64,000 nt of DNA. Source: Elsinoe ampelina (lineage: Eukaryota). The position numbers and the translations under genes are program-made. The stretch is taken from the NCBI GenBank assembly GCA_010093995.1, contig ML992510.1, positions 951,845 through 1,015,844 of the forward strand, in the 5' to 3' direction. The notes below the pieces were generated by a model, which made no database searches, was not told the origin of the DNA, and was given only the letters and a program-made list of their open reading frames with translations. Shown piece by piece: positions 1 through 64,000 of this stretch. The first letter of the stretch is position 1. Every line of letters begins with the position of its first letter.

Positions 1-363
1 AATAGTAATTAGCTAAAGGCCTATTGATTTAATTAATGTAATTAGCTTGTTTAAGCCGTTTAAACTGTTTAATTAAAGGGTTAATGCGGGCTACTGTAAG
101 TGTTTGTCTTAATATAGCTAGTCTAGAATTCAGTGTAGGTGGCTTAGTAATTCTTTTAATAATAACACGCTTAATTTGCTATAGCTTTAAGTGCTTTTGT
201 AGAAGCGCCGGGCTTATAACCTGTTATAACTAGCAAATCGGATCGAGAGACGTGTGTTTTATTCAGAGAGTTACAATAACCGATTTATCTACTGTGCGTG
301 TGCTGACTCATCAGTACCAGTTCTTCAGTACCAGAGAAGCTGTACCAGCCTTCCATTACAACA
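1..363 (-). mobile_element. 5' end of a RIP-mutated Ty1/copia LTR retrotransposon running off the left edge (LTR 222-363, PBS 210-221)
   Basis: 222-363 is bounded by TGTTATAA...TTACAACA (inverted termini, one TpG->TpA change). Adjacent 210-221 GGGCTTATAACC reads GGTTATAAGCCC on the minus strand, nearly identical to the PBS of the complete element at 56825. Positions 1-209 are AT-rich and TpA-rich, as expected after RIP. Confidence 0.8.
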
Positions 364-655
364 TCGGTTCCCAGGGCATGGACGCACCGGATTCACGACT
401 GACGTCACACCACCGGCCATCTTCAGGTGCCTGGCATCTCCAAGTTTCCTACTATTTTGATCCATATCTTAGCATGGCGTGATACTCATCTCTGACTTCC
501 ACCGAGAGGTCTTGCCAATCCAGATCCCCATTGGCTTTAATTTCTCTCTTCGCAGTTCACTCTGGCTCGGCCATGCTTGGTGGTGGACGATGATCATCAC
601 TTTCGACCATTTCCTTGCTTTTGTTATCTTTCGGTCACAGTAATATAAAGTCATC

Positions 656-2740
656 ATGCCACACATACCCGGCATAGCTCAAAGCTCGGTGGTCAAGGGT
701 CTCCAAGGTGGCCGCGAGCAACCTGCAAGGTCCGGAGGGGTGACTGGCAAAGTCAAGAACAAACCTGCCAGGGTTCGACCTCCTCGTGGTATCCGGGATG
801 GACTACTGGGTATTGTCAAGCACTTGCCGGGATACTCTGGGCCTTATAACGTCGGGACCATGGAAATCGAGATACCAGTCGAATCACCAAAGACCTTCTC
901 ACATATCACGCGACATGGGCGGCACATTCTTCACCTAAAGACCGTCCTATTTACCATGTACTACCCCGCTTCTCATCCTCCTCCGATCACTACTGAGGAC
1001 AATGGCTCGACAAAGGTCCACTACTCACATCATCCATCACGCCAGCTGTGGCTGGGACGACCCAGGGTTGGCATGATGCATGGGTACAGCAAATTCGCCT
1101 CCCTGAACTGGATCGGAATGCCAATGTTCTTGCCTGTTTGCTGGACCAAGTTGCCCGCATGGAGGAATGCGCCATTGTCTGATCAGGTACCTGCCCGGGG
1201 AGTGCGAGTATCAACTGGGAAACGGAGGCAAGCTAGGAGGAAAGAAGAACGACGTACCAACCCGGACGATCCAAACGACAAGCCCGTCTATCCTTTGATC
1301 ATCTTCAGTCACGGTCTGGGTGGCACTCGGACTATGTACTCGTCTATCTGTGGTGAGCTGGCATCTTACGGGTTTGTCGTATGTGCAATCGAGCATCGTG
1401 ATGGCTCCGGACCACGTACTTACATCAATCGAACCACAACTCTTGGGACCCAAGAGCTCGCCGACGAGAAGCTCGGCCACAGTATTGACCGTGGTCCGCT
1501 CAAGGTCAGGAAGGATTGTGATGTCGTGGATTATGTCTTTCCACAAGACAATGCCTATGACACCTCACCGGACAATGAGAAAGGGGTAGATCGTGAACTA
1601 CGAGACCACCAAATTGAGCTTCGCATGGCCGAGGTCGAGCAAGTGTACAGAATACTTGGCGAGGTCAATGCTGGTCATGGTCAGTCTATCACAGAGCGCA
1701 ACCTGCGCTGTAAGGGACACACAGGATCTTCTTCCCATGGTCTTTCTGGAGTAGACTGGGACCATTGGACAGGTCGAATGCATCTCGAGAGTACCACGGT
1801 CCTCGGGCACTCTTTCGGTGCGGCGACTACGGTCGAGCTGCTTCGCCATCGGGATCGCTTCCCGTACCTCACCCAAGGTATCATTCTCGACATTTGGTCG
1901 GCCGGTACTCGCCCGACAAGAGATGAGTCTGACAGGCATCGCCTATCTGTACCACTCCTCGCCATCAATACTGAAGCCTTCACTTACTGGCCAGACAACT
2001 TTTCCTTCGTGTCCAAAATTACTGGAGAAGCAAATGGAGCACCTACTTGGCTCACGACGATCCGTGGCACCATTCACATGTCTCCTTCTGACTTTGTCTT
2101 ACTCTACCCACGCACATGCTCATTCTTCCTAAAATCTACGGCCGAACCCAAACGAGCTCTAGACCTGCACATAGATCAGTGCCTGGCATTCCTGCACACT
2201 ATACTTCCATCTCACATGACGGAAGCCTTCGCACACGCGTATCCTAAGGATGTCGTGCTAAGCGATACACCAATACAGAGACTCGAGGAGATTCCAAGCG
2301 GTATCAAGCGAGTACCAGAGACAAAGTACATGGCTTCGCGGCTGAAGATGAAGTCGGAATGGAAATGGTGGTTGGCGCCGACCTACAAGGTTGGTCATAA
2401 ATGGATAGAGGGAAGCAACAAGGAAGCGGACGTTGGAGAAGTATGGGTGCACGGAAGACCGGAGGAGGGGGAGGTGGAAAGATGGATAAGCAGAATGTAC
2501 GAGAAGGGTGATCTGAAAAGAGACCTTGAGAACAGGGAAGACCCTTCGCAGGACGAAGACCGGAATAGTAATACCACAGTGGAAAGAGAAGAGACAGACG
2601 GGGATGAGGATGATGGCACGCGCATGGAAGAGATTACCGGAGGAGAAGAGGCCACAAGCCCTCGAAATAAAGGCCTTGAGTCCACAGGCTCGAGTGCGAC
2701 GCAGGTGGATAGTAGAGGTGCCGGCGCGGATGTATCTTAG
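656..2740 (+). CDS. Platelet-activating factor acetylhydrolase II-like alpha/beta hydrolase
   Basis: 694-aa ORF with IIFSHGLGGTRTMYS..CGELASYGFVVCAIEHRDGS, nucleophile motif GHSFG, and an acidic C-terminal tail. Confidence 0.9.
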   Translation: MPHIPGIAQSSVVKGLQGGREQPARSGGVTGKVKNKPARVRPPRGIRDGLLGIVKHLPGYSGPYNVGTMEIEIPVESPKTFSHITRHGRHILHLKTVLFTMYYPASHPPPITTEDNGSTKVHYSHHPSRQLWLGRPRVGMMHGYSKFASLNWIGMPMFLPVCWTKLPAWRNAPLSDQVPARGVRVSTGKRRQARRKEERRTNPDDPNDKPVYPLIIFSHGLGGTRTMYSSICGELASYGFVVCAIEHRDGSGPRTYINRTTTLGTQELADEKLGHSIDRGPLKVRKDCDVVDYVFPQDNAYDTSPDNEKGVDRELRDHQIELRMAEVEQVYRILGEVNAGHGQSITERNLRCKGHTGSSSHGLSGVDWDHWTGRMHLESTTVLGHSFGAATTVELLRHRDRFPYLTQGIILDIWSAGTRPTRDESDRHRLSVPLLAINTEAFTYWPDNFSFVSKITGEANGAPTWLTTIRGTIHMSPSDFVLLYPRTCSFFLKSTAEPKRALDLHIDQCLAFLHTILPSHMTEAFAHAYPKDVVLSDTPIQRLEEIPSGIKRVPETKYMASRLKMKSEWKWWLAPTYKVGHKWIEGSNKEADVGEVWVHGRPEEGEVERWISRMYEKGDLKRDLENREDPSQDEDRNSNTTVEREETDGDEDDGTRMEEITGGEEATSPRNKGLESTGSSATQVDSRGAGADVS

Positions 2741-3247
2741 CGATGATACCCACATTGTACTCCTGAGGCGATTCGTAGTAGGGTCCTTCGGGATGGAAAT
2801 AGTACCACCAATACATTGAATAGTTGAGCGTATGTCAGGATAGTCATGTCGATGTAAGACCGGTATTGAATTGCGTGCAGTGACATTGTCTTCGCGATGA
2901 TATTGTTGAAGACGGGAGGATACCATGGACGGACAACAAGGTTACTGTACCCCTCCATGAATAGGCGCGCGGCAATTTCCTTAGTCAGGCAGCTTTGCCG
3001 ATCGATGCTTCAGTATTCAGAACAGCTTCATCCATCCTCACTTCTGTTTGAAAGAAGTCCACTTTGTCGACCACGCACTCGTCCTCCGTGCTTAGTACGA
3101 CCATCTCTTCGCTCCCACCAAGTCCTCTCTCATTCACCTGACTGTCCAACATAGTTCCGCAAGCCTCAGCATCAGATCACATGCCCATGTTCTGCACAAC
3201 TCACTTCACCAAGTCAACCTGAGACGCAGCTCAGGGCCGTCTATCCG

Positions 3248-4989
3248 ATGCCGTCACTTAAGCGCAGAGCGGACAACACGGACGACTCTGCATCGCGCAA
3301 AAGGCATAACACGAGACGCACTGCCACGGCTGAACCGGAGCAGCAACCAGAAGAATCAAATCCCATGGAGGTACCCATCAGGGGCGGGTCTGTGTCCGAG
3401 CCTGTGGCAGCAGAGACTGCGCCTACTAACGACGAACATGTGAAGGTATGCCATGTTGTTCAACCCTCACAAGCTCATGGTTGACGATTTTCAAGACACT
3501 CAAGCTGTTACACGATGACTTTGATGTGCTACGCCAAACACTCACGTGCAGGATTTGCGAGAAACTCTTCTATGAACCATACGTTCTCCATTGCGGCCAC
3601 ACATACTGTTACCGCTGTCTATCAACATGGTTCAACTCGAATGCGAAAATGTCATGTCCGAACTGTCGGGTGAGAATCACACAGATACCAGCGCCGTCAT
3701 ACGCCATCAAAGACATGGTGATAGTCTTCATGAAGCGGGCGGAGCTTCTACCGGACGGAGAAACAGTGCAAGAGCATGAGACCTGGCGGAAGGAAGAGGA
3801 AGAGCATCTGGCGGCGGACAAGAACAACACGGACCCACGAGTAGGTGGACTCTTCAAGGGACGCTTCAACGGTAGAAGAGGAGTGCTGAGACCTCTGGTG
3901 GATCCCTCGGATAATGTCGCGAGATGTCCGTCATGTCACTGGGAACTTGAGGATGAGTCCTGTCCTAATTGTGGACTACACTTCGACAGCGAAGGATTCG
4001 AGTCTGGCAGTGACGACTACGACTCCCTGGATGATCCGGATGACATGGACGGTGATATCGACGCCGCGGATGACGATGGATCAGCTTGGGGCTGGGGTGC
4101 AGATCTCGACAGGATGGATGGCATTGGAGGACACAGCGATGCTTCCAACTCGGACTATGGTGGAGATGCTGCGTTCCAGATGGACATGCGAGGCTACAAT
4201 GTGAGAGAACAGGTCCAGAACGCCATGCAGAACCTTAATCAGGCAAACGCTCGGAGATTGTACGCTGCTATGGGGAACCCTAATCATCACCGACCACACG
4301 CCTTTCACAACAATGGCTGGCCAGTAGTCCCTGCTGGCGTTCGCAATTTGAACCATGAGGATGACCACGACGAACAGGAAGACGAGGAAGAGGACGATGA
4401 CGAAGATGCTGGGTCAATGGACGGTTTTGTTGTCAATGACAATGAGTCGGAAGTGGCGGCCAGTCATCGGAGTATCAGCTCGGACGATGATGATACAGAG
4501 CGACCCAGAGTCGGTGCCAGAAGACGGGTACCGGCCGAAGACGAAAGCGAGAGACACTTTCCCTGGGCTACGGCACCATCACGCCGCTCAAGACGTGTCG
4601 TAGAATCTTCGGACGACTCTTCTGACGACAGCGACAGCAGCGACTCCAATTCTGACGATAGCAGCGATTCCGACTCGACCCCTGGCAACAGTCAGAGGAA
4701 TCCCGAAGTGCTCGATGGATCATCATCCGACTCGGAAAGCGACTCGGTGGACTCTGAACGACATTACCATGGACAACCTCTTCAGCACATGTCTTCGAGC
4801 ACGGCGGACGACTCTGATGATGAGCCGCCTCGACCAGCGGTGCCTACCCGTCGGATGAACCAGGCTCAGTCCCAAAGGCGACGACAGCCGCAATTTCAGA
4901 GTGCCGGCAGGTTGAATCCGAGGACCAATGTCGCCCGTTCAGGTCGCCAAAGGAATGACCAGGGAGTGATTGATCTGGCTTCTCCTTGA
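3248..4989 (+). CDS. RING-finger E3 ubiquitin ligase with acidic low-complexity C-terminus (Psh1-like); intron 3446-3495
   Basis: C3HC4 RING CRIC..CGHTYC..C..CPNC plus a second CPSC..CPNC cluster. A GTATGC...AAG intron joins ORF 3248 in frame to ORF 3448. Confidence 0.85.
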
Positions 4990-5448
4990 AGAGGATTGCA
5001 CTGTACATTCGCTGGTGGTCAAGAGTAGAGAGGACAAGCTGACTTTGGGGTCAGCCACTTGGGCATACCGAGATCTCTATACGACATGCCTCAGCGTCTG
5101 TATATCAAGCAGCATCTTCATTTACAAGTCTGCATCACGGGAGAGCAGGGAATACGCTAGCGAGGAGTATGATACCACGGAGAATTTAGAGACAATGAGA
5201 ATCATGATTGAATTATCCTGCAGTAGTCAATTGATGCTTAGTGATCCGTTTATATACAGCAAGCTTCCGCCAGATCTGCCTCGGCCGCAGATCCTCATGC
5301 GGGGTCCCCATCCCCCAGCATGATGAGAAGATGCACTCCCACGCTCCTCGTCCTCGGTCCATCATTCGATTGCGCCATACAAATCATCACCATTCCTCTA
5401 CCTTACTAGACCCCGCGATTGCGTGATCAGTCTACCATTGTAACAATT

Positions 5449-6448
5449 ATGGCTCCGCCAAAGCTCACCGTCTACATTGACATTGTCAGCCCCTTTGGCT
5501 ACCTCGCCTTTCATGTCATCAACGTAAGCCGCCTCCACTCCTCATAAGCAACATCAATATCCTTCAGAGCATCGTGCTTCCGTCCCGCCTCACTGACATG
5601 GACCGTTTCAGACCTCGCCAATTTTCAAGTCATGCGAAGTCAAATACGTCCCCGTCCTACTGGGCGGGATCATGAAAGCATGCAACAACACGCCACCACT
5701 CAGGATCAAAAGTATGTCTCTCCAGTCCATGCACCATCGGGTCGTACAAGGGCAGCTGACATGAACAGACAAGGACAAGTGGGTCAACAAGGACCGCCTG
5801 CGATGGGCCGAGAAGTTCAACATCCCCATCTCTCAGAAGACTCCGGAAGGGTTTCCGCATAATACTGTCTCTGTAGGTCTCCCATCCTCTGTTCTACCGC
5901 CGTCGCCTCTTCTCCTTTCCATTCACCTGTCCCCTCCTCAGTCCTTGCCAAGCCAGGTCCTGGCAGTCTTCCGCACTGCGGCCAAACGGACACAGCTGAC
6001 CGTTACAGCCAATGCGCGCCCTCTCAGCCCTCCAGCTCTCCAGCCCGGAGAAGCTACCCGCCGCCATCACGGAGCTGTACAAAGCCTACTGGGTCGACGG
6101 TCAACAAATCGACCAGCCAGACGTATACGGCGGTGCTCTCGAGAAGGCGATCGGGAGCGAAGAGGCCAAGAAAGTGGTTGAAGCTGTACGTCCCCCCCTT
6201 TTACCCAATTCCTATCGTCCGAACACCCCTCTGACAAGTCCTAGATCTCAGACCCCGATGTCAAGCAACATCTTGCGAAAAACACCGACGAGGCTCTCGC
6301 GAGCGGCGCTTTTGGTATGCCTTGGATCCTGGCGACGAATGCGCAAGGCCAGACGGAAGGGTTCTGGGGGTTCGATCACTTGGGGTTGGTGATGGATTTT
6401 CTTGGGTTGGAGAGAGGTGGGGGGAGGGAGACACGTTCCCTTTTGTAG
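5449..6448 (+). CDS. Glutathione S-transferase kappa / HCCA isomerase (DSBA-like); introns 5524-5611, 5712-5768, 5873-6008, 6186-6244
   Basis: The spliced product starts MAPPKLTVYIDIVSPFGYL, contains PVLLGGIMKACNNTPP and GAFGMPW...FWGFDH, and ends RETRSLL. All four introns are GT-AG and keep frame. Confidence 0.9.
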
Positions 6449-6860
6449 ATGTTCTATAGGCATGTCCCTGGGAGGGATAGATTGCTTGGAGGGCAGATTG
6501 GGGGAATGAGTGGGAGAGGTGCAGAGGGATGGGATGAATGCGGATGCGACTTTGGATCCAAGGCAGGGGGCCAAAGGGGGTTCCAGGGGTGCTGGGACAC
6601 GATGGCAGGAGAGGACAAAGTGGAACGGAGGGGAAAGGCATGCGATGGCTGCGGGCAGGACGGGAGTGTGACAAGATCGACAGACAGAGATGCATCCGGC
6701 GTGATCATTAGTTTCACATTCGGTGGCTGGGGGTGGTATCTCTTGTACATATAGTACAGTACACAGGTGCAGAACTGTATCGACCTTTTTACCTCCGCGC
6801 CGGTTCCATTCATTCGAGTCCATCTATACTTTCATGACGCCAGAACCCCGGTCGGTGGTC

Positions 6861-8609
6861 TCACATCCTCTCTCGTTTCCGAGGAGCGGCTCTTATGATG
6901 TTGTCGACTCTCAGTAATAGCTATTCGATGTAAGTGGCTTGTCAATCAACCCACCCCACAGGGCATTGAACTCACCTCCGCTGCTTCACTGGCGCTCGAC
7001 ACCACCGCTCGCTTGAGCTTATAGCTCTCCACCACACCAAGCTCTCTCATGTCCGCCACTCCGCCGCCAGGCGTGAGAAGATCCAACCCACTACTCGTCA
7101 TGCCGTTGTAGATCGCCTTCCGCAGCCTCGCCACGAGCTCACTGCTGTCCAGACCCGCGTTGTCGGCGAGGATCGTCGGGAGCTGTCTGAGTGCCTTTGC
7201 AAAACCTTCCACTGCCAGCGCCTTCTTGCCGCCCACATTCTGCCCCGCCAGATCCACTGCCTTGGCCATATTCATCTCCGCGCAGCCGCCACCGAGCGTC
7301 GTCTTGGGGTTCGCGACTGTTTGGGAGAGGACGGCGAGTGCATCGTGGAGCGAGCGCTCTGCTTCGTCGAGAAGCTGTTCTGTTGCGCCACGGAGGACGA
7401 CTGTGCATGCTCTGCCTGCTGCGACGCCGGAGAAGCGGATGAGGTTGTCCTCGCCGATGATAACTTCCTCGATCAGGTCGCAGTGTCCTAACTTCACGGT
7501 CTCGGGATGGTCGAATGTGCTTGCTACTTCTGCGCCGGTCACGAGTGCGAGACGCTCGACACCGTCAAAGTCTGCGTGCTCGATGCTTGCGATGCCGGCG
7601 TCGGAGAAGAGCTGTTCGGGCCAATTGTAGATGAGTTGTCGGTTGACGAAGCAATTGATGCCGTGTGCCTTTATGCGGTCGACTTTGCCTCGCATCTTTT
7701 CCCGCTCTGCCTTCTCCAGCTCCGCAAGCTTGCCTGTTGATTCCACCTTCATCCTTGCACCAAAGATCTTGACCTTGTCCGTGTCCATGGCCGTGTTGGC
7801 CACTAGAATCTTTGCATTCTCTATCCGCTTAGGCTGGTTGACTCCGAACTTCTTGTCGAGAATGAAACCTGAATCGAGATATGAATCGGAGAGCTTGCCG
7901 CCTGCCTTCTTGATGATCTGGATGTGAGTGAGGTCGGTCGATCCCTTCATGCGGAGTACGGCGTCCACTGCGAGCTCGGCGAAATACTGTCGATCCTGCG
8001 AAAGAACCTTTGAAGAGAGTGTGGTACGCGCGATTGCAAGCAAGTCTTTCCGGAAAGCCTCTGGATTCTTGCTGTTGTCCACTGCCAGCTCAGATAAAGC
8101 CTTGAGAGAGGCATTGCTCGCTATCCGGTATCCCTCAATGATGGTCTGTGGGTGAATCTTCTGGTTCACCAGCTGCTCCGCCTCTCGGAGAAGTTCTGCT
8201 GCAAGCACTGCTACTGATGTGGTTCCATCTCCTACCTCGTCGTCCTGCACCTTCGAGATATTCACCAGTACCTTTGCAGCCGCATTGTCCAGTGCTATCG
8301 ATTTGAGGATCGTAGCGCCGTCGTTCGTGACCATGATCTCGCCAGTGGAGCTGCAGGGACATTAGTTTGAGGGTAGCTGGAATGGTCGCATGACCTAGTA
8401 CCCTGATTGTAAGATCTTGTCCATGCCCTTTGGTCCCAATGTGCTCTTCACAAGATCGCCGACTGCAATGGCTCCAACGAACGCCGACAATCGAGCATTC
8501 TCTCCCTTTTCTTCGATCACATCTTCCGCAAAGATCTGTGTTGGATTTTGGTAAGACTGGATTTGTGGTCAGTGAAGCTCGACGGTGGATTTTCAATACC
8601 ATATACCAT
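6861..8609 (-). CDS. CCT2: T-complex protein 1 subunit beta (CCT/TRiC); introns 8606-8557, 8401-8351, 6975-6921
   Basis: Chaperonin motifs [21 protein letters not shown] and EVGDGTTSV. The last exon encodes [19 protein letters not shown]. Confidence 0.97.
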
Positions 8610-8830
8610 CTTGAGTGACCGATCGTTACCAAGATTCCGGAAGAGCGCGGAAGAGCGATTTGAGTCCTTTGTGATGCTGAAGTTGAAGCTCTTCAGGTGC
8701 TTCTGTGAAATTTCGCGTCAAGCTACGCGGTCAAAAAGTTGGGCTTGGCGCAAAGCTCCGCCGTCATCAACCTGAGTCGCAAATCTTCTTTCTCAAAATA
8801 ATTGCATGCGCATTTGTACTGGAACTCGAC
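8610..8830. promoter_or_regulatory. Compact divergent promoter region shared by CCT2 and SAD1
   Basis: About 220 bp separate the two head-to-head start codons (8609 minus, 8831 plus). Confidence 0.65.
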
Positions 8831-10540
8831 ATGGTCAAGAGACAGGCACAGGAGCCTCTGGAAGCAATTGGCGCGACAGACTCACCCCTACCGAAGCGCG
8901 CAAGGGTACAAGAAGTCCCGGACGAAGATCTACCACCCCCTCCACCTCCGCCGGAGCTGTCAAATGGGCATGTAGGACAGACTACTCAGGGCAACGGCAA
9001 TGGACTCGCAAATGGTCGACACGAGGTTGTAGAGGATGCAGACGTCGAAGACGCTGAATACGACGAGCCGGCAGTAGCAGCACCAGCACGTCAATCAAAA
9101 CCGACAGAAGGATATGGGGATCTCTACCTGGACACAATCAATCGATCACTCCTGGACTTTGACTTTGAGAAGCTATGTTCAGTCACATTATCGAATATCA
9201 ATGTCTACGCATGCCTGGTGTGCGGCACATACTTTCAAGGCAGAGGACCAAAGTCGCAAGCTTACTTTCATGCGTTGGAGATCGGTCACCATGTCTACAT
9301 CAATCTGAGCACGAAGAAGGTCTACGTTCTACCGGAAGGATATGAAGTGCAATCAAAGTCATTGGAGGACATTAGATTTGTCGTGGACCCAACATTCACC
9401 AAGGCGGACGTCACAAAACTTGACAAGCAGAGAGCGCCGGCATGGGACCTTCAGGGCAAGAAGTACAATCCTGGCTATGTCGGTATGAATAACATCAAAG
9501 CGAACGACTACTTCAATGCTGCTTGCCAGTCTTTGGCGCATGTAACGCCATTGAGGAATTTCTTTATGTTGGAGAACTTGACCGCGCGATCGGAGCTTGT
9601 CCAGCGGTTCAGTACCCTCATCAGGAAGATATGGAATCCGAAAGCTTTCAAGGCACATGTTTCGCCGCACGAGCTTCTGCAGGAGATCTCACAAAAGTCC
9701 AACAAGAAGTTTACCATGATTGAACAAGCAGATCCAGCCGACTTCCTCTTGTGGTTCCTCAACAGCCTCCATCTAGCCTTGGGTGGTAGCAAGACCAAGC
9801 CGAAGAGCAGCATCATCCAACATATCTTCCAAGGCCAGATGCGGATAGAATCACAACAAATCACAGCCAGAGCAGATGCTCAAGATCGGTTACGATTCGA
9901 AGATGCTGCGATTCAGTCAAAGACCAATCCATTCATGATCCTGACGCTGGACCTACCAGCAGCGCCACTATTTCAGGATGACCGAGAGACCAACATTATA
10001 CCTCAGGTGTCGCTCAATAGCGTCCTTGCAAAGTATGACGGTGTCCGCGCACAGGAAAGGCTCAATACTCGTTTGCGCTACCGGCTTCTGCATCCTCTAC
10101 CGCCGTACCTCATCATGCACATTAAGCGTTTCAGCCCGAACAAATTTTTGCAAGAGCAACGCAACCCTACGATTGTTACTTTTTCACCAAAGACCCTGGA
10201 TATGAGCCCTTACACCGAGCCAAATCCAGAAATACATCCTGTCGGCGAGCCGGTCCTGTATGACTTGGTTGCAAACACTACTCATGAAGGAGTTAGGGTT
10301 CGGGATGATAGCGTTGAAGGTGAAGCAGAGAAGAAAGTTTGGCGGGTACAACTGCTTGACCGAGGTGGAGTAGACGCGCAAGGCAAGCCAGAAGGAGAGC
10401 GATGGTGGGAGATCCAAGATCTGTTCGTCAGCCGTGTCGAGGCAGAGCTGCTCAGTACAAAGGAAGCATATATCATGATATGGGAGAGAAGGAAAGGGGG
10501 CGGAAACTCAGGCAAGGGCACGGCTCTACCAAAGAAGTAG
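8831..10540 (+). CDS. SAD1: U4/U6.U5 tri-snRNP protein Sad1/USP39 (zf-UBP plus catalytically inactive USP domain)
   Basis: LYLDTINRSLLDFDFEKLCSVTLSNINVYACLVCG zf-UBP. The Cys box reads GMNNIKANDY (Asp in place of Cys). ATG 8831 is preferred over the GTG start in the ORF track. Confidence 0.95.
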   Translation: MVKRQAQEPLEAIGATDSPLPKRARVQEVPDEDLPPPPPPPELSNGHVGQTTQGNGNGLANGRHEVVEDADVEDAEYDEPAVAAPARQSKPTEGYGDLYLDTINRSLLDFDFEKLCSVTLSNINVYACLVCGTYFQGRGPKSQAYFHALEIGHHVYINLSTKKVYVLPEGYEVQSKSLEDIRFVVDPTFTKADVTKLDKQRAPAWDLQGKKYNPGYVGMNNIKANDYFNAACQSLAHVTPLRNFFMLENLTARSELVQRFSTLIRKIWNPKAFKAHVSPHELLQEISQKSNKKFTMIEQADPADFLLWFLNSLHLALGGSKTKPKSSIIQHIFQGQMRIESQQITARADAQDRLRFEDAAIQSKTNPFMILTLDLPAAPLFQDDRETNIIPQVSLNSVLAKYDGVRAQERLNTRLRYRLLHPLPPYLIMHIKRFSPNKFLQEQRNPTIVTFSPKTLDMSPYTEPNPEIHPVGEPVLYDLVANTTHEGVRVRDDSVEGEAEKKVWRVQLLDRGGVDAQGKPEGERWWEIQDLFVSRVEAELLSTKEAYIMIWERRKGGGNSGKGTALPKK

Positions 10541-11287
10541 AGGCCGCTTTGACCATACAGACAGGGCCGAATGTAGCAGCCTTTGTCCAAGCTTCACGTG
10601 ATGTTGACCAGGCTTGAGCCTTTCACCGGTCAAGTAAGTCGATGCTCTTCAGGCCGTGAAAAGCAACGTGTGTTGTCTCTCTGCTAGAAAGGTGATGCCT
10701 TGACGAAATAGTGAGAGTTTTGTGGAGGTTCGTCGTTCGGCTGCGGACACCAGGACACTTTGGGGCTAGTGAAGTTTCTTGGTGCCCGCCCTTGCCGCTT
10801 TGACTCGGCCATGGAAGCGAAAAGAGCCAGAACACGTCGGGGAAAGGGTTCACTTTTTCGGCTGTGCCTTGGTCTATTTTGTCTCTCCGTCACCATACCT
10901 CAACCCTGACTTTCATCAAACCTCGACCTAGCCTCATGCTTTTGCACACACCACATTCACTGCCGTCCGAGCGCTATCATTGATTGTATCTACCGATCCT
11001 GCAGCAACCTTCCTTTTGCTCGACGTCACGCAACGCGTTTTTTCGAAACCGTTACAAAAGCTCCACCTTGGTCGCGTAAGCACGAGCCGATCTGCGTCAA
11101 TTCAGGAGAGCCTCGCACAGCTCCCTCCATCGATCTAAAATCCCCTCTCTTCCCACTTACATACCTCCTTTCAACCATTCAGTCTCCACAGGAATCGATC
11201 CTGGAGCAGTCCTCATCAACCGGATTGAGCTGGCTACTCCGCTGATGACATCAACATCATCTTTATCAACTTCGATGAAATAGCAGC

Positions 11288-14200
11288 ATGCCCCCTGGCA
11301 AAGCTCCAAGGTTACAGCATGCTTTGCTATACCTCTTTGTACTCTCGTTCGTCGTGGCAGCTCAGCAGCAGCAGCCTTCCGACAATGCCATCGTTGAGCC
11401 TGCCACTGGTCGGCGGAACCAACCATATAACGTAGAGCAACTGCACAAAAGAGGGAAAGATACCGCAGCGTATTCATCAAATGAGCGCGCCCTTGCGACT
11501 TTTGCTCCGGAAGGTGACCTTGTCCCTTCCGTTCGAGCACGTCCTGCCCGGCCATCTGGTGCTTCCAGTGGTCTCTCGCGACAGTCGGCGCGATCTTTGC
11601 AGGATTGGCAAGTCGAGGACATAATACTCCTGGCGACTGTTGATGGAAAACTCTACGCGAGGGAAAGGAACACAGGAGCACCGAGATGGGAACTAGAAGT
11701 GGATCGTCCAATGGTGCAGACGACATATCACAGACACAACAAGTCGGAGGAGGATTCGTCGACAGATGACGACTTTCTGTTCATCGTTGAACCGAGTCAG
11801 GATGGAGCTTTATTCGTCTACTCTCCGGAATCGAGGGTGGGCATGCAACGTCTTGGCTTGACTGTCAAGCAATTGGTCGATATCTCTCCCTACGCCGGAG
11901 AGGATCCACCAGTCGTGTACAACGCCGAGAGAAAGACCGTCCTCTATACCATTGATGCATCCAATGGTAACATCATCAAAATGTTCAGCGCTTCTGGTTC
12001 TGTCAGCAATAATGACCGAAGTTGCCGAAAGGTCAATGCTCTGGAACCACTGGAGGATAAAGAGTGCGAGCCGATGGGTACCTTGACAATCGGGCGGACT
12101 GAGTACATTCTCGGTATTCAAGACAAGGACACTGGCGAAGCAATTTGCACCATCAGCTACTTCGAGTGGGGTCCCAATAATCGAGACTCGGATCTGCAGG
12201 GTCAGTACGCTACTACTCTGGACAATCGCTACGTCTACAGCAAGCACGACGGTACCGTCATGGCTCTCGAACATAATCAAGAAGCGAAAGGTCGACGCCG
12301 CGGCTCTGCCCAAAGCCTCATGTACCGCCACAAATTCTCCTCGCCAGTCGCTCGTGTCTATGATGTGGTCAGACCCCATCTTCAAGAGTCGGAAGCACCT
12401 GATGCATCTCTCGTCGTCCTGCCACAACCTGTCGGCCCTGTCAACAAGGAGTGGTCAGTCGCGGATAATGTTTTCGTCAACTGCACCGAGTCGGGCAGCT
12501 GGTATGCTCTCTCCGAGAAGAGCTATCCCCTGGTCACAGAAGGAGTATCGAGAGCGCTCTGTTACACTGATGACATTTACATGCCGCACGTATCTCTTGG
12601 CAACATCATGGATATTCAGAAGTCCAAGATCATTGGCGTACACCCATTGGCAGCGCTCGAAAGCGGACGACCTCCGACTCCTGGAATTGATCCATATGAT
12701 CGCCATCCTCCTTCATCCATCGATCCGCCAGAATCCACACCTAGCGACAAGCTCACTCCAGACACCTACAAGCCAAGCAGTACTTGGAGTGCGTCGCTAC
12801 CATCTCCTGTCACTATGGTGATTCTGGCCATGATCACCTTGACAGCGATCCCTGGCGCACGAGGCTATCTACAGCAGATTCAAAAGAGACTCATGTCTGT
12901 TCCCGAGGATAATTATAGGGTCACCACAACAGACACCGTGGACGTCAAGCCGACCGTGAATATCGAGCAGTCGACACCAATCATCGACAAATCAGAGTCA
13001 GTCGTACCGTCTGAAGCTGCTGAAGCCAAATCACCACCAGGCGAAGAGACAAAGGTCCGCTTCCCTGAACCTGCCCAAGAGATGATCTTCCCTCAGCAAT
13101 CTGTTGAGCAGACACCGGACGGCGAAGAAGTGCAAGCAACAGCCGACACATCCGGACAATCAGCTGATGAGGCGACAAAGGCGGACTCACCGCAGCGCGA
13201 ATCTTCTCCAGACTCCAACCCGGAAGCTGCAGCGACGCCTGTCCCAGCTACTCCGAAAGCGAAAACGAATGGGCCCGAAGCATCTCCTGCCAAGCCCGAA
13301 AAGAAGGCTCGCAGGGGAGTTCGTGGCGGGCGTAAGCTCAAAGAAAAGAAGATGGAGCAGGAGCAGGCACAACGACGACGAGCTGGTTCTCAATCCAAAC
13401 GCAACAGTCAAGATCTCACTAAGATCGATGAGAACGGTGAACCGGCGACCCCAAAGGTTCCGACAGTTGTGGTCCCATCTCCGCCAGCTCAAGCCGAAGT
13501 CATCAGTGTTGAGTCGTCTGAGGATCCCAACATGCGCGGAAAACTCCGAATCAACAATCTCGTCATCAACACGGACAAACTTATTGGCAACGGCAGCGCT
13601 GGGACATGCGTCTACGAGGGCACCTTTGGTAAGCGAGATGTCGCTGTCAAGAGGATGTTGTCACAATACTATGAGCTGGCCTCTCAAGAAGTCGTCTTTC
13701 TTCAGGAGAACGACGACCACCCCAATGTCATCAGATATTACTGCCAGGAAAGGGACGCCAACTTCTTGTACATTGCCGTCGAGCTATGTCAAGGTTCTCT
13801 TTGGGATGTTTTCAACCCCCATCTGTCTGACGAGCGGGAAAAGCGTGAGCAATTTTCAGAAGTCCTCCAGGCCATTCAACAGGATGTACCTCAGGCCTTG
13901 TACCAGATTGTGCTCGGACTTCACCATCTTCATAATAGACGTATCATTCACCGTGACATCAAGCCACAGAACATCTTGATTGGACGGCCGAATTCAACCA
14001 AGAAGGGACCTCATCTTTTGATCTCCGACTTTGGACTATGCAAGACTCTTCCTGACAATGCCTCTACCGTAGCCGATGCGACCATCAACGCTGGTACTTG
14101 TGGATGGAAGGCACCCGAGCTGATCTCACAGCCAAAAGATACTGCATCGCTCAATGGACATAGTAGTACATCGACATCGGAAGGCACTCCTGGTCACTCG

Positions 14201-14881
14201 GGTGGTATCAAACGAGCTGCGGACATTTTCAGTCTCGGCTGTCTGTTCTTCTGGGTCCTCACTGGTGGTTGCCATCCGTTCGACGACAAGGAAGGCTGGG
14301 CGCAGATTCGCGAGCTCAATATCAAAAAGAACAATATGCAGAATATGCATAGGCTGGATCTTGGTAACGACACAGAAGAGCCCATGCAACTCATTACTGC
14401 TATGCTTAACCACCGGCCAGAAGACCGTCCAAGTGTTAGTGACGTTTTGGAACATCCATTCTTCTGGAGGCCCAAGGATCGTCTTCAATTCCTCTGCGAT
14501 GTCTCGGATCACTTTGAGCGTGAGCCGCGTGAGCCTCCGTCCGCCCATCTCAAACATCTAGAGTCATATGCACCAGACGTGATCATCAAGGGCGATTTCC
14601 TCAAGGTCTTACCTAGGGAGTTTGTCGACACGCTCGGGAAACAGCGCAAGTACACAGGCAACAAGTTACTCGACTTGCTCCGTGCCCTTCGCAATAAGCG
14701 CAATCACTACGAGGACATGCCCGACGAAGTCAAACGTAAAGTCGGCCCCCTTCCCGGAGGCTACCTCAACTTCTGGACCGCCAGATTCCCTAAACTCCTC
14801 ATGGCATGTTATTGGATCATCAGAGAAACCGGGTTGAACGAAAGCGAGCGATTCAGGGAGTACTTTGCCGTCAAAGAGTAG
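11288..14881 (+). CDS. IRE1: Ire1 ER-stress sensor kinase/endoribonuclease
   Basis: Signal peptide, luminal domain (LLATVDGKLYARER), TM helix, kinase (VAVKRML, HRDIKPQN, ISDFGLCK), KEN RNase (DLLRALRNKRNHY). Confidence 0.98.
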   Translation: MPPGKAPRLQHALLYLFVLSFVVAAQQQQPSDNAIVEPATGRRNQPYNVEQLHKRGKDTAAYSSNERALATFAPEGDLVPSVRARPARPSGASSGLSRQSARSLQDWQVEDIILLATVDGKLYARERNTGAPRWELEVDRPMVQTTYHRHNKSEEDSSTDDDFLFIVEPSQDGALFVYSPESRVGMQRLGLTVKQLVDISPYAGEDPPVVYNAERKTVLYTIDASNGNIIKMFSASGSVSNNDRSCRKVNALEPLEDKECEPMGTLTIGRTEYILGIQDKDTGEAICTISYFEWGPNNRDSDLQGQYATTLDNRYVYSKHDGTVMALEHNQEAKGRRRGSAQSLMYRHKFSSPVARVYDVVRPHLQESEAPDASLVVLPQPVGPVNKEWSVADNVFVNCTESGSWYALSEKSYPLVTEGVSRALCYTDDIYMPHVSLGNIMDIQKSKIIGVHPLAALESGRPPTPGIDPYDRHPPSSIDPPESTPSDKLTPDTYKPSSTWSASLPSPVTMVILAMITLTAIPGARGYLQQIQKRLMSVPEDNYRVTTTDTVDVKPTVNIEQSTPIIDKSESVVPSEAAEAKSPPGEETKVRFPEPAQEMIFPQQSVEQTPDGEEVQATADTSGQSADEATKADSPQRESSPDSNPEAAATPVPATPKAKTNGPEASPAKPEKKARRGVRGGRKLKEKKMEQEQAQRRRAGSQSKRNSQDLTKIDENGEPATPKVPTVVVPSPPAQAEVISVESSEDPNMRGKLRINNLVINTDKLIGNGSAGTCVYEGTFGKRDVAVKRMLSQYYELASQEVVFLQENDDHPNVIRYYCQERDANFLYIAVELCQGSLWDVFNPHLSDEREKREQFSEVLQAIQQDVPQALYQIVLGLHHLHNRRIIHRDIKPQNILIGRPNSTKKGPHLLISDFGLCKTLPDNASTVADATINAGTCGWKAPELISQPKDTASLNGHSSTSTSEGTPGHSGGIKRAADIFSLGCLFFWVLTGGCHPFDDKEGWAQIRELNIKKNNMQNMHRLDLGNDTEEPMQLITAMLNHRPEDRPSVSDVLEHPFFWRPKDRLQFLCDVSDHFEREPREPPSAHLKHLESYAPDVIIKGDFLKVLPREFVDTLGKQRKYTGNKLLDLLRALRNKRNHYEDMPDEVKRKVGPLPGGYLNFWTARFPKLLMACYWIIRETGLNESERFREYFAVKE

Positions 14882-14959
14882 CTACATAGTCTTTCCCAAT
14901 CCCAGCCATCATTCCCTTGCCTCCCTTTGCCCATCCATGCATCACGACCACGGCGTCGC

Positions 14960-15888
14960 CTACCTCTCCTCCTTCTTCCCATCCACCTCCACTTCCACCT
15001 TCTCATTATAGAAACACACCATCCCCTGAATCGCAGCACACTCCACCGTCGGCCGGCTGTAATACCACACTAGATCGGGGTACTCCTTGCCGTCGACGAC
15101 AATGGAGTAGTACTCCGCCTCTCCCTTGTAGGGGCAACCAGTGCGGGTGTCGCTGGGTCGGAGAAGGGATTGGTCGACGGCGGTGAGGGGCATGTAGTAC
15201 CGGACTGGGAGGCCGGTTTCGTAGAGGTGGAAGGAGGAGGTGGTGTGGGCGAGGATGTGGGAGGAGAGACGGATGGTGATGGGGCGGAGGGAGGGGAGGA
15301 TGTCGATTCTTTTGAAAGGGTCTTTGGGGTGGATGGCGATGGGGAGGTCTTCTTCCAGCCAGGTGTCTGGGCGATTGAGTCAGTGATGGTTTCGTCTTGT
15401 CTCTCGGCGAGAAGAAGGGGACATGTGCTCGAGGGAGATGTGGGATGAATAGATGACTTGCCCACTCCCTTGAACGCGACCTTCACGTACCCCGCCACCT
15501 CCTTCCCCTCCCCGTCCAACCCTTGATCAAAAGCCACCACTTCCTCCGTCTTCTTCCCTCCATTTTCCAGGGCCCACAGCGTCGCCACCTTCTTACCTTC
15601 AACCTCTACATTCTGGCCTTTCTTGACGTACTTGTCCCCGAACGCGGACTGAGGCAGGTAGTATTGCGGATAGTAAGGATGTTCCCATACGAATTTGGCA
15701 GAGGTGGTGTCGGCGATGTAGGAGCCGCCTAGGAGAAGGCGGATGCGGCGGGGAGTGGGGAGGACTTTGTGGGGGCCTTTGGTGGCGATGTGCCGGGCGA
15801 GGGAGGGGATGCTGAGGGAGGTCAGTGGGGGGAGGTGGTGGGTGGGGGAAAAGGGAAAGATGGACTCGAGGTCGAGTTTTGGTGGCAT
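14960..15888 (-). CDS. Tandem DUF427 domain protein; GC-AG intron 15461-15367
   Basis: Two similar halves: ADTTSAKFVWEHPYYPQYYLP and HLYETGLPVRYYMP...TGCPYKGEAEYY. The spliced junction gives KGVDTWLEEDLPIAIHPKDPFKRID. Confidence 0.88.
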
Positions 15889-16348
15889 GATTGGTCACTC
15901 GATAAGGTTATGGAGTTGATTGGTGGTTGTGAATGTGTAGGTCAACAGAGGATATCTATGGCTAGATTCAGGATTAGATATATATCCTGGATATGTCTTG
16001 CTCAACAGGGTCGAGTCTGTCATCACTCTCCCATTCCCCGCTGCCCCTCCATGACTTCGAGTTGAGGTGCTGATGAATTGCGGGGCAAAAGGCGGCACAA
16101 AGAACCACGACAGAGGGAATTCTTCCTTCTTCCCTCATAAAGCTCTCGATCCTCACAGAGTGAATTCTCAATTCTTTCGGCGGGTCTGCGGTCAATCAAG
16201 ATGGGTGGAATTGGGAACTCTGTCAAAAGAAGCAGCTGCTCGCCTTGATGCTTCTCTGCAAGTCAAGCGTCCATGAAATTTTTGACTCGACCATCCAACG
16301 CCACGCACATGATCAACTATAATCACTTACTACCGTCATTCATTCACC

Positions 16349-19183
16349 ATGTCTCTCGACGAGCTAGACGAATTCTTAGCGAAAAAGCGATACAAAGAAG
16401 GTCTCAACCGCGCCGATAAGCTCGTCAAGAAAGCCAACGCAGATATAATAATCCATGTTTATCGTGCTCGTTTCCTCGAAGCACTCGGTCAGACAACCAA
16501 AGCTACTGAGGTCATCGACGCCCTCCTCAACAAGAAACCTACCATACAAGACACTGTCGTTCTCGACTACATCGATGAATTCCTGCTTGAAAGGGCCCTG
16601 GAAGCCGGCAACGATGCACTGACTGCTGGACCAACTTCCCTCGCTTTGTGGAAGAATGCTGCGACCGCTGTTCGGCCATCCTTTCTACCGATCCTCTGCA
16701 AAGATCGTTATGAGAGCGCAATGACAAATGGAAGACTGGAGGACGCACATCATGTATGTGCATGTAGCCATTTGTATTTAGGGTCACTGACCGCTCCAGG
16801 CACTCACTTTATGGCGGAAGCAGGTACCTGACCGAGCATCACTCAAGTTCGGCCATGCGATGATATACTTCTTGATTGCGCAAAAGACCAAGGACAAGGT
16901 GAAGAAGGCCATGTTCTCCCAGCTCGCGACTCGGACTGCAGTGCAACTCGCCTCAGTGGTAGAATCAGGAGCAGAGGCTACCGTCATTGTCCATGTGCTG
17001 GGTCACCAGGAAAACTTCAAGGAACTGATCGATTGCATCGAGTCTTCGACGAGATTGAAAACTTTGGTCAACCAGACGAATGCAGTATTCTTGACCTTCT
17101 TGAGCTACACCTCCGGCCTGCAAATGGAGGACTTCTTACAGTCTTTTATTCATGAGCGGATGAAAGAGTCCGACAAGACTCGGCTCGTAATGTTTGTTGA
17201 CGATGGTATTTTGACAAACACTATCTAATTTTCAACAGCACCGAGACCAACTTCAAGATGTGGAAGTTCTGGGTCTCATTGCACTCTTCGTTGGAACCGG
17301 AACCTTTCTTCAGAAAGATGGATGAACTCCCCCAGACATCGCATCTAAGGCTGCTATCGACCCTTTGGTATCTTTCTTTGAAAGGGAAAGAAGATGCAGT
17401 CATCGACACCCTACATCAGAGTCTGGAATACGATATGCCACCTGCGTTCGTGACTGAGGTCAGGGATGTGGTCTTGTCGCTGTCTCCAAATCAACAGGAC
17501 GAGCTTAGGAAGATATTGACTCTGAGTGCACGCCACTGGGAAGATGTACCGAAGAGCCTGGAGGATCGGGGACATGTAAGTTGTTTCAGGAGATGAGATA
17601 CCAGGCTAATCATCTCGTAGCTCTCTCGTCTTGTGTCGTTCGAAAGTAGCAGCCTTCGTTTGGAGTACCTCATGGCTCTAAACAGGGCGGAGACAGTGTC
17701 GAATGTCCTCGCATTCGCTAAGCTTTCATGGTCGCTATTCCTCTTCGTTAAGAAGACAGGAATACAGCTAGACGTTTCCTGGGCCATTTCTATTGTTACC
17801 GCATTGTTCAGAGCTCACGAGCTCGATCGTTCAGGGCGATGGCTACTCGCTGCCTTCTGTACTGCAAAACTCATACCCTCCCAGGGACTCTACCCGCTTC
17901 AGGTCTTACTATGCTACATAAGTCAGGAACTTGGAATGCCCTCTTACAGTATGACCAAGTTCTTAAGTCTTGGTGTCAAGGAAATTCAATTGGACACGGC
18001 TTCGCACATCGGGCTTACAAGAATATCGATACAGGATTCATATTTGCCTCGAGAGCGGACCTCCAAATTACCAGATCCGTACAATCTTGTCGGAGCGGCA
18101 CTCAAGATGTATCGATCCACCATTGACAGAGTAGCTGAGCAAGCATCAGTGTGTCTCGAAGCGAATCGTCCGGATTTGGTCATGGAACTCGAAAGCCTCC
18201 GCGATGATCTTAAGAACAGCATCCAACGACGAATACTATTGCTTGAACAGCGTCGCATGGAGCGTTTGACCAATCGTCCTCAAGATACAGCTTTCAATTT
18301 TCCAGCACGGACAGTCTCCTCCTGGACAGAAGGTCTGGCGGACAATCGAGACTACAGCGCATGTGAGAACTTTGAAAGCGTTCCGGCTGAAGCCGCGCTC
18401 GAAACAAGAATCACTTCCGGTGGAAAGATACCTAACGCAGCCTGGATACATCTCAACCTCTGGATAGACAATATTTGTACAGTGATCCATGGCGGAGCAT
18501 CCCTTCTCAATCCCGTTGAGTCGAAGGAACTGGCAACAAATCCCTTCAAGAGCATTGGCAGCTCAAACACTGGCTGCACCCCCAACGAACTCGCTCTCAT
18601 CCCAGCCTGGCAGGCTCTGACCAGACCAGCCACACAAATCCTGGTTTCGCCGTCACCAGACACCAGTTCTCAAATCTCCACCGGCCTCACCTCCCTCAAA
18701 GACGCCATCGAAGCAATCACCATCCCCCTCACTTCCCCGGCAACCACCACCACAACACCGATCCCTCACATCCCCACCTCCTCCGACCTCCAACAAAGCT
18801 ACCTCCTCCTCGACTTCCTCAGAACCGTCCTCCGCTTCTGCACAGCCTGCACCGACGTCACCAAGAAACGACGCCCCGGCATCCCCATCGACACCAAACT
18901 CCTCCGCCCCATCGAGGCAGCTGTGAAAAGCAAGTACCAATCTCTCCGCTCTTTTGCACAACAGCGACAGAAGAGTATCAAAGACGCCGATATAGCGGGG
19001 ACTATGATCGAGACGTGGAGCTGGATCGCGACGGGTCAGGTGGGAGGGAGGATGGAGGAGTTGGATGAAGGGGCGAGGGATGATTGGGAGTTGGGTGAGC
19101 AGTGGAGGGAGGATGCGAGGGAGGTCGGCGAGGCAGCGAGGGGGGCGTGGGATGGGGTTTTGAGGGTGGGATTGGAGGGGTAG
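16349..19183 (+). CDS. MDM20: NatB N-terminal acetyltransferase auxiliary subunit; introns 16754-16799, ~17190-17238 (donor uncertain), 17576-17620
   Basis: Helical-repeat protein built from four ORFs joined by short introns. It contains LGVKEIQLDTASH (Mdm20/NAA25 L.IK.IQ.DT..H motif) and DNRDY. Confidence 0.8.
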
Positions 19184-19773
19184 GATCCTGACGTGGAAGA
19201 TGAGGGGGTGGTGGAGGGGGAGCGACGGGATGAGGAGGGGAAACACCTGGAGACGACGGAGGTGGAGAGGGATGACGGGCAGAAAGAGGGATTGAAGACA
19301 CTGGGGGAGAAGACACTGGAGGGACAGATACAGGAAGGGGTGACACTGAAGGGGCACAAGCGGAGCTTGAAGAAGAAGTTTGGCCATGTGGCGGAGAGGG
19401 TGAAGGGGTGGGCGAGGAGGAAGAGGGAATGGAAGGAGACGTCGACGAAGGAGATGGCCGGGGCGTGGGAGGAAGACATTCGAAGGGATGGCGAGGGCTG
19501 AGGTCAAGGAGACTGGAAGGAGAGGAGCATTAGGGTCTATAGATGGAGGAGGCAAGCCGGGTACCAAGGTCGGTTGTGACTTCTTTGATGAAAGAGACCA
19601 TCTTTTGATCCAATGGAGTCGAATCCTATGCGTCCCTCGACTCGCCAAGATACAGCATACCATTGCTGTATTACCATAGCGCGCTCCTTTTCCGCTCGTT
19701 TGATCTGCCCAGTCAGCCCATGACTCCATCGCTAATTGGATAAAACCTTCAGCTGCCCCATCTTCGCCAGACC

Positions 19774-22629
19774 TCACATAACACTGCACTTTGCCAGGTA
19801 ATAGTCCTGCCCATCCCTATCATCAACCAGTGGCACCTTTCGATGAATCTCCTCCACCGGCACCAGCTTCTCCCAAAACGTCGGGCAAATACCATCAAAC
19901 TCCTCCCTCATCGCCTGAATCACAACCTCAAAGACCTCCTCATCATTCGCATCGTCCCTCATGATCAACCCGAGCAGACCCTGCCTCTTCCTCTCCGCCC
20001 ACCGCGGATCATCACGGTAGACATATCGCCAGAAAGCATTCCCGCGCTCCTCCAAACGCCGCTCGATCTTCTCCGCCGCGCGCATGGCCCGCACGGTGAG
20101 CCAAGCGTAATGCAGGCCGGAATTGGGTCTGTCGCCGCAGATGTCCGTGTGCAGGTCCACCTTGAGGAAATCGAGCAGCATCTTGTTGCTGCACCAGCCG
20201 CCGCCGCGGTGGTCCTCGATGTCGTCTTCCTGGACCATGTGTTCGATGGCCGAGTAGGCGTGGACGAAGGTTTGCTTTTTCAACGCTTCTTCTCGCTCGA
20301 TGAAGTCTTGGGCTTTTTTCATTTCTTGGTCGAAAGCGCTGTGCCTGCGGGCGCGGGCGAGGAGGTCTTCGACGTCCGGGTGGGAGGTGGAGCTATCTTC
20401 GCTGGCGTTGATGATGCGGACGCGGGAGAGAGCGGAATTGCAGGGTAAGTTCTTGTTGGGGATTCGGTCTGGGTCCCAGCCTGCTTCGCGGTATACCCCC
20501 AACAGGGACCGGTTCGCCTCCGTTTTGAAAAGTCCTTTGGTGGCTGTTTGGGATTGTGATACTCGGAAGGACCGCTGCTCTGCCAGTTTGAGGGCCACGT
20601 CGCCGCCGAAGCTGAATTCATCGATGGCCTTGGCGACGTGTCGCCCCATGTCGTTGGTGAGTACCTTGCAGCTTGCAACTAGAGGCGCGCTAAGCCTGCC
20701 AGTCAGGTCTTTGAGGCTTGCTATAGGCTCGGTGATGCGACCTCTGGCTTCGAGACGTGTGTGAAGAAGTATGAATTGGCTTAGTGTAGTCGTGCTAGTC
20801 ACAAGCTCATATCCGAAATTATAGGACATCTCCAGAAAGTGACAAGCAGCTACACCACAGAAGAATGGTGAATAATCCCATAGTCCGCATGAGCTCGAAT
20901 CCGAGAACCTCGATCGAAGGCCGTCCTTGAGGCCTTTTTTGTAATTGGAAAAGTCCAACCATGTGTTGCAGTATGACTCTATATAGCGAATTCCATGATT
21001 CAATTTTGCATGACGACCGATGTCCTGGTGTAGCTCGGCGTCAGTGTCCAAGCAGTTCTTGAGATCCTTTAGACTTCTGAGGAACCCTTTGGAACTACTT
21101 CGACCTTTTCGCTTCATGAAACTATCAAGCTCTCGACGAGGACCACGGATGTCGAAGGAAAGGTTGAAGGTGTGACCCTTGATCACGTCGTGGGTCCAGC
21201 CACAATAGGCGGTCATCGAGTCGACGATCAGCTGCAATTGGAAGACAAAGTGTGGCGGGAGCTGATGAAGATCGATGTCTCCCATTGCGAATTTGGTCGT
21301 CGTCAGAGCGAACTCCGCCATGCCGGGGAAGCCCTTGAAGAAGTCGGGACCAGTCGTGTTGCTGAAGATCCCTTTTGGTGGGGGCGCCGAAAGACTCTCT
21401 TCTTGTCCGCGTGTCAGTGCAACCAGTTCGTAAAGCAAGTTGAGGGTGTAGCCGTGACGCCATGCAATACGATCGCTGTCTTTGATGTCATAGATGGGCA
21501 TCTTAGAATCCCAACCTGCCATGGCAGACGCAAATCGCTTGGTCGGCTTCCCAGTCTTGTTCTTTTGAAAGTCCGTCTGGAAGTAGTACAGTGCATCGAA
21601 GGTGTGACCCGAGAACCATTCATGGGCATCCAAGTTTGTCTGGTCAAGCTTTTTCTCTGGTGTGTCTGACGAGCTACCAGTAGAGACAGACACTCGCAGC
21701 ACAGTCATGGAGTCCTTCAGAGTACCCGTAGTGCAAGCATCGAACAAGGTGGAGAAGGTGTCGTCACCGGGAAAATCTGCGAAGATCGCCAGTGCTGCAC
21801 GCTTGACTATGGCGATAGCCACGTTCGAGAGCGCTCCCGCCACCGACGCCTTGATATGCCCCCAGGCAGCTTGTTGCCAAATCTCTTGCATGGTTATTCG
21901 TATGTCGATCCAGATCTGGAAGAAGTGATGTCCAGCAACCAAGAAGTCAAATGCATTGAGATACTCCTCTTCTGTGAATATGCGGTATTGTTCAAGTGGC
22001 ACGTTACTCAGATTGTTTTCCTCGCTCTTGAACGGTTGCTTCTTGTTGCTGTGACGCTTTCCCTTCTTCTTTCCTTTTCTGCGGGACGACTTCCGGCGGC
22101 TATGCGAGATGGTTGTTTTCGCATCACCGACATCTGCACCACTGTCTTGCTCGTCGGCGGAGGAGGGCTCGATCGACAGAGTGGCGAAGTAATTGGTGAA
22201 GAGGTTGTCGTCTGGGTCCTTCTCTTCGGCACCATTGGTCTGGCATGTTCTCGCAGTCTGCCACTCCCGTCCTCCCAGTGCGTGGAATGCAGATGTGAGA
22301 ATTTCGATGAAGTGTGCATGTGAGTCGTTCTTCTTCTTCAGCTCTGCATCGTCATTTGAGAGTTGGGAGCGGAAGAGCTCATGAAACCCCGCTCGTGCTT
22401 CTATGACGTTGTGGAAGAGGCGGAAGACTCTCGCTGGAATCTCTCTTGTGTGATCGACAATGAGCTTGCAGAGAGGCACAATCTCGGAGACTTTGATCTG
22501 TCCGTTGTCGTTAAAGCTGGTCGATCTCGTGTGTGAAGCTTTTGTGATGGCGTTGGATGCATGAACGATCCAGTAGACCAGCTGCGCAGTGTCACGTTTG
22601 TAGTCAAGGTATGCATTCCGAGAGGGCAT
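19774..22629 (-). CDS. Uncharacterised fungal protein, DUF6604-like N-terminus
   Basis: ~950-aa intronless ORF. N-terminus NAYLDYKRDTAQLVYWI...VIEAR...NDSHAHFIEILTSAFHALGG, then a basic KKGKR patch. Start placed at ATG 22629. Confidence 0.75.
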   Translation of the reverse strand: MPSRNAYLDYKRDTAQLVYWIVHASNAITKASHTRSTSFNDNGQIKVSEIVPLCKLIVDHTREIPARVFRLFHNVIEARAGFHELFRSQLSNDDAELKKKNDSHAHFIEILTSAFHALGGREWQTARTCQTNGAEEKDPDDNLFTNYFATLSIEPSSADEQDSGADVGDAKTTISHSRRKSSRRKGKKKGKRHSNKKQPFKSEENNLSNVPLEQYRIFTEEEYLNAFDFLVAGHHFFQIWIDIRITMQEIWQQAAWGHIKASVAGALSNVAIAIVKRAALAIFADFPGDDTFSTLFDACTTGTLKDSMTVLRVSVSTGSSSDTPEKKLDQTNLDAHEWFSGHTFDALYYFQTDFQKNKTGKPTKRFASAMAGWDSKMPIYDIKDSDRIAWRHGYTLNLLYELVALTRGQEESLSAPPPKGIFSNTTGPDFFKGFPGMAEFALTTTKFAMGDIDLHQLPPHFVFQLQLIVDSMTAYCGWTHDVIKGHTFNLSFDIRGPRRELDSFMKRKGRSSSKGFLRSLKDLKNCLDTDAELHQDIGRHAKLNHGIRYIESYCNTWLDFSNYKKGLKDGLRSRFSDSSSCGLWDYSPFFCGVAACHFLEMSYNFGYELVTSTTTLSQFILLHTRLEARGRITEPIASLKDLTGRLSAPLVASCKVLTNDMGRHVAKAIDEFSFGGDVALKLAEQRSFRVSQSQTATKGLFKTEANRSLLGVYREAGWDPDRIPNKNLPCNSALSRVRIINASEDSSTSHPDVEDLLARARRHSAFDQEMKKAQDFIEREEALKKQTFVHAYSAIEHMVQEDDIEDHRGGGWCSNKMLLDFLKVDLHTDICGDRPNSGLHYAWLTVRAMRAAEKIERRLEERGNAFWRYVYRDDPRWAERKRQGLLGLIMRDDANDEEVFEVVIQAMREEFDGICPTFWEKLVPVEEIHRKVPLVDDRDGQDYYLAKCSVM

Positions 22630-22962
22630 CGTGAAAGACCATCTGCGGTGGAGTGGATTGATTGAGGTAGAAGCGCAGAATCCTAGAGGTGTACCAGATA
22701 TGTGAAGTATGAGAGATGCGACAAACCTCGTGGCGAAGTGATGGAATGAGGGTTTCACGAGACAAAGTGAACTTCCAAGGGTATCATCAAAACAGCCCGC
22801 TTGCTGCTCGCCAAAAAATTGCAGGCGAAAAACGGACCATTAGCGCTAGTACACATCAGTCGACCAACGCAACCAACCTAGCCCCTCTTTGTTGTGTGTT
22901 TGGCAGACCTGTCTGCCTCTATCTATCCCAAAAACACCTCGCTATGCATGTAAATGCCGCAT

Positions 22963-25683
22963 CTACAACCTCAACCCCCTGCAAAGAAGCCACAACGCCA
23001 CCGGAACAACCACATTGTCGTTTGCCCCCGTGAGTACAGCCTCCATGAAGCTCGCCCCTGAGCCAGCAACCAACGCCTTGCAAAAGAATATCGCCGCTCC
23101 GATAGCCCCGCCCTGTCCATGATTCACATCTGTCCAGCCACCGAAATGAAGCCAAGTTTTACCCACCGAAAGCCCAATCGCCACCGCACCCGCAAACGCC
23201 GCTGAACCCTCCAAGCTCTTCCCGCCTATCCATGGCCATTTCCGTCTTCCGAATCTCCTTCCAATGAGCGACGCCGCAGCATCTCCCATCCCGACACATA
23301 CAACGCCACTGACCATGGCAGTCTCCCGCTTCTCTCCGACCAGTTCCCAGCCTGCCCATTGTCCATGACTGGTGCGTTCGAAAGCAGCCATACTCAACCA
23401 GAAAGGAATCGCACACCCGACCAGAAGGAAAACGTGGCTGACCACCATCGGACCTCTCAAATCTCTCCCGTCGACATAGGGCGCAACAAAACGACCGATC
23501 GCTGTACCAAGGGGCGGCACCTGTCCAGCTCGAATTACTTCGAGAATCATGAAGAGCGCGAGGACGATGGAGAGGGCCAAGGCGCAGAAGCATGGGTCGA
23601 CGTAGAGTGTGGGGAGGAACATGGCGACCATGATTGCGTGGAAGATTTTGCGGCGTGTATCGACTTCGATGGTCGGTGAGAGTATCAGAACTGCTGCGAG
23701 ACCGATTACGAGGACGAGACCATAGTAGGCGACGAGGACGAGACGGCCGTTCTCTGGGCCGAGGACGAGTCGAATCGCAGGTATGGATCGGCTCGAAGAT
23801 AAGGTCGAGGGGACTGTGGAGAGCGCTTCGCTAAAATTGGTCTTGCCCAAATACTCCACAATGTGAGCTGGGGTAGGTAATCCTGACAGAAAGTATGATA
23901 GAGCCCAGAGGATTGGTTCATTCCCAGACAAGGCATAGTGCGATATAGTAGAGCGGATTGGAAGAAGCACGATGACGAGGAGAGCGATGTAGGTGTAGAT
24001 GGCGTAGAACCGCTTGCGGAATGTTGCCTGGAAGGCAGAAAGTCCCAGAACCCAGTCAGTCTTACGGGGTCTGTATGCTCGCATTCGTGGTGGATCCCTA
24101 ACACTTGGATCAAAGGTGGCCAGAAGTGGGCTAGCTATGGTGGCGCGTCGCCTCATGCCCCCGACCTTCGAATCTCTTCGCTCGCGTGTCCATGGTTCAA
24201 GATTCTTTGTGGGCTTCTCATTCGAGGATAACGATTCCGATGGCTTGGTCTGGAAAGTGAATGAATTGATCAGGCTCGGGGCCCGCTTCTGCCGTGGCTT
24301 GACGAAACTTGTCGGTTCGTCGTCGGTGTCGCTCTCACGTGTATCTCTGGAGATGGATCGCCCGACGACCTTGGCCAGCGAAGATCTCGCTTCGGCAACA
24401 ATATCGCCCACAATGGAATTGTTTTGACTTGAGCGCCGGAAGTCTCGTAGTCTCCAGGTGGGTACACGTGCCAAAGCAACGTTCCATTTCAGAATGTGGG
24501 TGCAGAAAATGAGGGCTGGTACGCCACCAGCCCAGATTGCGGATCGTAATATGGCCACCTGCGGTGACTTTGCAAAGAAGAGGATGTCGACCAGTGCTGT
24601 GGATAGAAGCTGTTTCTCGGCTGGAAGAAGTGACGTAGTCGTCAGATAATGGATTGCTGGGATGAGTGCTTGATGCAGAGGAAACAGCAGTAGCTGGCTG
24701 TGGACCGGGATCGACTGTTCGATCTGTGGAGTTGCGATGCCGGAGAGATATAGAGGGAAACGCCTGGCCAGAAGATCCAGACCTCGTGATGTTACAATTG
24801 GAGCAATTGATGCCATCCAATGCAGTGTATTGATGTCGCTGAATTTTGCCCAATCGGGAAAGAGTCGAGGTGGTAGAGAAGCCAATCCAAGGATGGCGTT
24901 TGGCAGGAAAATCTCTGGGCAAGTCTGTACAAGAGACAGGGATACCAGTACAGGCAAGAATGTTGGGTATAAGATTGTTGCCGGATCGAAGGATGGTGGT
25001 ATCCTGAACCTCGACCAGATGTGGACATGCCCTCGATCTGCTTCCACCGATACTAGTCTGAGCGGGTAAATTGCCACCAGAGTAGCAATCGCAGATACTT
25101 GACTGACCACCAGCAACAAGTACCACTGCCACTGCAGCTGCCATATCCGGCTGCCATAGATGACAGCCAGGCCAATGGCACCCAGCAGAGCAGCCTCGCT
25201 CAATCGACGTATTCGTTCAGCCCGTCGTCTAATCTCAAATTTGCGACGCTCCTCTTTCAGCTTCTTCTCATCTTCCTCTTTCGACCTCCTACTTCTCCTT
25301 GCCTCGTCGATGTAGTCTTTCGATAATATTCGTCCCTGCAGGTCCAGCTGGGTTGGTGTGAGAAGTGGAGAAGTAGATCCATCGCTATGTTTCAGTCCCT
25401 TGTGTGATCTGACCGTCGCTGGAGGTAGAGCCTTGAGCAATTGTGGTCTCTCATCGTCGGCTTCTGTCCCGCTTTCACTGCCTTCATGGTCGGGGGCACT
25501 TGAACGTCGGCTCGAAACAGCGCTTTTTGGAGAATCGAGATCCAAATGGGGCGGACTGATGCGACCAGTTGAACTTGACCGAGTTTTGTGCCCTACTATT
25601 GAGTAGTCCTGAAAATTGTAAGGTCGCGGAGACCTATCCCGCAAGTTCGGAGGCTGATCATCTTTGGTGTCCCCGTCCGGCAT
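22963..25683 (-). CDS. SEC59: Dolichol kinase (cytidylyltransferase family)
   Basis: Multi-TM protein with VDTRRKIFH, YVDGRDLRGPMVVSHVFLLVGCAIP, VGMGDAAASLIG, KSLEGS and NDNVVVP. Confidence 0.93.
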   Translation of the reverse strand: MPDGDTKDDQPPNLRDRSPRPYNFQDYSIVGHKTRSSSTGRISPPHLDLDSPKSAVSSRRSSAPDHEGSESGTEADDERPQLLKALPPATVRSHKGLKHSDGSTSPLLTPTQLDLQGRILSKDYIDEARRSRRSKEEDEKKLKEERRKFEIRRRAERIRRLSEAALLGAIGLAVIYGSRIWQLQWQWYLLLVVSQVSAIATLVAIYPLRLVSVEADRGHVHIWSRFRIPPSFDPATILYPTFLPVLVSLSLVQTCPEIFLPNAILGLASLPPRLFPDWAKFSDINTLHWMASIAPIVTSRGLDLLARRFPLYLSGIATPQIEQSIPVHSQLLLFPLHQALIPAIHYLTTTSLLPAEKQLLSTALVDILFFAKSPQVAILRSAIWAGGVPALIFCTHILKWNVALARVPTWRLRDFRRSSQNNSIVGDIVAEARSSLAKVVGRSISRDTRESDTDDEPTSFVKPRQKRAPSLINSFTFQTKPSESLSSNEKPTKNLEPWTRERRDSKVGGMRRRATIASPLLATFDPSVRDPPRMRAYRPRKTDWVLGLSAFQATFRKRFYAIYTYIALLVIVLLPIRSTISHYALSGNEPILWALSYFLSGLPTPAHIVEYLGKTNFSEALSTVPSTLSSSRSIPAIRLVLGPENGRLVLVAYYGLVLVIGLAAVLILSPTIEVDTRRKIFHAIMVAMFLPTLYVDPCFCALALSIVLALFMILEVIRAGQVPPLGTAIGRFVAPYVDGRDLRGPMVVSHVFLLVGCAIPFWLSMAAFERTSHGQWAGWELVGEKRETAMVSGVVCVGMGDAAASLIGRRFGRRKWPWIGGKSLEGSAAFAGAVAIGLSVGKTWLHFGGWTDVNHGQGGAIGAAIFFCKALVAGSGASFMEAVLTGANDNVVVPVALWLLCRGLRL

Positions 25684-26525
25684 GTTTGGGAATCGTGGTA
25701 ATTTCAGAAAGCATCGAGGTTGAATATGCAGGTCGCATCGTCACCAAGGAAAGACGGCCGAGATGGTTTCGGGAGGCAGTAGTATTTTTTGGCATGGGCA
25801 ATGGTTGAGCTGCGCGTCATCCCCAAGAGCTGCACATCCGCCGCGCAAGCAATGACCAAGGCCGTCCGGAAGTGGTCTTGGCTTTTGCTGATCTGTTGAT
25901 GCTGCATGTGATGTTATCTTATCGAAGCATCTTCCGTCCGCAATCTCCGTGTGATGTGACGCTAAACCAAACATGGTCAGGTGATGGAGTGTGGCTCTCG
26001 ACTCATCATGTCCGCCCTCAAGCACCTCATCCGACCACAACACCTACTGGATAGCAACACCCTACACACGACGACTGACTGCTCGACTGCTCGCTGACTG
26101 CTGCCATCTTTTGATTCATCTCGAGAGATCGTGCAAATCGTCGGGGATCGTAGCTAATATACCTCAGCAGACGAGTTGGTCCATCGAGACCGAGACAGAT
26201 CAAGCCGAATGACCCTCAAGACAACGTGACTTACTCAGCACCACAACGCTCGAGGTCAGTGACGTACAGCAACTTTTGACACTTGTACGCCTCTGAAGAC
26301 ATATCAAAATCTTTCTACACGTTCATGTACCTGGTTTTACATCTCCGCGACTTGACCCCAGATCGCCAGCTCCGATAACAGTCTCCACTATCAAGAGCGA
26401 CACGACACCTTCCAAACAAGGCACAGACACGTTACAGAGCAACCTACAACACTTCGATATACCCCTCATGCAGCCAGATTAATTAGGTACCACCACATTT
26501 ATCATCACCTAAGCTCGCTACCGCC

Positions 26526-29500
26526 ATGGCGCATCGGACTTCCTCGCGGAGGTCTGGCGGCGACGCAGAACCCGACATTCAGATAGGCGAGTTTGTCAGG
26601 GGCAAAGAGATCGGGAAAGGCAGCTTTGCTACTGTATACATTGCTTCGCACAAGGTTAGTGGATCACTTTGTGGTCGAGGATAATACTGACCGCTTAATA
26701 CAGTCAAAGCGATCATACGCCGCAGTCAAAGCCGTCATTCAGAACAAGTTGACTCGAAAGTTGAAAGACAATCTAGACTCGGAGATCCGTATTCTCAAGA
26801 GCTTGCAACATCCTCACATCGTCGCCTTGTTCTCATGCACAGAGACACCTTCTCACATCTACCTGGTTATGGAGTACTGTCAGCTTTCGGACCTGGCGCA
26901 GTTCATGAAGAAGAGGGAACAGCTGACACTTCTACCTGAGACGGCCGACATCTTCAAGAAGTACCCCAACTCACAGTACGGTCTCAATGAGGTCTTGGTC
27001 AGGCATTTTGTCAAGCAGATTGCAAGTGCTCTGGAATACCTTCGAGTACGCAATCTCATTCATCGCGACATAAAACCACAGAACTTATTGCTCAATCCCT
27101 CACCTGCATACATGGCCAGACAGAAGCCAGAGGACGTCCCCCTGGCGGCAAGCGAGCATTCTCTCGTACCAGCTGTTGGAGTTGAGACACTTCCCATGCT
27201 CAAGATCGCCGATTTCGGATTTGCTCGACATCTGCCCCAGACGATGATGGCCGAGACTCTTTGCGGATCGCCCCTATACATGGCTCCCGAGATATTGTCT
27301 TACCACAAGTACGACGCCAAGGCTGATCTATGGTCGGTGGGGACTGTCACATACGAGATGATGTGCGGAAAGCCACCTTTCAGGGCCGCCAACCACATTG
27401 AGTTACTCAAGAAGATCGATGACGCCAAAGATCGAATTCCATTCCCATCTGGCATCAACATCAGTTCCGACCTGCACCGTCTAATTCGACATCTTCTCAA
27501 GCGCCAGCCTACCGAACGAATCAGTTTTGAAGGATTCTTCAAGTCGACACCGATCACAAATCCCATTCCGGGTCTTGTGGGAGAGGATATTCCTAGGACA
27601 CCAAATGTTCCCATACCAGATCCTGGCGTATCCGAGCTCAGCAAGCGAATGCAGAGACAAGTCATCGATGATCCCATGCAGTCTGCCCTGCAACCATCAC
27701 CAGCCCCGTCTCCAGTTATTCCACAAAGGGTCACCTCCCCGGAAGAGATATCACCACTCACTCGGGTCCCTTTGGAGGACCCCAACCGAAGACCCTCTTT
27801 GTCATCGAGAGGTGCTACGGTTGGGGGTAGCAGACCTATGGATATACAACGGCCGAACAGGCATGAAGAGCGTCCGTCTCTGGTAGCACATGCCACTGCG
27901 CCTGCGCGAGATCTTCTCATGGGCCAGCAGTATTCGGCCAGGGATCCGACCGGTATTCGTCGACAAAGCAGCAGATCAAGACCAGCTCCAAGCACGTCGG
28001 CACCAAGGGAACCTGCACCCGTCGCTACGAGGAAGCCAAGCGGGCGATCTGTTGCGGACCCGCAAGATGCTGAAAAGACTGCACAGGATCTGGCATTCGA
28101 AAAGGAGTACGTGCTTGTCGAGAAACGTGCTGTCGAGGTCAACGCGTTCGCAGATGAGCTTGCAGCAAGTCCACATCTCTACAATCGTGGTCAAATCGGC
28201 CAGCTTGCGCGACGATCAACGTCCCAAGGAGTTCCAACTTCGACGACTGGAGCACAATCAATTAGTCCGTCGAACGCAATGCAACTCGCTCATGGAAGAC
28301 GGAGCGACACAGGTCATCATAGACAAGCATCATTTGAGCGACGCTTCGCGCCAAACCCTTCATCAGCCACGAACATGCTCTCAAAGGCGCTTAACATGGC
28401 TAATGCAAGATTGTTTGGTGCAGTTGGTGCGTCGCCGCCCGTCGCAGGAATGTCACCTCCGCGAGGTTACACTGCATTCCCATCATACCCCACACCGTCC
28501 ATCGGGCTCGCCATTACGACGGGGAGAGATGATGCGCGTGGCGGACAAGACGAGGACAGTCGCATCCTTCGCATCGTCGAAGACGCTGCAACAAGATCCG
28601 ATACTGTTTACTCCTTTGCCGAGGTCAAGTATCGGCAGCTTCTGCCTGCAACGCCATCTGCCGACCAAGGCCCATCGATACGCCAGCTCAGCGCTCTCGA
28701 GAAGAATCCTGCCCTTGCTTCATCTGGTGCAGCCTCAGAAGAGGATCAAGAACTCACCCAAATGGCTGTCGTCACTGTCAGTGAGGAAGCATTGGTGCTA
28801 TTCGTCAAAGCGTTATCCATCCTGGCCAAGTCCATCGACCTTGCATCATTCTGGTGGGCGCAACATCGCATTCGACCATCTCCTCCATCACGCTTCTCAT
28901 CATCTGAGAATGATTCACCTCTCTCCAATGCCACCCGCAACCCCGACGCGTCTCGTAGGATGAATAACGTCGTTCAGTGGATGCGCAACCGCTTCAACGA
29001 GTGCCTGGAGAAGTCCGAGATCGTCGGCCGCCGCCTTGTGGAAGCCCAGCGCCATCTCCCTATCGACCACCCAGGCCACCCCTCCAATCATCCCAACCTC
29101 CAAGGCTCTGGCTCTGCCTCCTCGACACGACCAAACAAGCTCGGCTCCAGCGGCAGCTCAGCTGGTAGTCTCGGCGCTGCAGCCGAAAACATCCAGCTCA
29201 CCTCTGGCGTCACCGCTGAAAAGCTAATGTTCGAGCGCGCCGTCGAAATGAGCCGCGCCGCAGCCGTCAACGAGCTCGTCAACGAAGACCTCCGTGGCTG
29301 CGAGATCAGTTACCGCACTGCCGCCATCCTCCTCGAAGCCGTGCTCGAAGCTGACGACGAGCCCTTGCTATCGAAAGGCGAGCGAGATAGGCGAGAGAAG
29401 GAGACACAAGAAGATGTCGTCGAAGGCTTAGACGGGGAGGAGAGACGGGCTGTTGTGCAGTGTACGTTCCGTTCCCCAGATTCCCCTTGCCATAACTGAC

Positions 29501-29708
29501 AGAAGTAGTACTCGAAGGCACACGTCACCGCCTGAGGAGTTTGATCCGCAAGATCACGGCACAGACTCAGGCTGAAAGGGAAGCGAGACGACATTCCAGC
29601 ACTGGTACCGTGCCCACTGTCGGTAGTGTGGGTTCTGCTGGGATTACGACGACAGCGAAGTTGAAGAGTGGTAGTCCGGTTTTGGCTGTGGGGACGCCGC
29701 CGAGGTAG
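26526..29708 (+). CDS. ATG1: Autophagy serine/threonine kinase Atg1; introns 26655-26703, 29462-29508
   Basis: Exon 1 encodes IGKGSFATVY. NLDSEIRILK, KIADFGFARHLP..MAETLCGSPLYMAPE, EKEYVLVEKRAVEVNAFADE and the C-terminal MIT region follow. The protein ends TPPR. Confidence 0.97.
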
Positions 29709-30766
29709 AGACTGTGGCGGAGGACGTGGGGTTGACGATCATCTGGAGATGGAGGGGAGGATGACGGAGGGTGATAGGGAAGGGAGATGGGTGAGGTATG
29801 GAAGGAGTGGCGGACGTGGGTGACTGCATAACGAGCAATGTGACATGTGGACATTATGAGGCGTTTTTGACTTTGGGGTGGGGCATGAGGATGGTTGGCA
29901 TCGCATGAGATATACCAGGCGTCTTACCAGGGGCATCAGGATGGATCGGCATCCGAGCACAGTGCCGCTCGCGGATCATGTCATGGCTGGTCGGCATAGG
30001 GGCAGCCAGGATCGATGGCAGTGTTGACGTAGTTCTGGTAGTTGAATTGAACGATGATTGAAGTCAAACATGACGAGACTACCACTGTTTCCGAAAGTCG
30101 TGCCTCCTGCGTCACCCCGATGCATGCTCCATGGACAGGTCATGCGAGCCATTGCTTCGCCATGGCCAAAGCCCAAACACTATATGACGATTGCCTGCCA
30201 TGTGATATCCATCACCGTCCACCATTCTTCGAAAGCCCTTGCGGAGACGATCTTTGCAGAAGACCTCACTTGTACAGGATGCAGAGACGGCACGCCCGAA
30301 GTGGCGTATGGCAAGGTGATACACTACTAGAATCACGTGCAGCCTAGATCCCGGATGTGTGATCCAAGCGAGAGGGTTTGAATAGGGAAGGAATTTAGCG
30401 AGGCACACTGGTAGCTGTCATGCTGTCAGACTAGCTTCGGTGTGGACTAATCTCGACCGGCCAACGGCAGCATGGTCTCTGGTTCCCATGGAATAGGCTT
30501 TGGCCTCTCCGTAATGCCCTCTATGAGCCGGACTCCTCCCCAGTGGACACGTACCTGGCAGAAACCGACATGTCAAGGAGGTTACAACGCGACCAGGCCG
30601 GCGAGTTGATGGGTCTGCTGACAGGCAACGTGATCCGGGACTTCTGGATAGTCCTTCGTAGGAACTAGCTCTCGAGCAGTCCGCCTCGAACGACAAGTGG
30701 CCGTCTGCTTTGCGGTCGTCGATCGAAAGATGATGCCAATGCGTAGCAATCTCCAATTCTCACTCG

Positions 30767-32856
30767 CTAATGGACGTCACTAGCTTGTGAGGGGACATCG
30801 TCGAGGATGGTCGGTTCTGATGGTTCTGATCTCGCTTTCCGACCCCAACGACGGCGCTCTGCTGCAGGATGCTGCAGCAACGTGAGGGGTGCATCTTTGC
30901 GTCGATGACCCAGTACCCCATTATTGAGAAGCTCTTGATATACCGAAACTTCAATGATTCGTTTCTTCAGGAGAGTCATGAGCAGTCTCTTGTCGAATGG
31001 AACCTCGGCCAGCTTGCCGTGACCTTTATGCTTCCACCATAGATGTTTAAGATAGTTATCCCAAGAGTCTGAGGTCTGGCAATGCACACATGTCATAATT
31101 GTCGGGGGTGACGCACGCTTGAGGTGGTTCTGACAGTGATCTTCCCATGCGTTGCGATCTGTGAAATGCATCGAGCAGTCAAGAAAGTAGAAAGGGCATT
31201 GCATATGCAATACCTGGTCTCCAACAGGTCTGGCTGGCGCATCAAATGTTTGCCGTGCAATCTCAGACTTCATTTCGTCAGTTCCATTCGTATCGGTATC
31301 GATGATGGACGCAGCATCTTCGTCGAGCAAAGGGACGGACTCGCACTTGGTGGTGTCTGTCGAGTTGGGTTCGAGATCACCAAACAGCCGATCAGCCCAC
31401 GCCATTGGTAGACGCGCTTGAGGAGAAAGAACAGGAGACCCCTGCGGACTGGGTGGGACATCATCCAGGGGAAAATTCGGCCTTTCGAGAGCACGATATT
31501 GTGTCGCTCGCCAATGTGTCATATCGAGAACCGCCCTCCAATGGCTGTTCCCTGTCTTCGCGAGTAGCTCGCTTACGACGCCGGCTAGCTGCCCGTTTGA
31601 CTGAAAGTACCCGGAGGTCGAGAGCTTGTAATACTGAAGAATAGCTCGCCAGCAGTAAACGTAGGCTTCTTGCTTAAAGAGCGACTGACAAAACAAGCTC
31701 AAAGCACTGATGAAGTGTCTGCCCCCGATTCCCTCAATGTCTGCCAATCGAAGGCCGTATGCCTTTCTTGCAGCAACGCTTTGGGTGAGACTCGCGCCTG
31801 ATTCAAAGAACCATAAATCAGCACAAATCGATGCGTATTTGATACTGTAGGGGACAGTCGGCGACATCATGTTCCAGCGCAAATTCTGTCGAATCCGTCG
31901 AAGTAAGTCGATACATAGGTGGGTTGCCCGTGATATGTGCTCCTGATCTTCTACATCTAGGCGTTGATCGAAGCCCTTCCCAAGGCGGTCGGCATGCCAT
32001 ATGATTTCGCGCCATAGCGCGTCAACAAGATCCAGCCACCTTACAAGATCAACATCCTCATCCACTGTATCTAGCCGATGTAAGTCCCACCATAAGTCGG
32101 CCAGAGTGTCCGCAACAGTGAAAATATCCTTGCTATCAACACAACCTAGTAGCTGAAAAGGAAGAAGTATCATAGCATCGGCAAGACTGCACCAGGCAAA
32201 GCGCTGGTAAGGATCAATAATGGGTGAATCGTTCAAGGCGTGAAGTTCATGGAAGAGTGTCTGCTGTCGCAAGTCGTTCATCCTTCTATCCCAGAGGGTG
32301 GTCTGCAGGCACAATTTCACGTGATCTAGCTAGGACAATCAGCATCGGTGAGACAGTCTTGAGGATCAGTACAAACATCAATGTCGGAGATCTCTAAGTG
32401 GATATCTGACGCTCCCTTCGACCACAGCAATTGACATCGGCCATTGGGCAAGACTTTGCGCGCAATTCTCAATGCTGGCAGCCACTCCAGTGGATCATAT
32501 TGATCTGATGTGGAAGTACTGCCGCGACCAATAGCACTGTAATGCCGGAGAAGTCCCCGCTCTTTGTCCGTGTACTTCTCTCCATATTCAGCGAGGTGGT
32601 CTTCCATGCGTGTACTGAGACTGGAATGTCGCCCCTGCTCGAGCAGGAATTTGGCATACTCAGCGATGATTGGAAATAAGGAAATGTGATCTTGCAACAC
32701 CTCTGCGAAGTACACGTCCGCTTCGGACCAGAAACCGTATTTGTAAAGTCGAACGAACTCAACAAGCTCGGACGGAATATCTTCGATTACAGGCAGCTGA
32801 ACAGTCACCATCTCGCTCTTGGAGATCGATTTGCTCCCTCGTTCTGAAGACGTCAT
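30767..32856 (-). CDS. Uncharacterised helical protein with two C-terminal C2H2-like zinc fingers; intron 32376-32330
   Basis: A GTTTGT...CTGAT...TAG intron joins the 176-aa and 517-aa ORFs in frame. C-terminal CPFYFLDC..F..W..HC..H and CVHC...HLWWKH. Confidence 0.7.
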
Positions 32857-33188
32857 TATTGGCGCATCCTGGACCTCTAGAAAATGAGGTGCAAGACTTC
32901 CAATTTATAACGAAGCTGACAGAATTCCCTGGTGGATCGTTGCGGGCGGAGCGAGTATGTTCGATGATGGAAGTAGAAGCGGCGAAGACGAGGATGAGTT
33001 CTCGATCAGGTGATGCGCTGGCGTTCTTTAGCTGCATGGCAATGCGGCGAATCAGACGGCGTCTAAGCAGATGTGCGATCGTACAAGCATTGCCCCGGCC
33101 CTCGCTGTTATTGAAGAGCATTGCAACCCGCAAATCTTGCCTTCGCGGTGCACTCACACCCTCCCATGCCTGATCCGAGACATTCGCC

Positions 33189-34157
33189 ATGTCAGAAACA
33201 GCGGTAGTGTGCGACCACGCTCCAGCCGCAGACCGCCCAACCTCGCAGAAGCCCGCACCACAGACGAAGACCGCTAGTCCCAACTTCGGCAGCTTCCAAA
33301 GCTACACCTCGAGTCTCCACGCCGCTGCGGCCAGGAATGCCAGTCGAGCAGAGCTCTCTTCAGATCGAGATGCGTGCCTTGGTCAAGGGAAAATTGGGAA
33401 GGTCGACGTGATAGTGACACTAGACAAACTAACCAGATGGGGCCACAAACCTTGTGTTCGGGCGCAGTCGAAGCCGACAGCATGTGGACTCCTCGTCCTT
33501 CGCATCTCGTTTGACGAGGATCACAACTATCACCTCCAAAGCGCGAGTGGCAGCTTGGATTTCCCGGCAGGATCTCATCTAGATCACCTGTGCCCACTTG
33601 GACTTCAGGGCCGACGGCAGGAGAAAAGAGTTGGCAAAGAGAAACAATTTATGCCCGAGTTTGAAGGCGGAGGAATGGTGTCCGCAGGAGGAATGGGTGT
33701 CCGAAAAACAGCAGAGATGTCAGAATATGAGAATTGGGTCTTCATAGCAGATCGGAAGCCCATTGAGACCGATTTCCGCCGATTGTGGTGGAGACTGGAA
33801 GATCAGGAAACTTCACGTAGCGGCGTTTTCAACCGTCCTGTGCACCTGCTAGCTAGTGTCTTGTTCGACAACCAAGATCAGTTGCAACCTTTCGATATCA
33901 AGCTTCATGTCGATGGTCGTCTGCGGTCCCGACACCACAGGCTGCGCAGGAAGATGTTCCGACTTGGATCAGCCAGCAATGCCACCACTACCAGGATCGC
34001 ACCCCTGTTCCAGGACCCTCGCATTCTGCTGGAACCCTTCCATGTTCACCTGAACGAGCTTGAAGCCCACGTCAGAGAACGGAATAGAACTCTTCCCGAG
34101 GTCATTGAGGACACTTCCACTCCCATCGTTCTAGGTTCATCAACGACTTCGCCGTAA
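33189..34157 (+). CDS. Uncharacterised beta-rich fungal protein
   Basis: 322-aa intronless ORF with natural composition and alternating hydrophobic strands (GLLVLRISF, FDIKLHVDGRL). Confidence 0.7.
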   Translation: MSETAVVCDHAPAADRPTSQKPAPQTKTASPNFGSFQSYTSSLHAAAARNASRAELSSDRDACLGQGKIGKVDVIVTLDKLTRWGHKPCVRAQSKPTACGLLVLRISFDEDHNYHLQSASGSLDFPAGSHLDHLCPLGLQGRRQEKRVGKEKQFMPEFEGGGMVSAGGMGVRKTAEMSEYENWVFIADRKPIETDFRRLWWRLEDQETSRSGVFNRPVHLLASVLFDNQDQLQPFDIKLHVDGRLRSRHHRLRRKMFRLGSASNATTTRIAPLFQDPRILLEPFHVHLNELEAHVRERNRTLPEVIEDTSTPIVLGSSTTSP

Positions 34158-34187
34158 ACATTCCCTGTGGACGTTGCGGCTCTGATC

Positions 34188-34929
34188 ATGCCAAATCTAG
34201 ACGAGATAGAATACTTTGAGGAGGTCACAATCGGAGCAGTTCGAGGAGACTACTATCACTTCATTCCGACATGTATCTCGATCCTTCCTGAACCCTTGAG
34301 CCTGCAGAAACATGATACTACCGGACAGCTTCGGAAAATCAGCGCCAGTCCTGTCGCCGTTACGTCAACTACCAGCCAGGGGCTGAAGGAGCTGCCCATT
34401 ATGACCTTTCGATTGGCACAGATCATTGTCCGACAACCTCACAGCATATGAACTATCCACAGAGGATTCATCAGACACAACGTGCTTTCCTACTGTATTG
34501 GCCTAGCTGTGATTGGTCCATGTATTACCATCTTCGTTCTCGATCTCGAGCATGGCATAATATACTGGATCCATCATTACACCGAATCAACAGACAACCA
34601 TTCCCCAGAGCAATCTTGGACAACGCCGAGATTAATGCACCCGACGACGAAGTCGAGTGGCGCAACTCATCCCCTGCATGGTCTGTCCGAGATCTCTTCG
34701 AGGCTCTTGGAGACCAGTTCAGGAACCTCAAGTACGTGCCGGTCAAGTCTGATCTGGTACACCGAGCTGGATATTGGACCTGTACCTAATCTTCAAGGCA
34801 ATGCTAGTAGCGGCACGAAAGGTCCATAACGAGCATGGGTGACCGGACAATTCGAGGTACAGGGAAGATGAGTGTCTGGCCGCCTTATACAGCATGCTAC
34901 GACAGAAGTACCCATGCTATATCTACTGA
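34188..34929 (+). pseudogene. Fragmented relic of an uncharacterised fungal gene family
   Basis: Protein-like blocks lie in different frames: GAVRGDYYHF, MYLDPS*, IFVLDLEHGIIYW, EWRNSSPAWSVRDLFEALGDQFRNLKYVP and NEHG*PDNSRYREDECLAAL (TGA at 34840-34842 where HGWP is expected). Confidence 0.7.
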
Positions 34930-35089
34930 TCAGCGGACGCTAGTGGTAGTACTGCAGCCTCAAAATTATACGGGACAGTTGCCCATCACATCTTCGGCAA
35001 GGATTACATTTCCCATCAACTGGGCGGCATTTTGGTGAAGTACAAATCTCTCACCGCTGGATTTCTCAAATCATCTCGCTTTTCGGCGT

Positions 35090-35816
35090 ATGCGCCATTT
35101 TGCTGCGTCACCATATACATAAATCTCACATGGATGCTATCGGCATCGAATCCGGTCGTCATGGCCCAATTGTATCCCACAATACTACCGTCGGCCTCAC
35201 GAGCAATCACATCTGACCCCTGGCAATGCGCCACTGAGAATATGACATCCTTGTTCATGCCTCTCACACCAAGCGGTGTTCTCCTGGACGCTCTTGTCAG
35301 CCACGGCGAAGTTCTTCTCGACGAATATTGTCCTCGCACTCAGGCAGTCTGCCTATTTCCTGCTTACTCCAAATGGTGCTCTTTCACCCACACCGCGCCG
35401 ACTTCTGTCCTCTCAGAATACAGATCTTATGGCAGCGTGGCGAATGCATGGCTGGCTGCTCGGAGCTCTACGATGGTCGAATTGGCTGAAGGATGCCCGA
35501 ATTACTGGTACAAAGCAATAAATCAAGTTTTCCTCGCCGAGAACAGGATCAATAACACTATTGCTATGGCTGAGTGCTATGCGGCCGCACAAAATGCGCC
35601 TGTCTCGTCCACAGCGTCATCTACCCTGCTGCCCACTCCTACCAGTAGTCATCTATCCTGCTACCCACTCCTATCAGTAGATCCAGTCCTGGTGCCACAG
35701 CGAGCAAATCGCGGACATCAGCTCCCACATCCAACAGTGATCAGTCGACAAATTCGAATCTGCGAAGAATTAGCAGTTGCATGGTGGTCCTCTTCGGTCT
35801 CCTCATATGGCTGTGA
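35090..35816 (+). pseudogene. Frameshifted secreted Cys-rich, probably GPI-anchored protein
   Basis: Cys-rich core DPWQCATEN...WCSF...CPNYW...AECY. The Ser/Thr linker and hydrophobic tail (...RRISSCMVVLFGLLIWL*) lie in another frame from 35649. ATG 35090 is out of frame with the signal-like stretch. Confidence 0.65.
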
Positions 35817-36481
35817 AACGAGGTCGCTGCTTGGGGAGATTTGCCAGATAAGGGGTAGCACAACATGAAATGACAGCAGAACATGGGGACACCAATCTAT
35901 CTATCAGGCAACAGACCTCAGCTCCGACGACTAGCGCAGCCACATCACTCAAAACATGTGTCGCCCAGCCCTCCGGTAAGGATGGAAATTTGGCGGCACA
36001 GCAACCCCTGGAAAAGGCTGCAATACGCGCACAAATATCCAGGATCAGGAACGATGATATCCACTCTGGACAGATACCGAGCGACAGGGGACTCCATCTG
36101 CGATGACCCGGACTTGGCTTAGCCGATGACTGTCAGGGCTCTACAACCATGCTTCATAGTAGCTTAGTGCTGCGCGCACTGTAGCCGCGAGAGAAAATAC
36201 CTGCACTTACCTCCAGATGGAACGATACGATTCCACGACCGATCGGGGTACCAGAATGAAGTGACTGCAAGAGCCTGCATGGGTCAAATTCATATTCGCA
36301 AAGCTGTTCGCTAATTCGCTGCATTGTACAAACGTCACTCTGGCCCTTGTCCAGCCTCGGGTCCTCATGTCCGGTAAACTCATGACAATCACATCTCCCT
36401 TCCCACTCCACACCCTATCACTCCACAACCCACCACTACTTCCCCTCCTCCTCTCCCTCACGATCCATAGCCAGAGAAACC

Positions 36482-39400
36482 TCAATCATCCATAGGCTTA
36501 TCAACCAACTCCACCCCTCTCCTTCCCCTCTCCTCCTCCTGGCCCTCTTCTTCGTCCACCCTCTCCGCCCCCATCCCCGTATACTCCCCCAAAACCCCCG
36601 CGACCCCACTCCCCGTACTCCCTACACTATCCCTCTTCCCCACCAAACTCTGCCTCTGCAACCCGCTCGTGCCCCTCCGACTGAAATTCCCCGTGGAAGG
36701 GCCGTTGCTCCCGCTCCGTCCCCCCGCGGCGCCGCCTCGCGTGAGACTATCCCGCTTCTGAATGGCTTCCCGCGCCGAGATGCTGGCTGTGCTGCCGTGG
36801 CGGGGTGGGTGGTGGGTGGAGTCGGCTTCGGAGTGAGCGACGGATGTCCGTTGCGAGGGGGGCAGGGAGTCGTCTTGGCTGTAGCTGTAGTAGTGGGAGG
36901 GGGACATGAAGTCGGCGGGATAGCTGAGGGTGGAGGAGAGGTGGATGGGGCTGGCTTCGGAGGTGGGGTTGGTGTTGATTGTGGTGGAGCGGTCGCGGGA
37001 GGTGGGTTTGGAGTCGGTTTGGACAGTGGGGTTGGTGGGGGAGATGTCGTCTTTGGGTGGAGGCGGGGGCGCTTGGGAGGTGTGGCCGTTGGTTTGAGGT
37101 TTGTCGGTCGGGACAGCGACGGGATTGGCGACAGGCCCGTGGGGTGGGGAGAGGGGGACTTCGAGACTGCCGCCTCGGGGACGGGATCCGCTGGGTGAAT
37201 TTGAGGCGGAGGTGGCGATGGGGAAGCGGGTCTCTGCGGAAGTGCTACGTTCTCGGCGGTGACCGACTGCGAGAGGTCCGCCCATGGAGACGCGTGACAT
37301 TGGGTTGGGACTTGGTGCGCGGATGCGCTCCGCATTAGCCTGGATAGCGCGCTGTCTCTCCTCCATGGCTTCTCGGCGGTTTGACTCGTCTCGTTGTTCG
37401 AACTTTTGTCGAGATTCTGCTGCTTTGGCTTGTGCGGAGGAGAGTGATGCGGCACGCTTCAGCTCGCCGAAGATGGCATCCTTGTGTGCGAAGAGATCTC
37501 GTACCAATCGCATGTTGTACTTCTCCGTGACGGTTAGAGAATTCTCTTGCTTTGGTCGTAGTATGCACGGCGCAAGAGCAGTCGCCAATGATGCGACGTA
37601 CTGCTCATCGGCGGACGTGAGGTCAATGAGACGGGTGAAATGGGTCGTTATGGCGTCAAGGGTGGCGATATTGGCAAGTCGTAGTTGACCGAGGGTGCTC
37701 TGGATGACGCTGACTCTGGTTGCTTCGTCCGTACTTTGTGCTGTGGTTGTGTAAATCGTCTTGACGATCTCGTAGACTTGAGATGACACGATCGAGTCGG
37801 GAAGCTCGAGAAGATACAGCTTGAGTAGGCTTGCGACGATGGGCACGTCATAGCGCTCAAGCATCTCAAATGGTGCACCCTTGGCTGTGAGTATGGCATT
37901 GCGTAGGTGGTGAGATGCCCCGAGCGGAACATCTACCAGCCAGATACCCCTGCGAGCTTCGTCCCCCTCAAGCTCGGGATACTTGTTGTCGAGGAAAGTC
38001 AGGATCGTCGTGACGATGATTGGCACCCTCTTGCGGTCTGCTCTCGCTCGTGCTTCGATATCTACGCCGAAGATTTGATCTGGAAACGTTAGACGCACCC
38101 CCAATTTCCGTACATGGTGAAGCTCACCTCCGATTTGATTGTAGTAGTTCTCATATATCTGCACTCGAGGAACAAAGCTGCCAGTCCTGTAATTCTCCAG
38201 CAGGTATCGCAGATCCGCTTGTGGTTGAATGGTCTCCTGGAACAACATCATGTTGTCGACTGTGCTCTGCAGACTCGGAATGACATTCGAGATTGCTCCT
38301 GAGAAGTCCAGAATGACGCTCTTGATCGCCTTCAACCTGTCCAGCTCACAACGTTCCATGAACTTCATGTGATCAATCATAGCCTCTTCCAAATTGCACC
38401 GCAATGCGTCCAACTTCTTGACTGCAGCTTTGTACTTTTCATCGCTCTCTCTGGCTTCTCGTCGAAGCCTCTCCGCGGGTGTTTCGTTTGGGTGAGGGTT
38501 GTTTAGTGGGTTCCAGCCCTGAAGATACTCGCCGACTGCGCTGACACTAGGATTGTCGTAGATAGAATCTCCTGATGAGACTGTCGATGATCGAGCCAGA
38601 GGTTGCCTCTTCTCAGGGTACCCTGCCATCTTGAAAGCTTTCGGACGCCATTGATAGTACATGCGACTGCTGTTCGCAAACGTGCTTCCTACGTTCCCGA
38701 CCAGTCGCAAGAAACCACTACTGACGAGGTCTTGTCCAATACGTTCAGCGTATGACACGCTCGTCCCGTTGAGGTTCTTCTGTATGTACTCTGTGATATC
38801 CGACCCTGTGGAGACATTCTGATATGTGCCGAGAATTGGAACCTTGGTTTCGCCGAGCTTGATGCTGTCGAGCGCATGGGCCAGGACCTTCTTCAATCGC
38901 TCCGGGCTGTATGTCTCATCCCCAAGATCTATTGGCTCATCGTCCTCCTCCTCTGCATCGGGCTCTGAGATCTTGACCGCGGGTGCTGTTGCGCTCTTCG
39001 GGCTTTTGAGCTCGCTTTGTGGGTCCTGGAAAGCCAGCTTCTCCTCTTCGTCCAGGTCCTCTACGCGCCTGCACTTGTTGTAATATTGACTTCGACATGA
39101 TCGAACGACCTCTGCCTGCTTGTCATGCGCCTTGAGTCGTGATTGTAGATCATCCTGCGAATTTTGCACTCGGAGAGTATGTTGCTCGCACCAGCGGCCG
39201 AATGGTGTGACGACCAGTTCTCGGATGTTTGACGCAATCTTCTTGTGGCTCTTCGAAGCTTCCGACAGCTCAGTCCGTACCCCATCGTAGGCCTTCTTCA
39301 CGCTTGCGCCGTCGTCTCTCTGGAAGCCGCCTGTAATACGATTGGTCGCATAGTCGATCTCGCCCAGACGTTGGGAGTATAGCTCTTCGGCTTCGGCTCT

Positions 39401-39570
39401 CATGCGAGCTACCGTGAGCATTTGCTGGTTTTCTTGCACGCCCTGCTGAAGCTTCTGGAAGAGGACACCCAGGCCTAATCATGTCAGTGATGGAAGATGA
39501 AACTGGCAAGCTTTAGCATACCTGCTGCATAGTCGCCGCCGCCCCAGAAAGCATTCGCGAAGGTCGACAT
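36482..39570 (-). CDS. RGD2: F-BAR(FCH)-DEP-RhoGAP protein (Rgd2/Rga8 type); introns 39521-39475, 38127-38080
   Basis: Starts MSTFANAFWGGGDYAAGLGVLFQKL (FCH). DEP region AERIGQDLVSSGFLRLVGNVGSTF. RhoGAP IFGVDIE...LLKLYLLELPDSIV. Confidence 0.9.
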
Positions 39571-39865
39571 GATTATCTGCTGTACAAAAGATCAGCCTCG
39601 CTCACTTCCGCCCAGCAGAAGACAGCAGCGGCTCCAGTCAGCAGCAGTAGCGGTCGAGGAGAAGCACAATAGCAGTAAGATGAGTCGTGGTGAAGGAGTG
39701 TGGTTGTCGTGCCCAGGTATATTCGCAGCGACTCCAGAAGAACGTTAGAAGACAGTAAATCTATAAACAGGACATTTGCTGCCCTCAACGACATTCAGGT
39801 TCGCCAGCCCTCGTCTTGGCACGTGCGTACAAGCTCCGGGCAACGTCATTGGTCAATGCAGCTTG

Positions 39866-40145
39866 CGATATAGAATTCCAAAGGGGATTAGCATCTATTA
39901 GAACACACAAAGATCTACTTATACTGCTAAACCTTGTCTATCTTAATTAATAATAATAGACAAGTTAATTAAGAAGAAGTCTACCTACTAAGAAAGAAAG
40001 AATAGCTATAAATCTCTAAGCCTTTTTAATTACATCACCTAGATTTCTAGCTTAATTATCTAAAAAGAGCTATATTCTTAATACTTCGCCGTGTTGTATT
40101 AAGCTGAGACTTGCAGTAGTCTATGTGCAAGGTTAGGTTACTAAC
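39866..40145. repeat. Short AT-rich RIP-degraded repeat relic (boundaries approximate)
   Basis: Abrupt TpA-rich, CpA/TpG-poor patch between GC-balanced genes, with no ORF. Confidence 0.6.
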
Positions 40146-40206
40146 GATTCAACTTTGAGAGAGCAAGGTTATCCCTCGTACAAGTAACGTCATGGGGATA
40201 TTAGCA

Positions 40207-41631
40207 TTATGAATCTCGAGAGAAGAAGACTACTTGCACGGTAATGTCATCTCGAACCTTCCGTGATAGCGGTGCATCGAATGCTAGCCGGCCATGCAAC
40301 AATTCACTGTGATTACCGCCGAGCGCATTGCGTACCAGGTGAACAGCTGCATTGTCGTCTCGTACAGTCGTCCTCGCCGGTATAAACCTCCAACTCACGC
40401 CTTTCCAAAATTGGCCAAAGTCAAATTTACCGTAGTTCTGGGGTGCCTGCACTGCGGCCCTGCCGTCTCTGGCATCGATCCATTTCCCGACGAGCTCTAC
40501 AGCTTGTTCATTGGACAAGGTATCCCACATACCATCGCTAGCCATGATCAGAAACGACGGGCGATCATGCTCTATTGTGATCGATGTGACGACGGGCTCG
40601 GCCGTGAGGTACGGCGGCGTTCGAATGTCGTATCTCGGAGTCAGAGGCGAGGGACCGTAGAACCTTCGCTGATACTCCCGCTGCATGTCCAGCGGCAGTT
40701 TCCAGCGACTGTCACCGAATGCCCTTGACACAGCCAGTCCAAGCATCCGGCCATCTCGAGCTATGGCATCCTCTCCAGGGTGTTCCCGTTGTATTCTTGT
40801 CATCTCGTCTTGATTCCTGCCATTCTGGTCCGCCGATAGAGCCACTGCCTCCCACTTGCTATCAGCTATTCGTCGGCCTAGGACAGCCCTTGAATCACCG
40901 GTGCAAGCCACGTGAAGCATTCGTGTCTTAGCATCAAAGAGGGACAACAAGGCACAAGAGCCTGCGAAAGCAGGCGCCAGACACTTGATTGTGTCTTGCA
41001 AGGGATTTTGACTGTCACGAGCCTCCCTTGCCGTGTCGAAAATGAGATTGTCGAGCTGGATGAACCCATCCATGATTGCTCGCTGGATGTCATTGACCCG
41101 AGGAGTGCCATCAACTCCTTCCATCTTGACGCGGCCGAGATGTTGTCGCACGACAGGCGTCAATTGTTGTTTAAGCAGCTCAGCCGTCTGCCAGCCCGAG
41201 TGTCCGTCAAAGACACCCCACGTATACCAGCACTCAGCATTGTTCCACGGGCTAGAAAACAATCCATGTGTGTAGCGATCTTCACAGGGGCTGTTTGAGT
41301 TGACCTGTGCGCCATCGTAATGTAAGATTCCGCTGCCCTGTCGTCCCGTATGCCTGAAAGAGCCCCGCTCAAGCAATCGAGTTACCTCCTCTTCATCGGG
41401 GCCATGTTCTACGGCCAGACCAGTCGGTATCTTCTCGTCGAGGCGTGGTATATCGTCCCGACCGGCGGCGACCAAAGTCCAAAGACCAACAGTGGTGACT
41501 GTGCTGGTCACCAGCAGAACAGTGGCCGATCGTTTCGATACAGGACGTGAGGGAGAAAGAGAGGGCCCTCGTCGGGACGATAAGTGTCGGCGAGGATGCG
41601 CAAGACGTGCCCACTTGTGGGCAGCAGTCAT
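40207..41631 (-). CDS. PP2C-family phosphatase, mitochondrial pyruvate dehydrogenase phosphatase (Ptc5-like)
   Basis: Arg/Ser-rich presequence, SNSPCEDR, VFDGHSG, VACTGDSRAVLG, VSRAFGD, LIMASDGMWD, RDDITVQVVFF. Confidence 0.92.
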   Translation of the reverse strand: MTAAHKWARLAHPRRHLSSRRGPSLSPSRPVSKRSATVLLVTSTVTTVGLWTLVAAGRDDIPRLDEKIPTGLAVEHGPDEEEVTRLLERGSFRHTGRQGSGILHYDGAQVNSNSPCEDRYTHGLFSSPWNNAECWYTWGVFDGHSGWQTAELLKQQLTPVVRQHLGRVKMEGVDGTPRVNDIQRAIMDGFIQLDNLIFDTAREARDSQNPLQDTIKCLAPAFAGSCALLSLFDAKTRMLHVACTGDSRAVLGRRIADSKWEAVALSADQNGRNQDEMTRIQREHPGEDAIARDGRMLGLAVSRAFGDSRWKLPLDMQREYQRRFYGPSPLTPRYDIRTPPYLTAEPVVTSITIEHDRPSFLIMASDGMWDTLSNEQAVELVGKWIDARDGRAAVQAPQNYGKFDFGQFWKGVSWRFIPARTTVRDDNAAVHLVRNALGGNHSELLHGRLAFDAPLSRKVRDDITVQVVFFSRDS

Positions 41632-41996
41632 GATGCTTGCAAAGTCATGAATGAGCTATTTACATCTGGGGCGGGAGTCCGGGAACACGCAACTTTAACT
41701 TTACTTGAGCACTTGCTGTCCGTGCACCATGGACGGACATAACGGCACACGGGAACATGCACAATGCACTTTTGCATTCTATTGGAAGTCCAGGTCTCTA
41801 AATGACAGGTCCATCATTGATCAAAAGCCCAAGAGGAGTAGTACAATTTGTAACGTCGCCTTGCCACCGCACTTAGAGTCGTCCTTTCTGCTTCTGTGTT
41901 CCCGGATTTCTCATGCCTACGTCCGTCTCTTGATCCGAATTCTGCAATTCGTACGAGCGAAGTGGGAACTCGATTGCTCATAGGGAGGCTCCTATG

Positions 41997-42056
41997 ATGG
42001 TGGAGGGGTGTCTGGTGGAGTTGGATATGGTGGAGGGGTGTCTGGTGGAGTCGGAT
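41997..42056 (+). repeat. 30-bp tandem duplication
   Basis: ATGGTGGAGGGGTGTCTGGTGGAGTYGGAT x2 with one mismatch. Confidence 0.85.
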
Positions 42057-43100
42057 ATGGATCCGGATCCGGGTTGGACATGATACTGCGTACCCCCTGA
42101 ACATTAGTGCTTTGAAGACAATGTCATGGAAAGGCTTTTGCATACGTCCACGGGTGCTCAGCCAACGCGCGAAGCAAGGTTGGGTTAATGCTTGGGAAGA
42201 TGGATGCGGTAGGATGGTCTCGACCGCCGCAGATTAGGAGGTTGGGAATGTAGCAAGATTATACAGCAGGACAATACTCAACACTCGTCTAGAACGAGCG
42301 GGGTTCTCCATCTGTCCTCGCTTCCAGGTCCCTATCGTAGAAAGCCTAGCTGCTAAGCCTGCCTGCAAGTCCACGGCGTAGCTATGCGGATTTGGCCGTG
42401 CCACGAGGCCTTAGCGTCCCCCTTCGACATGACGGATCTGCGATGCGTGGGAACGATTGTCTTTGTAGAAGAATACTCAAGGGATGAAGTCTTTTTGTAG
42501 CTTCATGGAACCTCGATATACTATAATACGGGCAGATGCTAGAAGGTGAGGGGTCGAAGAGCAAGGCAGGGAGAAAACGGACTAGTTTGATGGCACCTCG
42601 AGACCAACCGAGGGCATGTTCGTATCATATCGACATAGTAATCAACAGATAATAATCAGCTTAGAATGGACAGAATGGGGTGATGTCGCATTTTGAAAGA
42701 TCGATATGGGTAAGCGACGCAACCCGGTCTGGATCGCGGCGACGGAGAATCCGAGTGGTCCGGCGAAGAAATCGCGGATGGGATGGGTGCTGCAGTCATG
42801 GAAACGAAGGACGAAGAGTGCTGTCGAGTGGTCACAAATGTGTCTGAGAAGATGCGCTGCGGTTGGTTGACCCATTTGTACTGGGAGGAGGTTCAGCAGG
42901 ATGGGCCGCCCACTATGAAGTGTCACTCTCAGGGGCCGGTGGACCCGTACTGTACGGTCATGTGAACCGTCCTGGACTAATGTTCCCGATGATGGTATGG
43001 AAGAAGACGCTGGACGATTCTAAAATCTTCTTTATATTTTGTATCCCGCATCTTTGCGAATTGATGGACCCACAACATCACGACATGATGTGGATCAATC

Positions 43101-44362
43101 CTACAAAGCACCGACAGCCCGCAAGAAACTCCTGGGTGCGTCCTCGGCCATGAGTTGATGCATCACGTCCTGTCCCTCGAAGATCTCAGGAGCTCGCTCG
43201 AACAGCTGCTTCTCGTAGGCCGCCACTGCTTCATCTAGGCTGTCGACTCCGTGATCAATGATCTGTCGTGCGAGTTGCCAGCTATCGTACATGGCCATGT
43301 TCACCCCTTCGCCGGACGGTAGACTGAGGATGTCAGCTGCTGTATCTATAGAGCATATAGAAGCGGAGCGACGAGGCTTACGTGAGGTGTGCAGCATCTC
43401 CGACCAGTGTTACGCCTGGACAAGAATTCCACGGTACCGACTCTGCCGGTAGGTGGTACAAAGGCCAACTCCGAAAGGGTCCCTGACTTTGCTGAATTAG
43501 TCTTCTGTTCGTCTCATCTGCATCGGCGAAGATGTCGTTGAGCAACCACTTCCGGATCGCAATAGGATCTTCGGCAAACTTTGTGTCTGCCGTCCAGGTC
43601 TCCGGGAGTTTGAGTGTGACAGTCATGATGTAGTTCCCGTCACCCATGCGTTGAGCACCGAGCATGCGACTGCCACCGGTGGCGAAGTAGTTTCCTTTGC
43701 CGACGAGACCGGCAGCGTGGTGGTAGCATGGGTCGTTAGGCTTAATGAGCGACGTGAAAGCATAGATACCGGAGTAACTTGGTTTGATGGGCGTGATCTA
43801 GATGTGTCAGTCCGGTCGGGGCTACTCCTTGACGAGGCCGACTTACCAGCTTCCTCGCCTTTGACCAAGCCCCATCTGCGCCGACGACGAGCTTGAATCC
43901 CTTTTCGATATGCCCATCAGCGAGGTGAATAGCCATGTCGTCGTTCCCCCTGATCACTTCTTTGACCTTCGATCCCCATCTCACGCTACCGTTCGGCACA
44001 GAGGCGAGCAGCATCGCCCTCAGATCCTTCCTATCGATCTCTGGCCTGTCATTCCCACCTCCACTTTCCTCCACGGGCATATCAACCCATACCTTCCCAT
44101 TCAGATCGGCAATCTTGTTGGCCATCCCCTCGTAGCGGGCATGCTTCTTGAACTCCTCAAGCAGACCGGCTTCCCTGAGTGCAAGCTGGCCTGTATGGAC
44201 GTGGATATCGAGAGTCCCGCCCTGTTGCGCGAGGTGAGGATGAGGATCTCTCTCGAACAGGATGTATGAGATGTTGTGCAGTCCTAGGATACGGGCGAGC
44301 AGTAGTCCGGCAGGGCCGGCGCCAACGATGGCGACGAGTGGGGACCTGATTAGTGAGGGCAT
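43101..44362 (-). CDS. FAD-dependent monooxygenase, TetX-like subfamily; introns 43846-43798, 43381-43324
   Basis: GAGPAG Rossmann motif, QGGTLDIH..TGQLAL, DRPEIDRKDLR, VVGADGAWS, TLVGDAAHLTLPSGEGVNMAMYD. Confidence 0.92.
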
Positions 44363-44651
44363 CGAGGGGAATGTGATGATAGATAGGCATTGTGTAGGTG
44401 GAGATCATGATGCTTTATAGTACTTGGCTATGTTGGTTGCAGGTTGTCAAGCGGTCTTTAGCTAGTCCCGGTTTGCAACGTGCAATTGGCCGTTGTGTTG
44501 TGAGCCATGGAGTCGCAGGAAGATTTCGGGTTCTAGCTAAATCCCGCTCACGCTACCCGGACAGTGCTGGATCGAACGGTCCGGCCGTGGTGTCACACTA
44601 CATAGCATGCTGGATGACCAGATAGAGTGCATGCCATTAATTATCCGTGTG

Positions 44652-46870
44652 TCATCCTGTAGTCATCGAATTCCAGTCCAGCAGTGTCCAATCGAAGTGT
44701 TCCACATCCAGCCCCGGAATCATGTGATTGTCCACCACACTGGGTGAAGTAGTCTGTATCACGTTGATGGCATTGTAGTAGGAAGCCCCACTGCCAGGAG
44801 TACCATACTCGTTCGACGATGCCGTGTTCGCCACTGGGTAAGGAACCATGTTGGCGATTGAGGTCATGAAGTCCATCTGGTCATTCGAAGCAGTCGGCGA
44901 TGCTTGCTCCAGTCGTGTCTTGCTGTGAAAGACAATACTGGGCTCGCCAGGAGGCGACTCTTTGGACTTCACTAGAGCCATTCTTGCATCCCATGCCTGA
45001 ACCACGATCGTCGAGAAGGCCTTGATCAGCGGGTTCATCGGCTTGTGCGCATTGACAAGGCGATGCTGATAGTTGTCGCTCATGATCGCCCACGCTCTTT
45101 CAGCATGTTGTTGCAATGGTCGCTGTCGGAGAGATTGACAAGCTTGGATGTAAGCAAACCCTGGGAAGTAGATGTCCAGAAACCAGAAGTAGCCAGTCGT
45201 TAGGCTTGAGGACATCAGCTTGGTGTCGCATTGAAGCATGTACAAGGCATAATTAATAACAAGATCTCGCTGCTCGTTTGTCGCTCGATGAAACCCTTTT
45301 GATGACGTTGCCAATTGCTCTATTGCCCGCTTCTTCGCAATAAATGCTCTTGTGGTCCAAATCGTGAAATAGTGGAGCGGCTGATGTGCATCGCAGTATT
45401 GCAGGTAGTCATGCTCGATACTCTGTATTCCTTCTGAGAGCTTCTCACCCATTTTTACCGCTCTTGTCGGAGTGGCGGAATTCGGATAATACATCTCATG
45501 AGGCGTCGTTCCGGCATGCACGATAGCAGTTACCTCACTGCGAACAAGAGCAAAAAGAGCGTCGGTGGCTCGACCATATGTCGAGGGCTGAGACTTGATC
45601 TGTGGTCGGAGTTCTGAATCGTTCACGTTCAGGGGCTTCTTGCACGTCCAGGCGGAGACCCTCGCAGATGACTTGTAATCTCCCAATTCGAACATGCGGT
45701 CGTCAAAGCTGACGAGAGACCACCAGAGTCGGCGGCATAGCTCGGCCTCGAGTATGGTATTACCGTGGACCACCGATGCTTCAGAGTCGAATCCGAGGCG
45801 TTGAGCGATTCTGATTGCGCAGCCCAGCATGGAAGACATGGAGCGGGAGTCAGTCCTCGATCTTGCTGTCATCTGCTGCTATTAGTGGTCACACACGCTA
45901 AGACTTGCAATGAGACACTTCTCATCTCAAGACTTACAAGGTATAAGTAAAATGCGACTAAGCATTCCCGATCAGTTGTCTGCAGGATTCCACTACGCAG
46001 AAGCGCTTGCTGTGCGCCAAAGAGGTAGGCGCTGATGAGATCTTCTCGGTGCTGACTGAACTGCTCCACGCACTCTTGATCGTTGAGACTTTCGATCGCT
46101 ATGCAGTAGATACTGAACAGTAGAGCCTCCATGACAGGACTCAAAGCCTGTAAGTTTGTGGCGGCTTCCAGAATTCTTGGCTGTAATGTCGGCGTATGGG
46201 TTATCTTCAAGAGAGGATCAACGTTGTCAAGATAGACATGCCAGAGCTTGAAGATATGACCTTGCGAGGGATGTAAGGTGGACAAGTTAGCCATGCTGCT
46301 TTGAGCTCCGAACAAGAGCAGATGATCATTGTCTTTGTACAATTCCCAGTAAGTTTTGACGACGGTCTGCCGGGCGTTGTGATTAAGAAGCTCTTCTCGA
46401 TCAGTTTCATTGCTGCCGTAGTCTTCTTCGTCTTCTTCACTATCATTCGTGACAGGCTGATTCTGGTGACCATGTGTCAGCAGTCGAGCATGACGAGCCT
46501 TGATTAAACGCACCTTCGGCATCGAGACGTAAGAAGCTGTACACGAATCGTCTTTGAGAGTCGGAGCTGGGCTTGCCACACCACCACTGCGATCTTCAGG
46601 CGAAAGGACTCCATCGGGCGGGTCATTTTCGGGATGCATCGATTCAAACTTGATACCGTTTCTCCGCAGTAGAGCTTCGTAATGGCGCAGGCGGGCGATG
46701 AGCGCACCCTCTCCGAAGCGTCGGCGGCGGCGCCGAGGCCCAGTCGGAGCTTGTTGGCATTCTATCGACCTCTTGATGCAGTTGGAACATGGATCGCCAC
46801 GGTCGCATTTGACCTTTCGCTGCTGGCACGGGACGCACGAGAATGACTGAGCTGGTCGTGCAGATTCCAT
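44652..46870 (-). CDS. Zn(II)2Cys6 transcription factor with fungal-specific TF domain; introns 46513-46463, 45937-~45873
   Basis: CVPCQQRKVKCDRGDPCSNCIKRSIEC, YLDNVDPLLKITHTP, AIRIAQRLG and AELCRRLWWSL. Confidence 0.92.
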
Positions 46871-47586
46871 CTTTACCGAAGTGTCCGGTTAAAGACAGCG
46901 AGGAGGACAGTGGGGTGCTGTGTCATTAAGAACGGTATCCTCGACTGGGACTGCTGTACACTCGCCAGAAATCATGTGTTATTCGAGCTGTAGGTAGGAA
47001 CAGTCATGACGACGTGTACGGAACTTAGCTATCCTCCGTAACGCCCGACAGCTTGTCAGCACAACGCTGGCCGTGCCATTGGTGACAGAATGCTGGATCT
47101 TGTTCAAATGACTTGATCGATGCCCCAGGCAGTCTACGCATGATGGAAATTACATGTCTTTTGGTGTTGTTGATGGATGCAGAAGAAGATGAGTCCGAAA
47201 GTTTTTTTGTTTCGAAACCACGCTCTCCAGGTGATCGTCTGTCATTTCACTCCTCATTGCGCGTAGTCGTTTTGAACTTTTCAGCGCACAGAGTCGACAT
47301 TGAGTGTCGAGTACTGTCAACAGCTTTTCGAATATCGTACTGATCATTGTCCTTATTGATTATTCCAAACGCTTCTGATGTACTAAAGATGGCCCTCGAT
47401 CCAATTTGCCATTTATAGCAGAATTACCCCTCCCCCACACGCATCATCGAGGGGAGCATCTATGGGCCGCTTAGCCGGAAGATAAGGTACCGTATGTAAT
47501 GTGATATTTGATCTTGTTCCAAAGTCTCTCAATCTCTTTTTTCTCTTCGTGCAATTGATCGAATAATTGTCGCGAGCACTAGAGAC

Positions 47587-48658
47587 ATGGCACCAGATAT
47601 CAAGTACTTCACGGCCGAGCCGGAGGCCAACGTCAATGCCGCAGCACCGTCCGAGAACAAAGGTTACACATTAGCTTACACAACCTATGGGTCCAATTCG
47701 AATCCGGCTGTGCTGCTGCCAACTTGCTACAGCGGTAGAATCCAGGACACTCTGAACTTCCTGTATACCTCTTCGGAGGGCAAGAAGGCGGTGCTTGAGG
47801 ACTACTTTGTTATCGTGGTCGGCCTGCTTGGTGGGAGTCAGTCATCCTCACCCTCGACTGCGGCGGCGGACCAGCGAGGGTCAAAATTCGGCAAGCCTTC
47901 GTATGGTAGGTCAAATGTGTCTGCACAAGAGTCTCCATGCTCAAATCAGTGCAGAAGACAACATCCGCATCCAACATGCTCTTTGCCAGGCTCTTGGTGT
48001 GAAGCACCTTCATGCTTACATCGGCTTCAGCATGGGTGGCCAACAAGCCTACCACATGGCCACCATCTTTCCAGACTTTGTCTCTCGTATCGTGGTCCTG
48101 GCCAGCTCAGCTCGCACAAGCTGGCATAACTGGTCCTTCCTGGAGGGACCTCGTGCCGCATTGGTCAACAGTGTTGACTTCAAGGACGGCGAGTATACTG
48201 AGCCAGCTACTCGGGGGCTAAAGGCTTTCGCCAGAGTCTACTCCACCTGGGCTCTGAGCCAGGAGTGGTACCGCCAGAAGAACTGGGAGGGACTTGGGTT
48301 CGGCTCTTTGGAGGAGTTCATGCAGAAAGCATGGGAGGCGAGGATCCTGACTTGGGATGCCCATGATCTTCTTTGTCTCATGCAGACGTGGCAGAGGGGT
48401 GATATCTCTCTTCATGGTTCGGAGAAGGGAGACTTGCCGAAGGCGCTGGCTAGCATCAAGGCAAAGGTTTTGCTGATGCCGAGTCGGACTGACATGTACT
48501 TCCCGCCAGAGGACAGCGAGGAGGAGGTCAAGCATCTGAAGAATGGCAAGCTCAGCATCATCGAGAGCGCATGGGGTCATTTCGCTGGTGGTGGTGGTGG
48601 GACCAAGGACGACAATGCATTCATCGAGACTGAAGTGAAACAATTTCTTCATAGCTAG
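47587..48658 (+). CDS. Homoserine O-acetyltransferase-like alpha/beta hydrolase; intron 47906-47954
   Basis: LAYTTYG, LLPTCYSG, SSSPS, nucleophile GFSMGG, TDMYFP and SAWGH catalytic motifs. Confidence 0.9.
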
Positions 48659-48924
48659 TAACACCGTACATACTACCGAGATCATTACAAAGATGAAAGA
48701 ACCATCGACTTCGTGGGTTACTTGCGGTCAATCGGTGCCCTGGGGTCATGTGCTGTACTTGCCCCTGATTTCAGGGGGTCAGGTGCACAATCACCTCGCG
48801 CCGTGAAGGGAGTGGACAAGGTATCCATCGTGACAGGCAAGTTCTCAATTGGCCCGAGCGTCGTCCAGCTGGAGAAATGAACCACCAAAGACAGTTTTCC
48901 GGCCAAAAACACTCTTGCCGACCC

Positions 48925-48930
48925 AAAAAA
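48925..48930 (-). terminator. RNA polymerase III oligo-T terminator of the tRNA-Gln gene
   Basis: T6 on the minus strand 13 nt after the discriminator base, with a backup T5 at 48905-48909. Confidence 0.8.
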
Positions 48931-48966
48931 GCATGGGCCACGAAGGTCTTACCAGGGCTCGAACCT

Positions 48967-49014
48967 CTGCACGATATTAGACTAGTACAACTCCACGGAC
49001 AGGGAGAGACGCGC
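48967..49014 (-). other. 48-nt spliceosomal-type GC-AG intron in the tRNA T-stem
   Basis: GCGCGT donor, CTAAT branch site, GCAG acceptor. Removal joins CC+AGG into the strand that pairs with CCTGG. An internal GTCCGT at 49000 is an alternative donor. Confidence 0.72.
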
Positions 49015-49026
49015 GGGACTCGGGAA

Positions 49027-49043
49027 CATGTGTGCTATAAGCT
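49027..49043 (-). other. 17-nt canonical tRNA intron between positions 37 and 38
   Basis: AGCTTATAGCACACATG lies one base 3' of the anticodon. Its antepenultimate A can pair with U32 (anticodon-intron pair). Confidence 0.8.
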
Positions 49044-49064
49044 TCAAAATCCCACGTGCTAACC

Positions 49065-49113
49065 CTGAAGGAGGGTTAGTGAAGAGATGTGGAGGTCCTG
49101 AGCTGATACGGAC
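49065..49113 (-). other. 49-nt spliceosomal-type GT-AG intron in the tRNA D-loop
   Basis: GTCCGT donor, ACTAAC branch site, CCTCCTT pyrimidines, CAG acceptor. Precise removal restores the D-loop GG and the A box TAGTGTAGTGG. Confidence 0.85.
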
Positions 49114-50401
49114 ACTACACTATAAGACCAGGCTTTAGAAGCGTCCGTAGACGAGATTTCAAGTGCTCCCGGTGTTTATAATATCTATAATCATCACCAG
49201 GAAGATGTGAGCAAATATTGGCAAATATGAGCAAATTTACGATACTGACCGCGGTACACCCCCTGACGGTCGCCAACGGCCCCAACACATACAGATCGAA
49301 GGCTTTCACAGAAACGATTCGACTGCAAGCACAATCATAGCAAGTCCGCGATTATTGTGGTCGTATTTTGTGGTCGCTGCGTCGTGGTTCCGGGTCGCAG
49401 GTATGGCAATAGACTGCTATTGTTCGTTCTCTTCTCTCTGCCTTCATCCGACTCCGAGCAAGTCATGCACAAAGAAATGACAATGGGAGAATACCTCGTC
49501 TCTTACCAGTCTTCTTTGTCATGATCGAGAGTCAGACTTCCGGCCAACACAGTCTAAAACTCCACAACATGGAGCGGGGAAACGTCACGAACCCAGACCC
49601 ACTTCTCAGAATTCAAAAATCTCTTCTCACGTATGATTGCAATATTGACTTGCCTCAGAAACATAATCACGCACTAGTCTGGACCTTCACCCGCCCTTTG
49701 GTCGTGGTACATGGGTCACAGGCACCGCATGTCGTCCACTCCCGCTGCCAAGCATAGCCACCTACTGCTTTGGGCGTGCAGCATAACGACACGCACTTCA
49801 ATAGCATGCAAACTCGCTCAGCTTTGCAAGTGCATGGGTCGTCCTATCATCGATGAAACAACAATCCTGAAGCTGAATGAATTGGGTACTGCAGAGACGG
49901 CAGATACGTAATCAAGGACCTATTGACTTTGATCCAACGCTCTTCTGATCACAGGACACAACGAAGACGAAGACGGTCACTTCAGGGCGGAGCGAGGAGC
50001 GGAACACTCACAAGTTCAGGATCACAGCACAACCCAGTCATTCGACTTGCGACGTCTCGAAGAGCGGTCCATCAGGCGTATGCCTGCACGGCCGAACATG
50101 CCAGAGGGTATCAATCTGGTAGCACCCGGCAGTCTGATCATCCATCAACATCGACGCCAACTTACTGTATGCGTTTGTGCATCTAATTAGATAAAATTTG
50201 TATCTCTCAAAGTGACGATTGATCATATTGAATTCTGAAGGGTCGAAGCAATCGACCAATTAACAATGTTCGGGATAGTTCAAGATGACCTCATCCTGGG
50301 ACGGCTCGAAAACAAGGAAATACTCGCTGAATCATGAACTTGACCAACATTCATTATGGACGCCCATCTGCCGTTGATCAATCTGCATCACAATCGCAAA
50401 T

Positions 50402-51532
50402 ATGCCTGACTCGTTACAGTTTGTGATTCGAAACAATACCGATTCACCGTCTTGCTTCGCCTACATCACTGGATTGGCTCTCCAGCAAGATAATCAACGC
50501 TGCTTTGTCAAGGGAGATGGCAACCTCTACTTCCCTACCGCGCCGAATTCAGGATCTATCCTTCAGCCATTAGCGGAAGACTGTGCTGTACCTCTGGGTG
50601 AGCCCGGCAATGAGACCACCATTAAGGTTCCACAAATCGCTGGCGGCCGAGTATGGATCTCACGAGACAAGAAGCTCACATTCTTGGTCAATCCTGGCCC
50701 AGCTCTGGTCGAGCCTAGCGTGCTGAATCCGTCTGACCCCAATGCCGATGTCGACTTTGGCTTTGTGGAATTCACTCTGAACGACAGCCAGCTGTACGCC
50801 AATATCAGCTTCGTCGACTTTGTCCCACGGCTGCCCATGGGCATCGAGCTTGAGACCGCTTCCGGAGCCCATACCAAAGTCTGTGGCCTGCCACCTGACG
50901 GCATCAACCAGATCGCGGATCGCCTCAATGGACAGGCTGGCGGAGATAACAGCCCCTGGGACAAGCTCATTGTCCTAGACAAAGCGGATGGAAGTCCTCT
51001 CCGCGTCCTCAATGCTACTCATGGCGGGACTGTCGGGGCAGACTTTGGTGCCTACTTCGATGAGTACGTGTCCAAGGTATGGGACAAGTACTCGAAGGAC
51101 GACGAGTTAACAATAGATACGCAATGCGACACAGGAGTCGTGAAGGGCAAGGTGAACGGCAGTGGCGAGCTAGACTTTGGTGATGGGTTAACCTTTGCTC
51201 GTCCATCGACGGCAGATGTACTCGGATGCAACAGTGGACCATTCACCACAGGCCCGGATCCACGACGCAATGCTATCATTCCACGTTTGGCTGCTGGGTT
51301 TGTGCGAGGCACACTTCTGAACGAGACCAATCACCCAAGCGATCCGGCAGGTTTCTACAAGGATCAGACAGTGCATCACTATTCTCGTATTGTGCATGAG
51401 GTCAACAGCGATGGAAAGGGTTACGCATTTGCTTACGACGACGTCGACCCAACCGGCGGCGAGGACCAGAGCGGAAAGGTCAATGCTGGGGACCCGACTG
51501 TCTTCAGAATCATTCTGGGCGGTAAGGACTGA
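50402..51532 (+). CDS. Glycoside hydrolase family 64 beta-1,3-glucanase (no signal peptide)
   Basis: GGRVWIS, PALVEPSVLNPSDPN, FVEFTLNDSQLYANISFVDFV, HYSRIVHEVNSDGKGYAFAYDDV. Confidence 0.92.
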   Translation: MPDSLQFVIRNNTDSPSCFAYITGLALQQDNQRCFVKGDGNLYFPTAPNSGSILQPLAEDCAVPLGEPGNETTIKVPQIAGGRVWISRDKKLTFLVNPGPALVEPSVLNPSDPNADVDFGFVEFTLNDSQLYANISFVDFVPRLPMGIELETASGAHTKVCGLPPDGINQIADRLNGQAGGDNSPWDKLIVLDKADGSPLRVLNATHGGTVGADFGAYFDEYVSKVWDKYSKDDELTIDTQCDTGVVKGKVNGSGELDFGDGLTFARPSTADVLGCNSGPFTTGPDPRRNAIIPRLAAGFVRGTLLNETNHPSDPAGFYKDQTVHHYSRIVHEVNSDGKGYAFAYDDVDPTGGEDQSGKVNAGDPTVFRIILGGKD

Positions 51533-52021
51533 ACGTGAAGAAGCCAGTGGACATGGCATGAGATTTTGACGAGACAAGCTACGAAAACCATACGATTTGA
51601 GCTGGGTATCCTCCCTAACCCTTTCAAATACCTCCAAGAAACCTCCCAGATGGAGCCCGAAAAGTTGTTCAAGTGACCGCCATTGCTAGACCGATGCCAA
51701 TCACCTCACCGAGATTGCCTACACTATGTACCACGTCCTTCATCCCTTCCCCCTCCACGCCCTCATCACCATCTTTCTACTGGATAAACGCACCCGACAC
51801 CTTGTTCCGGGCCACGCAGTCCGTGAGGGCGGTAACGAAGTCGCACCTACGGCGTCTAAGATACTCCGCGGCAGTGCCTTCCGAAGCTCCAGTCTGCTCC
51901 ATGAAGTCCGAGATCATGCCGCGAGCAAAACGATCATTGCCAAGGGCGCGGCAACGTATGCCTTCACCAGCTGCTCGTGCTCATGGTGAAGAGAGATTGT
52001 GCAGAACACCATGCCGCTGCT

Positions 52022-53911
52022 CTATGTATCCGTATAGGTCCGACGGATCTGCTCGAAGGCGGCCTTGTGCTGGGAACCGACCCAAGCAGACTGGATCTCC
52101 TTGGTGCCAATGATGTGATGCTTAGCTGCCTCTTGTTCCATGAACATGCTCCAGCAGTTCTTCCCATGACCCGTGTTCCCCATGTCCTTGTGCCCGACCA
52201 CGATCCTACCAGCTTGTCCACGACTCATCACCACATTGAAGCGGCGGCGGTCAGTGGCGAGGTAACCCAGCGTGTCACCTGCGCCAGTGGTAGGTCCAGC
52301 GCTGGAGAAACTACCAGGTCTCCCGGTCCGGAACGGCCCCCCGCCGCCAGTGGCAGCTGCTTTGCCGCCGAGAACGACACAGTCGATGATCTGCACCATG
52401 GACTGCATGCCTTGGGAGCCGTCGGCGGTCGTGATGGTGGTGCCGGACACGCGCGGTTCGGTTGCGAAGAGAGCCTTGAGGAGATCCACCTGGTCTGCGT
52501 AGAAGGTTGTGACGAGGATGTCGGTGGGTGAGAAGCCGCCTTGGACCAGAATGCAGGTGGTGATGAAGGTGATAGCTGGGGTCTGGAAGTTTGTGCGGGA
52601 GTTGCTGTTGCGACGCTGTTCTGACTTCCAGGTGTAGTAGCTTGACTGTTCGGGGCTGAGGACGATGGAGCAGATATGGTCGTCTGTGCGGACGAGAGGG
52701 TGCTGGGCAGGGAGCAGGCGACGGCGAAGGATGTTTGTGAATTGGTCGACTTCTCTTCGATTCGTTGTGCTGAAGTCATCGACGAGGGTGCCATCGTAAA
52801 TCAGAGTATTGAAAGCCGCACTGATCTGGGGATGGCTGCGGTATTGTCTTTGGAGGTGGACGGATGGAGTGCCTGCATCGATCAAGCGCTCGAGTTGATA
52901 GATAGAGCCAGTATTGCTGAAAGGATTGCGCGGCGCAACGACGGTTGGTGGGAGCTGTTTGTGATCGCCAACCAGAAGCACTCGCTTGAGTCTATTCCCT
53001 CGTAGATAGCTCTGACTGATGGTTGACTTGCACGAGCCTCTGACAGCTGCGAGGTTTCGTCAATGATGAGGACGTCGGGACGGATACGAGACATGATCGG
53101 TAGGTCCGCAGCGGACGCAGTCGAATAGATGCCTTGAGCGGCAGCGATGTATGAGGACTGAACATCGCCCAGTGCCTTGCGCTCAGCTCGGCCGAAAGCT
53201 TCCTTTTCAGCCATGCGCTGTTGAACGGTCTTGTTGGTGTCGGTGCGATCAAGCGTCGCATCCTGGTGAGCCTTGTTGAGTCTGGCTAGTTCTTGAATTT
53301 CCTCGGGATAGTATGGTGTCCCTAATGAACCATCCGCCGCTGCTTGGGCCCGGCTGGCAATGACTCTGCTGAGAGACAGGAACTTCCTTCCTTTTTCTGT
53401 ACCGTTGAGGAATCGGAGGGCTCTTTCGTCAGTAGAAGTTTCGTCCAGCTGAAGGGCTTCGAGTGACCCTAGAAGCCCAGAGCTGCCGTCCTGACAGTAG
53501 TTCTCCCAGTCTTGCTGGGCGAAGTTGGAGTGAATGCGATAGATACCGTCAATTTGTCGTTGCCCCTTTCTTGCCATGATTTTACCAGTGAGGACATTTA
53601 TCGCGGCATCGCTGTCCCCTGATGCCCAGAAGACATGCTTGACCATACGCTGGGACGGAGCGCTCGAGAGTTGGAGCTCGATCTCAAATGTGTGTTGAAG
53701 CGGTGAGATGTTCATGCTGAAAGTAACAGAGTAAGACTCGTCGGTGGGATGGATGGTGTCCTTGCCGACCTGGATGGCGCACTTGCGGTGGAAGCCGGCG
53801 AGCGTCTGGGTATCGAGCAGGCATCGGTTGAACTTTTTCATAGCATTGGGAGGAGGTGGGAAGCGACTTTCAAGCGCCCATGCGTTGGGTGGATGATCCC
53901 TGTCAGCCATG
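52022..53911 (-). pseudogene. Upf1/Nam7-like superfamily 1 helicase, frameshifted and lacking Walker A
   Basis: SDAAINVL (Ia) and LIIDETSQ (II) are in one frame. LVGDHKQLPP (III), LQRQYRSHP, TADGSQGMQ and RRFNVVMSRGQ (VI) are in another. The shift is at ~52995-53000. No GPPGTGKT-like motif is present. Confidence 0.8.
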
Positions 53912-54739
53912 ATGTGCAATATGGTAGACTTGGTCAGTTTGAAATCTGAAGTGGGCGAAAGAGAGAAAACTCTGCGGAGGGGTTGAGAGGACTTTACGAG
54001 CACTGTCAATGTGAAAATACTACCAGGCGGCGAAGTTGGGCTGGCCGGCATCGAATTTCACATGCAAGTAACCGCTGCAAACATGAGAGGATCACAGTAG
54101 GCATGCCAAACACTCCAGCGGGAACATCGTTGCGGTCATGAGATCTCGCGCCCTGGTAGTATCACTAGAGACTGTCTCGACATGTAGAACATCTGGGAAA
54201 GCTGCTCGGTGACAAGTATGGAGTCAAGCCAGCGACAGTGTGAGATTAGAAGCTGTCGGGCACAGCGTTGTCAACGCGAGTAATCGCAAGCACCAACCCA
54301 CGTTATCCGAGGCCGAAGCGTGACAGTGTTTACGAAGCATGAAGCCCGTCGTGATGTCGGCTTTTCGAATGGTATGCATGCGAATAAAAGGCCGAACGAG
54401 ATTATGCTAGTGAGAAAGGAAGTTGGATGAAAGAAGCTGATCTGAAATGGCTGATCGAAACGTTCAAGACCCGCCGCCCGTCCGGCTCCGGATCTTGCAG
54501 CTTGGTCATCGATGAACTCCCCATCTCTCATCACCTCTAGGCCAAAGAATATCAACGAGACAAGTGCGTACATCTCTTCCATTTGAACGGAATCTCTCAA
54601 GTTGATTCATCCGAAACCTCATGAGTCATCGCAAGCACCATTAGTCAATATTGACTGGTGGCGACAGGCGTCCGTTCGGTACCCTTGCATCACCGCAGAT
54701 CGTGGGACGACATCTTCCGTCTGGCAATAGATTTGCGAA

Positions 54740-56055
54740 ATGTCATCTGCACCAGGCTCGGCGCTGGAAAGCCTTTTTTCAATACAGGAACTTCTCTCGC
54801 TGATCCTATCATACTTGCCGCCATCTCTGGACGAGTATGCCATCGACGGACCCACTGCGGATGACTATCGGTCTCAAGTCACGATCCAGCGTGCTCACAG
54901 TCTGCGAGACTTGATGAGATGCCGACTGGTGTGTCGACACTGGCATTCCGTCATTGGTCAAAGCCGGGAGCATCGGGAAGCTCTTTTCCTAGAAGCATCT
55001 CATGGACGTGGCGGGCGGAAGAAAACCGTCGATTCGCAGGGACGAAGCTGGGATGTCCCCGATTCTGCACCATGGCTGCAGCTCAATCGCGAGGTCGAGT
55101 TCATGGGGCGAGGCAGGGCTAATCAAGATATCGAGTCTGATATCGCTGCTTCACGAATACGAATGAGCCAAGTGAGTACACCCCTTATCCTGCCCGGGCA
55201 CTGCATTGAGATCCTTTGCATCTGCCAAGTATCCCTTGTGATATCAATAGCCTGACAGTTCAATAGGCTATCCAGGCACCGCAGGTCCTCCGGCCTCGAC
55301 GACCACAATCCATCTCGCGTGCAGCACTATCTGCTCTTCGGGAGAGATCTCAGAGCAACTCTCGGGGATCTCTTCACTCAAGTCTAGCTCGGTCTGCGTC
55401 CTCCTCTCGCGCACCTCGGTCAGACCAAATGTACCCCTGCCGACCGATTCTCAATCCCTTACTCCAGCGCTACTTCCACAATGCACAGTTCCGCTTCAAC
55501 CCCATGCACGCCAGCGATTCAGCCAGTCGCTACCAAGCACATCTGATCATCGAACGGGATGACTTCGACCAATGGAACGACATCGCCCACCCATCATCTC
55601 CAACCTTCCCCCCCTTTGTCCCAACATGGTGCAACATGCACCTCGCCTCACCTCCCATCACATCCATCATCGCCGTGGTCTGGGAACGCAGCACCTACAC
55701 CCTCGTCTCCCGCCCTAAACCAACGCCAACCTCCGAATCGTCCTCGCCTGCATCTCGAATCCTCCCCTCCGCACCTCCCTCGACACCTCAAGATCGCGAA
55801 CAACGCACCACCTCCTTCGGCGTCGGCGGCTGGGACCTCTCCGAACAAGCTAGTGAACCGACCCGGCATACAGGCGGCAGGAGGAGTTTCTACCGCAGCG
55901 ACGTGACCATGACAGCCGTGCCGCCTAGTGCGTTCTATAGTACGAAGCAAGTGTCTGATGAGAGAGGGTTGACGATGGGGGTGGTCATGGTGGCTGTGGG
56001 GGAGATGTTTGCCGGTGATGGAGCGCTGAAGGCTGTGAAAGTTTGTACGCAATGA
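54740..56055 (+). CDS. F-box domain protein; intron 55172-55266 (or -55275)
   Basis: LFSIQELLSLILSYLP...DLMRCRLVCRHWHSVIGQS..REALFL F-box, followed by PILNPLL. A GTGAGT intron links to the 55429 ORF in frame. Confidence 0.8.
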
Positions 56056-56564
56056 AGTGCCAGCCCGTGCTACGATTGATTAGTGAAATCTGGTTCATCA
56101 GCGGTTGGGGCTCTGAAGGGAGGATCAGACGTCTGGCCAACACTCTCAAGACTTCTATATTGGCTTGAACATGATTAACGAAGCCGGCCACATCAAGATT
56201 TTCAGGTTGTCGGACACGCCTCGAAACGTACACAGTGTCGACGGAACGTCAGTCCTGGTAGGAATGTTACCACAGATACTACCATTTTCTTTAGCAAATC
56301 TTAAAGTCTGTCATTCGTGTTTATGCTAGGTTCTGGTAGTAATTCTACTATAAGCCATGGACTGAGGGGCTGAGTGCGTTTCCAGGTGTGACTGACAACC
56401 TGAAAATCTCGGTAGCGCGGCAGTACTTTTCGAAAAATCACCTGTTGAACCCTATTCCTGCTTGGACAGAGCATGACGACCTTCTTTCCTCGCCTTGTGG
56501 TGCATCTTGCATCTCTGGCGCGCACGTGATGATGATCTGAGTGTCTCACGAGACGTGAAAGTAT

Positions 56565-56824
56565 TGTCAACCTCGGCAAGAGCTGTGGTGCCAAGAAGGA
56601 CCCTGATTCAGTGCAACCAAGGTTGAACTAAGCACTCATCAACAGTTACACCAATTCATGATCAATTTAGACGGTTATTGTCTTATTCTGTTACCATCAA
56701 GGAGTTCTTCTAATTCAGCTATCTCTTAGTTCATTAGGTTAAGTATATATGTAGTTACAATCCACCTAATTTAGGTAGATTAGGCAGTAATAAATCTCTT
56801 TCCCTCCCCACACACAAGTCAACA
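56565..56824 (+). repeat. 5' LTR
   Basis: Direct repeat of 61655-61914 with 15 mismatches in 260 bp by manual alignment. Confidence 0.97.
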
Positions 56825-59478
56825 GTTATAAGCCCGGTATAACTACCCCTATACAAGTATATCATTTAGTAGCTTCTCTACTCGATTTATTAGTTCATTC
56901 TCTATCATCTCGCTTTTTAAGCACTAGAATCTGTTAAGTACTGCCTTATCTACTACTACAGGATTCAGGTGTTAACAAAGAGATAAACAACTATAGATAC
57001 TAACACACTAATAGCTAGAACACCTATCATTCTTGCTACATCAGCTGAATAGGCTAGCTAGCTATATATCATTAAGACTAGAGCTTTAAACACTAAGATC
57101 TAGCACCTTGTTAATCCTTAGGAGAGTATTAAGCCTAAAGGGCTCCCTAAGCCTTAGAGGCTAGATATATTAGATCCTAACTTCTTAGCACTCTTCTAGA
57201 TCTATAAGGAGGAGCAAGCTTAGCATAACAAACAGCACAAGGCCTTAGTAGATCTAGCTAGCCTTATTTAGTTATTAATTGCACTATAAGTTCTTATAGT
57301 TATCTAACTAGAGGGAGATCCCTATCTATAGGCTATTCTTAGAGCATTAAAGAACAGATTTGTACTATCTAATGCTATAATTTAGCTTAAGGTTAAAGCT
57401 CTCTAGAGGAGATAGCTCTCTAGTCTATTATTATAGAACATAGACTATTAGCTTTAGCAATAGGAAGAGGTTATAGACAAGGCTAGGAATTATAACCTAC
57501 TAGAAGCTTAAGGCTTAAGGCTATAGAGAGACTTCTTACTCTCTATCTTAAGGACTAAACTAGCATTTACTAACAAATATCTTATTGATCTAGATTCACT
57601 AACTCTGCTAACTATGCTTAAACTAATTACTAAGTTTAGACAGTTTTACAAACTTTATAAGCTATATAGCACCACAAAGGCTAGCAAGGGAGCAATAGCA
57701 TTCCCTATAGCTACTAAGGACTCTACAAAAGAGCCTAGTCCTACTAGGGAGCCTAGATATATATACTAGAAGCGGCATAAGTAGAGTAAGTACTATTACT
57801 TAAATAAGTATCTAAGGCTAGAAGGATAGTTACTAAACTAATAAACCCTTAAGGAGGTTAAGCAAAGGCTTAATAATAAGGCCTTAAGGGAGAAGGTTAA
57901 AGCTATCCTTACTAAGGAGGCTTACCTTTATAAGGGGTTATCCCTACTAGTACTAATTAATATAGCTATAACTATTAGATTACACTTAGCATTTATTTTA
58001 GCTACTAGTAACATCTTAAGTTTATAGATTCTAGATTCTAGAGCAACTAATTATATCTATAATTACACTATAAAGGATAGATATAAGGTTACTAGACTTA
58101 TAGAACCTTATAAGCAAATGTTCTATAGTAACACCTTACTTACTATTAAGAGTTAGGGATTAATCACTATTATAGCAATTTATAGGGGAAAGCTAGTAAC
58201 TATCTAACTTACATAGGTAGCTTATATACCATTAATAATGACTAATCTAGTTAGCCTTAGGAGGTTCCTAAAGGGTAGAGTCCACTAGAACACTTAAACT
58301 ATAGAGATTAATTACAAAGGGAAGGTACTCTTCTTAGTAACTCTAAAGTATAATTAATACATAGTAGAGAATAACTCTAAAGCTCCTTATGCTATTACTA
58401 TAGCTATAGGAGGCACTAGAGATCCTTATCTATTAGTATTTACCTTAGTTATAACAAGGACTAATTAATCTTAGTATAAAGTTATAGGCTATCTAAGTAT
58501 AGAGTCTATTAATCACCTCCTAACTGCTATAGTTAGTAGTAAACTAACTTTAACTAAGTCTAACTTGCATTAACTAAGTCATCTTAGGTTACTATATTAG
58601 ACTTGTAAGCTATTAAATGCTTAGAAGCTTATCTTAAGGAGCTCTAATACTAAGATTGTTATAACTAAGCCCTTTAAAAGGATCACCTTTAACATTATTA
58701 TTAATAGATTTACTAGCTACAATAAGGCAAGGTATATAAGCTATTTTACCTATAGGGCCACTAACTATCACCTTGTAAGTAGTTATGCTTATAGATATAA
58801 GATTAATAAAATCTGTATTAAGATAATTACTTACATTAAAAGTAATCTTAGCTTTAAGGTTAGATTCGTTAGGAGTAATAATAAAGAGGCTTTTAGTCTT
58901 AGATTTACTATCTTCCTAGATAGTAAAGGTATCTAAAGAGAGCTATCCGCTCTATATACTCTAGCATAGAATACTTATAGTAAAAGGATAGGGTCTATAC
59001 TATTAAGGAGAGCAAGGGTAGTAGCTATCTTTACTAATCTTCTAAGGGAACTATACTCTAAACTATATAGATTAGTAGCCTATCTAATAAATAGGACTCT
59101 ACTTAAGAAGCTTAACTAGAAGACTCCCTTTAAGCTAGTTTATAGATGCCCTTCATTAATCTCCTATCTTAGGCTAATTAGTTATAAGGCCTATATACTA
59201 GATTATTATATCATAAGTAGTAATAAGCTTACACTAAGAGCATACATTAGTTATCTAGTTAGATATAACTTAACTAACATATTTAGGATCTTTATACTAG
59301 CCTTAAAGAAGGTTATTAGAATAAGGGATGTTAGATTTAATAAGACTTAGTTCTATAAGCTAGAGGAGTAGCCTTAGCCTTAGCCTATTAGACTACTTAA
59401 TCTACTAAGACTACTATAGGAAGTTAAGGAGAATATACCTTAAACTGAAGAGGTAACTAAAGGCCTATCTATACTACA

Positions 59479-59550
59479 GAATCTAGTTTAGAATCTAGTT
59501 TAGAATCTAGTTTAGAATCTAGTTCGGAATCTAGCTTAGAATCTAGTTTA
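59479..59550 (+). repeat. 12-bp tandem repeat x6 in the integrase-RT linker
   Basis: GAATCTAGTTTA units with two variants (GAATCTAGTTCG, GAATCTAGCTTA). Confidence 0.9.
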
Positions 59551-61654
59551 GCAGATTCTAACTAAGGAACTAAATAATTATAGTTTATTATTATAGTTAT
59601 AGGCTTAATAGGCTCTATTACCTCCACTAGATAATCATAGTCTATTATCATAGTTATAGACCCTAGAGCTAAACCTAGCTTAGATCTAGGAGGCTACATT
59701 AGTAGAGTAGTTCTATAATGCTCTAGCCTCTCTACCCTTAATAGCTATACAGCCTTCACCTCTATCTAAAGCTAAAACTATAAGGAGTGAGGTAGAAGCC
59801 CTAGCTAAAGGGGTAACTAAGGAGCCTAAACAGCCTAGAAGAAGAATTACTATAAGGTTAGCTAACCTATTGCCTAAGCATATCCTTACGACAAGAAGGA
59901 CTAGAAAACTAAGAAGGCAGGCCTATATTACTAGTCTTGTATAGCCTTAGGAGGCTCCTAGATATCATTAAGCTTTTAATGCTTATCTATTAATAAAGCT
60001 AATCTAGCTAAAGCTAGAACTAAGGGATAATCTACCTCTACTACTAGCTAACATTAGGGAGCTATAAGCTTATTCTTATAGGGAGCAATTCTAACAAGCA
60101 ATAAAGGTAGAATTACTTACTCTCTATTTAAAAGATACTTAGACTATTATACTTACATCTTAAGCTATAGGGAAGCTAGTGCCACTAACTTAGGTCTTTA
60201 TATATAAGACTAATAACAAAGGAGAAGTTATTAAACACAAGGTAAGACTTTATATAAGGGGTAATCTTTAATCTACAGATTTAGAGACTTATATAGCTAC
60301 ATTAGCTGCTAAGATTTTTAGAATGCTTATAGCCCTCCTTACTTACAAGGATATAGAGGCTATCTAGATAGATATTGTTAATACTTATATTAATAGTCCT
60401 ATTAATAAGACAATCTACTATACTATCCTACCTAGATTTAAGCTTATACTAGAGGTACTTACAAAGGACTATCCTAGTATAGCATTATCTAATGCAATTC
60501 TCCTACTAAAGAAGGCACTCTAAAGCCTTAAACAAGCACTAGCTCTCTAGTATGTAGAATTTACTACTACACTAAAGAATCTTAGATTTACTTAGGCCCC
60601 TAAGGCTCTATGCCTCTAGCTAACCCCTAAGGTAATAATCTTCTTCTTTGTAGATAATATTACTATTATATACCTTAAGAAGCACAAGGGCAAGGCTAAT
60701 GCTATTATTATAGCCCTATATGCTAAGTATAAGATAAAGATGCTTAGAGATCTAAGCTAGTTCCTTGCTATCTAAGTTATAAGGGATAGGTCTATAAGGA
60801 GGCTATAGCTTAGCTAAGCCTAGTACTTACAATAGATGTATAGCAAGTTTATTATAGAACTAACAAGGCTAGTATTAACACCTCTGCTAATAGAGATGAT
60901 CTAGCTAAATAAGGGCTAAGTATCACTATAGGAGATCTATCTATATTAGCAGAAGATAGGATCTATTAATTTTGCAGCTGTCATTACTAGGCCTAATATT
61001 ACCTTTACTACTTCTAGATTGTTAGAGCATCTAATAAATCCTTTACTAACACACTAAAGGCTAGCGAATAGAGTGATCTAGTATCTCTATAAGACTAGAG
61101 ATCTAGCCCTTACCTTTAATGGCTTAATACCACCACTAATCTTCTAAGCCTTATTAGATACTAGCTTTAGAAGTTACCCTTTAAGGAAGAGCCTTTAGGG
61201 GTATCTATTTAAGCTATTCTAAGGCTCTATAGATTAGAAGGCTATAAAGCAGCTAACTGTTACTACTTCTAGCATAGAGGCTAAACTACTTGCTCTTATA
61301 GAGACCACTAAGCAAGCTATATAGTAGAGGAGGCTAATAGCTGCTATCTATCTACTAAGGAATGTTAGTATTTAGTGTAATAACTAGCAAACTATTAGCC
61401 TTGTCACTAATCTAATTAAGAAGCTTAACACACATCTACGCTATGTAGATATCCACTATCACTAGCTAAGGCAAGAGATCACTCTAGGAGGCCCTATCTC
61501 TATAGACTAGACTCTCTTAGTAGATACACTAGCAGATAGACTTACTAAGTCACTTCCTCTAGGGAGGTATAAGGTCTTCTTGTAATAGCTATCCCTCGAG
61601 TTAGTAGTCCACTAACTAGCTATAATAGACTTATAGCTATTCAGTGAAGGGGTG

Positions 61655-61914
61655 TGTTAACCTCGGCAAGAGCTATGGTGCTAAGAAGGACCCTAATTTA
61701 GTGCAACCAAGGTTGAACTAAGCACTTATCAATAGTTACACTAATTTATGATCAATTTAGACGGTTATTGTCTTATTCTGTTACCATCAAGGAGTTCTTC
61801 TAATTTAGCTATCTCTCAGTTCATCAGGTTAAGTATATATGTAGTTACAATCCACCTAATTTGGGTGGATCAGGCAGTAATAAATCTCTTTCCCTCCCCA
61901 CACACAAGTCAACA
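61655..61914 (+). repeat. 3' LTR
   Basis: Direct repeat of 56565-56824, followed by TSD AGTAT. Confidence 0.97.
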
Positions 61915-62066
61915 AGTATTGATTGTCTCTCAGTAATGGTATTTACAATGAAAAGGGGCTAGACAGTAGCAGCTACAGAACCATCCCAGCCTTTTCCTCT
62001 GCCTTCCTCCTCCTTTGCCACCTATTTATCCACCTCCATCCCTTTCCCCGACGAGTCCGAAGAGTA

Positions 62067-63202
62067 TTACTTCGACAAAGGCCTGAACCCAACCGTCAGC
62101 CACGGATAGGCAGCGCATCCAGTCTTGGCCGTGTCGTACGTCACGAAGACAAAGGTGCTAGCCGCGGGCTCTCCGACGACGCTCCCAGGACAGACGAGGA
62201 AAGTCATGGGCTTATTCCCCGCGCCACCCCTCATCGTGACTCTTCCGGAGTCGGTGCCGATGCTGCTGAGGCTCCACTGCATCGTGTTCTGGAACCGGGT
62301 GTCCGAGGTCAGGATGGAGTAGTTCTGGCGGTCCAGGAGGGCGTCGTTCATGGTGATCATGCTGGTGGTGGCGCTGTTGAGCGGGGTCGAGAACAGGGCC
62401 GCGGTCGCCAGGTTCGCGGTGCGGATCTTGAACGTGTAGGTGCCTGCTGGCGGGGTGGAATCCAGGGTGAGGGCCGTCGTCATGATGGTTGTTGCGGAAT
62501 TGGCGACGTGGGGCCCGAGTTGTACGACTTTGTTGTTGTAGGCTACTCCGAGGCCGTTTGCGACTGATGGGATGGACATGTAGAAGTCTCTGCTGAAGAA
62601 GGAGGCAGTGGATATTGGTGTGGCCGATGTGGTGGTGGTGGTTGATAGTTTGGCCGTGGACAAGGTGGTGGTCGAGCTTATCTTCAATGGCGTGGCAGCT
62701 GGGGTGCTTGTCGGAGCCCGGAGCAGTGCTGGATTCTGGATGACGCACTGACATGCGGCGATGGCTTGCTGAGTGCTGAAAGCCGATGCGAATGGCTGAG
62801 AAGTGCCGGATCTGGTGAACGAGATCGATTAGCACTTGTTCGGAGAAATTGCTCAAATACAAAAGGTGCTCGATAGACTTACGATAAGAACCAAGTACAC
62901 ATCTTTGTTGCATCCTTGAACGTGGCGCCAAGACGTTTGATAACAGTGTCATTCGTGGAGCAGACTTGATTCTGCGGTATCAAGCAAGCGCAGGCAACAT
63001 TGATCTGGCTAGGCGTCAGGCCGGCAAAAGGCGAAGTGAGCTGGGCCGTAGGCGTGGCACTATTCCAGGCCAGACAGAAGTCAGACGAATCGATGCCGGC
63101 GGCGCTGTTCAACAGCACAACCTCTGAGCTTGTGTTGCATGATTGAGCTATCGCAGCGCTGAAGAGACCTGTCAAGGTCAAGGCGGTGATTGCTGACCGC
63201 AT
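62067..63202 (-). CDS. Secreted protein (354 aa) with two Cys-rich repeats, Thr/Ser linker and beta-rich C-terminal domain; intron 62882-62812
   Basis: Signal peptide MRSAITALTLTGLFSAAIA. A GTAAGT..GCTAAT..CAG intron joins the 107-aa and 206-aa ORFs in frame. Repeats end in ACAC and ACQC. Confidence 0.85.
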
Positions 63203-64000
63203 CTTTGCAGGGTCACTGTACGATCGGTACGGGTGTAAGGAGAAGAACAGAATCGGTGCTCACCTTGACTCCCTCTATGTTGGGAGCTTCGCGCTGATAA
63301 GAAGGATCTGAGATGTACTACCTAGCCATACCTTTGGTCGACGGTTGCGTTCAACGGTGTCATTGGCAAGGAAATGTCTTGTATGATGGAGGAAAAAGGT
63401 GGATACAGCGCGGCGATGGTGGGACGCTGTGGACTGTCTCCGATGAGGCTGACCGGTATTGGCTGCCAAAGCTCGCCTGGACCACTGTGGCTGGCAAGAT
63501 AAGTGAATAGGCCACGAGGAAAGGGTTGGCCGTTGAGCGAAAACGGGCAAAGCGCTCGGCTTCGACGTCGAGCTCACTCAGATCAGAACAAAATCGAAAA
63601 CCCGCGTGAGTCGTTACGAACGGCAAGGGCAGATGCAAACGGCTGAGGCAAGCTTGAACATGTCAGTGAGAATTGTGAGATCCTGCACCGAGGCTTTGTG
63701 GCTGAGCGCTAGCCTTGAATTGTCTCCATATTTCGAGAGGGTCTATACGTCTGTTATGAGTACATAACGCTGTAGCTGACGAGAAGCCTGTCGCCCAAAA
63801 GATGTAGCACCACATTGATCAGTCTTGCCTTGTCTAATCTTTCGTGCCCCCGACAGTGCGGCAAAACCGTTCTGTACAGGTCACATACGCCTTCGTCGAG
63901 CCCAGTTGCGAAGAATGGATTACTATAGCAAGCTAACAGGTGTCGCTCACATTTATTCAAGATTATATGAGCAATGATGCCCCGTACTCCTCCCCCATCC

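What the first reader, a model, noticed from the sequence alone, without database searches (positions are those of the whole stretch)
48944..49129. tRNA-Gln(UUG) gene interrupted by two spliceosomal-type introns plus a canonical tRNA intron
Seen in sequence: on the minus strand four segments of 16, 21, 12 and 23 nt join into a standard 72-nt tRNA-Gln cloverleaf, followed by a T6 Pol III terminator. The stems are GGTCTTA/TAAGACC, GTGT/GCAC, TGGGA/TCCCG and CCAGG/CCTGG. The middle insert (17 nt, position 37/38) is an ordinary tRNA-endonuclease intron. The other two (49 nt in the D-loop, 48 nt in the T-stem) have the size and signals of mRNA introns in this window: GTCCGT..ACTAAC..CAG and GCGCGT..CTAAT..CAG. 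Established: eukaryotic tRNA introns are normally cut by the SEN/TSEN endonuclease. Spliceosomal introns in non-Pol II RNAs are known from fungal U6 snRNA and some ascomycete rDNA; I know of no well-established case in tRNA. Inference: one precursor needs both the spliceosome and the tRNA endonuclease, and intact stems suggest the gene is under selection. Standard tRNA finders would probably miss it, so such genes may be an overlooked class.
Basis: partly seen in the sequence, partly recalled or inferred. Interest (0 to 1): 0.97.

Follow-up and report, generated by a model that had tools for sequence, protein, structure and literature searches.

The report
Fungal tRNA gene with mRNA-type introns
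A fungal glutamine tRNA gene is cut into four pieces by one ordinary tRNA intron and two inserts that look like messenger-RNA introns, and a public transcript fragment shows those two cut out exactly, so this tRNA may need two unrelated splicing machines.

Summary
On the minus strand of 48944-49129, four segments of 16, 21, 12 and 23 nt join into a 72-nt tRNA-Gln(UUG) cloverleaf. ARAGORN finds it only after the 49-nt and 48-nt inserts are removed, and then reports the 17-nt insert as a 37/38 intron. ARAGORN and Rfam find no tRNA in the genomic sequence.

The two long inserts carry GT/GC...CTRAY...CAG signals. Their sizes and branch distances match this window's mRNA-intron candidates. They have no bulge-helix-bulge.

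One 153-nt contig of public run X2 joins 48966 to 49015 and 49063 to 49113. Both long inserts are skipped exactly, while the 17-nt intron and 62 nt of 3' trailer remain. X2 is not on record as RNA; I infer RNA from its patchy cover.

Best reading (0.68): a working tRNA gene whose precursor is spliced first by the spliceosome and then by the tRNA endonuclease.

Not shown: spliceosome dependence, the mature tRNA, which polymerase transcribes it, conservation, and other copies. No genome is held.

Eight literature searches found no published spliceosomal intron in a tRNA gene. The scan earlier noted one unchecked look-alike in an alga (e1-4091646).

The parts
48944..49129 (-). Whole interrupted tRNA-Gln(UUG) gene (186 nt genomic, 72 nt after joining)
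   Evidence: ARAGORN on the joined segments gives tRNA-Gln(ttg), and gives nothing on the genomic DNA. ARAGORN and Rfam find no tRNA in the window.
49114..49129 (-). Exon 1: acceptor 5' strand, D-stem 5' strand and the start of the D-loop (tRNA positions 1-16)
49065..49113 (-). Insert 1, 49 nt, in the D-loop just before G18G19. It starts GTCCGT, has ACTAAC at 49080-49075 (branch A at 49076, 11 nt from the 3' end) and ends CAG. Its longest T run is 2.
   Evidence: The X2 contig skips it: piece 49015-49063 is joined to piece 49113-49131, the same product given the G|G ambiguity (table 8).
49044..49064 (-). Exon 2: rest of the D-loop, D-stem 3' strand, anticodon stem 5' strand and anticodon loop up to position 37 (anticodon TTG)
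49027..49043 (-). Insert 2, 17 nt: ordinary tRNA intron at 37/38. It is retained in the X2 contig.
   Evidence: ARAGORN reports 'i(38,17)'. Contig piece 49015-49063 is colinear through it.
49015..49026 (-). Exon 3: position 38, anticodon stem 3' strand, 4-nt variable loop and the first two T-stem bases (49-50)
48967..49014 (-). Insert 3, 48 nt, inside the T-stem between positions 50 and 51. It starts GCGCGT, has TCTAAT at 48981-48976 (branch A at 48977, 10 nt from the 3' end) and ends CAG. An unused GTCCGT lies at 49000-48995.
   Evidence: The joint 48966->49015, 'skips 48', ends CT..GC on the + strand, appears in one X2 contig with 49 letters on the shorter side (table 5).
48944..48966 (-). 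Exon 4: rest of the T-arm (intact B-box-like GGTTCGAGCCC at 48965-48955), acceptor 3' strand and discriminator T
   Evidence: The B-box consensus is recalled, not taken from a call.
48925..48930 (-). T6 run, a Pol III terminator-like site 13 nt after the tRNA end
   Evidence: The spliced X2 contig runs through it.
48905..48909 (-). T5 run, a second terminator-like site
   Evidence: The X2 contig also runs through it, ending at 48882.
49141..49141 (-). Sharp fragment end 12 nt upstream of tRNA position 1: a candidate 5' end of the primary transcript
   Evidence: The X1 contig (depth 183.7) stops at 49141 and continues into a sequencing adapter. There is no cover at 49142-49183 (tables 7 and 8).
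49175..49180 (-). TATAAA, 34-39 nt upstream of the candidate 5' end
   Evidence: Seen in the sequence. Any role is inferred.

Best explanation
This is a working nuclear tRNA-Gln(UUG) gene of a Dothideomycete fungus; the neighbouring GH64 protein is closest to Elsinoe proteins. The gene carries three introns of two unrelated kinds. The primary transcript probably starts about 12 nt upstream, at 49141. The spliceosome removes a 49-nt GT-AG intron from the D-loop and a 48-nt GC-AG intron from the T-stem. This happens in the nucleus, before the 3' end is trimmed. Only then can the RNA fold into a cloverleaf. The product is an ordinary intron-containing pre-tRNA. RNase P and RNase Z then trim the ends, the tRNA splicing endonuclease and ligase remove the 17-nt intron at 37/38, and CCA is added. 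Shown here: the gene structure, the splice-type signals, and precise removal of both long inserts in one transcript-like contig that still holds the 37/38 intron. Inferred: the spliceosome as the agent, the order of the later steps, a functional mature tRNA, and the polymerase. Pol III is suggested by the internal boxes and T runs, but the spliced contig reads through both T runs.
For: (1) The joined segments give a clean tRNA-Gln(ttg), and the genomic DNA gives none. (2) The tRNA structure alone fixes the ends of both long inserts, yet both carry G[T/C]NNGT at the 5' end, a CTRAY branch motif 10-11 nt from the 3' end, and CAG. Only 7 of 255,806 random 48/49-nt slices of the window carry all of these. 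(3) Their sizes of 48 and 49 nt lie within the local range. Of the window's 17 ORF-joining intron candidates, 11 are 40-71 nt long and have branch-to-3' distances of 6-17 nt, apart from one 40-nt candidate at 30 nt. (4) An X2 contig of 153 nt at depth 4 lies on 48882-48966, 49015-49063 and 49113-49131, so both inserts are skipped to the base. The skipped ends fit splice sites on the minus strand only. The 17-nt intron is retained, along with at least 2 nt of leader and 62 nt of trailer. (5) X2 behaves like RNA. It holds 35% of the sampled words. It covers the end of the neighbouring hydrolase gene at depth 16.4 and has no cover at 49132-49600. If colinear, the X1 and X2 contigs start about 47584 and 47588, beside the hydrolase's first in-frame ATG at 47587. 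(6) No 4-bp central helix of a bulge-helix-bulge is possible at either long insert; the best is 3 of 4 pairs in the 8 registers tried per boundary. (7) The unspliced 186-nt RNA prefers a non-cloverleaf fold, -59.1 against -40.2 kcal/mol with the cloverleaf forced. An endonuclease that measures from the mature body would therefore lack its substrate until the long inserts are gone. (8) Neither long insert has a T run longer than 2, so a Pol III transcript could pass through them. (9) Precedent: mRNA-type introns occur in fungal U6 (Pol III), U1, U2 and U5 snRNA genes and in rDNA (PMC5855946, passages read).
Against: The RNA evidence is one contig at depth 4, from one run whose RNA status the tool only guesses. 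Its first two pieces each differ from the window by one letter, at places the tool did not list. The higher-depth X1 contig is unspliced across the whole locus. The spliced contig extends 43 nt beyond the T6 run and 23 nt beyond the T5 run. That fits poorly with normal Pol III termination and may mean that only aberrant or Pol II read-through molecules were caught. The 5' splice sites are weak: C at +3 and +4 in insert 1, and a GC start without a strong consensus in insert 3. Insert 3 also has an unused GTCCGT 14 nt inside it. The order 'odd introns first, 37/38 intron last' is also reported for the endonuclease-cut introns of Cyanidioschyzon merolae (PMC3978253, passages), so the retained 17-nt intron does not by itself prove two machineries. 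My bulge-helix-bulge test also fails on the canonical insert, so it has little power. There is no evidence for a mature tRNA, for conservation in relatives, or on whether other tRNA-Gln(UUG) copies exist.
Confidence: 0.68

Rival explanations
1. The locus is transcribed and the two long inserts are spliced out as described, but no functional tRNA results. On this reading it is a redundant or decaying tRNA gene copy that introns invaded, or part of a Pol II non-coding transcript. Uninterrupted tRNA-Gln(UUG) genes elsewhere in the genome would do the decoding.
For: The spliced contig reads through the T6 and T5 runs, as a Pol II or aberrant transcript would. The splice sites are weak. X1 shows the locus unspliced at high depth. 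No genome is held, so other copies cannot be excluded.
Against: After joining, all four stems are intact, with no mismatch apart from two G-U type pairs. The D-loop GG, the T-loop and the 37/38 intron are standard. The B-box-like element, T6 and T5 runs and a sharp end at -12 are all in place. A dead copy would be expected to gather stem mismatches.
Confidence: 0.17
2. All three inserts are removed by the tRNA splicing endonuclease and ligase, acting at non-canonical positions as in the red alga Cyanidioschyzon merolae, cryptomonad nucleomorphs and Archaea. The GT/GC-AG ends and branch-like motifs would then be coincidence.
For: Ectopic tRNA introns exist in some eukaryotes. Many nucleomorph ones lack a defined bulge-helix-bulge, and in C. 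merolae the 37/38 intron is always removed last (PMC3978253, passages). That is the same order as in the X2 contig.
Against: No bulge-helix-bulge central helix is possible at either insert. Splice-type signals at both inserts arising by chance is very unlikely, at 7 of 255,806 slices each. Their sizes match local mRNA-intron candidates. The precursor does not favour the cloverleaf that the eukaryotic enzyme measures from.
Confidence: 0.07
3. The joined contig is DNA, not RNA. It would be an allele, a recent duplicate or a processed copy of the gene without the two long inserts, so there is no evidence of splicing. On this reading the inserts in the window are DNA insertions that may have disabled the gene.
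For: The tool marks X1-X4 as 'RNA? (a guess: may be DNA)' and lists no holder on record as RNA. The contig has depth of only 4 and one unlisted differing letter in each of two pieces.
Against: X2 holds only 35% of the sampled words, and its sister runs hold 16% and 13%. It has no cover at 49132-49600, and its depth is uneven at 16.4 against 4, unlike a genome run. The contig shares 62 nt of 3' flank with this locus. Inserts with two full sets of splice signals are not expected from random DNA insertion. The inserts are not repeated elsewhere in the window.
Confidence: 0.08

Closest known systems
mRNA-type (spliceosomal) introns in fungal U6 snRNA genes (Schizosaccharomyces pombe, Rhodotorula and others), and in U1, U2 and U5 snRNA genes and rDNA (Tani & Ohshima 1989, 1991; Takahashi 1993, 1996; Bhattacharya 2000; Canzler 2016, all as summarised in PMC5855946, passages read)
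   Same: These are short introns with 5' splice site, branch site and 3' splice site inside a small structural RNA gene. For U6 the gene is transcribed by Pol III. Up to four introns occur in one gene. Reverse splicing has been proposed as the origin.
   Different: The host here is a tRNA, which is not part of the spliceosome and has its own, unrelated intron system. The same precursor also carries a 37/38 endonuclease-type intron. I found no published tRNA case.
Canonical eukaryotic tRNA intron at 37/38, cut by the tRNA splicing endonuclease and joined by a ligase (PMC12530127 and PMC10275265, passages read)
   Same: Insert 2 (17 nt) sits exactly at 37/38, and ARAGORN calls it such an intron.
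   Different: Inserts 1 and 3 lie in the D-loop and T-stem. They are about three times longer and carry GT/GC-AG ends and branch motifs. PMC12530127 describes spliceosomal, tRNA and XBP1 introns as three unrelated types, with spliceosomal introns in Pol II transcripts.
Multiple or ectopic tRNA introns with bulge-helix-bulge motifs in Cyanidioschyzon merolae, cryptomonad nucleomorphs and Crenarchaeota (PMC3978253, passages read)
   Same: These are tRNA genes split at the D-arm, T-arm and 37/38, which standard finders miss. The 37/38 intron is removed last in C. merolae.
   Different: Those introns are defined by a bulge-helix-bulge or a relaxed form of it and are cut by the endonuclease. Here no such helix can form, and the ends and branch motifs are spliceosomal in type.
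Pol II non-coding transcript that yields a tRNA-like RNA (Arabidopsis GUT15; PMC6152437, only the start of the abstract seen in the listing)
   Same: It is a precedent for a tRNA-shaped RNA released from a spliced Pol II transcript. That is relevant because the spliced contig here runs past both T runs.
   Different: In GUT15 the tRNA-like RNA lies inside an intron and is not a decoding tRNA. Here the introns lie inside a standard tRNA.
   Same: It describes the same kind of claim: a spliceosomal-looking intron in a nuclear tRNA gene.
   Different: It concerns a different kingdom, one intron and no detail visible to me. I did not test it.

Membership tests
Cytosolic elongator tRNA (tRNA-Gln, anticodon UUG) | Cloverleaf with 7/4/5/5-bp stems, a 7-nt anticodon loop with T33, D-loop GG, T-loop GTTCRA and a discriminator base | tested here: met
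   ARAGORN calls the joined 72 nt tRNA-Gln(ttg) and draws all stems.
Cytosolic elongator tRNA (tRNA-Gln, anticodon UUG) | Match to the Rfam tRNA covariance model RF00005 | tested here: not met
   This applies to the genomic sequence only: there is no tRNA match at gathering score or at E<=10 on 48850-49250. The joined sequence could not be given to that tool, so that case is untested.
Cytosolic elongator tRNA (tRNA-Gln, anticodon UUG) | A mature, CCA-tailed, aminoacylated RNA exists | not testable with these tools
   Only a precursor-like contig was seen.
Spliceosomal (U2-type GT-AG / GC-AG) introns | A 5' G[T/C] with +5G +6T, a CTRAY branch motif 6-25 nt from the 3' end, and a YAG 3' end | tested here: met
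   Insert 1 has GTCCGT, ACTAAC at 11 nt and CAG. Insert 3 has GCGCGT, TCTAAT at 10 nt and CAG. Only 7 of 255,806 random slices carry all of these. Positions +3 and +4 are off the usual consensus; that consensus is recalled.
Spliceosomal (U2-type GT-AG / GC-AG) introns | Length typical of the organism's mRNA introns | tested here: met
   The inserts are 49 and 48 nt. Of 17 ORF-joining candidates in the window, 11 are 40-71 nt. These are predicted introns, not verified ones.
Spliceosomal (U2-type GT-AG / GC-AG) introns | Precise excision at those boundaries in RNA | tested here: met
   One X2 contig joins 48966 to 49015 and 49063 to 49113. The run's RNA status is inferred, not on record.
Spliceosomal (U2-type GT-AG / GC-AG) introns | Lariat intermediate and dependence on snRNPs | not testable with these tools
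   This needs lariat RT-PCR or sequencing and splicing inhibition.
Endonuclease-type tRNA introns (TSEN / bulge-helix-bulge) | Position 37/38, one base 3' of the anticodon | tested here: not met
   Inserts 1 and 3 lie at 16/18 (D-loop) and 50/51 (T-stem). Only insert 2 is at 37/38.
Endonuclease-type tRNA introns (TSEN / bulge-helix-bulge) | Two 3-nt bulges separated by a 4-bp helix at the two cut sites | tested here: not met
   The best result is 3 of 4 pairs, in the 8 registers tried per boundary (both possible boundaries for insert 1), for inserts 1 and 3. The same simple test also fails for the canonical insert 2, so it is weak.
Pol III type 2 (tRNA-type) gene | Internal A and B boxes, and a downstream T run of at least 5 | tested here: met
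   The B-box-like GGTTCGAGCCC is intact in exon 4. The A-box region is split by insert 1, but the insert's first two bases keep 10 of its 11 letters. T6 and T5 runs lie downstream. The box consensus is recalled.
Pol III type 2 (tRNA-type) gene | Transcription by Pol III with termination at the T run | tested here: inconclusive
   There is a sharp end at -12 in X1, but the spliced X2 contig reads through the T6 and T5 runs to 48882.
Introner-like / repeated mobile introns | Near-identical copies elsewhere, and target-site duplications | tested here: not met
   Within the window only: there is no other match longer than 11-12 nt. The two inserts are not clearly alike, as 18 of 500 shuffles reach their alignment score. 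No flanking direct repeat is visible. A genome-wide test was not possible.

The most novel reading that the evidence does not exclude
This would be the first tRNA shown to depend on the spliceosome. A small, internally promoted tRNA precursor would be an intron-definition substrate for the spliceosome at two sites. It would then be handed to the tRNA endonuclease for a third, unrelated intron, so a core translation component is wired to mRNA splicing. The introns may have entered by reverse splicing into an abundant RNA. Genes like this may form a class hidden from tRNA finders in Dothideomycetes and beyond, since an alga was also flagged by this scan, so tRNA gene sets would be under-counted.
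Probability: 0.5. Interest if true: 0.92.

Novelty: new variant of a known kind. Interest (0 to 1): 0.85.

Why it matters
Reviews treat the three kinds of nuclear intron (spliceosomal, tRNA and XBP1/HAC1) as separate, each with its own substrates (PMC12530127). A tRNA precursor that needs both the spliceosome and the tRNA endonuclease would break that separation.

It would give a second, cleaner case beside U6 for asking how the spliceosome finds introns in very short, uncapped, highly structured Pol III-type RNAs. It would also offer a test bed for reverse splicing as a route of intron gain into non-coding RNAs. For U1 and rRNA, closeness to the spliceosome's active site cannot explain the gain (PMC5855946), and the same holds for a tRNA.

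There is a practical point too. ARAGORN and Rfam both miss this gene. Genome annotations could therefore lack tRNA genes or whole isoacceptors for this reason.

Tried and rejected
Whole genome: none is held for this window. I could not count other tRNA-Gln(UUG) genes or scan for more split tRNAs beyond the 64 kb.

Other split tRNAs in the window: a strict scan gave only this locus (167 constructs). A relaxed single-insert scan gave none (10,671 constructs, pre-filtered for a T-loop motif).

Relatives:
- A junction-specific pattern in metagenome contigs gave 7 loci, and 0 of 7 is a tRNA.
- An exact insert-3/exon-4 junction string in genome contigs (prokaryotes) gave 0 matches.
- No orthologous fungal locus could be fetched, so conservation of exons against inserts is untested.

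Sequencing runs: no RNA holder is listed on record. X5 and X3 cover only the hydrolase side, up to 48931 and 48702, and say nothing about the tRNA.

Insert repeats: the inserts have no other copy in the window.

IRE1-type cutting: considered from the sequence and dropped, because the boundaries lack the paired CNG|CNG loop sites. That motif is recalled.

Literature: eight searches found no report of a spliceosomal intron in a tRNA gene. Passages read in PMC11146597 and PMC3879985 were irrelevant. PMC4829304, on U6 introns in fungi, is not held. Subscription journals are mostly outside the library, so absence from print is not proven.

Earlier findings: there are none for this genome or this sequence.
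Full report
**What is in the sequence**

On the minus strand, the stretch 49129-48944 divides as follows:

| Segment | Coordinates | Length |
|---|---|---|
| Exon 1 | 49129-49114 | 16 nt |
| Insert 1 | 49113-49065 | 49 nt |
| Exon 2 | 49064-49044 | 21 nt |
| Insert 2 | 49043-49027 | 17 nt |
| Exon 3 | 49026-49015 | 12 nt |
| Insert 3 | 49014-48967 | 48 nt |
| Exon 4 | 48966-48944 | 23 nt |

ARAGORN finds no tRNA in the genomic stretch. In the four joined segments it finds a 72-nt tRNA-Gln(ttg) with 7-, 4-, 5- and 5-bp stems. With only inserts 1 and 3 removed, it finds the same tRNA with a 17-nt intron at 37/38.

ARAGORN on the whole window finds 0 tRNA genes. Rfam at gathering scores finds 0 matches in the window. 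Rfam at E<=10 on 48850-49250 gives no tRNA match.

Insert 1 sits in the D-loop, just before the conserved GG. Insert 3 sits inside the T-stem, between positions 50 and 51. A T6 run lies 13 nt after the discriminator, at 48930-48925, and a T5 run lies at 48909-48905.

**Is it more than chance?**

- I listed every candidate intron in the window with G[T/C]NNGT, a CTRAY motif 6-25 nt from the 3' end, a YAG end and a length of 40-90 nt. There are 137 on both strands. I deleted them singly and in nearby pairs, giving 167 constructs, and ran ARAGORN. The only hits are two constructs at this locus.
- Thirty dinucleotide shuffles of the window gave 3,633 constructs and 0 hits.
- A relaxed single-insert scan (any GY...AG of 25-150 nt, pre-filtered for a T-loop motif) gave 10,671 constructs and 0 hits.
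- The cloverleaf fixes the ends of the inserts, with one base of G|G ambiguity for insert 1 and none for insert 3. Yet both inserts carry a full set of splice-type signals. Among all 255,806 slices of 48 or 49 nt in the window, 149 have GY...CTRAY(6-25)...AG. Only 7 also have +5G, +6T and YAG.

**The signals and the local introns**

- Insert 1 starts GTCCGT, has ACTAAC with the branch A 11 nt from the end, and ends CAG.
- Insert 3 starts GCGCGT, has TCTAAT with the branch A 10 nt from the end, and ends CAG.
- Seventeen ORF-joining intron candidates in the window have lengths of 40-162 nt. Eleven of them are 40-71 nt long, and those have branch-to-3' distances of mostly 6-17 nt. These are predictions with a pre-set 5' pattern, not verified introns.
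- A looser scan also shows GTTTGT-type candidates of 47 nt, so a pyrimidine at +3 is not unheard of here.
- The 5' sites of both inserts are nevertheless weak. Insert 3 also contains an unused GTCCGT at 49000-48995.
- The inserts are not repeated elsewhere in the window. They are not clearly related to each other, since 18 of 500 shuffles reach their alignment score.

**Transcript evidence**

The run search listed five runs, none on record as RNA. Laying four of them gave the key result.

One X2 contig of 153 nt at depth 4 lies on 48882-48966, then 49015-49063, then 49113-49131.

- The first joint skips exactly 48967-49014, which is insert 3. The skipped ends are CT..GC on the plus strand, that is GC..AG on the minus strand.
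- The second joint skips 49 nt and gives the same product as removing insert 1, given the G|G ambiguity. Its third piece is only 19 nt long but is an exact match.
- The 17-nt 37/38 intron is still present. So are 2 nt of 5' leader and 62 nt of 3' trailer.

X2 behaves like RNA, although this is my inference:

- It holds 35% of the sampled words, and its sister runs hold 16% and 13%.
- It covers the 3' end of the neighbouring hydrolase gene at depth 16.4, and has no cover at 49132-49600.
- If colinear, the X1 and X2 contigs begin at about 47584 and 47588, next to the hydrolase's first in-frame ATG at 47587.

Points against:

- There is only one contig, at low depth.
- Each of its first two pieces has one differing letter whose place the tool did not list.
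- The X1 contig (depth 183.7) is unspliced through the locus.
- The spliced contig runs through both T runs.

The X1 contig stops sharply at 49141, 12 nt upstream of the tRNA, and continues into a sequencing adapter. There is no cover at 49142-49183. This fits a transcript end there. That it is the 5' end of the minus-strand RNA is inferred.

**Endonuclease alternative**

I tested whether the cut sites of each insert could form the 4-bp helix between two 3-nt bulges. I tried eight registers per boundary, and both possible boundaries for insert 1. The best result is 3 of 4 pairs. The canonical insert 2 fails the same test, so it is a weak test.

The unspliced 186-nt RNA folds best into a non-cloverleaf structure at -59.1 kcal/mol, against -40.2 kcal/mol with the cloverleaf forced.

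The eukaryotic endonuclease is known to measure from the mature tRNA body; this is established knowledge that I recall rather than take from a call. Such a precursor would be a poor substrate until the long inserts are gone.

However, in Cyanidioschyzon merolae ectopic endonuclease-type introns are removed before the 37/38 intron (PMC3978253, passages). The order seen in the contig is therefore not proof of two machineries.

**Setting**

The window is fungal. Pfam finds a Zn2Cys6 cluster, IRE1-like, ATG1-like, PP2C and GH64 proteins. The GH64 neighbour's best named relatives are Elsinoe fawcettii at 79% identity, Elsinoe australis at 69% and other Dothideomycetes.

The tRNA gene lies between a plus-strand alpha/beta-hydrolase gene, whose ORF ends at 48658, and the plus-strand GH64 gene, which starts around 50378. 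It is convergent with the hydrolase. RNA-like contigs of the hydrolase end at 48702, 48895 and 48931.

**How it most likely works**

Steps 1 and 3 below are inferred; step 2 is partly shown.

1. Transcription starts near 49141. It is driven either by the internal boxes or by Pol II.
   - The B-box-like element is intact.
   - The A-box region keeps 10 of 11 letters, because insert 1 begins with GT.
   - A TATAAA lies 34-39 nt upstream.
2. The spliceosome removes inserts 1 and 3. The precise removal is shown by one contig; the agent is inferred from the signals.
3. The resulting ordinary pre-tRNA is trimmed, its 37/38 intron is removed by the endonuclease and ligase, and CCA is added.

Neither long insert has a T run longer than 2, so Pol III could pass through them.

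**Comparison with what is known**

- mRNA-type introns are known in fungal U6 (Pol III), U1, U2 and U5 snRNA genes and in rDNA. Reverse splicing is a proposed origin (PMC5855946, passages).
- A 2025 paper describes the three nuclear intron types as unrelated, with spliceosomal introns in Pol II transcripts and tRNA introns cut by the endonuclease (PMC12530127, passages). A 2023 tRNA review draws the same contrast between mRNA and tRNA splicing (PMC10275265, passages).
- Eight full-text searches found no report of a spliceosomal intron in a tRNA gene. The library lacks most subscription journals, so this is not proof.
- This scan holds one earlier, unchecked AI note of an mRNA-type intron in a tRNA-Ala gene of an Ostreococcus-like alga (e1-4091646). 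I did not test it.

**What could not be done**

- No genome is held.
- No orthologous locus could be fetched. The metagenome pattern gave 7 chance matches, of which 0 of 7 is a tRNA. The prokaryote genome pattern gave 0 matches.
- The Rfam tRNA model could not be run on the joined sequence.
- The run search and read-laying caps were one call each.

**Verdict**

The best reading is a functional tRNA-Gln(UUG) gene with two spliceosomal introns and one endonuclease intron (0.68).

The rivals are:
- spliced but non-functional (0.17);
- the contig is DNA, not RNA (0.08);
- the endonuclease removes all three inserts (0.07).

It is a new variant of a known kind, namely mRNA-type introns in structural RNA genes, in a host class where I found none reported. 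Interest 0.85.

Noticed in passing
window 49165-49205 (-): A 39-41-nt stretch 36-76 nt upstream of the tRNA has a C-box-like GTGATGA between complementary ends (CTTCC...GGGAG). It gives sub-threshold Rfam matches to C/D-box snoRNA families: SNORD96 at 19.6 bits against a gathering score of 43, and snoZ188 at 19.2 against 50. No D box is visible. It contains the TATAAA at 49180-49175. It is probably chance.
   Followed up: partly
window 48882-48931: Convergent transcripts appear to overlap. RNA-like contigs of the plus-strand hydrolase gene end at 48702 (X3), 48895 (X2) and 48931 (X5), while the minus-strand spliced tRNA contig reaches 48882.
   Followed up: partly
window 48995-49000 (-): Insert 3 contains the hexamer GTCCGT 14 nt inside its 5' end. 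This is the same hexamer as the 5' splice site of insert 1. The X2 contig uses the upstream GC site and not this one. It may be a cryptic site.
   Followed up: partly
window 56001-60000: This is an AT-rich block with GC 0.35, against 0.51-0.55 in most of the window; the next block, 60001-64000, has GC 0.45. It might be a repeat-induced-point-mutation-type relic of a repeat, which is my guess.
   Followed up: no
window 11279-14881 (+): An IRE1-like gene (kinase plus Ribonuc_2-5A domains) lies in the same window. IRE1 is the nuclease of the third kind of nuclear intron. This is a coincidence with no link to the tRNA locus that I could see.
   Followed up: no
window 47512-48658 (+): The alpha/beta-hydrolase gene is read in two frames (ORFs 47512-48129 and 47756-48658). 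It should therefore hold an intron between them. My strict intron scans did not pick one.
   Followed up: no
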